Assembly: GCA_004524535.1 (NCBI GenBank)
Contig: SDNY01000009.1
Location: 1-49,284 of the forward strand
Reading direction: 5' to 3'
DNA length: 49,284 nt
Origin: Promethearchaeota archaeon
GTDB taxonomy: Archaea; Asgardarchaeota; Lokiarchaeia; Sigyniarchaeales; SOKP01
A model generated the notes under the pieces. That model was not told the DNA's origin. It searched no databases and saw nothing but the letters and a program-made list of their open reading frames with translations. Within the stretch, counting starts at the first letter, position 1. Each line of letters opens with the position of its first letter. This document shows positions 1-49,284 of the stretch, piece after piece. Position numbers and translations under genes: made by a program.

Positions 1-1139
1 ACATTCATGAAATAATAGACGCAATTTAAGGGGTCATTTAAAATATATTTTTTTTCAAGAATTGATTTTCTAGAAGGGCTTATTATCCCAATCCTTTGGA
101 TCATTTCAATTAAATTCTTAAATTCTTGAAGATTTTTCTCATATTCTAGTGATTCACATGAGACATCGAATAATTCTTTTAGTTCTTTTGAAGTAATATA
201 ATAATTATATTTATTTATAAATTGGTTAGATAAATTGTCTAGGAAAATTATGGTTAAAAGATCTTCTTCAGAAATGTAGGTAAGCATGCTAAACTCGTCA
301 ATACCTCCAGAAGGTTCAAATTGATTCTGACTTATTTCCAATAATTCGGATTGTTTAATTACATTTTGTTCTTTAAGAATTGGATAAATATCTCGTAATA
401 TCTCCACACCTTTTCCAGGAACGGGGACATAATTTTCAAAGATTAGATCAGTAATAAATTCAATTAACTCTTTATCAATTTCATGTAAGAAAGTCAAAGA
501 GAATCTTTGCTGTAAAATTGAAAAAAGCTCATTATAGCTAAAATAGTTTAATTTCTGTTTTTGATCGAATTCTGATAATATGTCTAAACTCGAAGCTCGC
601 AAAACCATATTTATTGTTGATATTATTGTTGTTTTCGTTTCCTTTGAATAATTCAAGAATTTTTTAAGAAGTTCAGGTTTTAAATGCTCAACGTTGTTAA
701 AGATTAAAAAGAGATACTTATTTAATTTATGAAGTTTTTCACATCCGTGCTTAAATGAATTCCACAATGTTTTTGGATTGAGAATAGAATTGAGGTTAAA
801 ATCAAGATCTTGGAATTTATTCATCTCAATTAATACAGAGCCAATTAATTCTTCTGGATTTTTTTCTTTGCAATCAATTTTAATTGTTCGAAAAGAATCT
901 GGATTCTCATTTTCTAATTGCAAATCTTCTAGAACTTTATTTACAATTACTTTTTTGCCAATTCCTTGAATTCCTTGATATATTATATTTAGGGAATACT
1001 TATCGTAAAGAGAATCTCTTAAAATTGAATGTAATGATTGTTGTTCTTTTTTTCTATGCAATAATTGAGGTGGAACATAGTTTACATCAAATATCGCTCG
1101 AGGGCCAACATATATATTATAATTTGGTTTACATATCAT
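1..1139 (-). CDS. Orc1/Cdc6-like AAA+ protein with degenerate Walker motifs (3' end runs off the window)
   Basis: Not in the ORF track. Manual translation from ATG at 1139 is open to base 1 (379 full codons): MICKPNYNIYVGPRAIFDVNYVPPQLLHRKKEQQSL (Cdc6 N-terminal 'F..dYvP..L.HR' motif), Walker A-like NIIYQGIQGIGKK, Walker B-like LFLIFNNVEHL, 'YFSYNELFSILQQR', and a C-terminal winged helix ITSKELKELFDVSCESLEY...FKNLIEMIQRIGII. Confidence 0.85.
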   Translation of the reverse strand, partial: MICKPNYNIYVGPRAIFDVNYVPPQLLHRKKEQQSLHSILRDSLYDKYSLNIIYQGIQGIGKKVIVNKVLEDLQLENENPDSFRTIKIDCKEKNPEELIGSVLIEMNKFQDLDFNLNSILNPKTLWNSFKHGCEKLHKLNKYLFLIFNNVEHLKPELLKKFLNYSKETKTTIISTINMVLRASSLDILSEFDQKQKLNYFSYNELFSILQQRFSLTFLHEIDKELIEFITDLIFENYVPVPGKGVEILRDIYPILKEQNVIKQSELLEISQNQFEPSGGIDEFSMLTYISEEDLLTIIFLDNLSNQFINKYNYYITSKELKELFDVSCESLEYEKNLQEFKNLIEMIQRIGIISPSRKSILEKKYILNDPLNCVYYFMN

Positions 1140-1240
1140 TTTAATAAAGTTTAGTTCTTTTTAATTAAATTTTTAAATATATATTTAAACCCCACTGAGA
1201 GTGACCCCCCACTAAAAGTAAAAATAAAATTAAATTTAAT

Positions 1241-2191
1241 TTAATGGAAGTTTTCCAGTAAATTTTTTATATTATTAGCTAAAATTGGAAGATATTCATA
1301 AGATCTAGCTTTTATTTTCTTATTAAGGCAGAGAGAGATCAAATATAATCTTTCATTCTTAACATCCAATTTTCTTAGAAAAATTATTCCTTCCTTTTCA
1401 TTTTCAGAATCCTCGTGCGAAAATTCAATATTAGTAACGATATCTAAAGTATTAATACCCCATTCTTCTAATTTTTCTAAAGTATAGGCGAGCCGAGGTG
1501 CAATTGAGTCGCAAATCTGTTGATAAGATTCTTTTGTAGATCTACTTGCGATTATAAATGAGTGTTGATCCAATAAAACTGCGGCCGATGAGTAGGTTGT
1601 TTTAGTATATTCTTTTAGAAGGTTTTGTATTAATTTTGATCTTTGGGTTATAGAAATAGCTCCGTCAGAAAATGCTCTAATCAGAGTTGATTCATCATAA
1701 ATTGTAGTTTCATAGAAAGAAAAATTAATATTTTGATTAATATCTTTTATTTCCTTTTCAAGAAAATTGATATTATTCATGATGTCGTTTTTATTTTTTA
1801 TATCAGGATCGTTCTTATGAAAGAGAATGAGAAATTGAGTAAAATCAGGATTAATCTCTAGAACCACGTTAACAATTTCTTTTAAATAATTTAGTGCTTC
1901 TTCAAATCTCTCTTTATTTTGAAGATCAATTATATAAAAAAATGATTGTAAATAAGAGAAATATTTACTTTTATGTTCTAGATATGTTTTTCTATAGCTA
2001 ACTTGGCCCCCTAAATCCCAGTTGGAGATCTCTAAGCCTAGCAATGAGATCTTCTGGGTTACTACTTTTGATTTGATTGTAGGTTTTAAAGAGGGCAATA
2101 AACTAAACCTTTTATTTAATAACAATAATATTGATGTTTTACCAGCAGCGTCTAAACCTGCGAATATAATTTTTGATTTGGTTTCAGAAAT
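1241..2191 (-). CDS. Rag/Gtr-like (Arf superfamily) small GTPase with C-terminal roadblock/longin-like domain
   Basis: The frame extends 22 codons upstream of the track start (2125) to ATT at 2191, adding KIIFAGLDAAGKTS (G1). G3 WDLGGQ, G4 LFHKND, G5 FYETTIYDE. The ~130-aa C-terminal domain has the 'SAAVLLDQHSFIIAS' roadblock-like hairpin. Confidence 0.88.
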   Translation of the reverse strand: MSETKSKIIFAGLDAAGKTSILLLLNKRFSLLPSLKPTIKSKVVTQKISLLGLEISNWDLGGQVSYRKTYLEHKSKYFSYLQSFFYIIDLQNKERFEEALNYLKEIVNVVLEINPDFTQFLILFHKNDPDIKNKNDIMNNINFLEKEIKDINQNINFSFYETTIYDESTLIRAFSDGAISITQRSKLIQNLLKEYTKTTYSSAAVLLDQHSFIIASRSTKESYQQICDSIAPRLAYTLEKLEEWGINTLDIVTNIEFSHEDSENEKEGIIFLRKLDVKNERLYLISLCLNKKIKARSYEYLPILANNIKNLLENFH

Positions 2192-2223
2192 CCCTGATCA
2201 CCACTATTTCAATATAATATATT

Positions 2224-3036
2224 TTATTTATTTATTACATTGATTTTAATATTATTTTTTTCAATTTTTTCATTAAAACGAATTTTTCTAATTTTTTTTG
2301 GGAATTTTAAATCAATATCGTCAAAAATATAACCAGAATCCTTCGGTCCCTCAACTATTTTTAATTTTGAAGGAGAAATAAAATTTTTTACAAAAGATAT
2401 AATTTTACTATTGCCAAGAAATCTTCTCTTATTGAAACTTCCCACTGAATTACAGGCGATAATTGGTATCCTATTTTCAAGGGCACGGGCTTGAAGATAA
2501 ATCTTCCAATTATACATTCCTTCTTCCCTTATTTGAGTTGGTGAAAACAAGACATCAGCGCCATTCTCAGCAGCTAACCGAGGAGTCTCAAAAAAAGCCA
2601 TATCAAAACATATTAAAATAGCAAAAAAGTATTCGTTAAAGGAAAATAAATTGAGTTCATTTCCAGGTTCGAATTGTCCTTTTTCATAACTATATAAATG
2701 TATTTTATCCTGCCGACCAACTTCTTCGCCTTTTTCATTAATAAAATAAGAAGTAATTGTTGGTTTTCTTGAATTTTTTCTTTTTTCCCAAATCGCCCCT
2801 GAAATAATATTTATTTGATATTCACCTGCTATAGTTTTAATAAAAGAATAATTTTCTCCTCTTTCTTTTTGAATATTTTGGGAAATATCATTTAAAAGAG
2901 GAACCCATCTTTCTGGTAAACATATAATGTCAATTTTAGCTACTTGATCAATTAACATCTTCAATAAATATTCAATCTCAGAGTAGCATTTCTTTATACT
3001 TTGATGAATTTTTGGTTGAATACATGCAATTATCAT
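2224..3036 (-). CDS. Carbon-nitrogen hydrolase (nitrilase/amidase superfamily)
   Basis: Glu-Lys-Cys triad motifs CLPE, QDKIHL, LICFD; also ARALEN and FLGNSKI. Confidence 0.92.
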   Translation of the reverse strand: MIIACIQPKIHQSIKKCYSEIEYLLKMLIDQVAKIDIICLPERWVPLLNDISQNIQKERGENYSFIKTIAGEYQINIISGAIWEKRKNSRKPTITSYFINEKGEEVGRQDKIHLYSYEKGQFEPGNELNLFSFNEYFFAILICFDMAFFETPRLAAENGADVLFSPTQIREEGMYNWKIYLQARALENRIPIIACNSVGSFNKRRFLGNSKIISFVKNFISPSKLKIVEGPKDSGYIFDDIDLKFPKKIRKIRFNEKIEKNNIKINVINK

Positions 3037-3057
3037 GTAAAATAATCTTTATATAAT

Positions 3058-3804
3058 TTAATTATTATTAATTTCGTCTATTATATTAAAAAGTTCATTT
3101 AAATTAGAAATTTCATAATCGGGTTTAGTTTCGTGCGGTATTTTGACACCTGTTTTATAAGAATCATACTTTCCCCCTCTGTGAATATATACGCTATGAA
3201 TGTTATTTAAAAGAGCTGGAATAATATCCTTATCAATTCTATCGCCGACATAGATACATTCTGGCCCTTTTATACCAAATTTTTTTAAACAATGATCAAA
3301 AAGTTGGGGATTAGGCTTTCTTACTCCGATCTCATCTGAAATTACGGTTAAATCTATTAAATCATCTATGCCTAATCTTAAAATTTTTTCATATTGTTTA
3401 ATTGGAAGCCCGTCGGTTATAATTGCTGTTTTAATAGACATCTCGTTTAACTTTTTTAAACATGGTTCTACGTCATCATACAATTTAATAGAATTAATTT
3501 TCTCACCGTGATAAGCCATTACTGCGGCAGATATAAATTTAAATTGATAAGAATATGAGATTGGTTCTGCTATTTCCTCAAGGCGATTATATCTTCGAAT
3601 GAAATAATTATAATGTTTAGAGGAATTAGACCCATACTCCTTAACAATCTCTTGAATAATTTTTATAGCTTTTTCTCGATCAATTTTTAAACCTAATTCA
3701 ATCATAGCTTCTATGCCTTTAATTCTAGCTCTTTCAGATAATCCAGTAGAATCAAAGAGACAGTCATCCAGATCGAATCCTACGAGTTTTATTTTTGGGG
3801 TCAT
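3058..3804 (-). CDS. HAD-superfamily hydrolase (archaeal subfamily IA)
   Basis: Motif I FDLDDCL, motif II IITDG, motif III RKPNP, motif IV YVGDRIDKDI. Confidence 0.93.
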   Translation of the reverse strand: MTPKIKLVGFDLDDCLFDSTGLSERARIKGIEAMIELGLKIDREKAIKIIQEIVKEYGSNSSKHYNYFIRRYNRLEEIAEPISYSYQFKFISAAVMAYHGEKINSIKLYDDVEPCLKKLNEMSIKTAIITDGLPIKQYEKILRLGIDDLIDLTVISDEIGVRKPNPQLFDHCLKKFGIKGPECIYVGDRIDKDIIPALLNNIHSVYIHRGGKYDSYKTGVKIPHETKPDYEISNLNELFNIIDEINNN

Positions 3805-3984
3805 ATTTTTAAAAATAATAACAATTTAATAATACATTTCAATTCTTTTAATTACAAACTTATCTTTGATAAGACGTTTTGATAACATAAATTTATTTAT
3901 TTTTAAAACTATATAATCTTTAATATTAACTTATGATAACCATAAGCATATTAAAAAGAATTTCAGTGTATTTTTAAGAAGATA

Positions 3985-5259
3985 ATGGAGAATTCATATC
4001 TGGACACAATTGTAGCGCTTAGCTATTTTCATAGAAAAATAGGACCTCTAGTATTTTATTCTTATCCTGAAAGCATATTAGATAATGATTTATCTGTTAG
4101 AATAGCGAATATTATGGATCAGACATTTAATGAAGGTTTTTTTACACATTCATTTGAAAATTTAAATAGTATGAATTATTATTTCGAAATTCATTCAGAT
4201 TGGGCACGTGGAAATAAAGAAATGCTAATGATTTCGATTATTTTTAAACAACAAACCTTTCCGGAGATGGAACAAAATGTTTCGGCCCTATCTAAGGAAT
4301 TTTCCGAAAGATTACAAGAAAATGATGAGATTTTTACCGCTTTTTATATTAATGACCTTAATAATTTTGAGGAAAATGATCGTGACAGCATTATTAAAAA
4401 TTATTCTTTAATACTGCTATGGGTTAAGGAATTATATTGGCAAACTATGGAAGAAACTCGAGAAAAGACAGAAGAAGAAAAAATTGCTTATTTATTAAAT
4501 AAAAAACACATATTTTTAACTCTAGGAAAATTATCAAAAGGCCCAATACCTTTAGAAGATTTAGAAGGATGGTTCACTGAAAATTTTCCTGAAATAGATT
4601 TTAATATAATGGTTGATAAATTAATCGAAAAACAATTAATATTTATAAATCAAATTGGATTAGTGGAAAAATATGTACTCTTATTAAAAGAGGTAAATGC
4701 TGAAAGAATACCTCCTGATAGTGTAATTGAATATATTGATGAGAGCCCTGAATTAATTGAATTATTACTCTCGAAAGTTAAAGAATATTTTAGTATTCAT
4801 GAAAATAAAACGGAGGAAGAACTTAAAGAAGACTCATTTACTCTTTTTCAAATAATTTCAGATATTAAAATGTATAATATTCTTTCTGAATTAAGAGCTG
4901 GTTTAATTCGTAGAGATGAGTTGTCAAGTTTAGTCTCAAAGAAAACACTCGACTCTTTAAATGAAATAATAGATTATTTAAAAAAAGTTGACATTATTGA
5001 AGAATTAATATTCGAAGATGAAAAATATATTGTTTTAAAGACAAATTTACAAATAAGTACCTCTTTTCCAAAATATTTAAGGAAGTTATTACCCAGAGAG
5101 GTCAAACCGGTTATTGCAGATAAATATAATCCAAGATTAGCAGAGCTTTTCAAAGATGTAAGGGATAAAGGTTTTATTAAAACGAGTACAGCAAAAATAA
5201 ATAGATTCCTAGGAGATTTATCTTCAGGAGATAAAAAAAAAGATTCTATAAAAAAATAA
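3985..5259 (+). CDS. Longin/uDENN-like domain protein with tandem C-terminal winged helices (NPRL2/folliculin-like)
   Basis: N-terminus LSYFHRKIGPLVFYSYP resembles NPRL2 FSEFHPTLGPKITYQVP; YYFEIHSDWARGNKEMLMISII resembles folliculin HTFFIKDSLARGFQRWYSI; two WH-like repeats end in KLIEKQLIF and YLKKVDIIE. Confidence 0.7.
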   Translation: MENSYLDTIVALSYFHRKIGPLVFYSYPESILDNDLSVRIANIMDQTFNEGFFTHSFENLNSMNYYFEIHSDWARGNKEMLMISIIFKQQTFPEMEQNVSALSKEFSERLQENDEIFTAFYINDLNNFEENDRDSIIKNYSLILLWVKELYWQTMEETREKTEEEKIAYLLNKKHIFLTLGKLSKGPIPLEDLEGWFTENFPEIDFNIMVDKLIEKQLIFINQIGLVEKYVLLLKEVNAERIPPDSVIEYIDESPELIELLLSKVKEYFSIHENKTEEELKEDSFTLFQIISDIKMYNILSELRAGLIRRDELSSLVSKKTLDSLNEIIDYLKKVDIIEELIFEDEKYIVLKTNLQISTSFPKYLRKLLPREVKPVIADKYNPRLAELFKDVRDKGFIKTSTAKINRFLGDLSSGDKKKDSIKK

Positions 5260-5552
5260 CAAATTAGGTTTGAAAAAAACTAATTTTTATAAGGAGATTT
5301 AATCATTTAATAGAAGAAATTAAATAGTAAGAAATTGAATGCTTGCCCAAATAATATTTATCATTGAAAAAAAAAAAGTATTCTCAAGAAATTTAAAGAG
5401 CAAAATAGATTGTCAGACACAAGCGGGATACCCAAATCTGCTTTACCAGAATTAAAACCTTTACCAAATTTAATCGCTTTAGAAGAGAACAAGGATCATA
5501 AATAGAGCAAAAATAAGATTAATAATATATTTAAAAGTTTTTAGTATTTAAA

Positions 5553-5825
5553 ATGTCTAAAGATGAAGATTCTTTTGAGAATGAATCTCACGACGATTTG
5601 AAGTATTTATTAGGAGAGATCGGAATTGACATTTTGTTAGCGATAGATAGTGGAGCAAAGAATTTTAAAACAATACAAATATTTACCGGATGTTCTATTT
5701 CATGCATTAAAGGAAGAATTCCAGTATTGCTCGAACTAGACTTAATTTATAAGAATAATAACGATTATTTTCTAACAGAAAAAGGTATAGATTTTAAAAA
5801 AGAGATGAAAAATGAAACTAAATAG
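5553..5825 (+). CDS. Small winged helix-turn-helix protein
   Basis: ILLAIDSGAKNFKTIQIFTGCSISCIKGRIPVLLELDLI...YFLTEKG, a wHTH pattern with the wing 'Y.LT.KG'. Confidence 0.75.
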   Translation: MSKDEDSFENESHDDLKYLLGEIGIDILLAIDSGAKNFKTIQIFTGCSISCIKGRIPVLLELDLIYKNNNDYFLTEKGIDFKKEMKNETK

Positions 5826-5826
5826 A

Positions 5827-5913
5827 AAGTTATATTTCAGTTTGGAGCGACATCTTCCTTGCTGCCGAGCAAGCAGCTCTATTTGTCATAGAGTTCATCA
5901 TTAATATAAACTT
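5827..5913 (-). ncRNA. Candidate box C/D sRNA
   Basis: On the minus strand: box C ATGATGA (5901-5895), box D CTGA (5840-5837), flanking terminal stem TATATT/AATATA, and a GC-rich interior within an AT-rich intergenic gap. Confidence 0.6.
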
Positions 5914-5944
5914 AATTAAATTAAATTTTTTTACTTTTAAATTT

Positions 5945-6400
5945 TTAATCTTCACTATCTTTTTTGTAATATTTATTTATGTAATATCCTGGCTTTTTAG
6001 GCCCTCCACTCTTTTCAATGAGTTCTTTTAAACCCCCCTCTTTCATAATCTGCTTTTTATACATATTATACTCTTCAAGAGTTAATTTACTTCTTTTCAA
6101 TAAATAATCTAGTATTTCGAAAGCTTCTTCATTTTTAGTACATCTTCTTATAAAATCAATTGCTCCAGGATTAATTAGTTCATTAGGGATACATTCAATT
6201 TGATTTTTATCTTCATCTTTTTGTTCAATTTTATAATTAACGGAATTAATTTTCATTGATTGATTCTTATTAGAGAGCTCTTTCATTAAATGAGGAAAAA
6301 ATTCACTTATTTCATTCTTATCATAAGCGACATTTAAACCCTTTTTTTCTTTAATTTTAGCTTTTTTAAGGGATTTTTTATCCTCTTTATTGTTTTCCAT
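5945..6400 (-). CDS. DUF2095-like conserved archaeal protein
   Basis: FFPHLMKEL, NPGAIDFIRRCTKNEEAFEILDYL and GPKKPGYY motifs; ATG at 6400 preferred over TTG at 6424. Confidence 0.8.
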   Translation of the reverse strand: MENNKEDKKSLKKAKIKEKKGLNVAYDKNEISEFFPHLMKELSNKNQSMKINSVNYKIEQKDEDKNQIECIPNELINPGAIDFIRRCTKNEEAFEILDYLLKRSKLTLEEYNMYKKQIMKEGGLKELIEKSGGPKKPGYYINKYYKKDSED

Positions 6401-6495
6401 CAATTGTTTAACATCAACCAGCAAATAAATCTTAAATTAGTTTATAGATTAAAATAATTTAATTAAAGTAATAAAAATATTTCTTATTAAAGGAA

Positions 6496-7419
6496 ATGAA
6501 AATATTAATTTCGGATAAAATTCAAGAAGAAGGAATTAAGATCCTTCAAGATAGTGGGGTTGAAATCGTAAAAAATTTCTCTATAAGCTCTGAGGAGTTG
6601 AAAAAAGAAATTGAAAAATTTGAAGCAATAGTTATTCGTTCAAGAACAAAATTAACAACTGAAATCTTGGAAAACGCAAAGAATTTAAAAGTAATTGGAA
6701 GGGCGGGTGCTGGTCTTGATAATGTAGACCTAAAAAAGGCAAAAGAATTAGGGATTGAAGTATTTAATACTCCAGAAGCTCCATCTATTTCAGTAGCAGA
6801 ATTAACAATTGGATTAATCTTAAGTTTAGTTAGACATATTTCAAGAGCAGATGAAACTATGCACTGTGGTGAATGGTTAAAAAGCAATTATGTGGGATAT
6901 GTATTAAAGGGAAAAAAAATAGGATTAATAGGGTTTGGCAATATTGGTCAAGAAGTTGCTAAAAGATGTGCTGCATTAGAAATGGTTATTGGGATCTATG
7001 ATGTCGATAAGAATATAAAAGAAAAGGCTCGGGAATTAGGATTCACAGTATATCCATCAATTGATGAGTTAATACAAGATACTCAAATCATCTCATTACA
7101 TATACCTGCAACAGTGGACACTGAAAATACTATTGATGAGAGAAGATTGAATTTAATGAATCAAAATACATTAATAATTAATACAGCTAGAGGTAGCCTT
7201 ATTGAAGAAACAGCATTGATAAAAGCATTGAAAAATAAGAAAATAGGTGGTGCTGCATTAGATGTATATAGAGAAGAGCCTTTAAAGAATAAGGAATTAA
7301 GTGATATAAATGAAAATTTAATACTAACACCTCATATAGGAAGTCAAACTAAAGAAACTCAAATTCAAGCAAGTATTATGATTGCTGAAAAGATTTCAGA
7401 TTTTTTAAAGAATCTTTAA
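6496..7419 (+). CDS. serA: D-3-phosphoglycerate dehydrogenase-like D-2-hydroxyacid dehydrogenase (no ACT domain)
   Basis: IRSRTK, GRAGAGLDNVD, GFGNIG, INTARG, ALDVYREEP, LTPHIG. Confidence 0.85.
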   Translation: MKILISDKIQEEGIKILQDSGVEIVKNFSISSEELKKEIEKFEAIVIRSRTKLTTEILENAKNLKVIGRAGAGLDNVDLKKAKELGIEVFNTPEAPSISVAELTIGLILSLVRHISRADETMHCGEWLKSNYVGYVLKGKKIGLIGFGNIGQEVAKRCAALEMVIGIYDVDKNIKEKARELGFTVYPSIDELIQDTQIISLHIPATVDTENTIDERRLNLMNQNTLIINTARGSLIEETALIKALKNKKIGGAALDVYREEPLKNKELSDINENLILTPHIGSQTKETQIQASIMIAEKISDFLKNL

Positions 7420-7495
7420 TTGGTACGATAAAATAATAAAATTTTTGAATTACATATAATTTTCTTAGATATATAAAACAAGAATGCTATGAATT

Positions 7496-8080
7496 ATGAA
7501 GTCTGGATATAGTTATGTAAAGGACACATTCGAGAAACACGAAAAGGACTATCAGACACCGCATTGGTATCGTGGAATTGAATATAGAAAAGGTAGATCA
7601 ATTCAAAGAGTTGATAGGCCGACAAAGATCCATCGGGCACGCACATTAGGGTATAAAGCAAAACAAGGATATATGATAGTAAGAGCAAGAATAAGAAAAG
7701 GGGGTATGCATAAGGTAAGGCCAAAACGAGGGCGTAAACCACGCGCGATGGGTGTTTCTAAATATACTACGGGTAAAAACTTACAATGGATTGCTGAAGA
7801 AAGAGTTCAAAGCAAATATCCTAACTTACAAATTTTGAATTCATACAAAATATATTCAGATGGGAGACATTGGTATTATGAAGTTATCTTGGTTGATCCA
7901 AATCATCCCGTTATTAAATCTGATGCAAAAATAAATTGGATCTGCGACCCGTCCCATACAAAGAGAGTTACAAGAGGTTTAACTTCTGCAGGAAAAAGAG
8001 CGCGAGGGCTAAGAAAGAAAGGGTGGGGATCTGAGAAGACTCGACCTAGTATAAGAGCAAATAAAGGACGCGGCAAATAA
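7496..8080 (+). CDS. rpl15e: 50S ribosomal protein L15e
   Basis: RARTLGYKAKQG, IAEERV, NLQILNSY, YEVILVDPNHP, RGLTSAGK. Confidence 0.98.
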   Translation: MKSGYSYVKDTFEKHEKDYQTPHWYRGIEYRKGRSIQRVDRPTKIHRARTLGYKAKQGYMIVRARIRKGGMHKVRPKRGRKPRAMGVSKYTTGKNLQWIAEERVQSKYPNLQILNSYKIYSDGRHWYYEVILVDPNHPVIKSDAKINWICDPSHTKRVTRGLTSAGKRARGLRKKGWGSEKTRPSIRANKGRGK

Positions 8081-8221
8081 TTCTATTTTTCTTTCTCTTA
8101 ATGATTTGTTATTAGTTATTCTATAATTATTATTTAGAGTAATTCTAATAAATATCAAAGAATTCTAGTCAAATTGAAAGAATTTTTTTTTCTAAGATTT
8201 AAAAATAAGAAAAAAGTAAAG

Positions 8222-8689
8222 ATGACTCTTAAAATTTATTTAGCTTCATTTGAAAATAAAATTGATATTCATAAAGCATTGATTATTTATTCCAACGAAC
8301 TTGAGCAATTTCAGGAAAATCCAAATGGTGAAATTGCATCAGAGAAATTTTTTGATTATTATTGGACAGAATCACAAAGGTTTCCTATTGTTGCATATAA
8401 TAATGATGAGTTGATTGGATTTTGTTTACTTAGAAATGAGGAAAACCATTATAGCATAGCTGAATTTTATATCAAACCTAAGTTTAGATGTCTCGGCTAT
8501 GGTAAAAAACTGTTGAATTTTACAATAAAGTTTTGCAATAAACAGGGAATTCATTCTTCTATTATTGCAAAATCACTTGAAAAAAATGTAGGAGCAAATA
8601 TCTTTTGGATTAATAATGGATTTATAAGATTAAAAGAAATTGTTTTTGAAAATGAGAGATATAATTGTAATTTAAAAGAATTACGGTAA
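8222..8689 (+). CDS. GNAT family N-acetyltransferase
   Basis: IAEFYIKPKFRCLGYGKKLL (acetyl-CoA motif A), NVGANIFW; ATG at 8222 preferred. Confidence 0.88.
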   Translation: MTLKIYLASFENKIDIHKALIIYSNELEQFQENPNGEIASEKFFDYYWTESQRFPIVAYNNDELIGFCLLRNEENHYSIAEFYIKPKFRCLGYGKKLLNFTIKFCNKQGIHSSIIAKSLEKNVGANIFWINNGFIRLKEIVFENERYNCNLKELR

Positions 8690-8770
8690 AAATGAATGAT
8701 TTTAGTAAACATTAAAGAATAAAATCTATTGAATATTTATATAAAAAAAAACATTAAATGTGAAATTAAA

Positions 8771-10231
8771 ATGACGGATTTTGAACCCAAAATTGTAAGC
8801 AAAGAAGAATTGAGTAGAATTTCTGCGGAAGTAAATCCAGAAGAATTATTATTATTTGATAATCATTGTTTAAGTGCCCATTATGAAGATAAAGTATTAA
8901 TTGAAGCTAAAGAGCCAGGATCTCCTTGGGTGGTAACGAAAGATATTAAAACCGGAGAGAGAACAGAGATTATCGATTGCACCTCCCAAAATTGGACTTT
9001 AGCATTAGGATTTGCCCATCCTGATGTGAATTATGCCGTTGCGGAACAAATGAAAAGAATTACTCATGTAAAATCGAGTGTTGTTTCTCCAGCACGGGCT
9101 AAATTTGTAAATAAATTAGCTGAATTGGCTCCAGGAAGATTGAAAGATGGCAGAGTCCATATCAATAATTCGGGTGGCAGTTTAGCTATTGAAGCTGCGA
9201 TAAAGCTTGCTCTGGTAGCACGTAAAGATGCTGATCAATTTTTAGTTTTTCGGGGGGGATACCACGGGAATACATTAGCGATGCTAACCGCATCTCAACC
9301 TATCCATACTATAACGAGATTTCGCCCATTCGGAGTAGATAGGTTCGTTCGTTGCCCGCAACCATACTGTTACCGTTGTATGTGGAATTATAAAAATGGA
9401 TTATACGGTCAAAAAGATCCCCAATGCAATCTAGAGTGTTTCGAATTAATTAAGGAATATTTAACGGGATTAAGCTCAGCAAAACTTGCTGGGGTGATAT
9501 TGGAGGTTTGGCAGGCTGCAGGGGGACATATTCCTTTTCCTCCGGAGGTTCTTGTTAAATTAAGAGAAGTGTGCGATCAAGAAAAAATTCTCATTATCTA
9601 TGATGAGTCTCAAACAGGTGTATGGAGAACAGGAAAATATTTCACTCTCACAGAAAAGTATGAGAAAGAATTGGGATTAGACCTATCCCCAGATATTATG
9701 TGTTTCACAAAAGCCATCGGCGGAGGTTTTCCATTGGGGGCGATGATTGCATCTCCAAAAATTAGAAAACGATTTACTCCATCAGAAGATCATACTACAT
9801 TTTCTAGCACGCCCATAGGTTTAACAGCTGGGCTGGCAGCCTTTAAAGTCATTGAAAAAGGGAAACTTAATCAAAATTGTGAAGAAAGGGGCAAACAAAT
9901 CACGAAAAGATTAAAAGAGCTTCAAGAAAAGTATGAAGTCATTGGCGATATTCGTGGTCCAGGACTCTTTATCGGAATTGAGTTAGTTGAAAATAAAGAA
10001 TCCAGAGAGCCACATAAAGGACTACTGAATGAAATGCTCATAGAGGCAGTAAGACAGAATATTTTCTTTGGACCTAGCATGCCATACGTAAGCGGAACGG
10101 GAAATATGTCGATGTATAATTTAATTAAAATAAAACCACCACTCATCATTACAGAAGAAGAAGCCGATATTATCTGCGATAAATTTGAAAGCGTGCTGAA
10201 AGCGTCGTTAAATAATGTAAAAAAGAAATAA
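8771..10231 (+). CDS. Class III PLP-dependent aminotransferase (GabT/ArgD-like)
   Basis: GGYHGNT, IYDESQTGVWRTG, PDIMCFTKAIGGGFPLG (PLP Lys), DIRGPGLFIGIELV; ATG at 8771 preferred. Confidence 0.93.
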   Translation: MTDFEPKIVSKEELSRISAEVNPEELLLFDNHCLSAHYEDKVLIEAKEPGSPWVVTKDIKTGERTEIIDCTSQNWTLALGFAHPDVNYAVAEQMKRITHVKSSVVSPARAKFVNKLAELAPGRLKDGRVHINNSGGSLAIEAAIKLALVARKDADQFLVFRGGYHGNTLAMLTASQPIHTITRFRPFGVDRFVRCPQPYCYRCMWNYKNGLYGQKDPQCNLECFELIKEYLTGLSSAKLAGVILEVWQAAGGHIPFPPEVLVKLREVCDQEKILIIYDESQTGVWRTGKYFTLTEKYEKELGLDLSPDIMCFTKAIGGGFPLGAMIASPKIRKRFTPSEDHTTFSSTPIGLTAGLAAFKVIEKGKLNQNCEERGKQITKRLKELQEKYEVIGDIRGPGLFIGIELVENKESREPHKGLLNEMLIEAVRQNIFFGPSMPYVSGTGNMSMYNLIKIKPPLIITEEEADIICDKFESVLKASLNNVKKK

Positions 10232-10272
10232 ACTAATATTTTTTTATAATTTATTTATAGAAATTGTATCTT

Positions 10273-11397
10273 TTAATATTCAAACTTTTTATTTTGAAGA
10301 TTAAAAGCTCTTGCAGTAGTATAAAGTGTTTCTATATTCTCAATAGGATGGAAATCCATAATATCAGTACAAGGTCCAAAAACTAGATTGTTACTCGGAG
10401 CGACAGTTTTAATAATCAGTTCACATTGCTCCCGAACTTCATTAGGAGTTCCTTGCCAGAGCAAAACGCTAACATCAATATTTCCATTCCAAGAAATTTT
10501 ATCTCCATATTGTTTATTTAAAGCTATTATATCCACTCCAGCTGCAGGTTCAAGGCATTGAAGTAAATCTAAACCCATTTCTATATAACAAGGTATTAGC
10601 TTATCAATTTTTCCATCAGTATGGATCATTGTTTTTCCTCCACGTTTATGTATCATATTAAAAAGGGATTTATATAAAGGTGAGTAATGCTTCTTAAATT
10701 GCTCAGGTGAAATCATTAATCTCCCTTTTTGTGCAATATCATCAGTAAAAGCAATGACCATCTCAGGATCAATATCGAGGAGTCTTTTACATATCTCAAT
10801 ATTAACTTTATGAAGCTCTGCAATTGTTTTTTTTAAGAGCCCGGTTGGCTTTCTAAGTTCTTTGGCAAAAGTTACATAACCTAAGTTTAACCAGTTTCCT
10901 TCATGGAGTCCATATATAATAGGAAAAACATATATATTATCTTCTTTTATTACCTTTTCATTGTAAAACTTCTCAAAGCGATCAAAAGCTTCTTGTGGAG
11001 GGGGAATTCTTGGAGGAAATTGTTCCTCACGAATCTCGAGTGATGTCCAAGCACCATCAATATAGAAATATCTACCATCAGAGGAATATTTATAAATACA
11101 TCCATCTGGTTGAATTATAGCTCCATCAGTTCTTATAGTGGGTTTAAATTTAAACTCATGAGTATCCATCATATTCGTTAAAGTTGGATCCGTTGTAGCA
11201 TCTATTCCTAAAGCTACCAGAACGGTTTGATCCTGTCCAAATCTAACTCTTTTATATTTTTTCCCCCGTAAACGTTCCCTTTTATAATTTTTTATAAATC
11301 CTGATTCTGCCTTAAATGCGTAAGTAGGTAATTTATCAGCTACTTCATGATTTGTAGCACAGAGGAATCTTTCCTTATGAGTTAGTTTTTTAGTCAT
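10273..11397 (-). CDS. Uroporphyrinogen decarboxylase / MtaA-CmuA superfamily protein
   Basis: THKERFLCA, FTDDIA, MISPEQFKKHYSP, IHTDG, WNGNIDVSVLLWQGTPNEV, PIENI. Confidence 0.85.
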   Translation of the reverse strand: MTKKLTHKERFLCATNHEVADKLPTYAFKAESGFIKNYKRERLRGKKYKRVRFGQDQTVLVALGIDATTDPTLTNMMDTHEFKFKPTIRTDGAIIQPDGCIYKYSSDGRYFYIDGAWTSLEIREEQFPPRIPPPQEAFDRFEKFYNEKVIKEDNIYVFPIIYGLHEGNWLNLGYVTFAKELRKPTGLLKKTIAELHKVNIEICKRLLDIDPEMVIAFTDDIAQKGRLMISPEQFKKHYSPLYKSLFNMIHKRGGKTMIHTDGKIDKLIPCYIEMGLDLLQCLEPAAGVDIIALNKQYGDKISWNGNIDVSVLLWQGTPNEVREQCELIIKTVAPSNNLVFGPCTDIMDFHPIENIETLYTTARAFNLQNKKFEY

Positions 11398-11430
11398 TTA
11401 ATTACAAATAAGAATTAAACTAATCTTTTT

Positions 11431-12234
11431 TTATAGCTTATTTATAGAAATAGTAAGACCCCCGTCGATAATCATATTTTGACCAGTAATATAATCAGCT
11501 GCGGGTGAGGCTAAAAATAATGCGACATCAGCAACCCATTTTGCATCACCAATCTTGTCTATTGGAAGTTTAACGCCTCTTGTATCTAATAATTGTCGTA
11601 TTAATTTAGGATCGTTTTTATAAATTGGTGTTAAGAACACTCCAGGGGATATTGCATTTACAGTAATATCGCTTGGCCCTAATTCTAACGCCCAGAGTTT
11701 TGTAAAAGCGATAAGTGTTGCCTTACTTGCGCTGTATATGCCTAATAAAGGATTAATACCATTTTGAGTTCCAGCACAGGATGCAATATTAATAATTTTA
11801 GCCCGAACAGGTTTAAATTGCCTTTGTCCTTTCATTTTTCGAAAGAGCGCCTTTGCACAATTCCAAGCGCCTTTCACATTAACAGCCATAACTTTATCAT
11901 ATATTTCTTCTTTTGCTTTTAATGAAGCATACAATCCACCATCAATCCCTGCATTATTTACTAATAGGAATACATTATCAAACTTTTCAAAAACTTGTTT
12001 GGTCATTGCTTTAACCTCTTCGGAATTTGAGATATCGGCTTTAGCGAGTAGAATTTCAACATTATGATCTTTTAAAATGAGATCTCGGGTTTCTTTAAGA
12101 CCATTTATATTAATGTCGTTGATAACCAAATCTGCTCCTTTATCTGCGAAGGCGATTGCCATCTCTCGACCAAATCCACTCCCAGAACCAGTAATTAAAG
12201 CAACCTTTCCTTCCAAAAATTTATTGTTTGTCAT
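11431..12234 (-). CDS. Classical SDR oxidoreductase (FabG-like)
   Basis: TGSGSGFG, LVNNAG, YSASK, VNAISPG, YITGQNMIIDGG. Confidence 0.95.
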   Translation of the reverse strand: MTNNKFLEGKVALITGSGSGFGREMAIAFADKGADLVINDININGLKETRDLILKDHNVEILLAKADISNSEEVKAMTKQVFEKFDNVFLLVNNAGIDGGLYASLKAKEEIYDKVMAVNVKGAWNCAKALFRKMKGQRQFKPVRAKIINIASCAGTQNGINPLLGIYSASKATLIAFTKLWALELGPSDITVNAISPGVFLTPIYKNDPKLIRQLLDTRGVKLPIDKIGDAKWVADVALFLASPAADYITGQNMIIDGGLTISINKL

Positions 12235-12293
12235 TTTAATTTCACTTTTTAATATATTAAATTAAAAAAAAAATATTGTGTTTTAATTAAGAA

Positions 12294-14030
12294 TTATCCA
12301 AATAAGCCTTTATTTTTTTTATAAAAGCCAACTATTTTCATTGCTGGTGGCGATCTCTCAAAAGCAATATCTACATCAATAACAGTTGGTTTCTTTGATT
12401 CAATGGCTCGTTGTATAGCTGGCTTAATGTCTTCCGGATTTTCTATTTTTTCTCCGTGACAACCAAAACTTTTTGCAATTTCAGCGTAATTTATTGCTGG
12501 GAGATCAACATCACAGTATCTTTTCTCTAAATTTGTTTTTTGATTGTTCTTTATCATCCCCCAACAGCTATTATTTGCAATAACGATGATAATAGGTAAA
12601 TTTAATCTAACTGCGGTTTCTAATTCTTGTACATTAAACATAAAACTACCATCACCACTTAAGCAAATTACAAATTTATCAGGTTTAGCCATTTTAACGC
12701 CAATTGCGTAAGGAATTCCTACTCCTAAATGCCCCATTGATATTGGGTAAAAAGTAGATCTTGGAGGGCGTGGTTTATGATTGATAAATTTATAAGAAAA
12801 AACCACAATATCTCCTCCATCAAGTACAATCTGTGCATCTTCGGGGATAAAATCAAACACTTCATAAACTAGTCTTTCAGGACTCATAGGTATTTTTTTA
12901 GAATCCCGTATTTTACGATTTAATTGAGCATCTTGAGTTCGAATTTCTTGTAAATAAGTATTCCATTCGGACCATTCTGTTATTTTTTCTTTAGGGAGGT
13001 TTCTTTCCATTTCATTTAATAATTGCTCGATAACTACTTTGCAATCTCCGATAATACTTACTTCAACAGGTCTATTTTTGCCTATTTCATTAGGATCAAT
13101 ATCTACCTGAATAAGTTTTTGATCTTGATTCCAAAGAGGGGATGCCCCATAATATATAGAGTAATCCCATTTACAACCAAGCGATAAAACGACATCTGCT
13201 TCAGATGCGGCACTTCGATAAGCGTTCGAGATTAAAAATGAATCTAAAAAGGTTTTTTTATCGCTACTAATTGAACCTATACCATTTATTGTTGTTCCAC
13301 AAGGAATCATATAGGTTTCTGAAAATTTAGTTAATTCCTCTGACGCTTCTGAAGCAATCAAACCACCACCCGCAACTATTAGAGGTTTCTGTGCTGTGTT
13401 TAAAACTTCAACAGCTTTTTTAATTTCTTCAGGGTTTCCATATGATCTACCAATAGGGCGATATTGTTTTGGATCTAATATTTTTTTAACATCTTCTTCT
13501 GTAGCAGCTCTTACAAGAGCAGTTTCCCTAATGTCAAGATATACAGGAGCCCTTCTTCCGGATAAAGCAGTTTTTATAGCTTTCTGAACTGCACGAGGGA
13601 TTTCATTAGGTTCCTCAACTTGAATTTGAGCTTTTGTGATTGGTTTCATAAGAGATATTTGATCAATACCTCCCTGTAAGATACCGGTATCTTCAAACAT
13701 TCGGCCTATCTGTGCCCCAATCACCAACATAGGAATAGAATCTGCGTTAGCGGCAGCTACAGCGGGGACTAAATGGGTCACACCGGGTCCAAGTGTTCCA
13801 ATACAAACTCCAATTTCACCTGTTGCTCTAGCCCAAGCATCAGCTGCATGTCCTCCCGCTTGTTCATGGCGGACCATCACTGTGTCGATTCCTTCTTCAC
13901 GACCCCACCGTTCTATTGCGTCGTAAATTCTAAGCAATTCTCCTCCTACAATACCAAAAATTTTAGTTATACCTTCTTTTACTAAGCACTTAACTAATAA
14001 ATCTCCGCCGTCCATCTTTTGTTTAGACAT
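12294..14030 (-). CDS. Thiamine-diphosphate enzyme (acetolactate synthase / 2-hydroxyacyl-CoA lyase superfamily)
   Basis: VRHEQ catalytic Glu, GPGVT, and the GDGSFMF...ANN ThDP motif. Confidence 0.92.
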   Translation of the reverse strand: MSKQKMDGGDLLVKCLVKEGITKIFGIVGGELLRIYDAIERWGREEGIDTVMVRHEQAGGHAADAWARATGEIGVCIGTLGPGVTHLVPAVAAANADSIPMLVIGAQIGRMFEDTGILQGGIDQISLMKPITKAQIQVEEPNEIPRAVQKAIKTALSGRRAPVYLDIRETALVRAATEEDVKKILDPKQYRPIGRSYGNPEEIKKAVEVLNTAQKPLIVAGGGLIASEASEELTKFSETYMIPCGTTINGIGSISSDKKTFLDSFLISNAYRSAASEADVVLSLGCKWDYSIYYGASPLWNQDQKLIQVDIDPNEIGKNRPVEVSIIGDCKVVIEQLLNEMERNLPKEKITEWSEWNTYLQEIRTQDAQLNRKIRDSKKIPMSPERLVYEVFDFIPEDAQIVLDGGDIVVFSYKFINHKPRPPRSTFYPISMGHLGVGIPYAIGVKMAKPDKFVICLSGDGSFMFNVQELETAVRLNLPIIIVIANNSCWGMIKNNQKTNLEKRYCDVDLPAINYAEIAKSFGCHGEKIENPEDIKPAIQRAIESKKPTVIDVDIAFERSPPAMKIVGFYKKNKGLFG

Positions 14031-14098
14031 ATAAAAGAATTATCTCAAATTTAAAATAAAGTTTTTTACTATCAATAATAAAAAGAAGTTATAATTAG

Positions 14099-14542
14099 TT
14101 AAAACTCGAGGATTTCAACATAATATCCTAAATAGTCTATTGTATCTAAATAAGAAAAGGTAAGTTTGCCTAATTTACCAACTTGGATTACATCAATGTT
14201 AAATTTATTTTTAAACTGTTCAATTAATTTGTCTGCCTCTTTTGTATATATTCCTAGATGATGTAAACCTTCCTTTCCTTCTTTAAGAAATTCAGAATAT
14301 AAATTTGGGCCGGTTGCTTCAAGGACTTCTACAATTTCAAACTGTTTCCCGCCGAAATGTTGCATTATCTTGAGCATTTTAAATGTGGCCTCTTTACCTT
14401 TATATAATACGGTTGCATCTTGTTCAACAATGTTAATCTGTCCTTTGAAATTGAATAATTCTCTGTAAAGTTTCGCTGCTTTTTCAATATCTCTAACAAC
14501 TATACCTATTTGGTCGAATTTATCAATTTGTATTGAAATCAC
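14099..14542 (-). CDS. VOC family protein (methylmalonyl-CoA epimerase-like)
   Basis: DQIGIVVRDIEKA, QFEIVE, EFLKEGKEGLHHLG, VEILE. Confidence 0.88.
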   Translation of the reverse strand: MISIQIDKFDQIGIVVRDIEKAAKLYRELFNFKGQINIVEQDATVLYKGKEATFKMLKIMQHFGGKQFEIVEVLEATGPNLYSEFLKEGKEGLHHLGIYTKEADKLIEQFKNKFNIDVIQVGKLGKLTFSYLDTIDYLGYYVEILEF

Positions 14543-14554
14543 CTTTATTTTTTA

Positions 14555-15844
14555 TTAGAAAACTTTTGGATTGAATTCTAATTTTGCGGTAGGAGTTTTT
14601 AATTTAAATTTTTGCTTTAATATCATATTTTTCAATTCTTCGGCTAATTTTATAGCGCCGTGTCTGTCTGATTGTCTTAAAACTATTGGAATGTCTTTTC
14701 CCTCGAATTTTATCGTTTTTAAATCTACTTCGAACGCATCTTTGGGGCATACTACAACACAAGTTCCACAATTAAAGCATCTACTTCTATTTATCCCATT
14801 TTTCATATCGAAAGCATTAGTAGGACATTTAGCATCAACTGGACATTCCTCACAATCCACACATTTTTTAGGATCAAATTTTACTTTGAAATTATTATCC
14901 CAAACGTCACCATAAGTAATTTTACCCATTTTGGATCTGCCTACGACATTTAACAAGGTTAACGGAACATCTTTATCTGATTTATTAATGTTATTGAATA
15001 TGCTTTCATTTAATATAGGGATGGGTGCTGCGATGCTACAGATATTTTCTAATCCGAATGATGTTTGAAAGGCACCCATATATTCTGGTTTCATTCCTTT
15101 AAAATCCGCAATCGTTTGCATATTTGGTTTTAATCTGTCATTTCTCGTACCAGGACCAAAAATAAATCCAATCCCGCCATTTACTAAGATTTGCGTTCCG
15201 ATGCCAAACACTTCAGCTTTAGGATCATTTTGAAAGGGATTTAATGCTCCACAACCTGAAAATGTAACTTGACTATTATTTCCTTCAAAAGGAAGTACTG
15301 AAAAAATAGTCTCTACACTCTCGTTTGTAGGATTTATCATAGCAAAATAATTTTTAATTGCTTGTCTAGTTCCCATCATTCTTGCAAATTGCATGTCATC
15401 TAAAGTAATATCTTTTTCAATTGTAGTTCCTTCAATACTTTTTGCTACGATGTTTATAGTTTTTCCTTCCACTAAATCTCTAAAAAGTGTACCTCCAGAA
15501 TATTCTTCTCTCGTATTACTCAATGTAGTACCATATAAGATTAAATCTACAATACCAAGAAACTCATTTGGGCACGGTCCTGGAAATGCGGCAACCCCAT
15601 TAAGAGAAACTTCAATAAATTTTCTTATTTTCTTAGGAGCAGATAATCTGAAGGAAAAAATACCTGCAATTCCACTCATAAGTGCTTTAGTGGCAGTTGT
15701 AACAACATCAACATCATCAAATTGAACTTTTTCACCATCACTTAGACGATCTATTAAATCTTGAACAGTTAATACGGTAGCAGTACCTTTTTTAATTTTT
15801 TCATTTATTTCTGGGAGCGTTCTTTTCTTAGCCACAAAAAACAC
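14555..15844 (-). CDS. Methanogenesis marker 16-type metalloprotein (DUF39 / homocysteine-synthesis-like domain + 2x[4Fe-4S] ferredoxin)
   Basis: RTLPEINEKIKKG, DVDVVTTAT, GPCPNEFLG, FSGCGALNPFQNDP, C-terminal CVDCEEC..CP and CFNCGTCVVVCP; the start may be GTG at 15835. Confidence 0.85.
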   Translation of the reverse strand: MFFVAKKRTLPEINEKIKKGTATVLTVQDLIDRLSDGEKVQFDDVDVVTTATKALMSGIAGIFSFRLSAPKKIRKFIEVSLNGVAAFPGPCPNEFLGIVDLILYGTTLSNTREEYSGGTLFRDLVEGKTINIVAKSIEGTTIEKDITLDDMQFARMMGTRQAIKNYFAMINPTNESVETIFSVLPFEGNNSQVTFSGCGALNPFQNDPKAEVFGIGTQILVNGGIGFIFGPGTRNDRLKPNMQTIADFKGMKPEYMGAFQTSFGLENICSIAAPIPILNESIFNNINKSDKDVPLTLLNVVGRSKMGKITYGDVWDNNFKVKFDPKKCVDCEECPVDAKCPTNAFDMKNGINRSRCFNCGTCVVVCPKDAFEVDLKTIKFEGKDIPIVLRQSDRHGAIKLAEELKNMILKQKFKLKTPTAKLEFNPKVF

Positions 15845-15971
15845 TTAAATTTTCTAAAATAATATCATTTTTAATATTTAATCAATATTAAAATTTTTTT
15901 ATAGTATTTAAAATTACAAAACTTAAAGCATAAGATTAAAGAAAATTCAGCTTTTAGAGGTCATTATTTAT

Positions 15972-16694
15972 TTGTCCTATTTTGAATCTAGGTTAAGAGT
16001 AAACTTCGAGAATCCAAGCGAAATTAAAAAGAAATTAGATTTTTGTGAAAGATTAGGAATAAAAAACTTAATTTTAGAACCTAAAAATAATATTAGAGAT
16101 ATATCATTAAGCTTAAAAAAAGAAATTGAGAATTTAACAAAAATTAATATATTTTATCGTATCACTTTAAAACCATCAGGATTAAATGAACTTAAAAAAA
16201 AAATAAAATATTATAATAATTTCACAAATATACTTTCGGTTGAAACACCAGACAAAGATGCTCAACTTTATGCTGCAAAGGATTCTCGAGTGGACCTTAT
16301 TTCTTTTTCCACTCAGACTATATTAAAAACACTTACTCCAGGAGTAATTTCTTTAGCAAAACAAAATGGATCGTTTATAGAATTTTCTTTAGCACCAATC
16401 ATGGTATCAAATAAGTCAATTCAATCAAAAAATTTCAGAAATTTATATCGTTTTACAAGATTAGTTAGAGATTTAAAAGCAAATTATATCATTAGTGGAA
16501 ATTTTGAAGAATTATTTGATTTGAGACATCCAAGAGCTTTATTAAGCATATGTTATTCACTATTAGAGATTCCATTAATCGATGCTAAAAAAGCTTTTAA
16601 GGATAATCCCCGCATTTTATTAAAAAAAGTTCAAGAACGACAAAATAGTGATTTTCTTGACACAGGAGTAAAATTAATTAAGGGAGTGAAATAA
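15972..16694 (+). CDS. rnp3: RNase P protein component 3 (Rpp30)
   Basis: AAKDSRVDLI, LAKQNGSFIEFSL, IISG...FDLRHPR; immediately upstream of Pop5. Confidence 0.88.
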   Translation: MSYFESRLRVNFENPSEIKKKLDFCERLGIKNLILEPKNNIRDISLSLKKEIENLTKINIFYRITLKPSGLNELKKKIKYYNNFTNILSVETPDKDAQLYAAKDSRVDLISFSTQTILKTLTPGVISLAKQNGSFIEFSLAPIMVSNKSIQSKNFRNLYRFTRLVRDLKANYIISGNFEELFDLRHPRALLSICYSLLEIPLIDAKKAFKDNPRILLKKVQERQNSDFLDTGVKLIKGVK

Positions 16695-16696
16695 TC

Positions 16697-17023
16697 TTGG
16701 TTAAATTAGAGAGGCAGAGATATATTTTATTTAAAATTATAAAAGATGCCAATATTTTCTGTGAGAAAAAAGACTTTTTAAATTTGATTTGGCGTTCTAT
16801 ATGGAGATACTTCGGTATGAAAGAAGCTAATAAAATCGGGCTATGGTTATTTAAACTAAATTTAGAGGAAGAAATTGGAATAATAAGATGTACAAATAAA
16901 ACAAAAGAGGAAATAATTTCAGCACTGACGCTTATAAGGGAAATCAATGGAAAAAGGATAATATTGTCTCCGGTAAAAACATCAGGGACAATTAAAGGTT
17001 TAAAAAAAATAAAAATTAAATAA
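16697..17023 (+). CDS. rnp2: RNase P protein component 2 (Pop5/Rpp14)
   Basis: RQRYILF, GIIRC, TSGTIK motifs. Confidence 0.92.
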   Translation: MVKLERQRYILFKIIKDANIFCEKKDFLNLIWRSIWRYFGMKEANKIGLWLFKLNLEEEIGIIRCTNKTKEEIISALTLIREINGKRIILSPVKTSGTIKGLKKIKIK

Positions 17024-17057
17024 GTAATAATTAAGTAAAAAAAAATTCTAAACAATA

Positions 17058-17492
17058 ATGAGAGACATAATCTTAACAAATGCATATATTCAGAATAATG
17101 AAGATTCTACTAATATTAATTTAAATTTTTCATCATCAGGTAAAAAGAATTTAAAAAAATATCCGTATTTATTAGTCGTCCAATCAATCCAAGAAGATTT
17201 TATAAGATTAACAATATATCCTGTAAAAATAAATAATTTAATTAAAGTAAGTTTATGTGGTTTAAAAATATCAGATGAAACGAATAACATATATTTAAGT
17301 TTAGCCAAAACGCTCCAAAATTTTGAGATAATTCATACTTCTGGTTTATTAATACAAGGAAATAAATTATACTTTGAATGTTATCTTAATTTAAGCTTAT
17401 CTGATGTTAAAACTAGAGTTTTAAAAGCAGCTTTAAATAAGATTAAAAATATATTTAAAGATATAAGAATTGAAGAAATTGGTTTAAAATAA
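17058..17492 (+). CDS. Hypothetical protein, possible C-terminal ACT-like domain
   Basis: Clean ATG ORF in the operon; beta-alpha-beta-beta-alpha-beta-like pattern around IIHTSGL. Confidence 0.55.
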   Translation: MRDIILTNAYIQNNEDSTNINLNFSSSGKKNLKKYPYLLVVQSIQEDFIRLTIYPVKINNLIKVSLCGLKISDETNNIYLSLAKTLQNFEIIHTSGLLIQGNKLYFECYLNLSLSDVKTRVLKAALNKIKNIFKDIRIEEIGLK

Positions 17493-17511
17493 AGCAATAA
17501 AAAGAATAAAT

Positions 17512-17973
17512 ATGAAAAGTTGGAAAGTAATCCTAAAAATTTCGAATGGCTCAGAAATAGAAAAAGAAGTAGAACTATATGATGCTAAGTCTTATTTTGG
17601 GGGATACTTAAAAATTAAAAGAGCTTATTTTAATGAGTTAGCTAAAACGATTAAAATCACCAAAAAATATTCCACAGGGAGAGCAATTGAAAGAGTTATA
17701 GGCCCAGAAAATGATGTAGATTGGACAGCTAATCCGTGGATGCTTTTTATTGTGAAAGATACAGAAAAAAATAAACCATTTTGGTTTTTTATTAAAAGAG
17801 AGAAAGATCTCTCAGGACTATTAGTAGCAATTGGTCCAAAATCATATGCTGAATATACTAATAAACAGAATAATTCCGAAGCGAGGCGGGAAATTAAACG
17901 CCTTATAAATTATATTATTGCTTATCTAAATAAATTCCATTGCTTAATCTTACTTCCTAATTTTTTATCATGA
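17512..17973 (+). CDS. Hypothetical protein
   Basis: 153-aa ATG ORF 19 nt after the previous gene, with globular composition. Confidence 0.7.
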   Translation: MKSWKVILKISNGSEIEKEVELYDAKSYFGGYLKIKRAYFNELAKTIKITKKYSTGRAIERVIGPENDVDWTANPWMLFIVKDTEKNKPFWFFIKREKDLSGLLVAIGPKSYAEYTNKQNNSEARREIKRLINYIIAYLNKFHCLILLPNFLS

Positions 17974-18226
17974 ATTTGATCATAGGAGTAAAGTGAAATT
18001 AAGTTTATAAAATGGTTTTTAAGTGTTATCTAAATTTTTATCGTCGATTTCGATTAAATGATTTTTTTAATAGCATTTCTGGGTCGAACCTGATGTTTAC
18101 AACTTCATATTATATATATCAAATCAAATCTGTATACGATACTAAATTTGTGAAAATTTAATATTCAAATTTAATTATCATTTTTAACGTGAAATATAAG
18201 GAAAAAAGAACAATTTAAGTGGTTTA

Positions 18227-19036
18227 TTGATCTTGAAAAAATTAAAGGTTAAAATCTTTATTTGTTTGCTTATAATTCACTTGATTTTTACTACAAATTT
18301 TCTTATTAATAACAGCTACGCTGTTATTGAACCTGATTATGGTGTCGCTCCAGAAATTGATGGTGATATTGATAGATCAGAAAAAGAGTGGGTAAATGCA
18401 ACCAAAGAAAAGATTAACTTAATTAGTTTGAGTCCTACTGATCCGGGAATCCCAATCGAATTATGGGTAATGCAAAATAATTCAGATCTTTATATTTCTA
18501 TTCAATTTGAGCTCGAAACACATAATTCTCAAGAATTTATTGGGATTTTAATTTCTGAGAGTGAAGCTACTAGCAATGAATCTTTTATCGATGCAAAAAT
18601 ACTTCAATTCTATAATTTGGGAGAAATAGGTGAAAAATACGAATATATAGATTGTTATCTTTTAAATGATGAATTCTTCATCGATCAAGAAACTAACGGG
18701 GAAGCCGCAGCAAAATTAGATGGAAATGAAATTGTCTATGAATTTAGAATACCAGTAAATAACTCAGATGATGATCAAGATGTTTTTTTAGATTTTGGAG
18801 AGAAATATGCATTTAAAATCGTTTATGGTGAAAATCCCGATTATCCCAATGGCATTAAAAAAAATAATATTGTTTTGATTGAAATTGAATATCAAAAAAA
18901 AAAAAAAGAAAACATATGGATTTTGGTGCATAATATTTTATGTATAATTATTTTTTTTGGTCTTGGAGGCCTTTTTGCTTTGTATATATATAAAATAATG
19001 GTAATAAAGAAAAAAATTAGAAGGGTAAGAGAATAA
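18227..19036 (+). CDS. Membrane-anchored extracellular protein, CBM9/DOMON-like domain
   Basis: N-terminal signal peptide, APEIDGDID...EWVNA, LYISI, VYEFRIP, acidic ectodomain, C-terminal TM helix plus basic tail. Confidence 0.65.
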   Translation: MILKKLKVKIFICLLIIHLIFTTNFLINNSYAVIEPDYGVAPEIDGDIDRSEKEWVNATKEKINLISLSPTDPGIPIELWVMQNNSDLYISIQFELETHNSQEFIGILISESEATSNESFIDAKILQFYNLGEIGEKYEYIDCYLLNDEFFIDQETNGEAAAKLDGNEIVYEFRIPVNNSDDDQDVFLDFGEKYAFKIVYGENPDYPNGIKKNNIVLIEIEYQKKKKENIWILVHNILCIIIFFGLGGLFALYIYKIMVIKKKIRRVRE

Positions 19037-19037
19037 T

Positions 19038-19466
19038 ATGCCAAAATTTAAAAAAGAAATAAAAAAGAAATCAGAATCAAAAAGGGTACCTGATGAAAAA
19101 TTAATTTTAAAATCCGCAAAAATTTCCGCCATCTTAGCAGGCGTTTTTTTAGTTTTATCGCTGTTCTTTAATGGAACGGAGTTGTTTTTTGAAGGAATTA
19201 TTATTAAGTATGTTAAAAAAGAGGCGCATTGGGAAATTTTAGATAATGTGATTAAAGTAGGCGTAATCGTTTTAGAATTTTTTTTTATGATGATAAGCTT
19301 TGGAAATTATAAAGAGCTAACAGGTAAACCAGTTAAATTAAAAGAAATATTATTTTTATTTGGACTTTCCTTAGTCCAAACAATTCGAAGTCTCATTGTT
19401 TTTATATTTACTCTTATAGCACTTATTATAGTAATTTTTTACTTATATTTAATTCAGGAGAGTTAA
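19038..19466 (+). CDS. Hypothetical integral membrane protein
   Basis: 3-4 hydrophobic segments; starts 1 nt after the upstream stop. Confidence 0.7.
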   Translation: MPKFKKEIKKKSESKRVPDEKLILKSAKISAILAGVFLVLSLFFNGTELFFEGIIIKYVKKEAHWEILDNVIKVGVIVLEFFFMMISFGNYKELTGKPVKLKEILFLFGLSLVQTIRSLIVFIFTLIALIIVIFYLYLIQES

Positions 19467-19579
19467 GTTTAAGGAAACTATTCTTTTAAGATTTAAGTTA
19501 TTTACCATCTATGAAAAAACATCTCATAAAAAAAGGCATATTTTGCAGTTTCCTATATAGACAATAATAGATTATCAAG

Positions 19580-20314
19580 ATGTTATTGAAAATCGGTCAC
19601 AGAGGCACATTGGTTGATTTTGATGAAAATACGATAGGGGCTTTTAAAAAAGCTGTAGAATATGGAGCCGATTATATTGAATTCGATATTCATCGAACAA
19701 AAGATGGTCAATTGATTGTTATGCATGATAAATCCCTCAATCGAACAACAACAGGTTCGGGACTTATTAAAAATTGTTATTTTTCCGAAATTTTGAATTA
19801 TGAAACAAAAATTAAACATGAACATATTCCTCGATTATTTGAAATATTAGATAAATTCAGAGATGAAGTCAATTTCATAATAGAATTAAAAGAAGAAGGA
19901 ATAAGAGAATATGTTTTAAATTTGGTGAATGAAATAGGACTATTAAATAAGTGTGTCTTAAGTGGAAGAAGATTAAATGACTTAATATTGATTAAAAATT
20001 CATTTCCGGAAGCAAAAATATGCTATAATATTACAAAAGGACATGATTTACGATTAAAAGATTTTTTAAAATTGGAAAATCTTAAAATAAAACAATTTAA
20101 TCTCGATATGATAAGTTTAAAATCAAAATTTATTATTCCTGAATTCATAGATAAATGTCAGAAAAATGAAATTTTAGCATTATCATGGGATTTTCTTTAT
20201 TATCAAAATCCATTAGAGGAAATAAAATCATTAATTAATTTGGGAATTGATGGTATATTATTTGATGATTATAAAAAGATCCCCATTATTAAACAATGGG
20301 AAAAAAAGGATTGA
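19580..20314 (+). CDS. Glycerophosphodiester phosphodiesterase
   Basis: GHRG, ENT, IEFDIHRTKDGQLIVMHD, IELK, GIDGILFD. Confidence 0.94.
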   Translation: MLLKIGHRGTLVDFDENTIGAFKKAVEYGADYIEFDIHRTKDGQLIVMHDKSLNRTTTGSGLIKNCYFSEILNYETKIKHEHIPRLFEILDKFRDEVNFIIELKEEGIREYVLNLVNEIGLLNKCVLSGRRLNDLILIKNSFPEAKICYNITKGHDLRLKDFLKLENLKIKQFNLDMISLKSKFIIPEFIDKCQKNEILALSWDFLYYQNPLEEIKSLINLGIDGILFDDYKKIPIIKQWEKKD

Positions 20315-20318
20315 ATTT

Positions 20319-22364
20319 TCAAATAATTATCGATGAACCTGTCGGAAGGTTTAATTCAATCTCATCAATAGATAATAGATTTAGCCATTTTTTCATATCT
20401 TTATTAGAATTTTTTAGAAAATGGTTTTTTATCTCTTTTGCTAATTTTCCTTTGCTCAAACCAGTTTTAGATGGCTTAATAACAATAAAATTCTTTGATT
20501 GTCCTATAATAGCATTTATTGGGGCAGATAATATTTTTGGATAAAATCCTTTTGTATGTTGGTCTGAATCAGTTTCCATCTCAATAAATTCTAAACTTAT
20601 TGCTAATTCTGTTTTAGCTTTTTTTATAAATTTTTTTTTACCAGATATTATGAATGAACCCTTTGGTAAATACTCACCAGAGGGCGGACTTTTAGAAACT
20701 TGTGATGGTAAAACATAAAATACATCAACAACTCCCCAGTTCTCTTTCCAAGCGCTAGAATAACTTGCTACAAAATCTGCAGCTTCTAGAATTGTTTTTT
20801 CGGGAATTTCTTTATTTTCAGGATTTTTTATAATTGCTAAGGGAGAACCAGGGAAATTTGTGTGAAAAACTAAATCATTTGAATCCAAATATTTCTTAAA
20901 TACAGTTTCATTAGAGCTTGCATCTCTACCTCCGATTACTAAAAAGTCGTCTGACGATTTAAACCATCTAAATTTCTCAAACCATTTTTTTTTTGGCTTT
21001 TTTATTAAAAAACTAACTTCAGTCTCCATTGAATTTTTTTCAAGTTTTAGCTTTTCAATATTTTTTTTAGTTTTTTCTAAGGCCAGAATCGTTCCTTTTA
21101 TTTTTTTTTCTGCTTTTTTTCCTTTCTCGTAAATTAAACTCGCGCTTTCTCCAATAGTTATATCTAAGTTCAAATATATTTCGTTATCGTTAAAATCTAT
21201 AACAAGTTGCTTAGTAGAAGGTATAATTTTTTTAAAAAAATCAATACTATCAAATTTTTCGAGATCAGCTTGTTGTAATTTATTATTAATTTCCTCCAAT
21301 TTATACCCTTTAGACTTAGCTGTCTTTATAACATTTAATAATTCTTCCAAGGGGTTAAAATTGGAATAAATAAAATTCCCTTGTTCATAATATTTTTTCT
21401 TTTTTAATTTGAGTTCTTCCAGATAGTCTAGTTGATTTTTTAAAATTTTTTTCTGCGATTTAATTTTTTCTTTAATTTTTTCATCGCTTGGTTTCATAAT
21501 AATTTCAGAGTCGATTATGGAATAAAATTTATCTACAGCATTATTGAAAGAATCAAATTCCTGCTTTTCAAATTCATTAAACATTTTGATTTCAAATGGA
21601 ATAACGAATAGCTGTTCTCCATTATCAGCTTTGACAATCTGGGCGGTTATATTGCCAAAAAGTAATTGATTTCTTAAATTTTTAAATGACTTAAATAGAT
21701 TATTAAGATCTCCCTCAATTAAATCCTTTCCAAGTGCTTTTTTATCGACTTCAGCTCTATAACATATCTCTTCACTATATAATCCTGCTATATTTATATT
21801 TCTAGCCAAAAATCTAACAATTTCAACATCAGAGTTTTTAATCAATTCTTTAAAATCGTTCTGATTTATTGTTAGAAAATCCTTGCCTCTTGATAAAGGA
21901 AATGAGTACTCTTTTCCAGCTAAAACATCTCTATCCTTAAATTTTCTATATTTTTTTGCGACTTTTATTATTTTGTTTTCATCAATAAGAATGAAATTCC
22001 CTTTATCAAAGAGTTCAATTATGAATCTCCAAGGTTCAGAATCAGTATTATACAATTCAAAAATTATTATTCTATCAAAATTATATTGATATACGCTTAA
22101 AATTCTCCTGTTTTTTAAAAATTTCCTTAGAGACATTATATATTGTGATGGGTATTTAGGAATGGGGTAATCATATTCTGTTAAATTTATCCTTGTGTCT
22201 CTTTTAATAATTAAATTTCTTTTTCCTTCTTTAGTATTTATTTTTAATATTAGCAAATCTTCAATCTCGTACACATTCGAAATTGTGGAATCACGCAACA
22301 TTAGGTCAAGTTCTTTAGAAATTGCGAATACATCAACATTGGTAAACGACTTTATTGTTTTCAT
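20319..22364 (-). CDS. rqcH: Ribosome quality-control factor RqcH/NEMF (NFACT family)
   Basis: QYNFDRII, IELFDKGNFIL, coiled coil, KKWFEKFRWFKSSDDFLVIGGRDA, QVSKSPPSGEYLPKGSF. Confidence 0.93.
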   Translation of the reverse strand: MKTIKSFTNVDVFAISKELDLMLRDSTISNVYEIEDLLILKINTKEGKRNLIIKRDTRINLTEYDYPIPKYPSQYIMSLRKFLKNRRILSVYQYNFDRIIIFELYNTDSEPWRFIIELFDKGNFILIDENKIIKVAKKYRKFKDRDVLAGKEYSFPLSRGKDFLTINQNDFKELIKNSDVEIVRFLARNINIAGLYSEEICYRAEVDKKALGKDLIEGDLNNLFKSFKNLRNQLLFGNITAQIVKADNGEQLFVIPFEIKMFNEFEKQEFDSFNNAVDKFYSIIDSEIIMKPSDEKIKEKIKSQKKILKNQLDYLEELKLKKKKYYEQGNFIYSNFNPLEELLNVIKTAKSKGYKLEEINNKLQQADLEKFDSIDFFKKIIPSTKQLVIDFNDNEIYLNLDITIGESASLIYEKGKKAEKKIKGTILALEKTKKNIEKLKLEKNSMETEVSFLIKKPKKKWFEKFRWFKSSDDFLVIGGRDASSNETVFKKYLDSNDLVFHTNFPGSPLAIIKNPENKEIPEKTILEAADFVASYSSAWKENWGVVDVFYVLPSQVSKSPPSGEYLPKGSFIISGKKKFIKKAKTELAISLEFIEMETDSDQHTKGFYPKILSAPINAIIGQSKNFIVIKPSKTGLSKGKLAKEIKNHFLKNSNKDMKKWLNLLSIDEIELNLPTGSSIII

Positions 22365-22443
22365 AATTCTTAATTTTTACGGTTTTTTTTAAGTCCAAGA
22401 TGTATAATGATTTTTATAATAATAACTATTTATAATAGTAATT

Positions 22444-22872
22444 ATGGCATCAAAGAAAAAGCACGCTAAAAGATTTGATGTTCGTAAAAAACGAGCAAAG
22501 CTACTAAAAGAGAGAGAAAAACAGCAACCAAAAGAAGAACGGGAAGAAAAAAAGAAATTTAAAACAGAAAAAGAAGAAAAATTGGAAATTAGATTAGAAA
22601 AGGAGACAAAATTATATTGGATGAGGGCAGCTACTGGCGTAATGAGTGCGATAATAGGTTCTTTAATAGGTTTAACAAGTTGGTGGCTTTTCCTATGGAT
22701 GTTAACTTTTTGGTTAGGATTTCCTTTTTTAGCGAGTTTTCTCATTCTAAGATATAAATATGACAAAGAAGAATGGAATTGGAAAAATATAATCAGGCCT
22801 GGTATTGGGATTTTTTTCTTCTTGTTTATGATAATAGCAGTATTAATTCATACATTACGAGTAACCACTTAG
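22444..22872 (+). CDS. EMC6/Rab5ip-like three-helix membrane protein with charged N-terminal extension
   Basis: KLYWMRAATGVMSAIIGSLIGLTSW...GIGIFFFLFMIIAVLIHTL matches the EMC6 three-TM layout by eye. Confidence 0.6.
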   Translation: MASKKKHAKRFDVRKKRAKLLKEREKQQPKEEREEKKKFKTEKEEKLEIRLEKETKLYWMRAATGVMSAIIGSLIGLTSWWLFLWMLTFWLGFPFLASFLILRYKYDKEEWNWKNIIRPGIGIFFFLFMIIAVLIHTLRVTT

Positions 22873-22874
22873 AT

Positions 22875-23399
22875 TTATAAGATTTGTTGTTTAATTTTTT
22901 TTTCTTTTCTCCCTTTTGAAATAAAGGTAATTTCATCTAGCTTATAAATACGATCGCAGTAAACGCATTGTATCTTTAAAGGTTTTTCCGTGAGGACTGT
23001 GAACTCTGTATCTATCGGCTCTTTTCCCCCCGAGGGGAGTTCAGCATTAGTGATACATGTTATATTTTGACAGACAATTAATTTCTTAATTATTTCTGGA
23101 ATTTTAACTTTTTTCTTTTCAATAACCTTATAATCTTCTATTAAGGAGATAGTAGCATTTGGGGAAAGAATTGAAATCTGCTGCATTTGAATTTCGTTAA
23201 GAAAAACATTCTCAATTTTAATTATATCTTTTTTCGGGATTTTTTTTGAGAGTACATTTATCCCTATTGTCATTAGATTTGGTGATTCTGCTATTCCTGT
23301 GAGATCTAAAATAGTTAACGCATATCCTGCGTTAATATGGTCAATAACCGTTCCTTTTCGTATTTTTTCAATTTTTAATTTATCTTCAGACATCTTCAT
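22875..23399 (-). CDS. pyrI: Aspartate carbamoyltransferase regulatory subunit
   Basis: IRKGTVIDHI, KKDIIKIE, Zn ligands CQNITC and CVYC. Confidence 0.96.
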   Translation of the reverse strand: MKMSEDKLKIEKIRKGTVIDHINAGYALTILDLTGIAESPNLMTIGINVLSKKIPKKDIIKIENVFLNEIQMQQISILSPNATISLIEDYKVIEKKKVKIPEIIKKLIVCQNITCITNAELPSGGKEPIDTEFTVLTEKPLKIQCVYCDRIYKLDEITFISKGRKEKKIKQQIL

Positions 23400-23432
23400 T
23401 CAATCATATTATTATATTTCTGATAAATATTA

Positions 23433-24524
23433 TTACGCAATCGCAATCGCAATAAAAAACAAAATAGAGGTCACAACAAAATTAAAACTTAAATTATCAT
23501 CTATTTCAAAATCCAAATAATCTAACACCCCGATAATAACTGCACCAACTAGAGGGATTAATAAAAAACCTAAAAAACTTAAAATGAAAAATCTACTCAA
23601 TATAATTAAAATAATAATTCCTGATATAAAAGATATAAAAATTCCAGCAAATAATCCAATATATGTTTTTTTTGTATCCCGAATGTTTTTATATTTAGAT
23701 CCTATTGTTCTTCCAAATAAATTAGAGGCGATATCTCCAAAAATTGCCATTGTCATTGAAGTACATATTATCAATGGACCAATTGGTTGAAATAAGCCAA
23801 ACAAAATAGTAATTGAGAAGCATCCAACAGCCATGGATATCTGAGGACCTAACCGCATTTGATAACGTTCTTTTTCTTTTAATATTCGATTAACAGGTTT
23901 TAAAGGATAAAGCTGTGGTTTTAAAATTCTAACAAAATCAGCAGTTAATAATCCAATTAATGAAATTCCTACTAAGAACACAACCAAATATTGTGTAAAA
24001 ATCATTTCATCTTTTTCAATATTATAAATTGAATAGAAAATTTGAGTAACAAATCCAGGTAAGAAATCTAATAGATAAACAAAAAAATTTTGAATTAGAA
24101 AACCAAGCGTAAAATAAAATAAAATTATTGCTAATACTACTAAATGTGTTAATTTCCGATAAATGTCATATTTTAGTGGTAATTCTTTTGAAGTATTATT
24201 AACTAAATCTTCTGAAAGCTCTTTTCCCTTTTTAGTTTTTCTTTTCTCGCGGACAATTAAAAGATAAAATAGTGGCAAAAAAGTAATAATAAAAATTAAC
24301 ATTAAAATATCAAATGGAAAAACAATAAAACCAATTTTAAGGGTATTTATATTATTTACCATTAACAAACTAATTGATATTGCTGTAATTAAAACTAAAG
24401 AGTTGGCTAAATTATCAATAAAAGCTTCTCTTTCACCTTTTTTTTTAGCCAAAAAGGTTATATATAACATAATTGCCCCGTAGAAATACAAAAAGCACGC
24501 AATAATAAAAGAGAGAATGTTCAA
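23433..24524 (-). CDS. CTP-dependent polyprenol/diacylglycerol kinase family (SEC59/DGK1/VTE5) membrane protein
   Basis: YRKLTHL, FGDIASNLFGR, KKTYIG, IDDNL and multiple TM helices. Confidence 0.85.
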   Translation of the reverse strand: MNILSFIIACFLYFYGAIMLYITFLAKKKGEREAFIDNLANSLVLITAISISLLMVNNINTLKIGFIVFPFDILMLIFIITFLPLFYLLIVREKRKTKKGKELSEDLVNNTSKELPLKYDIYRKLTHLVVLAIILFYFTLGFLIQNFFVYLLDFLPGFVTQIFYSIYNIEKDEMIFTQYLVVFLVGISLIGLLTADFVRILKPQLYPLKPVNRILKEKERYQMRLGPQISMAVGCFSITILFGLFQPIGPLIICTSMTMAIFGDIASNLFGRTIGSKYKNIRDTKKTYIGLFAGIFISFISGIIILIILSRFFILSFLGFLLIPLVGAVIIGVLDYLDFEIDDNLSFNFVVTSILFFIAIAIA

Positions 24525-24614
24525 TAATTACCAAGCTCTTAAAATTAATAATATATTAAATTTTCTCTTTGTTTTTAAAATTTTGATTTAAAAAAAAATA
24601 AAAAAAAATAAAGA

Positions 24615-26015
24615 TTAAAATTGGGATTCATCAATTTGTGGCATTTCAGATGATGCTAATGCTTTCTTAATTTCCTCATTTGGTAATTCATAATTTTTTA
24701 AATCGCCAGTCATATATTCTTTATAAGCCATTAAATCAAAAAAACCATGACCACTGAAATTGAATAAAATTGTCTTTTTTTCGTTGTTTTCTTTAGCTTT
24801 TAATGCCTGATCAATTGTTTCTTTTACAGCATGAGCAGTTTCAGGGGCTGGAAGTATTCCTTCTGTTCTGGCGAACTGAAGTCCAGCTTCTATTACTTCA
24901 ATCTGATGATGCATTACTGATGAAATAACCTTATTGTTATGTAAAATTGAAACGATAGGGGCGATTCCATGATATCTTAGTCCTCCTGCGTGAATTGGAC
25001 TCGGAATAAATGTATGCCCTAAAGTATGCATTTTTACGATAGGCCCTTTCATAGAAGTGTCTCCGAAATCCCATCGATATTCGCCTTTACAAACGCTTGG
25101 ACATGCTCGTGGTTCTACGCCTATTATTTCTACGTCTGGAAGGGTTCCATGTATTTTATCTCTTGCAAAAGGTATCATTAACCCTGAAAAGTTTGAACCG
25201 CCTCCCATACAACCAATTATGACATCAGGTTTCGCTCCTACTTTTTCAAGTTGCACCTTTGCTTCTTGACCTACAATTGTTTGATGCAATAAAACAAAGT
25301 TTACAACACTTCCAAGAGAATATCTAATTTTATCACTTCTTAAACTGTGTTCTACTGCTTCAGATATGGCAATACCTAAACTGCCCGGATGCTCTGGATC
25401 CTTTTCTATAAAAACTTTTCCTGATTCAGTAAATCTCGAAGGACTTGCGTGGACTTCCGCATTATATGATCTCATTAAAATCTTTCGACCTGGTTTCTGA
25501 TTAAAACTTATTCTTACCATGTAAACGGTACATTTAATTCCAAATAAATTGCATCCAAAAGATAAACCAGAACCCCATTGCCCAGCTCCAGTTTCTGTAA
25601 CCAATTCTTCAAGTCCATCTTTTTTTGCATAATAAGCCTGTGCTATTGCTGTATTTGGTTTATGTGATCCTGTAGGTGAATAAGATTCGTTTTTATAGAA
25701 AATTTTAATATCGTTTCCTTCTATTCCCAATTCTTTTTCTAAACCCAAAGCACGATGAAGTGGAGATGGTCTATAAGTACTTGCATAAATCTCCCTTAAT
25801 TCATTAGGAATAGGAATTGTCGGTTCTTGGGAAACTTCTTGGAGAACGCATTCTTTTGGAAATATTGCAAAAGCCATTTCTGGTGGTGCAGGTTTTCCAT
25901 CCATCGGATTGACTAAAGGCGTCATAGGAGAGGGTAAATCAGGTAAGATATTTACCCATTCCTTGGGCACTTCATTTGGTTGTAATAAAATTCTCGAATT
26001 AAAATAATTTACCAT
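24615..26015 (-). CDS. trpB2: TrpB2 (stand-alone tryptophan synthase beta-like)
   Basis: SPTGSHKPNTAIAQAYY, TETGAGQWG, GGGSNF, IHAGGLRYHG, FSGHGFFD; ATG at 26015 preferred. Confidence 0.95.
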   Translation of the reverse strand: MVNYFNSRILLQPNEVPKEWVNILPDLPSPMTPLVNPMDGKPAPPEMAFAIFPKECVLQEVSQEPTIPIPNELREIYASTYRPSPLHRALGLEKELGIEGNDIKIFYKNESYSPTGSHKPNTAIAQAYYAKKDGLEELVTETGAGQWGSGLSFGCNLFGIKCTVYMVRISFNQKPGRKILMRSYNAEVHASPSRFTESGKVFIEKDPEHPGSLGIAISEAVEHSLRSDKIRYSLGSVVNFVLLHQTIVGQEAKVQLEKVGAKPDVIIGCMGGGSNFSGLMIPFARDKIHGTLPDVEIIGVEPRACPSVCKGEYRWDFGDTSMKGPIVKMHTLGHTFIPSPIHAGGLRYHGIAPIVSILHNNKVISSVMHHQIEVIEAGLQFARTEGILPAPETAHAVKETIDQALKAKENNEKKTILFNFSGHGFFDLMAYKEYMTGDLKNYELPNEEIKKALASSEMPQIDESQF

Positions 26016-26298
26016 TGTAATTACCAATTAATTTATTTTTTCCATATTTTAGATGTGTGTCATTATAATATTGGAAATCAATAATTATTATAGTAAAAAA
26101 GATTTAATGTAATTTAAAAATAATTAACAAAATTATTGTAAACTTCTCAACTATGAAAAAAAAATATTAAGTAAGTAAAACACAATTAGTCTAAAACATA
26201 AATGAACTTACATTACGGGCAGAAAAAAATAGTTTAAGGTGAATTAATTTAGAAGTTAACAGAATATTTGCAATATTAAATTTTAGTTTTTAATTAAT

Positions 26299-26703
26299 TT
26301 ATCTTCCTTCGAATATTTTAGCGAGATTTTTCGCTGCAATTCTCGTAACTTTTACAGTCTTCATTAATGTGTCAATAACAGTTCCAGCACATACAATTAC
26401 TAAGCGACCTGCGTTTGTGATAACAATATATCCATCCTCAGCTCTTACAATGACTTCACTTAAATCTTCTTCAAATAATCTTTGAATTGTTGATCTTCCT
26501 GTCATTAAGAGGGCGCTAGCAAGACCACAAAACTGATCTCCATCCACATGATATTGTGGCAGAGCAGAAAAGGCAATTTGGTATCCCTCTTGTGACACAA
26601 GAGCAATAGCCTCAATATCTGCGTTTGAAGTTATAAATGTAATTTGAGGGCTGATTTTTTCAATATCATCGTTTGTAATTCCCAAGTCGCTACCGAACTG
26701 CAT
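26299..26703 (-). CDS. Roadblock/LC7 (MglB/LAMTOR-like) domain protein
   Basis: IEAIALVSQEGYQIA...GLASALL...LSEVIVRAEDGYIVI. Confidence 0.9.
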   Translation of the reverse strand: MQFGSDLGITNDDIEKISPQITFITSNADIEAIALVSQEGYQIAFSALPQYHVDGDQFCGLASALLMTGRSTIQRLFEEDLSEVIVRAEDGYIVITNAGRLVIVCAGTVIDTLMKTVKVTRIAAKNLAKIFEGR

Positions 26704-26980
26704 TTTTTCATCATATTTTTTTATTTATTTTAAAAAAAAATAAGTTAATACTGTTATAGAAATAATCATAATCTAATATAATTTTATTTTTTTTTAATTT
26801 TTACCTTTCAATTTTGTATTTTTTAAATTGTCCAAAAAAACCATTAAAATTATATAAATTTAAAATTATATTAAATCTAAAAAAGGAATGTAAAACAATT
26901 CCTAGTATTTTTTTATACCTTTTACAAAAATACTTAATTAAAATATTTTATAATTTAGAATCTGTTATAAGTAGTAAATT

Positions 26981-29287
26981 ATGATAACAACTAGAGAATC
27001 TATTAATTATCAATTTTCTTTAATTTTTGGATATTCATCTCCAAATGATTTAATAGCAGGAGATATAATTGGTCCTGGTAAATTAACAAAAGATAGAGTA
27101 AAAGCGCTTTCAATAGAAGTTTTGAAATTTTTTAGAATGTATAATGCAATGCTAAGAGACTATACCGGATCTGAAATTTTTAGTATCGAGTTCTCATTGC
27201 ATAACATTGATGAGAAAGATGCTCAGATGAAAATATATCCTAAATCAATGATCTTTATTCCGGGTAAATATAAAGAATGTGAAAGTTTATTACTTGCTTT
27301 AAAACCTGAAACAGGAGTTTTAAATACTCATAGATCTAGAAAAGAATTAATTAAGATAAGTAATCTATTTTTTGAAGTTGAAGAATTTATTAATCGCCCT
27401 GATTTAGAAAGAAAAGAAAAAGAACAAATAATTAACGAGTTTGCTGCTCGTTTTAGCATGAAACTTTATGGAAAATTAATTGAAGATAAATGGAATAAGA
27501 AATTAATAGGATTTAGCACATCACTTCCAACAGAGAAAGAAATGTTAGATACATTTGCTTCAATAAAGTCTAAAATGGAAATAATATGGTATAATAGACC
27601 ATATGAGATGATAATTTCAGATTCAAAATTTGAAAAAATAAAAACACCATTTAAAGAGCAAACTGCTATTGATCATCTTAAATTTTCAATATCAGCACCT
27701 AGTGCTAATTTTGTTATCGAAAAGACTTTTATACTTGGTACAAATCTTATAGATCTGGCTAATACTGGTACAATAGACGAATCTCAAGAGGAGATTATTT
27801 CTTATCTTATCGGTTATTTGGAAGATAAAATTAGTAATGTTAAAGAAAAATGGTCAGTAAAAAGTCTTATTTCAGAAATCACAAAGATTTTAAGCGATTT
27901 AAAGAGTATTTTTAATAAATTTTTCGGATACTCTAATGATTTTCTAACTACTGGAGAAATAGGTACCTTAACTGAACTTTTAGGTAAATATAAACAGTTT
28001 ATTTTAGAAAAAGGAATACTAGAAAACAAAAATTTCGAGGACTTTTGTAATTTAGCAATTAATTCTATTAAGCAATCAATTATTAAAATTGAAAAGTTAA
28101 GGGTAATTGAATTAAAATCAGTAATATATTATTTTTCAGAGCGATTTAAAAATAGTATCTTGTTAATTAAGGAGGCATTACCAAAATATCTTTCTCGGAG
28201 AATGTTAAAGACATCAACTATAGAATTTATAAAAGAAATAAAAGAAATTTTACAAGAAGAACAGAACCCAGTGAAAATTTTAAGTAATAAATATTTAGAA
28301 AAATTTTACTCATATCTTCTTAATCAAATTGAAATAAACCCCTTGATTTCAAAAAAAGATTTCAAATTTAATGAGGAAAAGTTGATAAAAGAATTTTCAG
28401 ATTTAATAAAAAGAAGTTATCAAAATTTTTTTGATACAATTGATTTAAATATTACTGATTTAGTCTCGTTTGCTGAGGTTTTAATGGAAAAAGATCGAAA
28501 AGTAATTAAATCACATATAGAAAAATTTAAAAAATATTCAGCTGAATTACATTTTTTATTAAGCTACATTTTGAGATATACAACAATTAATCGTTATTTA
28601 AAAGAGGAATCCGATGAGGAGATATCTGATCCTGTTACTTTTGCTAATAGATTTCATCGTTTTCTGGAAAAACGAATGGGTGGAATTGATTTAGCATGGA
28701 AATCCTACATACTTGAATGGATAAAAGATTATGCAAAAATTTTTTTTAAAACTGAAGAACAAAAAGATTGGAACTTAAAAGAAACTTATAATAATTTTAT
28801 TAACTACTTGGAGGATAAAGAATCAAGCGAACAAGAATTAGAGAAATTTTTAGAATTTTTAGATGGCTATATTGCTAAAATACCTAATGAAATAGAAAAA
28901 AGGCACTTATTAGAATTTTTTAGGCAATTCGATTTTTGTATTAAAAATAAATTAGAATTCCCTAAATACTTAAAGAATAAAATAGAAGAAAAGATAAAAT
29001 CATTAGATCCTAAACTCGAAGAATTAATTCCAGTTAAATTTTTTTATATTGAAAACGATAGTTTTTTCAAGTACTTACGTGAGAGGGAGTTAAAATATCT
29101 TTCAAAACTTATCCCTCAACCTACTACGTTAATATTAAAACATAATTTAACGAATGAAGAAAAAGAATTGTTTAATGCTGATCTCTTCCATGTTTTTAAT
29201 TTTAGATTTTGGGGAAAAGATAATGTTAAAATAGAATTAGCAGATAATTTTAAAGAAGTTCATCGTGAATGGGTGAAAGAATTGTGA
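26981..29287 (+). CDS. Large hypothetical protein (768 aa, mostly helical)
   Basis: Long uninterrupted ORF; no motif recognised. Confidence 0.8.
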   Translation: MITTRESINYQFSLIFGYSSPNDLIAGDIIGPGKLTKDRVKALSIEVLKFFRMYNAMLRDYTGSEIFSIEFSLHNIDEKDAQMKIYPKSMIFIPGKYKECESLLLALKPETGVLNTHRSRKELIKISNLFFEVEEFINRPDLERKEKEQIINEFAARFSMKLYGKLIEDKWNKKLIGFSTSLPTEKEMLDTFASIKSKMEIIWYNRPYEMIISDSKFEKIKTPFKEQTAIDHLKFSISAPSANFVIEKTFILGTNLIDLANTGTIDESQEEIISYLIGYLEDKISNVKEKWSVKSLISEITKILSDLKSIFNKFFGYSNDFLTTGEIGTLTELLGKYKQFILEKGILENKNFEDFCNLAINSIKQSIIKIEKLRVIELKSVIYYFSERFKNSILLIKEALPKYLSRRMLKTSTIEFIKEIKEILQEEQNPVKILSNKYLEKFYSYLLNQIEINPLISKKDFKFNEEKLIKEFSDLIKRSYQNFFDTIDLNITDLVSFAEVLMEKDRKVIKSHIEKFKKYSAELHFLLSYILRYTTINRYLKEESDEEISDPVTFANRFHRFLEKRMGGIDLAWKSYILEWIKDYAKIFFKTEEQKDWNLKETYNNFINYLEDKESSEQELEKFLEFLDGYIAKIPNEIEKRHLLEFFRQFDFCIKNKLEFPKYLKNKIEEKIKSLDPKLEELIPVKFFYIENDSFFKYLRERELKYLSKLIPQPTTLILKHNLTNEEKELFNADLFHVFNFRFWGKDNVKIELADNFKEVHREWVKEL

Positions 29288-31686
29288 TTACTGGGATAAA
29301 AAGAAAAACTACGGCTATAGAAAGTACATTTAGATTTTTTCAAACTGTTGATTTAATAATTAATCACTTTAAAAGAGAGGCGGACAAACAGAAAATATAT
29401 GAATTAACTGATTCATTTAATAAAGAAACAACTCTTAAAGATTTTTTAATTGCTACAGCCTCCATTCATTTATACCATAATATAGGTATCAGAGTTGAAG
29501 AAAGCAATGAAATAGACCAAATGACAGTTGATTCGACTAAGAATTTGGAGATTTTGGAAAAAAAAATATTATTTGACGAATTAAGTTTAATTCTAAAAGA
29601 TTCCTTAAATTTAGAAATAGATCTTCTTAATAGATTAATTAATTTAGAAAATAAAGTTATATCTTTTTTAATTGAAGAAAGGAAATCAACCTTAAAAGAT
29701 CTTGAAAAAAAACGCATGATAAAAGCAATAGAAGATCGTATTGAACAAGATTTAATAGAGATTGTATTAAAATATCCTCCATTCTACTTTTACGATTTAA
29801 TTGGTGATTTAATTGGTTTCACAGATAAGATCAAATTAGAGATATTAGATGAAAGTTCTGCTTTTAAAGACTTGTCTATTGAGTTAGAAAAGAAATTAAA
29901 AGGGAAAGAGAAGGAAGATAAAGTCATTGAACTATCTACTCTGAACAGATTAATTGAGAAAATTCAGACAATTTTTGAATTTAAATCTTACAAAGAATTA
30001 CAAACGCAAGCTATGCCTGTAAGGATGATTAAACGAAAAGTGATGGAGTATAATCTTAACCGTTTTCCAATTTCTATTCCCGGCTTAAATACCTTTCTAA
30101 AGGCAAATAATATAAAAAAACAACTAATTGAAAAAATTGGTATAGCTCTTAAAGAAAAAATTAATTACGAGCAATTTGAAAAAGATACGTTATTGTTTTT
30201 AAAGTCAGAAATAATCAAACAACTCAAAACAAATCCAAATGATTTTATATACTTTCTGCAAAATTTAAATGAAAGCAGTTTCAGAGAAATAATTTATATG
30301 CTAAATAAATACGGACTCTATAATATTTTACACCTAATTAATGCGGATGATAACTTAATACAAAAAATTAAACAAAATATGATTAGGTACAATATTGACA
30401 AATTTAATATAGTTGATTTAAATAAAGAAGAGAAAAATTTAATTTTCCTAGCTAAAAACGCCATAAGTACTTTAGATGTTCCATCCCTCAACAACATAAG
30501 AAAAAAATTTGATGATTTAGACGAGATTAATTTATTGAAATTATTAAACCAAGATTATAAGGCGCTCGATGAATTATGGAAAATAATAGAAGAAAAAATA
30601 GGATGTTCGATTAATGATTTTCGCGAATACGTAAGAAAAAAAGAAATAATTGATCGAGTTTTTCTTCAAGATTTAAAATTAAACTCCTATTCGCAGATTT
30701 TAACTCTCTTAAATTTTGAAGAAATTATTAATAATTTAACGAAGCAAATTTATTTTTATATCTTTTCAAAAATTGTAAGACAAATTAGTAGAATTATTGA
30801 AATTTATTTAAAAATTTCTAATGAAAAAGCATTGTTCCTTCTTGCCTTAAAAAAAATGGATGGGACGACAGAGTCCGAAAAGTGGATTTGGATTAAACTA
30901 GAAGAGCTAATTATCGTCCGAATAATAGCAATGCAAAAAGAACTAGTTGTAATTTTTAATGCTTTAAATCAACCATTTTTAGTAAATGGGTTTATTTTTG
31001 CTAGATTGACAAACTTATCTTTAAATGAGGGCATAAATGAATTTAAAGAAAAACCAAGTCTAATTTTTGAAAAAATTAAACCATTAAGGTTAAATGCAGA
31101 TATAATTTCTCCAGTTTCTTACTGTATTGCTTATGATTTAATTAAAAAATTTGAACAGGTTGAGGAAAAACGTAAATTAAAAGTTATACAGATCATAGAA
31201 TCTAAAGAAAAAGAAAAAGAAAAGAAAAAAGAAGAAATTAGAAAAAAACAAGAAATTAATACTTTAAATTGGATTGAAAGAAGAATAACCTCTTCGCTTA
31301 TGAGAATAAATAGTCCAGGTATCAATCCAAATCAGTTGTATTGGCAAGAAAAAGATACAAAAACGGCTATTGATAACATTAAACTTCATAGCGAATTAAA
31401 AGGAAATACTCTTGATTTATTTTCTGAATTTTTTCATTTTGCTGTTGAAAAAATTAAATTATTTGCCAAAGAAATGAAATTGCCTAACTATGAGATCATA
31501 AACAATATTGTAGTTGATATTTCTGAAAAAATATTAGAGGGAAGATTGGGGCATGCTCCCTCATCTCAAGAAATAGAAACTATGCTTGAAGGGGAAAGGT
31601 TTGAAATAGCAAAACAAATTTCTATTAGAATTGGGAAGATGTTAGATAAAGCTTTATATTCCAAATTTAAAAAAAAGGGAAGATAG
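29269..31686 (+). CDS. Large hypothetical protein (~800 aa, helical)
   Basis: Long ORF; the in-frame GTG at 29284 overlaps the upstream stop (GTGA) and has GGGTGA 7 nt before it, so it is the probable start. Confidence 0.8.
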   Translation: MGERIVITGIKRKTTAIESTFRFFQTVDLIINHFKREADKQKIYELTDSFNKETTLKDFLIATASIHLYHNIGIRVEESNEIDQMTVDSTKNLEILEKKILFDELSLILKDSLNLEIDLLNRLINLENKVISFLIEERKSTLKDLEKKRMIKAIEDRIEQDLIEIVLKYPPFYFYDLIGDLIGFTDKIKLEILDESSAFKDLSIELEKKLKGKEKEDKVIELSTLNRLIEKIQTIFEFKSYKELQTQAMPVRMIKRKVMEYNLNRFPISIPGLNTFLKANNIKKQLIEKIGIALKEKINYEQFEKDTLLFLKSEIIKQLKTNPNDFIYFLQNLNESSFREIIYMLNKYGLYNILHLINADDNLIQKIKQNMIRYNIDKFNIVDLNKEEKNLIFLAKNAISTLDVPSLNNIRKKFDDLDEINLLKLLNQDYKALDELWKIIEEKIGCSINDFREYVRKKEIIDRVFLQDLKLNSYSQILTLLNFEEIINNLTKQIYFYIFSKIVRQISRIIEIYLKISNEKALFLLALKKMDGTTESEKWIWIKLEELIIVRIIAMQKELVVIFNALNQPFLVNGFIFARLTNLSLNEGINEFKEKPSLIFEKIKPLRLNADIISPVSYCIAYDLIKKFEQVEEKRKLKVIQIIESKEKEKEKKKEEIRKKQEINTLNWIERRITSSLMRINSPGINPNQLYWQEKDTKTAIDNIKLHSELKGNTLDLFSEFFHFAVEKIKLFAKEMKLPNYEIINNIVVDISEKILEGRLGHAPSSQEIETMLEGERFEIAKQISIRIGKMLDKALYSKFKKKGR

Positions 31687-31795
31687 CCATTAAGGAGTTA
31701 TAATAAAAAAGAGAAAAATAATAAAGATATTAAAAATATCCAAACTTAATCTATTTACAAAATAAAGCAATTTTATACATAATCTATAATAAAAA

Positions 31796-32050
31796 ATGTC
31801 GTGGATTAAAAAGCAAATACAATATTTAATAGAATCTATATGGCAGATGATCCAAGGGTTTATTTTATTTTCCCTGGCGTTCTCTGGTTTAGGATGTGCG
31901 CTATTATTAAGGCATGTTGGATATAATGGAATCGTTATTTCTGGGGTTAGTATTGTTGTTGAGGGAATTGCATTAGTTTTATGTTATTTCTTATTTAAGC
32001 GTTATTTAAAAATAGAAGAAATTAAAGTACCTGAGTCAAAAAAAAAGTAA
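31796..32050 (+). CDS. Small two-TM membrane protein
   Basis: Two hydrophobic segments and a basic tail. Confidence 0.65.
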   Translation: MSWIKKQIQYLIESIWQMIQGFILFSLAFSGLGCALLLRHVGYNGIVISGVSIVVEGIALVLCYFLFKRYLKIEEIKVPESKKK

Positions 32051-32071
32051 GATTAATATTTTTCATTTATT

Positions 32072-32806
32072 CTACACAAGATTCTCCCAATTTCTTTTTA
32101 TTTTATGAGAGATTAGATAATCTTTAATATCATTCAATAGGATTTCTGGATTATATTCCCAGGCTTCGTATTTATTAAATGAAATACATTTTAAATGTTT
32201 TATTTGGAGAATTTGTTTAATTAAAAGCCCATAAACAGCTACTTGTGGAAGTGAGACTATAAAATTACCCTCTGGCTTATAATCTATTATTTTTATCATG
32301 TTATTTTGAATTTGAATCAAATCAATATGTCCTGTAATGTTTATACCATTTTTAGTCATCCAGATTGGAACCTCAATAGCTATAGAGTCCTTATCCTTAA
32401 TTAAGATATTTTTTAAAATAGGATTATGCCCCGGTTTCTTATTTAACTGATTTCTATGAAATGCATTGTATACTTTTTGAGCATAATTTGGTAATTTGGT
32501 GTTTGAGTCAAATTTTATAATCTTCCCTGAACGAATTAAGTTCTTACTAAAACTCCTCAGAAATGCATTATTAAGACCTCTAATCTTAAATTGAGAAACT
32601 CTAGGAAGATCCTTTCTGTTAAATAAATTATTTGGTATTACCCCTTGATAGACTTTTTTAAGATAGATTCCAAGTTTTCTATACTCTTCTTGATTAGAAT
32701 TTAATTGATTAAGTTTTTCTTTATGGTTTTTTAGATTCCAATTAAAACTATATTTAATATTTTGATGATAAAAATCACGATGCTTTAGCATTGATTTTGA
32801 AACCAT
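32072..32806 (-). CDS. PD-(D/E)XK (RecB-like) nuclease family protein
   Basis: IAIEVPI, ITGHIDLI, IIDYKP, QVAVY (QxxxY). Confidence 0.85.
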   Translation of the reverse strand: MVSKSMLKHRDFYHQNIKYSFNWNLKNHKEKLNQLNSNQEEYRKLGIYLKKVYQGVIPNNLFNRKDLPRVSQFKIRGLNNAFLRSFSKNLIRSGKIIKFDSNTKLPNYAQKVYNAFHRNQLNKKPGHNPILKNILIKDKDSIAIEVPIWMTKNGINITGHIDLIQIQNNMIKIIDYKPEGNFIVSLPQVAVYGLLIKQILQIKHLKCISFNKYEAWEYNPEILLNDIKDYLISHKIKRNWENLV

Positions 32807-33069
32807 TAAAGCTTTTAATTGATTTGAGCTTCTTGAATTAATTAATTTATTTATTTTAATAAAGGTAATATATTAACATTTTATTAATTTCTTAAGAGAT
32901 TTTAAAATCTTTTCGTTGATACTAACAATATAATTAATAATTTTAGCAGAAAATAGAATTACATTAAAAACATAATTCTAAGATTTTTTAGCATCGTTTA
33001 AACATAATAAAATTTATAGATTTCAGTTGATTTCTAATAATAAGGAATAAATTATTGAAAAAAAGTGGT

Positions 33070-33144
33070 GGGCCTATAGCCAAGCCTGGATATGGCGTCG
33101 GACTTCTAATCCGAAGATCGCAGGTTCGAATCCTGCTAGGCCCG
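33070..33144 (+). tRNA. tRNA-Arg (anticodon TCT), CCA not encoded
   Basis: Acceptor GGGCCTA/TAGGCCC; anticodon arm TCGGA-CTTCTAA-TCCGA; T arm GCAGG-TTCGAAT-CCTGC. Confidence 0.97.
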
Positions 33145-33395
33145 CTAAAGAGATTCCAAAGATTTTTTAAATAACTTTCAATTTTTCTTTTTCTTTAATA
33201 TTGATGCACCATTTCAATGGTCGTATTATATTTTAGATTAAATATATTGACATTATATATTAATTATAAAAATGCAGTAATTTAGAAAAATAGACAATAA
33301 TTATAATTCTAAATTACTAATTAATTATTAATTAAAAAGAATTATTTTTTAATCATTTGAAGCAATTTTTAACTTATTGAGGTGCTTTTTGAAAC

Positions 33396-34415
33396 TTGAC
33401 ATATGAAAAGAAAAAAGAGTCAGATTTATTTCAGAACTTAACGATGCAAAAGAAAGAACTTAATGAAGCAAAAGAAAGAATTTCGGAGGTTACAAAAGAA
33501 TTAAATGTGTATAAGAATAAAGAAACAGAATTAAATGGTAAGATTCAAGAACTTCAAGCTGGAACTCAAAAATTTCAAGCAGAAATTCAAAAACTCCAAG
33601 CTGAAATTGAAATTTCAAAGGAAAAAGTAAAAAATTTAGATCTCTTAAATGAGAGAATTGATTCCTTAGAAAATGAAAAGAGTAATTTAAATAAGAAATT
33701 AGAATTAAAAGAAAAAAAAATTGAAGAATTACTTCAAGATAAGGAGATTTTATTAAAAGAAAAATCTGACATATTAGAAAGTAAAAATGAAATTTTAGAG
33801 CAAGTAAAAAAAAAAGAATTAGAATTACAAGAAAAAGAGCAAAAACTTGAAGATTTAAAGGAAAAATTCAAACAATCAAGTTCAGACCTTCTTAGTAAAA
33901 CTATGGAAATTGATAAGTTAAGAAAAAAAGACGAGAGTTTGAAAGTCCAAAATGATTTACAGAAATCCCAATTAAAAAAAAAGGAAGAATTGGAAAAAGA
34001 GTTAACTGGTGGCACTCGAGTGATTTCGAGTATAGAGGATTTATTTGAAATAATAAAAGAAGTTTTACCTCAAGCTAAAAGTAGTATAAGGCTAGTTGTA
34101 CCTGATATTCAAGATATAAATAAATTTAATTTGATAGATACAATTAAGGAAATACCAAATAAAGTTAGACTAAATATTGCAGCAAAAATTGACGATCCAT
34201 TAGGCGATGATCTTTCTAGGGAGTTAAGAAACTATTGTCAATTAACAAATTATTTCGAAAAAAGAATTATTGCGTTATTTGTAGATTCCTCAATAATTTT
34301 GATTGGAATTTTTAAAGGTATGAATGTAATTGGTATTTATTCGGAATTATTAGAAATTATAGAAATATTAAAGCCAGCTATAATGGAACCTTTCATAAAA
34401 GGTATTAAAATTTAA
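33396..34415 (+). CDS. Long coiled-coil protein with C-terminal PLD/TrmB-like alpha-beta domain
   Basis: ~200 aa of E/K/L heptads, then IIKEVLPQAKSSIRLVVP...IIALFVDSSIILIG; GAGGTG upstream of the TTG start. Confidence 0.65.
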   Translation: MTYEKKKESDLFQNLTMQKKELNEAKERISEVTKELNVYKNKETELNGKIQELQAGTQKFQAEIQKLQAEIEISKEKVKNLDLLNERIDSLENEKSNLNKKLELKEKKIEELLQDKEILLKEKSDILESKNEILEQVKKKELELQEKEQKLEDLKEKFKQSSSDLLSKTMEIDKLRKKDESLKVQNDLQKSQLKKKEELEKELTGGTRVISSIEDLFEIIKEVLPQAKSSIRLVVPDIQDINKFNLIDTIKEIPNKVRLNIAAKIDDPLGDDLSRELRNYCQLTNYFEKRIIALFVDSSIILIGIFKGMNVIGIYSELLEIIEILKPAIMEPFIKGIKI

Positions 34416-34461
34416 ACCTCTCATTCTTGATTAAAAAAAATTCATTTTATGTAATTTCTTT

Positions 34462-35616
34462 TTAATTATTTGATTTTATTAATAAATCTAGTGCAATTAA
34501 ATCTGATTTTGGTGAATATGATTTAACAATTTTAGCATTGAGCTCTTTCTCAACAAACCAGTTTAATTCATTTAATTTTGATTTTAGATTTTTTAGAGAT
34601 TTTTCAATTTGTTTAGGTTTTTCACAAAATTGATAATTATGTAGAATTCCGCCAGTTTTCTTCATTAAAAAGCAGACTACATCTGTGTACTCTAATGATT
34701 TTTCAGGTAAATTCATAATTATTCTATCTGCTTTGCCTTTTAACGACTTTCCTAATTTATTTGAAGGATCAAGAAGGCTTTTAATGTCTAAATTATACGG
34801 AATAACCTTACCTTTCATTTTATTTAATTTAATATTTTCCATAATATAATTAAAGGCATCCGGATTAATATCAAAAGAATAGATAATGACATTATATTTC
34901 TTAGCAATCTGAATTGAAATAGGACCAACTCCTGCAAATAAATCAACGATAATTTCATTTGGTTTAATATTGCTTGAGGCAATTCTTCGCCTTTCAAAAA
35001 TTAATCTTGGTGTAAAGAAAGTACGTTTTACATCAAGTTTAAAAATACATTTATTCTCCTTATAGATTATTTCGGACTTATTTTCACCATATAAAAGAGT
35101 TAATTCTCTTATTCTATATTTTCCTTTTATTTGGCTAGATTTTTCATAGACTGTTTTAACTCTTTTATTAGTTATCGTTATTGCTTTTGCTATTTTTTCT
35201 TTAAATGAATTAATTTCTTCTTTATCGTAGGAGCCAGATTTATCATATTCAATTATCGCTATATCGCCTAGTATATCATAAGATTTCGGAATTAGAAAAA
35301 GATATCTATCTGGAATTTTATTTTTTAAAAAATCTTGAAGAGATTTGTATTTATATTTAGGATTTGGAATAGCTCTTTTAGAGACTAATTGAAAATCACA
35401 GGTTTTTCCAATGGATTCAATTAATTTGTCTAAAAAATCCTTATTTTCAATTAATGGGAATAAAATGTAATCATTTTCTCTTAGAATCTTATGTTTTTTA
35501 TCAATTATTTTTTGATTTTTAAAATTTTTATTTAATAACTTGATTAACGTTTGTCCATTTTCTTTTTTTATTTTAAGATACTGGATATCTTTCGTATTAT
35601 TGTCTTTAATTATCAT
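34462..35616 (-). CDS. trm5: tRNA (guanine-37-N1) methyltransferase Trm5/TYW2 family
   Basis: SYDILGDIAII, FFTPRLIFERRRI, VDLFAGVGPISI, DINPDA, DRIIMNLP. Confidence 0.92.
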   Translation of the reverse strand: MIIKDNNTKDIQYLKIKKENGQTLIKLLNKNFKNQKIIDKKHKILRENDYILFPLIENKDFLDKLIESIGKTCDFQLVSKRAIPNPKYKYKSLQDFLKNKIPDRYLFLIPKSYDILGDIAIIEYDKSGSYDKEEINSFKEKIAKAITITNKRVKTVYEKSSQIKGKYRIRELTLLYGENKSEIIYKENKCIFKLDVKRTFFTPRLIFERRRIASSNIKPNEIIVDLFAGVGPISIQIAKKYNVIIYSFDINPDAFNYIMENIKLNKMKGKVIPYNLDIKSLLDPSNKLGKSLKGKADRIIMNLPEKSLEYTDVVCFLMKKTGGILHNYQFCEKPKQIEKSLKNLKSKLNELNWFVEKELNAKIVKSYSPKSDLIALDLLIKSNN

Positions 35617-36034
35617 CGTTTACTTCAAATATTACTGAAAATTTAATAGGAGGATTTTTTAATTTTTTAATCAATTTGCGACTTAGATCATTTGATGATT
35701 TTGAACAATTAATTAAAACAGTTCTATTACAAATATAATCACTTTTTCGGAAAACTAGATCATTTTTATCTAATAAAGTTAAATATTTATTTCCGAAACC
35801 GAAAAATGAATCGGTTAAATTCTCAACTTTTATTGAGACCTTAATTTTTTTTTCATTTTTAATATATTTTTTTAAATTAGGATTAAGATCTATACACGAC
35901 TTTGTAGCGCTAATCCCCAAAATACAGTTCCCTCTTTTCGTAAGAGAATTCTCTTTCGTCAATTCAATAGTAGTTTTATGAGTACAGAGAATATTTTCGT
36001 GTCCATAAGCAGAAATTTTTTCCAATATCATCAT
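35606..36034 (-). CDS. DUF371 family protein
   Basis: AYGHENILCTHKTTIELTKENSLTKRGNCILGI, LVFRKSDY. Confidence 0.9.
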   Translation of the reverse strand: MMILEKISAYGHENILCTHKTTIELTKENSLTKRGNCILGISATKSCIDLNPNLKKYIKNEKKIKVSIKVENLTDSFFGFGNKYLTLLDKNDLVFRKSDYICNRTVLINCSKSSNDLSRKLIKKLKNPPIKFSVIFEVNDDN

Positions 36035-37686
36035 TTGTTTTTATCATCTTTAAAATAATGCAATAAATCTTGTAAATTGTTAAAAATTGAAAATTTTGAT
36101 TCAAATTTAGATTTTAATATGTACTCTAATCCTTGAATTGGATTATTTTTAGAAAAATCAACATTTTCACCGAACTGGTTAATATATTTTTCCGGGATTA
36201 AAACACCACATTTTTGATAATACTCAAAATTATTTTTAATAAATTCTTCAAATTTTTCTAATGAATTCTTATATAATAAATCGTCTTTTGCAGAAGAAAT
36301 GATTGATTCGCATTGTCCCATTGGATAGAGTTCGGATAATTCAAGAGGGATTACTCCGTAAAATTCTGTAATAAAAACAACATGTAAGGATTCCCTAGGA
36401 ATTATTATACAATTATTTATAGTTTCCAACCACTTCTTTATAGTTGGAGAATTTTTACCTTTTACATCTAATTCTGGCAAAATTATTAGATATTTTGCTT
36501 CTTTAGGAACACGATAATTAGTTTTAAGCTTTTTTTCATATCTATAAATAATAGGTCTATTAAGGCTTTCATTAGATGCAAATAGTCTTCCGTGCTTTTT
36601 GTAAATCTTTTCATAGATTTCAAATAAATCATTATAATCTTTGATTACTTCTGTTGCTTTTATAAGATTTGGATGGTTCCTTATTCTTTGCTCCACGAGT
36701 TCCCATAAATTTCCATTTCTTATAGCTTGTCGGATTGTTTTTAATTCAGAAAAAGAGAGATATAAATTATGTTTTGCCAACAGTTCAACTCTTAATTTTT
36801 CATCAAATGTTTTTATTTCCTTAGGATTATATTTACAGCAAATGGGGCAATGGCAAGGAAATTCTTCTAAATCCTCAAGTCTTTTTGTTCCTGTTGCTAA
36901 TGTGAAGTACCGATTTTCTTTAGCGAATAAGATATATGCCGCAGAATCCATTAAATCACATCCGCACGCAACAGCTAAGGAAAAAAATTGCGGTAATCCT
37001 AATCCAAACATATGTAAGGGTTTGTCAGATACAAGATTTTTTTTCACAGTTAATAGGATTTTAAGTGTTAAATCAAATCTGTAATCCAAGAATGCTTTTA
37101 CTAATCCTCCAATCGCATATATCCCAAAATTAAGTTTGCTCATTTCAATAGTACTTAGTTTCAATAAATCAAAATATTTTGAACCATGTATCGGTCCAAA
37201 CCAGCTACAACTTTTATTTGTTCTTCTTTTAATATTATCTTTTGCTCTGCTTATTGTCGTAAGTACTTTAGTTTTAGCTGTTTCATAATCATCGTTTAAT
37301 TGGACAGGGACATCTAAAAAAACTGGAAAATCTGAGCCAATATTTTCCTGAAATTTTTCGATTGTGTCTGGATCGATATTTAAATTGTCATTATTATACA
37401 TATACTGTTGAAATGCACCGCAATCTGTCGCGATTAATCCATCAAAATCTAAATATCGATGTATCCCCTTTTTCAAGACATCCTCTTTTATTTGAGCGTT
37501 TTGATAAATGATATAAGCGTTAGTAAATAGACATTGAGCACCAAAACTTTTTAATTCTGAAGGAGTTATTATATTTTTATAAGGGTGGACAACGGGAAAG
37601 AGATTAGGGGTAATTATCTCCCTAGAACGAAATTTAATTTTTCCAATTCTGCCGAGGGCATCTACATCTATTATTTCATAATTCAT
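36031..37686 (-). CDS. tgtA: Archaeosine tRNA-guanine(15) transglycosylase
   Basis: TPNLFPVV, TNAYII, ATDCGAFQ, PLHMFGLG, GCDLMDSAAY, Zn site CHCPIC...HN, LWELVEQR. Confidence 0.94.
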   Translation of the reverse strand: MNYEIIDVDALGRIGKIKFRSREIITPNLFPVVHPYKNIITPSELKSFGAQCLFTNAYIIYQNAQIKEDVLKKGIHRYLDFDGLIATDCGAFQQYMYNNDNLNIDPDTIEKFQENIGSDFPVFLDVPVQLNDDYETAKTKVLTTISRAKDNIKRRTNKSCSWFGPIHGSKYFDLLKLSTIEMSKLNFGIYAIGGLVKAFLDYRFDLTLKILLTVKKNLVSDKPLHMFGLGLPQFFSLAVACGCDLMDSAAYILFAKENRYFTLATGTKRLEDLEEFPCHCPICCKYNPKEIKTFDEKLRVELLAKHNLYLSFSELKTIRQAIRNGNLWELVEQRIRNHPNLIKATEVIKDYNDLFEIYEKIYKKHGRLFASNESLNRPIIYRYEKKLKTNYRVPKEAKYLIILPELDVKGKNSPTIKKWLETINNCIIIPRESLHVVFITEFYGVIPLELSELYPMGQCESIISSAKDDLLYKNSLEKFEEFIKNNFEYYQKCGVLIPEKYINQFGENVDFSKNNPIQGLEYILKSKFESKFSIFNNLQDLLHYFKDDKNK

Positions 37687-37718
37687 ATTAATTATAATTA
37701 AAATTTTTCAGTTATTTT

Positions 37719-38312
37719 TTAGTCAAAAAATTCATCTATACGGTCGTTTTGAGAGAGAATTTCAAGCCAATCTATTTTTCCGAGGATATATTTTTCTACA
37801 TTAATATTATTTACAATTAAATCTATTATAATTTTTGCTATAGAGTCTATAGTTAAATTAGTAGTCTCAATTTCATACATAGGTGATTTTATTTGTTTTT
37901 GAATTAAAAAGTTGGTACAATTTCCTAGAATTTCTGCCTGTATATTTTCTCTGATTTTTTCAATGTTATATCCTCTTATTTCTAGTCTTTTATATAATTC
38001 ATCTGGATTACATCTTAAAATAATAGCATAATCAATATATTTCTCAGGGATGGCATCAGAAAAGTGGCCTTCGATTAAAAGGAAATCTATATTTTCCTTA
38101 TTATATAATTCAATTAGATTTTCTACATACGGAATTAATTTATTAAAATCTACGATATGAGTTTCTCTCTTTTTATCATATTTAACTGTTAAATTTTCTG
38201 AAACTGTGAGTTCATTTAATGAAATGATTTTAGCATTAATTTTTTCAGAAATCTTTTTTGAAACTGAAGTCTTGCCGCATCCAGGAGTTCCAGAAATTAT
38301 AATAATTTTCAT
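37719..38312 (-). CDS. Adenylate kinase 6 / Fap7 (hCINAP) family
   Basis: ISGTPGCGKT, IEGH, ILRCNP, RLEIRGY...KIRENIQAEILG. Confidence 0.92.
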   Translation of the reverse strand: MKIIIISGTPGCGKTSVSKKISEKINAKIISLNELTVSENLTVKYDKKRETHIVDFNKLIPYVENLIELYNKENIDFLLIEGHFSDAIPEKYIDYAIILRCNPDELYKRLEIRGYNIEKIRENIQAEILGNCTNFLIQKQIKSPMYEIETTNLTIDSIAKIIIDLIVNNINVEKYILGKIDWLEILSQNDRIDEFFD

Positions 38313-38490
38313 TTAACAATAATTAAAAGAGAAAATTGATTAAAAAAATAATGGTTAATTAGTGTTATTATACAATACGGAAATCCCAGACATATTCAAT
38401 GCAAAGGGAGGCTATTCACAACGAGAATAATATTTTTTCTCTCATGAGAGTAATATTTTAAGCTGAAGTTTTGCAACCAGATGTGAGCAT

Positions 38491-38594
38491 TGGTGCGGGG
38501 AGGGGGCTTCGAACCCCCGACCTCACGGTTTCCAGCCGTACTTATCAAGTTACGGTTATCAGCCGTGCGCTATACCAGGCTAAGCCATCTCCGC
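38491..38594 (-). tRNA. tRNA-Ile (anticodon GAT) with 27-nt intron at 37/38 (38556-38530), CCA encoded
   Basis: GCGGAGA...CACGG-CTGATA[ACCGTAACTTGATAAGTACGGCTGGAA]A-CCGTG...GGGGG-TTCGAAG-CCCCC-TCCCCGC-ACCA. Confidence 0.92.
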
Positions 38595-38762
38595 ACGTCG
38601 TTTTATATGATTAAAATAGTTTGTTTGATTTTAATCAATAAATTATGGCTTAATGATTAATTCTAAGTATAAATAATTAAAAAATTTTTTGAAGAGCTTC
38701 ATACCTAAATTTTATTAGGCAAAAGGATATAAATTTAAATGTAAATAAAAAGAGTGAGTTAA

Positions 38763-39194
38763 ATGCCGAATATTTTAAATTATTCAATAATAGGATTACA
38801 AGATTTTAGTATTAGCTTTGAGAGTTATTGCCGACAGTGTGAAATTCAAAGACATTGTAAATATGGAAAAGAAGAACCATTTACTGTAAAAATTAATTGT
38901 AATGATTTAAATAGAGCTAAGGAAAAAATAAAACTCGAGCAGCTCCAAAAGCTTCAAAAGAAGGAGGATGTTTCCGTTCCTTATGAGGACCTTATTAAAA
39001 AAGTAAAGATCAACTTGCAAGGTATATTTTCTACAATATGGAAAGACAAAATTAAATCTCATAAGGAAGAAATTAGATGTTTAGATTCTCGAAAAGTTGA
39101 TTCAATGTTAGTAGGTCAACAGGGTCAAGATTGGTGGAGCGATTTTAACTCAACAATGAAAGTTATTAACGCAGAATGCGAAAAGATTCTTTAA
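38763..39194 (+). CDS. Hypothetical protein with Cys cluster (CxxC-x5-C-x13-C)
   Basis: YCRQCEIQRHCKYGKEEPFTVKINC; GAGTGAG upstream of the ATG. Confidence 0.7.
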   Translation: MPNILNYSIIGLQDFSISFESYCRQCEIQRHCKYGKEEPFTVKINCNDLNRAKEKIKLEQLQKLQKKEDVSVPYEDLIKKVKINLQGIFSTIWKDKIKSHKEEIRCLDSRKVDSMLVGQQGQDWWSDFNSTMKVINAECEKIL

Positions 39195-39295
39195 ATTACT
39201 ATTAAAACATATTTTGGTTAATTTAAATCTTAGTTTTCTAATTTCTCTGATTCAAAATATTTGTAGACTTTTAATAGTTTATTTTAAACATTTTA

Positions 39296-39922
39296 ATGAT
39301 GATTTTAAACTTCAATTTAGACAGCCATAAAAATATTGGTGTAGAAGTTTTAAGCGGATTAGAAAATTGGTGCAAGGAATTTAATGATTTTGCCTTAACT
39401 TTTTTTATTTTTTTAAAATATATTTTTGTTTTAATATTAATAACTATAGGGATATTGACCTTATTAAAATTAAAAGGAATTTACCTTCAAGTAAGAACTA
39501 AAGATTTGGAAAAAAAGGAAGATCGTCTAAAGTATCTTCGATTATTTATGGGTTGGACATATATTTTTTTAGGTCTTGGAATTTTATTTAACTATTTAAT
39601 ATATTTTTTAATATGGGTATTGGAACCATTACCAGATAGATTTATATTTAGATTTTTAAATTTTCACGGAAAAATTAATCCAGAGCATATTAATAGAATA
39701 AAAGATATTAATGCTTCGAAATATCCTCATGAAAAGTCAATTTATTATTGCATTGCTATTGCTTCTTTCATTTCCACTTTAGATTTAATTTTAAGTGTGT
39801 GGTATCTAATAAATAATAATCGTGTTATCAGTAAACCACGAGCTGTAATTATGAATTTAGTGGGGTCTGTTATGGGAGTAATAATGTTTGGAATAACAAC
39901 TTTCCTACCTTTTTTTCTATAA
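39296..39922 (+). CDS. Hypothetical four-TM membrane protein
   Basis: Four hydrophobic segments. Confidence 0.7.
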   Translation: MMILNFNLDSHKNIGVEVLSGLENWCKEFNDFALTFFIFLKYIFVLILITIGILTLLKLKGIYLQVRTKDLEKKEDRLKYLRLFMGWTYIFLGLGILFNYLIYFLIWVLEPLPDRFIFRFLNFHGKINPEHINRIKDINASKYPHEKSIYYCIAIASFISTLDLILSVWYLINNNRVISKPRAVIMNLVGSVMGVIMFGITTFLPFFL

Positions 39923-39985
39923 TTAGGAAAACATAGAGAAAGAATAATATTAGTGCCTTTCCAGATTCAGTTTCAATATTTATAA

Positions 39986-41503
39986 TTAGACTAAAGTACT
40001 AATAGGTTCTTCCATTTCAATATTATTCTCATCAAGGAATTTTATTAATTCGTTTCTTTGTTTCTTAAGAATTGATGTCTTAGCTAAAAATAATCCAAAT
40101 CCCTCTTTCTTATTTTTTTCATATTTGTACCGGTCAATTTCTAGATGTTTTTCCACAAATAGATTTATACTGTCTCTTAAAGACAAATGTGAGCTTGGTC
40201 TTATTGCAAATGCCCCTAGTTTTAGTGTTCTCATATCCTTCCACCATTCTGGAAAATATACTTTAGTCCCATATCTTTGATTAAGAATCTCTAATTTTTC
40301 ATAATTCGCTGTTTTTGCAAACAGGTGATATAATATTGGCACGAAATTAAATAAGTCATTATTGTCTTTCTCCGCAATGTTTGATAGATAAGTAAATGAT
40401 TCTTGAATTGTTTCTCTTGTTTCTCCTGGATGATTGGAAATTAGTCCGAATGAACATTTATATTCTAAATTTTTATGAATAGCGATAACATTTTCAAGTT
40501 GATTTAAAAAATTAGTAGGATTATGAGTCTTATTCATTATTCCCAATATTCTTTTAGAAAAAGTTTCCACTCCATAAAATTGAAACATCTTCTTTTTTTG
40601 AAGATTAGAAATCAATTGTTCATTGAGTATATCTATTCGGGTTTCAACAAAATGATGGATAACTTCCTCATCGACTTTATATAGATCAAGAAATTTATTT
40701 AGCCAATTTTTATTATAGCCGAAACAGGGATCGAGAAAACCATAATATTTGATGTCTTGATTAAGTCCATAATTTATTATCGTGTTTATTTCTTGGACTG
40801 CCCTTTTGGGAGTGTATGACCTCCATCGTTTAATTTTTTTACCCTTAGCAAGACTTTCTTCAATACAATAAGAACAGTTATGAGGGCACCCACGACTAAG
40901 CGATATACTTAGTCCCCTTGCTTGTGTCCTTATGTAATCTATATATTTGTCCAATAGTGTTATATCTAAAGGAGGGAGGTCGTCTAGCCTATTAAAGGGA
41001 GTTCCTTCTATAATTGTTGGAATCCTTTTTTTCTTTCTCTCGTTGGAAATCAAATGATATAGTGCACTCTCTCCCTCGCCAATAACGACATAATCAAAAG
41101 GAGAATTGGAATAAATAAAATCATTTGGACAGCTAGAGGCATGGTATCCTCCAGAAACTATTATTGATTCAGGAAAATTATGTTGAAGATATTCAGCAAT
41201 TAATTTCATTCCCAGATAATCAAAGGATATTCCAGAAATACAAATATAAGTTTTATTATCCAAGTTAAAGTCTAGTTTTGAAATAGCATTATCTAAAACT
41301 AAATGAATTTTTTTTAGATTATTAATTGAGAGAAAGTCGCCTGAAACATTATTTTCTGCAGGAAGATATATAACATCTGTAACAATATTATTAATTCTTG
41401 CATTTAAGTAATTTTCTAAATATATAAACCACATAAGAAGTTCGTTAGAGAGATTTTTTTTCACAAATTGAAATGGTTGGATAAAGAGGACTTTTTTTGG
41501 CAT
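39986..41503 (-). CDS. B12-binding domain radical SAM protein
   Basis: IVSGGYHAS, DYVVIGEGE, SRGCPHNCSYC, YGVETFS, PGET. Confidence 0.92.
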   Translation of the reverse strand: MPKKVLFIQPFQFVKKNLSNELLMWFIYLENYLNARINNIVTDVIYLPAENNVSGDFLSINNLKKIHLVLDNAISKLDFNLDNKTYICISGISFDYLGMKLIAEYLQHNFPESIIVSGGYHASSCPNDFIYSNSPFDYVVIGEGESALYHLISNERKKKRIPTIIEGTPFNRLDDLPPLDITLLDKYIDYIRTQARGLSISLSRGCPHNCSYCIEESLAKGKKIKRWRSYTPKRAVQEINTIINYGLNQDIKYYGFLDPCFGYNKNWLNKFLDLYKVDEEVIHHFVETRIDILNEQLISNLQKKKMFQFYGVETFSKRILGIMNKTHNPTNFLNQLENVIAIHKNLEYKCSFGLISNHPGETRETIQESFTYLSNIAEKDNNDLFNFVPILYHLFAKTANYEKLEILNQRYGTKVYFPEWWKDMRTLKLGAFAIRPSSHLSLRDSINLFVEKHLEIDRYKYEKNKKEGFGLFLAKTSILKKQRNELIKFLDENNIEMEEPISTLV

Positions 41504-41521
41504 ATACTTTTCTCACGAGAT

Positions 41522-43096
41522 TTATAGTCCTTCAGATATTTTACCTAATTTATCAAAATCTTTTTTAAATCCAATGAATTTTGGGAAGGAATAGAAAGAA
41601 TTTTTCAATTTTGTCTGAGTCCTAAATACGCTTTTAACAAAATCCTTTGTTGCCTTTAGACCTTGTTTGAATGATAAATTCTCACTTGGGTCGAGAATAC
41701 ATCCAAATCCAGGCTGGTCTGAATCGAATATTTTCCACCACTCTTTATAATAATATTTTGCTCCAAACATTTCTTCCCCTTTATCATAGATCTCATTACC
41801 AGTAAAAAGTTCAAATGGAAAGAATTCTAAATTAATTTTATATTTCTCCATTAAAGGAACAGCTCCATTATTTTTCTCAAAAAAGAAAGCCCATCTTTCA
41901 TTTAATGTTTTCTTGTCTGTTCCTGGTATTCCTAATAAATAAAAATATACAACTGCAATATCCATTTTATTAGAATACTTAATAATTTCCCTTGTCTTTT
42001 TTAAATAATTTTTTCCTCCATTATCAATTTGCAAAGCATTTTTTCCAGATATCTTCCCCATTCTGGTCAATAACTTTTTGGAAACCGATTCTAATCCAAG
42101 ACCAAGAATCATATTATATTTTTTATAATTATCTAAGTCTTTCAGAGTAGTAGTTTCCACACGATCAAAAACATTAATTCTAAAGTTTATTTTTTCAGAT
42201 AATTTCTCTAATTCTTCAAAAAATCTATCCCGCATACTTCTTTTAGGAAAGAACATTGAATCAATTATATGTAATTGCCTAATTTTTAGCCAATCTGTAT
42301 TGATAATTGATTTTAAATCTGCAATACAATTTTCTATGGACCTAGATCTTACTTTTTTACACGCTTTAGAATAATTTTCAGAAGGGAGGCAAAACTTACA
42401 ACGGAAAGCACAACCTCTTGTAAAACGAATGTAGAAGCTTCCAATTCCTTTAATAGCATTTTTATATTTTTTATACAATTCGAGATTAAGAGGTGGAAGC
42501 TCATCTAAGTTTTCTAAGCATTCTCCTTCTAAAATAATCGGATTTTCATTTAGATTTTTTCTACGCTTTATTGTTCCGCTTAATGAATTTTGAACAAAAT
42601 TAAAAAATGGGATCTCTCCTTCATCAATTATTATATAATCGAAAGGAGAGCAATTTTTTGGGTAAAAATTATCGAAATATGAAGGGATATTTTGAGAGTA
42701 AAAGTTTTTAGGAAAAATTGATGGATGAACGCCACCTACCACAATATCACACTCTGGATTAATAAAATGCTTTATCACGCTCGCAACCTCAACAGAATTA
42801 AGATATGCGAAATCTGAATAACATGAGATAGCTGCAATATCGAATTTGAAGCGTTCATAAATATTATATAAAAGTTCTTTTAGAGCGTTTCTATATTCAT
42901 CTATATTTGCCGGCCAATAATCAAGTTGAGGTTCTATCCTTAAATCAAGATATTCCTCTTGGATATCTCCATTTAATTCAGTTTTTTTTGAATTCAAATA
43001 ATTTGAGAATCTTATAAAAGGTTCAGTACAAATTTGAGGTGAGAAACAGAAAAATAAATAAGGGTGTATATAAAGAATTCTTTTTGTATTAGACAT
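41522..43096 (-). CDS. B12-binding domain radical SAM protein
   Basis: IVVGGVHPS, DYIIIDEGE, TRGCAFRCKFC, LGLESVS, GIPG; ATG at 43096 preferred over 43141. Confidence 0.92.
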   Translation of the reverse strand: MSNTKRILYIHPYLFFCFSPQICTEPFIRFSNYLNSKKTELNGDIQEEYLDLRIEPQLDYWPANIDEYRNALKELLYNIYERFKFDIAAISCYSDFAYLNSVEVASVIKHFINPECDIVVGGVHPSIFPKNFYSQNIPSYFDNFYPKNCSPFDYIIIDEGEIPFFNFVQNSLSGTIKRRKNLNENPIILEGECLENLDELPPLNLELYKKYKNAIKGIGSFYIRFTRGCAFRCKFCLPSENYSKACKKVRSRSIENCIADLKSIINTDWLKIRQLHIIDSMFFPKRSMRDRFFEELEKLSEKINFRINVFDRVETTTLKDLDNYKKYNMILGLGLESVSKKLLTRMGKISGKNALQIDNGGKNYLKKTREIIKYSNKMDIAVVYFYLLGIPGTDKKTLNERWAFFFEKNNGAVPLMEKYKINLEFFPFELFTGNEIYDKGEEMFGAKYYYKEWWKIFDSDQPGFGCILDPSENLSFKQGLKATKDFVKSVFRTQTKLKNSFYSFPKFIGFKKDFDKLGKISEGL

Positions 43097-43173
43097 TATA
43101 ACTTCTTTCTTTTTTTTTAACTTGAATCTAAGTATGTTCATAATTTAAAATACTGATATAAAAAGTCATAGAA

Positions 43174-43239
43174 AAATGAAATGGAAAACTTAAAAATGGA
43201 GTAGTTTAAATGGAAAAACTAGAATATAGTAAAAATGAA
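43174..43239 (+). repeat. Five short AAATG(G/A)A direct repeats in a divergent intergenic region
   Basis: Copies at 43174, 43179, 43194, 43208 and 43233. Confidence 0.4.
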
Positions 43240-43342
43240 ATTTTTTTTTAATAAAAAATATACTTTAGGTTAAAATCATAACAAAGAAAGGAGTATTCCT
43301 TTTTTTAGTGGATTAGCTATCTATTAATAAGTAAGGATTGGG

Positions 43343-44737
43343 ATGATTAAGCTTCAAAAACCAGTTAATGGGGAATTAGTAAGTCAAATTATTAGTTATT
43401 TAAAGAAGAAAGGAGAAATAAGAGCAACACTCCTTTCTAAATTAGAAAAACGATTTTGTGAATCTAAATCAGAGTTTAAAGTCAAAAAAGAGGATTTAAT
43501 TTCTTGTTTACTTTTTATGATGAATGAGAGAATAGTTGAGATTATAATTCCAGAACCTTTCCAAATTAATTGGGAGGAACGATTTTTAAAAAATCTTAAA
43601 TTTTTAAAGGACAGCGATTATCTTGTGAGGCAATTTTCGAATTTAAACGAAAACATATTTGATTCATATGAAAAAAATGCCTATTTTTTCGATTCAAGAT
43701 TATTAGATTTTAAAAATCGAGACGCTTCTTCGGAGGCCATAAAAAATTTAAAAGTTATAATTAAAAAAGTTCCTAAAATTAAGAGTAAGATAATTATTTA
43801 TTATCCTCCTAGTAGTAAACCATTAAATATTTATGAGACATTTGAGGGGAATTACAATATAGAATTTCTGGATTTTAAAGTAAATCCTGAATTTAATTTA
43901 AATCCTCTCCTTAAAATTGAAATTCCTTTAGACCAGCAAAAATCAGACTTGGCTATAATTCAGAGCTATAGAAAAAACTATATGTGTATGTATATCACAT
44001 TAATTGAATCGATTCATAAAGCTATTATGAATGTTCAAAAAAAAAAAGAAAAATCTAAAAATTATAATGAAATTCTAAAAGATCTAATTAGAAAATTCGG
44101 TTATTATTGTTATATGTATGTAAGGTCCGATTGGATTGATGTTAAACCTAATCCTTATAGATGGGAATCATTTTTCGAATTTTTTGACCTTCCTTTTAAA
44201 ATTATTGATCTTTCATTTAATAATATTAGATTTTATGGGAGAACATTTGAATTTTGGATAAGATTCAATTATTGTATATTTATTCAAAAAAAGTTTAAAA
44301 ATATTATATTAAAATTAAAAGAATTAGGATTTGAAGAGTTTGAGAAAGAGAATTACGGAGATTATATTGCAATAGGTATGGATCATGAAATCTATGAGGT
44401 ATGTCCTTCAATTGAATATTTTTACTTTTTGAATAAATATATTTTTTTTTATCATTTATTTTATTTATTTTTCCACTCTTTTCCCTATATTGAGAAATTA
44501 AAACCTCAAGTTAAGTTTTCCGAAAAAGAACAAAAACTTTACAGAATATTTTTACCAGTAATGGAATCTATGTTAAATGTTCAAGAGAAGAGAATTATTA
44601 AAAAACTGATATTTAATTATTATACTTTCAATCCTAATGAATTAGAGATAATATACCATAAATTCTTATTAGATGAAGTTAAATTTATAGAAAAAAAAAT
44701 GTTTAATTACTTTTTAATCAGATATAGTAAATGTTAA
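43343..44737 (+). CDS. Hypothetical protein, possible N-terminal winged helix
   Basis: 464-aa ORF; QIISYLKKKGEI...KEDLISCLLFMMNERIVEI looks wHTH-like; the remainder is F/Y/K rich and unrecognised. Confidence 0.65.
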   Translation: MIKLQKPVNGELVSQIISYLKKKGEIRATLLSKLEKRFCESKSEFKVKKEDLISCLLFMMNERIVEIIIPEPFQINWEERFLKNLKFLKDSDYLVRQFSNLNENIFDSYEKNAYFFDSRLLDFKNRDASSEAIKNLKVIIKKVPKIKSKIIIYYPPSSKPLNIYETFEGNYNIEFLDFKVNPEFNLNPLLKIEIPLDQQKSDLAIIQSYRKNYMCMYITLIESIHKAIMNVQKKKEKSKNYNEILKDLIRKFGYYCYMYVRSDWIDVKPNPYRWESFFEFFDLPFKIIDLSFNNIRFYGRTFEFWIRFNYCIFIQKKFKNIILKLKELGFEEFEKENYGDYIAIGMDHEIYEVCPSIEYFYFLNKYIFFYHLFYLFFHSFPYIEKLKPQVKFSEKEQKLYRIFLPVMESMLNVQEKRIIKKLIFNYYTFNPNELEIIYHKFLLDEVKFIEKKMFNYFLIRYSKC

Positions 44738-44759
44738 AATTGAATTTATTCTGATTAAG

Positions 44760-44801
44760 GATTCCCACAAGATTCCCTCAATTAATCGAAACATTTATAT
44801 A
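44760..44801 (+). promoter_or_regulatory. Putative tfb promoter: 11-bp tandem repeat + BRE + TATA
   Basis: GATTCCCACAA/GATTCCCTCAA (44760-44781), CGAAA (44787-44791), TTTATATA (44794-44801). Confidence 0.5.
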
Positions 44802-44959
44802 TTCAAATTTTATAATATATTTGCTACATGGGTTATGATTAGTTTCAGTCATTTATTAGTTTTTAATTCTTAGGTTACTAGGGTTAGCTTTAAAGCATTA
44901 TTTACGATGATTTGATATTATTAATAATTATTATTTGAACATTAAAAGAGGTTAATATA

Positions 44960-45847
44960 ATGGAAACAAAATCAGAAATAAATAGTTTATCAAATATATG
45001 TCCCGAATGCGGGGGCAAGATAATTTCACTTCAATCAAAGGGGGAGATTGTTTGTGGACAATGTGGTTTAGTGATAAGTGAACGACTATTAGATATTTAT
45101 CATAGTGGTAAAAGAGCGTTCACTAAACAAGAAAAAGAAAAGAGAGAAAGAACAGGATCTCCAATATCAATTTTATTACCAGACATGGGATTAAGTACAG
45201 TTATAGATAAAAATAATATTAAAAATCCTGATTTGAAAAGAGCGGCTAAATGGAATTCTCGAATGACATGGGATAAAAGAAATATGTTAATTGCTACAAC
45301 AGAATTAAAAAGAATTGGTAGTAATTTAAACCTTCCAGCTCACATTAAAAAGTCAGCTATACGGCTTTATAAAGAAGCATTTAAAAAGAAATTACTCAGA
45401 GGCAGATCTATTAATGGTATGGTAGCTGCGTGTTTATATTTTGCTTGTAGAGAGAAAAAAATCCCCAGAACACTTCAAGAAATTTTAGATGAAACGTCCG
45501 TAAATGCTAAAAATGTAAGAAGATGTTATAGAACTATAATTCGAGAATTAAATTTGAAAGTTCCCTCTACGGATCCAATTTCCCTTATTCCACGTTTTAT
45601 AGCAGAATTAAATTTAGATGCCGAAGTTGAAAAAACAACAATAAACATTTTACAAACGTTTATATCAAATTATTCTACAAGTGGTAAAGATCCTAAAGGT
45701 TTATGTGCTGGGGCTTTATATTTAGTTTGTAAAGTTCGTAATAAGAGAATTTCTCAAAAAGAAATTGCGAATTTAGTAGGAGTTACTGAAGTCACTCTTC
45801 GCTCTAGATATAAGGAATTAATAAAGAAACTAAATATTAGTATTTAA
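44960..45847 (+). CDS. tfb: Transcription initiation factor IIB
   Basis: Zn ribbon CPECGG...CGQCGLV, LLRGRS, PRTLQEI, GKDPKGL, SQKEIANLVGVTEVTLRSRYKEL. Confidence 0.96.
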   Translation: METKSEINSLSNICPECGGKIISLQSKGEIVCGQCGLVISERLLDIYHSGKRAFTKQEKEKRERTGSPISILLPDMGLSTVIDKNNIKNPDLKRAAKWNSRMTWDKRNMLIATTELKRIGSNLNLPAHIKKSAIRLYKEAFKKKLLRGRSINGMVAACLYFACREKKIPRTLQEILDETSVNAKNVRRCYRTIIRELNLKVPSTDPISLIPRFIAELNLDAEVEKTTINILQTFISNYSTSGKDPKGLCAGALYLVCKVRNKRISQKEIANLVGVTEVTLRSRYKELIKKLNISI

Positions 45848-45866
45848 AAAATTTATCTCCCTTTCC

Positions 45867-46448
45867 TTATTTTTCTTTTTGTATTAACAGTTTTAAAAAA
45901 TCAGGAAGTGTTAATAAATAACTTTGAGCATTTGGTAGCATTTTTATGATTTTAATAAATAATTGCGTATAATGATGAGCTCTTTCTTTTTGTTCTAAAA
46001 CATCATTTCGAGTTTGCTCTCGAATTGTTTCTACTGGTATACCCTTCATGACTGCTCGAGCAGGAATTATTAATCCTGGTGGAACTTGACTCTTATTTAA
46101 AATAACGGCTCCTTCTCCAATTGAACTTTCTTCAAAAATTATACTTCCTTCCATTATTTGAACATAATCTTCTAAGAATCCACCTAAGAGAGTAACACCT
46201 GACTCCAAGATGCAGTATCTCCCTATATGTATTGAACTTTTCTGTGAGCGTGTTAATAAAATAACGCCATCAAAAATAGTTGAGTATTCTCCTATATTAA
46301 TTTGAGCTTTCTCTGCTCGGAGGATTGATCCGGGCCAAACAACCACATTATCAGCAACAATGATATCTCCTATGAGCGTACTCATTGGACTCACATACGA
46401 TTGAGGACTAATTTTAGGTTTCTTTCCATTATATTCTATCAATACCAT
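45867..46448 (-). CDS. Gamma carbonic anhydrase-like hexapeptide-repeat protein lacking Zn ligands
   Basis: YNGKKPKI, LIGDI, VWPGSILRAE, INIGEYSTIFDG; the His ligand positions are occupied by L/E/L. Confidence 0.85.
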   Translation of the reverse strand: MVLIEYNGKKPKISPQSYVSPMSTLIGDIIVADNVVVWPGSILRAEKAQINIGEYSTIFDGVILLTRSQKSSIHIGRYCILESGVTLLGGFLEDYVQIMEGSIIFEESSIGEGAVILNKSQVPPGLIIPARAVMKGIPVETIREQTRNDVLEQKERAHHYTQLFIKIIKMLPNAQSYLLTLPDFLKLLIQKEK

Positions 46449-46523
46449 AATTTTATCATACGTTTTAAAAATTTAAATCTTTATTTTAAAGATCCTATTT
46501 CTATTTTTTACTCTTTTTTTAAA

Positions 46524-47345
46524 TTAACAAGTATGGAATGGATTTTTTGAGTCAAACCAAAAAAAATTATCATAAGGAAATTCTAAACTTAAATAGTTGT
46601 ATAAATTTTTCATAGCAATAATTTCAGGATTATAATGTGAAATCTCTATTAAGTTTAAACCTATATCCCTTGCAAATACACCCTCACAATATTTATAATT
46701 TTCAGTAATATAACAATTACATCCCTCTTTTACGCTTTTTTTTAAATATTCAATATTTTGAACGTCCCCTCCAACTATACAAATTTTTTTGATGATATTA
46801 TTTAAATCACCTACATATGAAATATTAGGTATATTTAAATTAATTTTTATCCGTTTAATTAAATCTTTCAATTTAAAAGGGGCTTTTTGATTTGGATATT
46901 TTTGTGGTAAACAGATACGCCCTAAGGGGATTTTAATATCTTTTCCATTTTTAATATCAAAAGTTCTGTCTAATTTTAAATATAACTTTTCCATGATTGT
47001 GTCTGAGATTCCTCCCTCTGCTGCTATAAATGAATAATCTAAAATGAAAATTGTAATTGGATATCTGGAGAGTAATGATAATTTATTAATCAAATTACTA
47101 TCAAATCTTTTTATAGTTTTATTAATTAAACCGTTATAAGAAATTATTAAATTAACTTTTTTTTTAATTGCGTAATGGATAGCCTCTAAACTTAGATCCA
47201 AAGTAATAACAACTTTTCTTATTAATTTATCTTCATTATTATCCCCGTATTGAATTCCATAAAGTTCAGGTCTTAAACTAAATGATTTTGGAGATAATTT
47301 CTTTTCCAATAAAGCTACGATTTCTTTAAGAAACATAAGACGCAT
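46524..47345 (-). CDS. Nif3/YbgI-like protein, degenerate metal site
   Basis: YGIQYG...KVVITLD...NLIISYNGL...IKKICIVGG...LIEISHYNPE. Confidence 0.85.
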   Translation of the reverse strand: MRLMFLKEIVALLEKKLSPKSFSLRPELYGIQYGDNNEDKLIRKVVITLDLSLEAIHYAIKKKVNLIISYNGLINKTIKRFDSNLINKLSLLSRYPITIFILDYSFIAAEGGISDTIMEKLYLKLDRTFDIKNGKDIKIPLGRICLPQKYPNQKAPFKLKDLIKRIKINLNIPNISYVGDLNNIIKKICIVGGDVQNIEYLKKSVKEGCNCYITENYKYCEGVFARDIGLNLIEISHYNPEIIAMKNLYNYLSLEFPYDNFFWFDSKNPFHTC

Positions 47346-47475
47346 TTTTTAAATAGAATAATACATATTAAATTGTTAAAATTAAATAAAGATAAAGTCT
47401 GTTTAAATTTTTAAATTTTAAATAGTAAATATTGAAAATAATCAATTGAAAAATGATTTTTTAAAGTGTTAAAAA

Positions 47476-47889
47476 ATGAATGTTGAAGATTGTATATTTT
47501 GTAAAATTGTGAAGAAAGAAATTCCATCTAAAATCCTATATGAAAATGAAAAGAATTTAGCATTCTTAGATATTTTTCCAATAAATGATGGTCATACCGT
47601 TGTTATTCCTAAAAATCATTATCAAAATATAGAGGACGCCCCTGAAGATGAAATTGTTGAACTTTTTAAAATTGTCAAAAATTTAGCAATTATGATTCAT
47701 AGCAAACTAAAGATTGATGGATATAATATACTCCAAAATAATTTTGAAGCGGCTGGCCAAGTAATAAAACATCTTCATGTTCATATTATTCCAAGAAACA
47801 AAACTGATGAAAAATTTAAGCTTAAAATTCCTAGAAATCAAGCATCTGAAAAAAAACTCGACAGAATTTTAAATCTTTTAAAAACTTAG
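47476..47889 (+). CDS. HIT family nucleotide hydrolase
   Basis: DCIFCKI, AFLDIFP, GHTVVIPK, AGQVIKHLHVHIIPR. Confidence 0.96.
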   Translation: MNVEDCIFCKIVKKEIPSKILYENEKNLAFLDIFPINDGHTVVIPKNHYQNIEDAPEDEIVELFKIVKNLAIMIHSKLKIDGYNILQNNFEAAGQVIKHLHVHIIPRNKTDEKFKLKIPRNQASEKKLDRILNLLKT

Positions 47890-47972
47890 TTTTTAATCAT
47901 TTCTGATTTTGCTTCTTTTTTACATAAAAATGATTTTAGTTTAAATATTTTAAAGTAAAAATTAGGTTAGTT

Positions 47973-48185
47973 ATGAGAATAATCGAGTTTTTAAAAAAAA
48001 TCGGAAGAAAGGTCAAAGAGTTTTTCAATGACGAATCAGGAGGAAATCTTGTAGAATATGCATTATTAATTGGATTTGCTTTATTTATTTTTTTTATTTT
48101 GGTAGGTGTAATAATTGGGATGTTAGATTGGACTATCGGCCAATCTGATAGTTTTCTTGAAGCATCTGAAGGACTAGGGGACTAA
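47973..48185 (+). CDS. Flp/Fap-type (type IVb/Tad) pilin-like protein
   Basis: FFNDESG|GNLVEYALL: Gly-1, Glu+5, Tyr+6, followed by a hydrophobic helix; 70 aa. Confidence 0.75.
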   Translation: MRIIEFLKKIGRKVKEFFNDESGGNLVEYALLIGFALFIFFILVGVIIGMLDWTIGQSDSFLEASEGLGD

Positions 48186-48236
48186 ATAGGAATTAAATAT
48201 ATCCCTGAAATCTTTGTATTGTTTTCTTTTATTATT

Positions 48237-48653
48237 TTATCCTGATTTATTCTTTAGTTTTCTCTTTTTCCGTTTTAGATCTTTTACAATTTTATTATTA
48301 TCAAATACAAAATTGTATTTTTCACCCCATTCATCAAGGTGATTCACAACATAATCCGTATCTAGATTTAAATGCTTTATAAAGACATCAAAAGGTATAT
48401 TATCAGCGTTTTTTAAATATTTTCTTATTTTTTCTTCAATTACTATCTGGTCTGGAGGTTTAATTTTTCTTTTTCTTGCTCTTAATTTTTCTAAAAATAA
48501 ATCATTTTTACTATTATTAAAGAAATGTTGAACTATATTGCTAATTACTTGAGCCTTAGTTGTTCCATAAACATCAATTAATTCCTCAACTAAATCCATA
48601 TAACTCTTTTCAAGGGTTACATGTGTTCTAGCTGTTTCAGTCATGATTTCCAA
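48237..48653 (-). CDS. Ribbon-helix-helix protein with C-terminal winged-helix-like domain
   Basis: RTHVTLEKSYMDLVEELIDVYGTTKAQVISNIV (RHH pattern); IRKYLKNADNIPFDVFIKHLNLDTDYV (HTH pattern). Confidence 0.65.
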   Translation of the reverse strand: MEIMTETARTHVTLEKSYMDLVEELIDVYGTTKAQVISNIVQHFFNNSKNDLFLEKLRARKRKIKPPDQIVIEEKIRKYLKNADNIPFDVFIKHLNLDTDYVVNHLDEWGEKYNFVFDNNKIVKDLKRKKRKLKNKSG

Positions 48654-48850
48654 TAGGTTAAAATTTTTGAGTCATCTTAATATAAAAAATATAGTCATAT
48701 AAATCTTTGTGCTTTGATGTGATAATAATGTACAAATAAGCACATTTAAATATAAATCTTTTCAATATTAAATTAAGAACAAGATTAAATGTTCACAAAT
48801 TATAATGTCGAAAATTTGTCGATTTTAAATAATTAATGGAGGAATAAATA

Positions 48851-49102
48851 ATGGCTAATGATATAATTAGGGAGAATTATTTTAATACAGAGGTTATAAT
48901 ATCCCCAACCCAAAATAATTTAATGAAGATTTTACAAATAAATGGACCAATGATACGAAGAGATTTAGTAAATCAATTGAAAATAGCTAGGACTACTATA
49001 TATGATAACTTAGTTAAATTACAAAAACGAAAAGTGATTGAAAAATTTACCAGGAATGATGGAAAAAGAGGTAGACCTTTAGTATTTTGGAAAATAAAAT
49101 AA
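48851..49102 (+). CDS. Small TrmB-like winged-helix regulator
   Basis: LQINGPMIRRDLVNQLKIARTTIYDNLVKL...GRPLVFW; GGAGGA upstream. Confidence 0.85.
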   Translation: MANDIIRENYFNTEVIISPTQNNLMKILQINGPMIRRDLVNQLKIARTTIYDNLVKLQKRKVIEKFTRNDGKRGRPLVFWKIK

Positions 49103-49284
49103 ATATTTTTTAATTATTTCTTTTTTATTTAATTTGATAATTTTTAATTTACCTTCATCGACAAAAATATTTATAGTTATTGGAATTTAGATTAAATCAC
49201 GCTTTTCTTAAACAATAAACTTAAATTCGCCTAAATCTCTATTTTAATTAATAAACTAATTAAATTTAAAGGAGGAATGATATG

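Follow-up and report, generated by a model that had tools for sequence, protein, structure and literature searches.

The window analysed here, 49,284 nucleotides of a Promethearchaeota archaeon (Lokiarchaeia; Sigyniarchaeales; GCA_004524535.1, contig SDNY01000009.1, positions 1 to 49,284 of the forward strand), carries at its start a minus-strand run of four genes that reads, in the direction of transcription, HAD-IA phosphatase, C-N hydrolase, a Rag-type GTPase that we call RagX and an Orc1/Cdc6-like gene, with gaps of 21, 32 and 101 nt (Table 1). The run is divergent from a plus-strand gene encoding a second protein, LP. All genes named in an earlier note on this DNA were found where it had placed them. 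The phosphatase exceeds the TIGR02253 cut-off (189.7 versus 169.75 bits), a search of the NCBIfam equivalogs returned none at cut-off for the C-N hydrolase, and the Orc1/Cdc6-like gene serves as context only. The spacer contains a palindrome, CTTATCTTTGATAAG (3859-3873), which was sought in the orthologous loci and not found there; thus, no conserved operator is demonstrated.

Table 1 Features of the RagX–LP locus (positions in the window; residue numbers refer to the encoded protein)
Feature	Position	Strand	Basis
Orc1/Cdc6-like AAA+ gene, divergent sequence, 3' of RagX, cut by window start	3..1139	-	TIGR02928 E 1e-13, under cut-off
RagX, Rag-type GTPase, 316 aa (stop codon included in coordinates)	1241..2191	-	Pfam Gtr1_RagA E 3e-27
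Shine-Dalgarno-like GGTGAT, 6 nt 5' of the RagX ATT	2197..2202	-	direct sequence reading
C-N hydrolase, nitrilase superfamily, 270 aa, second in run	2224..3036	-	Pfam CN_hydrolase 4.3e-28
HAD-IA phosphatase, TIGR02253 subfamily, 248 aa, first in run	3058..3804	-	Pfam Hydrolase 1.3e-23
Divergent intergenic region, AT-rich, 180 bp, HAD operon to LP	3805..3984	.	direct sequence reading
LP, NPRL2/FLCN-like, 424 aa: longin, two winged helices, disordered basic tail	3985..5259	+	predicted model, pLDDT 82.5
LP longin domain, residues 8-158	4006..4458	+	predicted fold, pLDDT ~90
GP motif, Gly20-Pro21, start of strand beta-2	4042..4047	+	invariant in 32/32 orthologues
Arg75 codon, candidate arginine finger, loop beta-4/beta-5	4207..4209	+	orthologue alignment and predicted model
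Two LP winged-helix domains, residues 163-242 and 277-360	4471..5064	+	predicted model

RagX is a complete GTPase of true Rag architecture. A G domain (residues ~1-180) is followed by a C-terminal roadblock domain (~181-316), Gtr1_RagA scores 96 bits (cut-off 22), and the G1 (GLDxAGKT/S), G3 (WDLGGQ) and G4 (HKxD) motifs are invariant among 12 orthologues. By VIA structure comparison, the best match of the predicted model (pLDDT 82.4) is LokiRagO, a RagA-like protein of Lokiarchaeota (8yl2_B; Z 27.9 over 280 residues, both domains covered), which, judged by its 30% identity, is a paralogue or distant orthologue; a literature search for a paper on this structure found none. Full-length comparisons with RagA, RagC, Gtr1 and Gtr2 give Z 25-26 over 278-291 residues. 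A dN/dS of 0.16, measured against an 80%-identical metagenomic copy (L049), shows RagX to be under purifying selection.

The start codon of RagX is an ATT (2191-2189) behind a Shine-Dalgarno-like site. Direct reading of the sequence found no ATG, GTG or TTG upstream of the P-loop; the first available canonical start, a TTG at 2125, was rejected, as it would remove the P-loop. The start at 2191 taken in the earlier note is favoured by L049, which repeats GGTGAT-N6-ATT with a TGA stop just upstream, although the codon itself is non-canonical. Expression of RagX from an ATT start could be low in this genome, a point against its pairing with LP.

LP is matched (E <= 1e-10) in all 61 genomes sampled from the order, 55 of which have an orthologue of near-full length. 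It returned no match in Pfam, NCBIfam or the PDB sequences, so that its earlier description as a longin protein lacks a sequence-level counterpart but is upheld by predicted fold and fold searches alike. The model follows the longin strand–helix order (beta-beta-alpha-beta-beta-beta-alpha-alpha), and its top Foldseek matches are GATOR1 chains (E 1e-5 to 1e-4). VIA ranks FLCN (Z 13.8), NPRL3 (12.7) and NPRL2 (12.5) above SNARE and adaptor longins (Z 9-10), a margin of GAP-type over generic longins of just ~3 Z units. Alignments with FLCN, NPRL2/3, Lst4 and SMCR8 cover LP residues ~5-160, with that of NPRL2 (191 residues) reaching residue ~230, into the first winged helix.

The 'ARG' motif singled out in the earlier note is A74-R75-G76, invariant in 32/32 aligned orthologues, and 20/20 aligned, more distant LP-longin homologues retain both GP and xRG. 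The position after Arg75 is an invariant Gly, with Asn at +2 in 19/32; the arginine of Npr2, Arg84, is directly followed by an auxiliary Asn (PMC12999518). According to the accessible part of PMC12290439, the GP motif is specific to GAP longins, is absent from non-GAP longins and lies spatially beside the arginine finger. The invariant GP and Arg75, together with the fold matches, bear out the idea that LP is a GAP-type longin of NPRL2/FLCN kind; membership of GATOR1/FLCN itself, also proposed, was not sustained at sequence level: LP matched neither Pfam NPR2 nor Pfam Folliculin, and neither a DENN domain nor DEPDC5 was found.

RagX and LP are linked well beyond this genome. Among 61 genomes of the order, a RagX orthologue occurs in 26 and lies <=2 kb from LP in 23 of these, two being not assessable owing to contig breaks and one having RagX elsewhere. 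In a scan of genome contigs, a second sample that overlaps the first, LP was found <=2 kb away at 25 of 32 RagX-orthologue loci; three were cut by contig ends and four were without LP, two of which hold 5'-truncated copies without the P-loop. No LP-type longin was present in the flanks of other Rag-like genes (0/48 loci). The order of the genes varies by family: RagX–C-N hydrolase–HAD<>LP in f1 and f3, RagX–HAD<>LP in f2, and HAD–RagX<>LP or RagX<>LP, with spacers of 165-380 bp, in f4, in which RagX still adjoins LP while Cdc6, wHTH, DUF2095 and L15e are no longer close. The most persistent neighbour of LP is the HAD gene (<=~2.5 kb in 36/38 orthologous loci; divergent, or co-directional in genus g9); the C-N hydrolase accompanies LP in f1, f3 and some f2 genomes and is missing in f4, and synteny of the Orc1/Cdc6-like gene is limited to f1. 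Because it holds in 23/26 genomes and four families despite operon reshuffling, the RagX–LP linkage is not due to chance; synteny within f1 extends over the entire neighbourhood, which makes the linkage partly a matter of plain inheritance, and the related genomes in these counts are non-independent observations. The earlier note had allowed that relatives might show no such linkage; it is, in fact, conserved between orthologues since the ancestor of the order.

The pair is, however, not obligate: RagX is missing from 35/61 genomes in which LP keeps GP and R75, and LP must therefore have another client or role, RagX being dispensable. G041 (98% complete), the sole further genome from this genus, retains HAD, C-N hydrolase and LP but lacks RagX, with no GTPase remnant detectable at the locus. 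It is possible, if somewhat doubtful, that LP is a GAP-type longin for other small GTPases (Rag-like paralogues, or Arf- or Rab-like proteins) and that its adjacency to RagX reflects inherited synteny rather than one-to-one pairing. The motif invariance where RagX is missing and the f1-wide synteny of the block around LP speak for such clients, as do the 34 PF04670 matches in this genome, ~12 of them strong, and the LP-type longins fused to GTPase domains (5/30 homologues; Arf 4, Ras 1). Against them, RagX stays by LP in f4 after rearrangements that took away all other neighbours, intact RagX is almost never apart from LP (2/4 separated copies being the truncated ones), and none of the 48 other Rag-like loci has such a longin nearby.

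In a tree with 12 paralogues from this genome, the GTPases adjacent to LP group as a single clade (SH-aLRT 95.9). The sister paralogue of this clade is G000 C51, a 471-aa protein in which an N-terminal longin with GP and ARGN is fused to a Gtr1_RagA domain; this longin–Rag fusion lends 'Rosetta stone' support to the pairing of LP with RagX, as do the five LP-longin homologues, among 30, that carry Arf- or Ras-family GTPase domains. Against this, LP and the C51 longin match only weakly as profiles (hhalign probability 12%), and the sister position of C51 has just 83% support. The GTPase partners to which LP-type longins are fused are mostly of Arf or Ras type, not Rag, an observation that counts against LP–RagX pairing.

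NPRL2 and folliculin are the subunits by which eukaryotes turn Rag GTPases off. LP resembles NPRL2/Npr2 acting on RagA/B/Gtr1 (GATOR1/SEACIT), with an N-terminal longin, GP, a loop arginine (Arg78 in NPRL2) and then winged-helix-type C-terminal domains; VIA alignments span 191-197 residues and reach the first winged helix, and the neighbouring GTPase is of Rag architecture. LP differs in having no Pfam NPR2 match, a structural identity of 11-14% and Gly where Npr2 has its auxiliary Asn, and the RagX and LP genes adjoin in a prokaryotic locus from which RagX is often missing. A search for DEPDC5/Iml1 gave no match, with the search controls silent too. The FLCN–FNIP/Lst7–Lst4 system, acting on RagC/D/Gtr2, supplies the top VIA score for the LP longin (FLCN, 8dhb_J; rmsd 2.8, 138 residues), with a second FLCN match at Z 13.1 (6nzd_H), but FLCN has a DENN domain after its longin where LP has two winged helices, and the alignments end at LP residue ~160. 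MglB, a roadblock homodimer, is not known to use an arginine finger like that of NPRL2/FLCN, whereas LP, a longin, has both GP and Arg, and RagX has a roadblock domain of its own. MglB–MglA offers a bacterial precedent for a GAP of the roadblock/longin superfamily encoded beside its small-GTPase target (accessible part of PMC10933270).

A non-catalytic role, in which LP would serve RagX or other GTPases as a platform, effector or exchange factor and the conserved arginine would have a structural or binding function, we consider unlikely. The longin fold is common to GEF platforms, chains of DENND1 and Fuzzy–Inturned scoring Z 8.5-9.4, and LP does not have the auxiliary Asn of Npr2 at the corresponding +1 site. 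Most proteins of the longin and roadblock families bind GTPases non-catalytically (TRAPP, Mon1–Ccz1, DENN, Ragulator). The motif evidence points the other way: the accessible part of PMC12290439 reports GP as present in longins that are GAPs and lacking in those that are not, and GP and R75 are invariant in LP and kept in all 20 distant homologues. The top structural matches of LP are likewise GAP-complex longins. Less probable still is that LP acts as a transcription factor through its winged helices, sensing a ligand or a GTPase with its longin domain and regulating the divergent HAD operon. In favour of this, the two wHTH domains match ArsR/HxlR/PerR-type regulators (VIA Z 8-9), one database source calls an LP homologue an ArsR-family regulator, and HAD adjoins LP in the classic prokaryotic arrangement of a divergent regulator beside its target. 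Against it, both wHTH domains have an acidic pI (medians 5.0 and 5.4) and their candidate recognition helices conserve no basic residue; the comparable C-terminal domains of NPRL2/NPRL3 serve protein contacts (NPRL2 alignments entering the first winged helix of LP), and the spacer palindrome is not conserved.

We therefore favour, at a probability of roughly one half, the reading of LP as a GAP-type longin protein whose cognate Rag-type GTPase, or one of several, is RagX. Of the cognate pair proposed in the earlier note, the true Rag, the GAP-type longin neighbour and their conserved linkage are supported, but the two are not obligate partners. Binding, GAP activity, dimer states and physiological input and output we infer as follows. 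The divergent promoter region would co-express LP with the HAD, C-N hydrolase and RagX operon. RagX, probably dimeric through its roadblock domains, would cycle between GTP and GDP; the LP longin domain would dock onto the GTP-bound form, its GP loop shaping the pocket, and Arg75 would reach the nucleotide and complete catalysis with RagX Gln63, switching RagX off. The acidic winged helices would act as a protein–protein scaffold, as in NPRL2/NPRL3, and could join LP to a paralogue that is itself catalytically silent. Nutrient signalling, and the idea that the amidase and phosphatase supply it with a metabolite signal, are conjecture. Two of the four families lack the C-N hydrolase at the LP locus, whereas HAD persists there, and the accessible part of Liu et al. 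(10.1101/2020.10.19.343400) reports no TOR kinase in Asgard archaea.

With its GP and Arg, LP fits a published class, the NPRL2-like Asgard longins (10.1101/2020.10.19.343400) and GP-motif Asgard longins (PMC12290439), which, as far as the accessible text of both sources goes, includes relatives fused to two-component domains and to GTPases; the class is expanded in Lokiarchaeia (accessible part of PMC9834061), and the available portion of PMC12290439 leaves its client GTPase open. In the accessible text of Liu et al. (10.1101/2020.10.19.343400), most eukaryotic signature genes lie outside conserved neighbourhoods, and in that of PMC10933270, GTPase and regulator genes of the cultured strain MK-D1 are generally not in operons. 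A conserved LP–RagX–HAD neighbourhood was not found in the literature searched, in agreement with the earlier remark that no linked pair had been shown. Two points are new here: RagX begins at an ATT preceded by a conserved Shine-Dalgarno-like site, and its nearest paralogue is a GP/ARG longin–Rag fusion. The locus presents a candidate off-switch together with its putative target, and pairs of this type have been reported before from Asgard archaea.

The GTPase–longin locus picked out in the earlier note proved to be real: its genes lie where they had been placed, their families are confirmed and the predicted fold of the protein encoded across the divergent spacer is a longin. The window forms contig C22 of a Promethearchaeota (Loki-type Asgard) genome of 3.66 Mb and 99% completeness; the G+C content of the region is about 26%. 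The locus joins a Rag-type GTPase gene, RagX (a name also used here for its orthogroup in relatives), to the gene for LP, an NPRL2/FLCN-like protein. At a probability of about one half, we propose that LP is a GAP-type longin that would act on RagX through Arg75, and that the shared spacer would co-regulate LP with the operon of HAD phosphatase, carbon–nitrogen (C–N) hydrolase and RagX. The spacer also holds a perfect 6-3-6 palindrome, CTTATCTTTGATAAG (window 3859-3873), which was rejected as a conserved operator, being absent from every orthologous locus examined.

Coordinates of the genes of the locus and of related longin and GTPase genes of the same genome (G000, genome of the window; C, contig; L, locus)
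Feature	Location	Strand or arrangement	Remarks
HAD phosphatase	3804..3058	-	Pfam and NCBIfam family confirmed
Carbon–nitrogen hydrolase	3036..2224	-	21-nt gap after HAD; Pfam and NCBIfam family confirmed
RagX GTPase	2191..1241	-	32-nt gap after C–N hydrolase; Pfam and NCBIfam family confirmed
Orc1/Cdc6-like gene	1139..3	-	101-nt gap after RagX; Pfam and NCBIfam family confirmed
LP, 424 aa	3985..5259	+	Opposite orientation, across 180-bp spacer from HAD
C51 fusion	G000:C51:69445-70857 (L138:3446-4858)	-	471 aa; GP/ARGN longin + Gtr1_RagA
C161 pair	G000:C161:2495-4519 (L139)	divergent, ~230 bp apart	343-aa GP/QRG-longin + Ras-family GTPase fusion; 256-aa ORF
C140 paralogue	G000:C140:19709-20836 (L054:8679-9803)	-	375 aa; 3.7 kb from Rag-like GTPase gene
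C53 paralogue	G000:C53:9337-10452 (L055:4001-5116)	+	372 aa

The pairing was followed through 61 genomes of the order, that of the window included. LP is matched at E ≤ 1e-10 in all 61, with a near-full-length orthologue (E ≤ 1e-63) in 55. RagX, counted where it matches over its full length at E ≤ 1e-47 or, at the locus itself, over part of it, is found in 26, the other 35 showing paralogue-level matches only. The two genes lie less than 2 kb apart on one contig in 23 of the 26 genomes with RagX; in two more they fall on separate short contigs, at the contig ends, and in one (G028) RagX is elsewhere. At 38 orthologous LP loci inspected, RagX is present in 15, absent from 22 and cut off by a contig end in 1. 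The only other genome of the genus (G041, 98% complete) keeps HAD, C–N hydrolase and LP and has no RagX, and tblastn found no remnant of the GTPase there. A RagX-alignment scan of a collection of species-level genomes, not independent because it overlaps the first sample, returned 32 RagX orthologue loci: 25 with LP within 2 kb, 3 cut by contig ends and 4 without LP. Two of these four, RagX copies that adjoin Cdc6 without LP, HAD or C–N hydrolase (L080:4842-5855 and L086:5001-5810) are missing the first 31–46 residues and the P-loop, and look like decaying remnants. In the metagenomic contig nearest the window, LP is split into overlapping 344- and 94-aa open reading frames (L049:235-1550, minus strand), the result of a frameshift or else of faulty assembly.

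In a tree with paralogues from the genome of the window only, the GTPases next to LP group as one clade apart from its 12 Rag-like paralogues (SH-aLRT 95.9), and branching inside the clade tracks families. Two of the six LP-type longins of that genome lie within 2 kb of a Rag-like gene, for which random placement gives P = 0.006 (at least two), one of the two co-locations being RagX–LP itself (at least one, P = 0.10); the support from this is weak. A general rule of co-location between LP-type longins and Rag-like genes was rejected because the flanks of the 48 loci with other Rag-like genes in the collection scan contain no LP-type longin. Among more distant full-length Rag-like genes, such as those in records titled Helarchaeota, none has an LP-type neighbour either, and 123 genomes of the phylum sampled outside the order yielded no LP orthologue at E ≤ 1e-25.

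Gene order was compared across the four families of the order, f1 to f4. The f1 block is wholly syntenic (Cdc6, RagX, C–N hydrolase, HAD, divergent from LP, wHTH, DUF2095, (PGDH), L15e), so that inheritance alone partly explains the linkage there. The order RagX–C–N hydrolase–HAD, divergent from LP, is common to f1 and f3, and in f2 it is RagX–HAD divergent from LP. In f4, RagX is itself directly divergent from LP at 165–380 bp, HAD lies beyond RagX or is absent, and Cdc6, wHTH, DUF2095 and L15e are gone from the vicinity. RagX, where present, is the only gene beside LP in all four families, and HAD is the second most persistent, within ~2.5 kb of LP at 36 of 38 loci; a record titled Candidatus Lokiarchaeum ossiferum (L089) carries the trio of LP, RagX and HAD. 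Through these family rearrangements RagX, and then HAD, stays by LP, a pattern that speaks for a functional link among LP, RagX and HAD and not just for slow decay of gene order, in genomes that are related and offer few independent events. The main rival holds that LP is a GAP with other clients, its adjacency to RagX being inherited. It draws on the 35 genomes that have LP intact and no RagX, as well as on the f1 synteny, and has the f4 rearrangement against it; we regard it as the strongest competitor and as unlikely. From the sequence comparisons and models, a functional pairing of LP and RagX is plausible.

On the GTPase side, RagX matches Pfam PF04670 (Gtr1_RagA) at 96 bits (cut-off 22; E 3e-27) over profile positions 1–226 of 232. 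Its G1 (GLDxAGKT/S), G3 (WDLGGQ) and G4 (HKxD) motifs, the last typical of Rag proteins, do not vary among the 12 orthologues aligned. The C-terminal half of the predicted model (pLDDT 82.4) runs alpha-beta-beta-alpha-beta-beta-beta-alpha, a roadblock domain following the G domain. Both domains align with those of the Lokiarchaeota RagA-like GTPase 8yl2_B (VIA Z 27.9), and full-length alignments to RagA, RagC, Gtr1 and Gtr2 give VIA Z 25–26.4 over 278–291 residues. Given the Gtr1_RagA match, the invariant motifs and the two-domain structural alignment, RagX is a complete Rag-architecture protein. The locus holds no second Rag gene, and a RagX homodimer through the roadblock domains is assumed for that reason; a literature search turned up no publication on LokiRagO or LokiRagM. 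In other Asgard lineages, full-length Rag-like genes occur as tandem pairs on one strand (L092, L093, L095, L097 and L128), recalling the operon Rag pair, a possible heterodimer, of strain MK-D1 in the available part of PMC10933270.

The reading frame of RagX has no ATG, GTG or TTG upstream of the P-loop. RagX appears to start at 2191, at an ATT placed 6 nt behind a Shine–Dalgarno-like GGTGAT, with a TGA stop just upstream (window 2189-2204, minus strand), and the same stop, GGTGAT and ATT recur in the 80%-identical metagenomic copy (L049, about 3370-3383). RagX orthologues of another genus start with ATG. We rejected the possibility that RagX, lacking a canonical start, is a pseudogene because dN/dS against the L049 copy is 0.16 and GGTGAT-N6-ATT is conserved in it; we read RagX as a live gene with a non-canonical start.

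LP itself has no significant match in Pfam (E ≤ 0.1), NCBIfam or PDB sequences. Its alignment of 32 orthologues (32–82% identical to the protein of the window) contains 17 invariant columns, among them F15, G20, P21, A74, R75 and G76. The AlphaFold model (pLDDT 82.5 overall, ~90 in the longin) places a longin at residues 8–158, in the order beta-beta-alpha-beta-beta-beta-alpha-alpha, followed by winged helices at 163–242 and 277–360 and a disordered basic tail. Strand beta-2 begins at residue 20 and is opened by G20-P21, the GP motif, and R75, the candidate arginine finger and a possible counterpart of NPRL2 Arg78 or Npr2 Arg84, sits in the beta-4/beta-5 loop. Of the 32 orthologues, 8 match Pfam Afi1 (PF07792) weakly and below threshold (best E 0.038); Pfam describes it as the domain through which Afi1 docks to Arf3 in vesicle trafficking.

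Structural searches place LP near the GAP-type longins. The best ten PDB matches from Foldseek are all GATOR1, SEAC or FLCN–FNIP2 chains (E 1e-5 to 9e-4). VIA-align Z is 13.8, 13.1 and 12.8 for FLCN chains, 12.9 for the Lokiarchaeota longin 8yqg_B, 12.4–12.7 for NPRL3-length chains and 10.4–12.5 for NPRL2-length chains (183–197 residues aligned), as compared with 9–10 for SNARE, adaptin and TRAPP longins. The NPRL2-length chains, of ~320–402 residues, are 9o5d_D, 9v0j_A, 8adl_S, 7t3a_B and 6ces_N of GATOR1/SEAC entries; that chains are NPRL2 or NPRL3 is presumed from their length. By a modest margin, the ranking of matches favours GAP-type longins for LP, and the structural reading of both LP and RagX is well supported. 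That LP binds non-catalytically is improbable, and that it is a transcription factor very improbable. A divergently transcribed regulator is a fair rival reading, and the winged helices of LP do resemble ArsR/HxlR-type regulators (Z 8–9), but median pI values of 5.0 and 5.4 make both domains acidic, neither holds a conserved basic helix, and the alignments to NPRL2 extend into the first domain.

The motifs of LP can be set against those of known longin GAPs. According to the available part of PMC12290439, the GP motif occurs in FLCN, NPRL2, SMCR8 and C9orf72, is missing from longins that are not GAPs, lies just before or at strand beta-2 adjoining the arginine finger, and is reported together with the arginine motif in Asgard longins. 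LP is like NPRL2/Npr2 in its N-terminal longin fold and in having the GP motif at beta-2; it differs in failing the NPR2 profile (PF06218, matched by 0 of 32 orthologues at E ≤ 1) and in the residue after the arginine. In Npr2 an auxiliary Asn (N85) directly follows R84 (PMC12999518), whereas in LP the position is an invariant Gly76, with Asn at +2 in 19 of 32 orthologues. Folliculin carries a DENN domain after its longin where LP has two winged helices; the FLCN alignments cover LP residues 7–160 only, and Pfam Folliculin (PF11704) has no match in LP or its orthologues. LP fits the class of Asgard GP-motif or NPRL2-like longins, having the GP motif and the arginine and being structurally closest to FLCN, NPRL2 and SMCR8. 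Such longins, their abundance in Loki and their fusions to two-component domains are already published, as far as the accessible parts of preprint 10.1101/2020.10.19.343400 and of PMC9834061 go, and relatives of LP show the published PAS/histidine kinase and GTPase-domain fusions.

Those fusions recur in the wider database: of 30 LP-longin homologues, five have a GTPase domain fused to them, Arf (4) or Ras (1), and five, two of which are among those with an Arf domain, carry PAS domains, four of these together with a histidine-kinase ATPase domain; GP and xRG are kept in 20 of 20 aligned homologues. All six genes of the genome of the window that match the LP longin profile have GP and ARG. More divergent GP/Arg longins are joined to a Ras-family domain in the C161 protein and to a Rag domain in C51. 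The C51 protein matches Gtr1_RagA at 1.8e-25, shows a sub-threshold Pfam Folliculin match at residues 79–140 and is sister to the RagX clade in the tree (support 83); its longin aligns to that of LP with GP on GP and ARGN on ARGN, weakly (hhalign probability 12%). This repeated fusion to small GTPases supports a GTPase-directed function for the LP longin family, not specifically a Rag-directed one. Paralogues of ~480–510 aa, alignable to RagX over their full length, occur widely across the order. Two of the six genes that match the LP longin profile, G000:C52:34585-37725 (L050) and G000:C121:24618-25640 (L051), encode proteins of ~338 aa in which a GP/ARG longin is joined to a divergent Arf-like GTPase domain; that on C52 converges with a gene for a 408-aa Rag-like protein 0.9 kb away, after which comes a HATPase_c-domain gene. 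The 256-aa ORF of the C161 pair gives the only NPR2 (PF06218) match of the genome, at 18.4 bits and sub-threshold, to the post-longin part of the profile.

The C140 and C53 proteins both have the double winged-helix module of LP (hhalign 98%, E 2e-13), with GT replacing GP at the N terminus and no ARG, and are possible NPRL3-like silent partners of LP. A search for a DEPDC5/Iml1 partner with PF12257 (Iml1) matched nothing, and its controls were equally silent. The genus has a second LP paralogue (G000:C172:3796-4713, L028, cut by a contig end; G041:C28, L027:7001-8140), 64–65% identical, with GP and ARG intact and none of the neighbours of LP around it.

The nutrient-signalling framing of the earlier note is unsupported: nothing at the locus speaks to nutrient sensing, and Asgard archaea are described as without a TOR kinase domain in the accessible part of the preprint of Liu et al. 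(10.1101/2020.10.19.343400). More tentatively than for the pairing itself, and at somewhat less than even odds, we suggest that LP, RagX and HAD are a minimal ancestral Rag switch of Lokiarchaeia that does not depend on TOR, a divergent, co-regulated unit since the ancestor of the order and a prokaryotic forerunner of GATOR1–Rag or FLCN–Rag. In such a switch one Rag-type GTPase would be the dedicated target of an NPRL2-like GAP with an arginine finger, and the longin–Rag fusion would represent this module in cis.

Full-text literature searches did not find the conserved LP–RagX pair; supplementary tables, outside their scope, might list the neighbourhood. LP belongs to an already described protein class, to which the sequence analysis adds one defined candidate for the client, the HAD phosphatase as a third partner that persists, and a cultured organism with all three genes in its genome record (L089). 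In Asgard genomes small GTPases number in the dozens, as do longin and roadblock proteins. As far as the available part of PMC10933270 goes, the small-GTPase genes of strain MK-D1 do not as a rule share operons with genes for longin or roadblock proteins, and matching clients to regulators is therefore difficult; whether the partners of GP-motif Asgard longins are Arf-like or Rag-like GTPases is an explicit question in the corresponding part of PMC12290439. For these reasons, one Rag orthogroup kept beside one NPRL2-like protein across an order is a concrete enzyme–substrate hypothesis. Should the pairing fail, what is left is an ordinary block of synteny surrounding a member of a known protein class; if it is true, the relationship between longin GAPs and Rag GTPases would predate eukaryotes and TOR.
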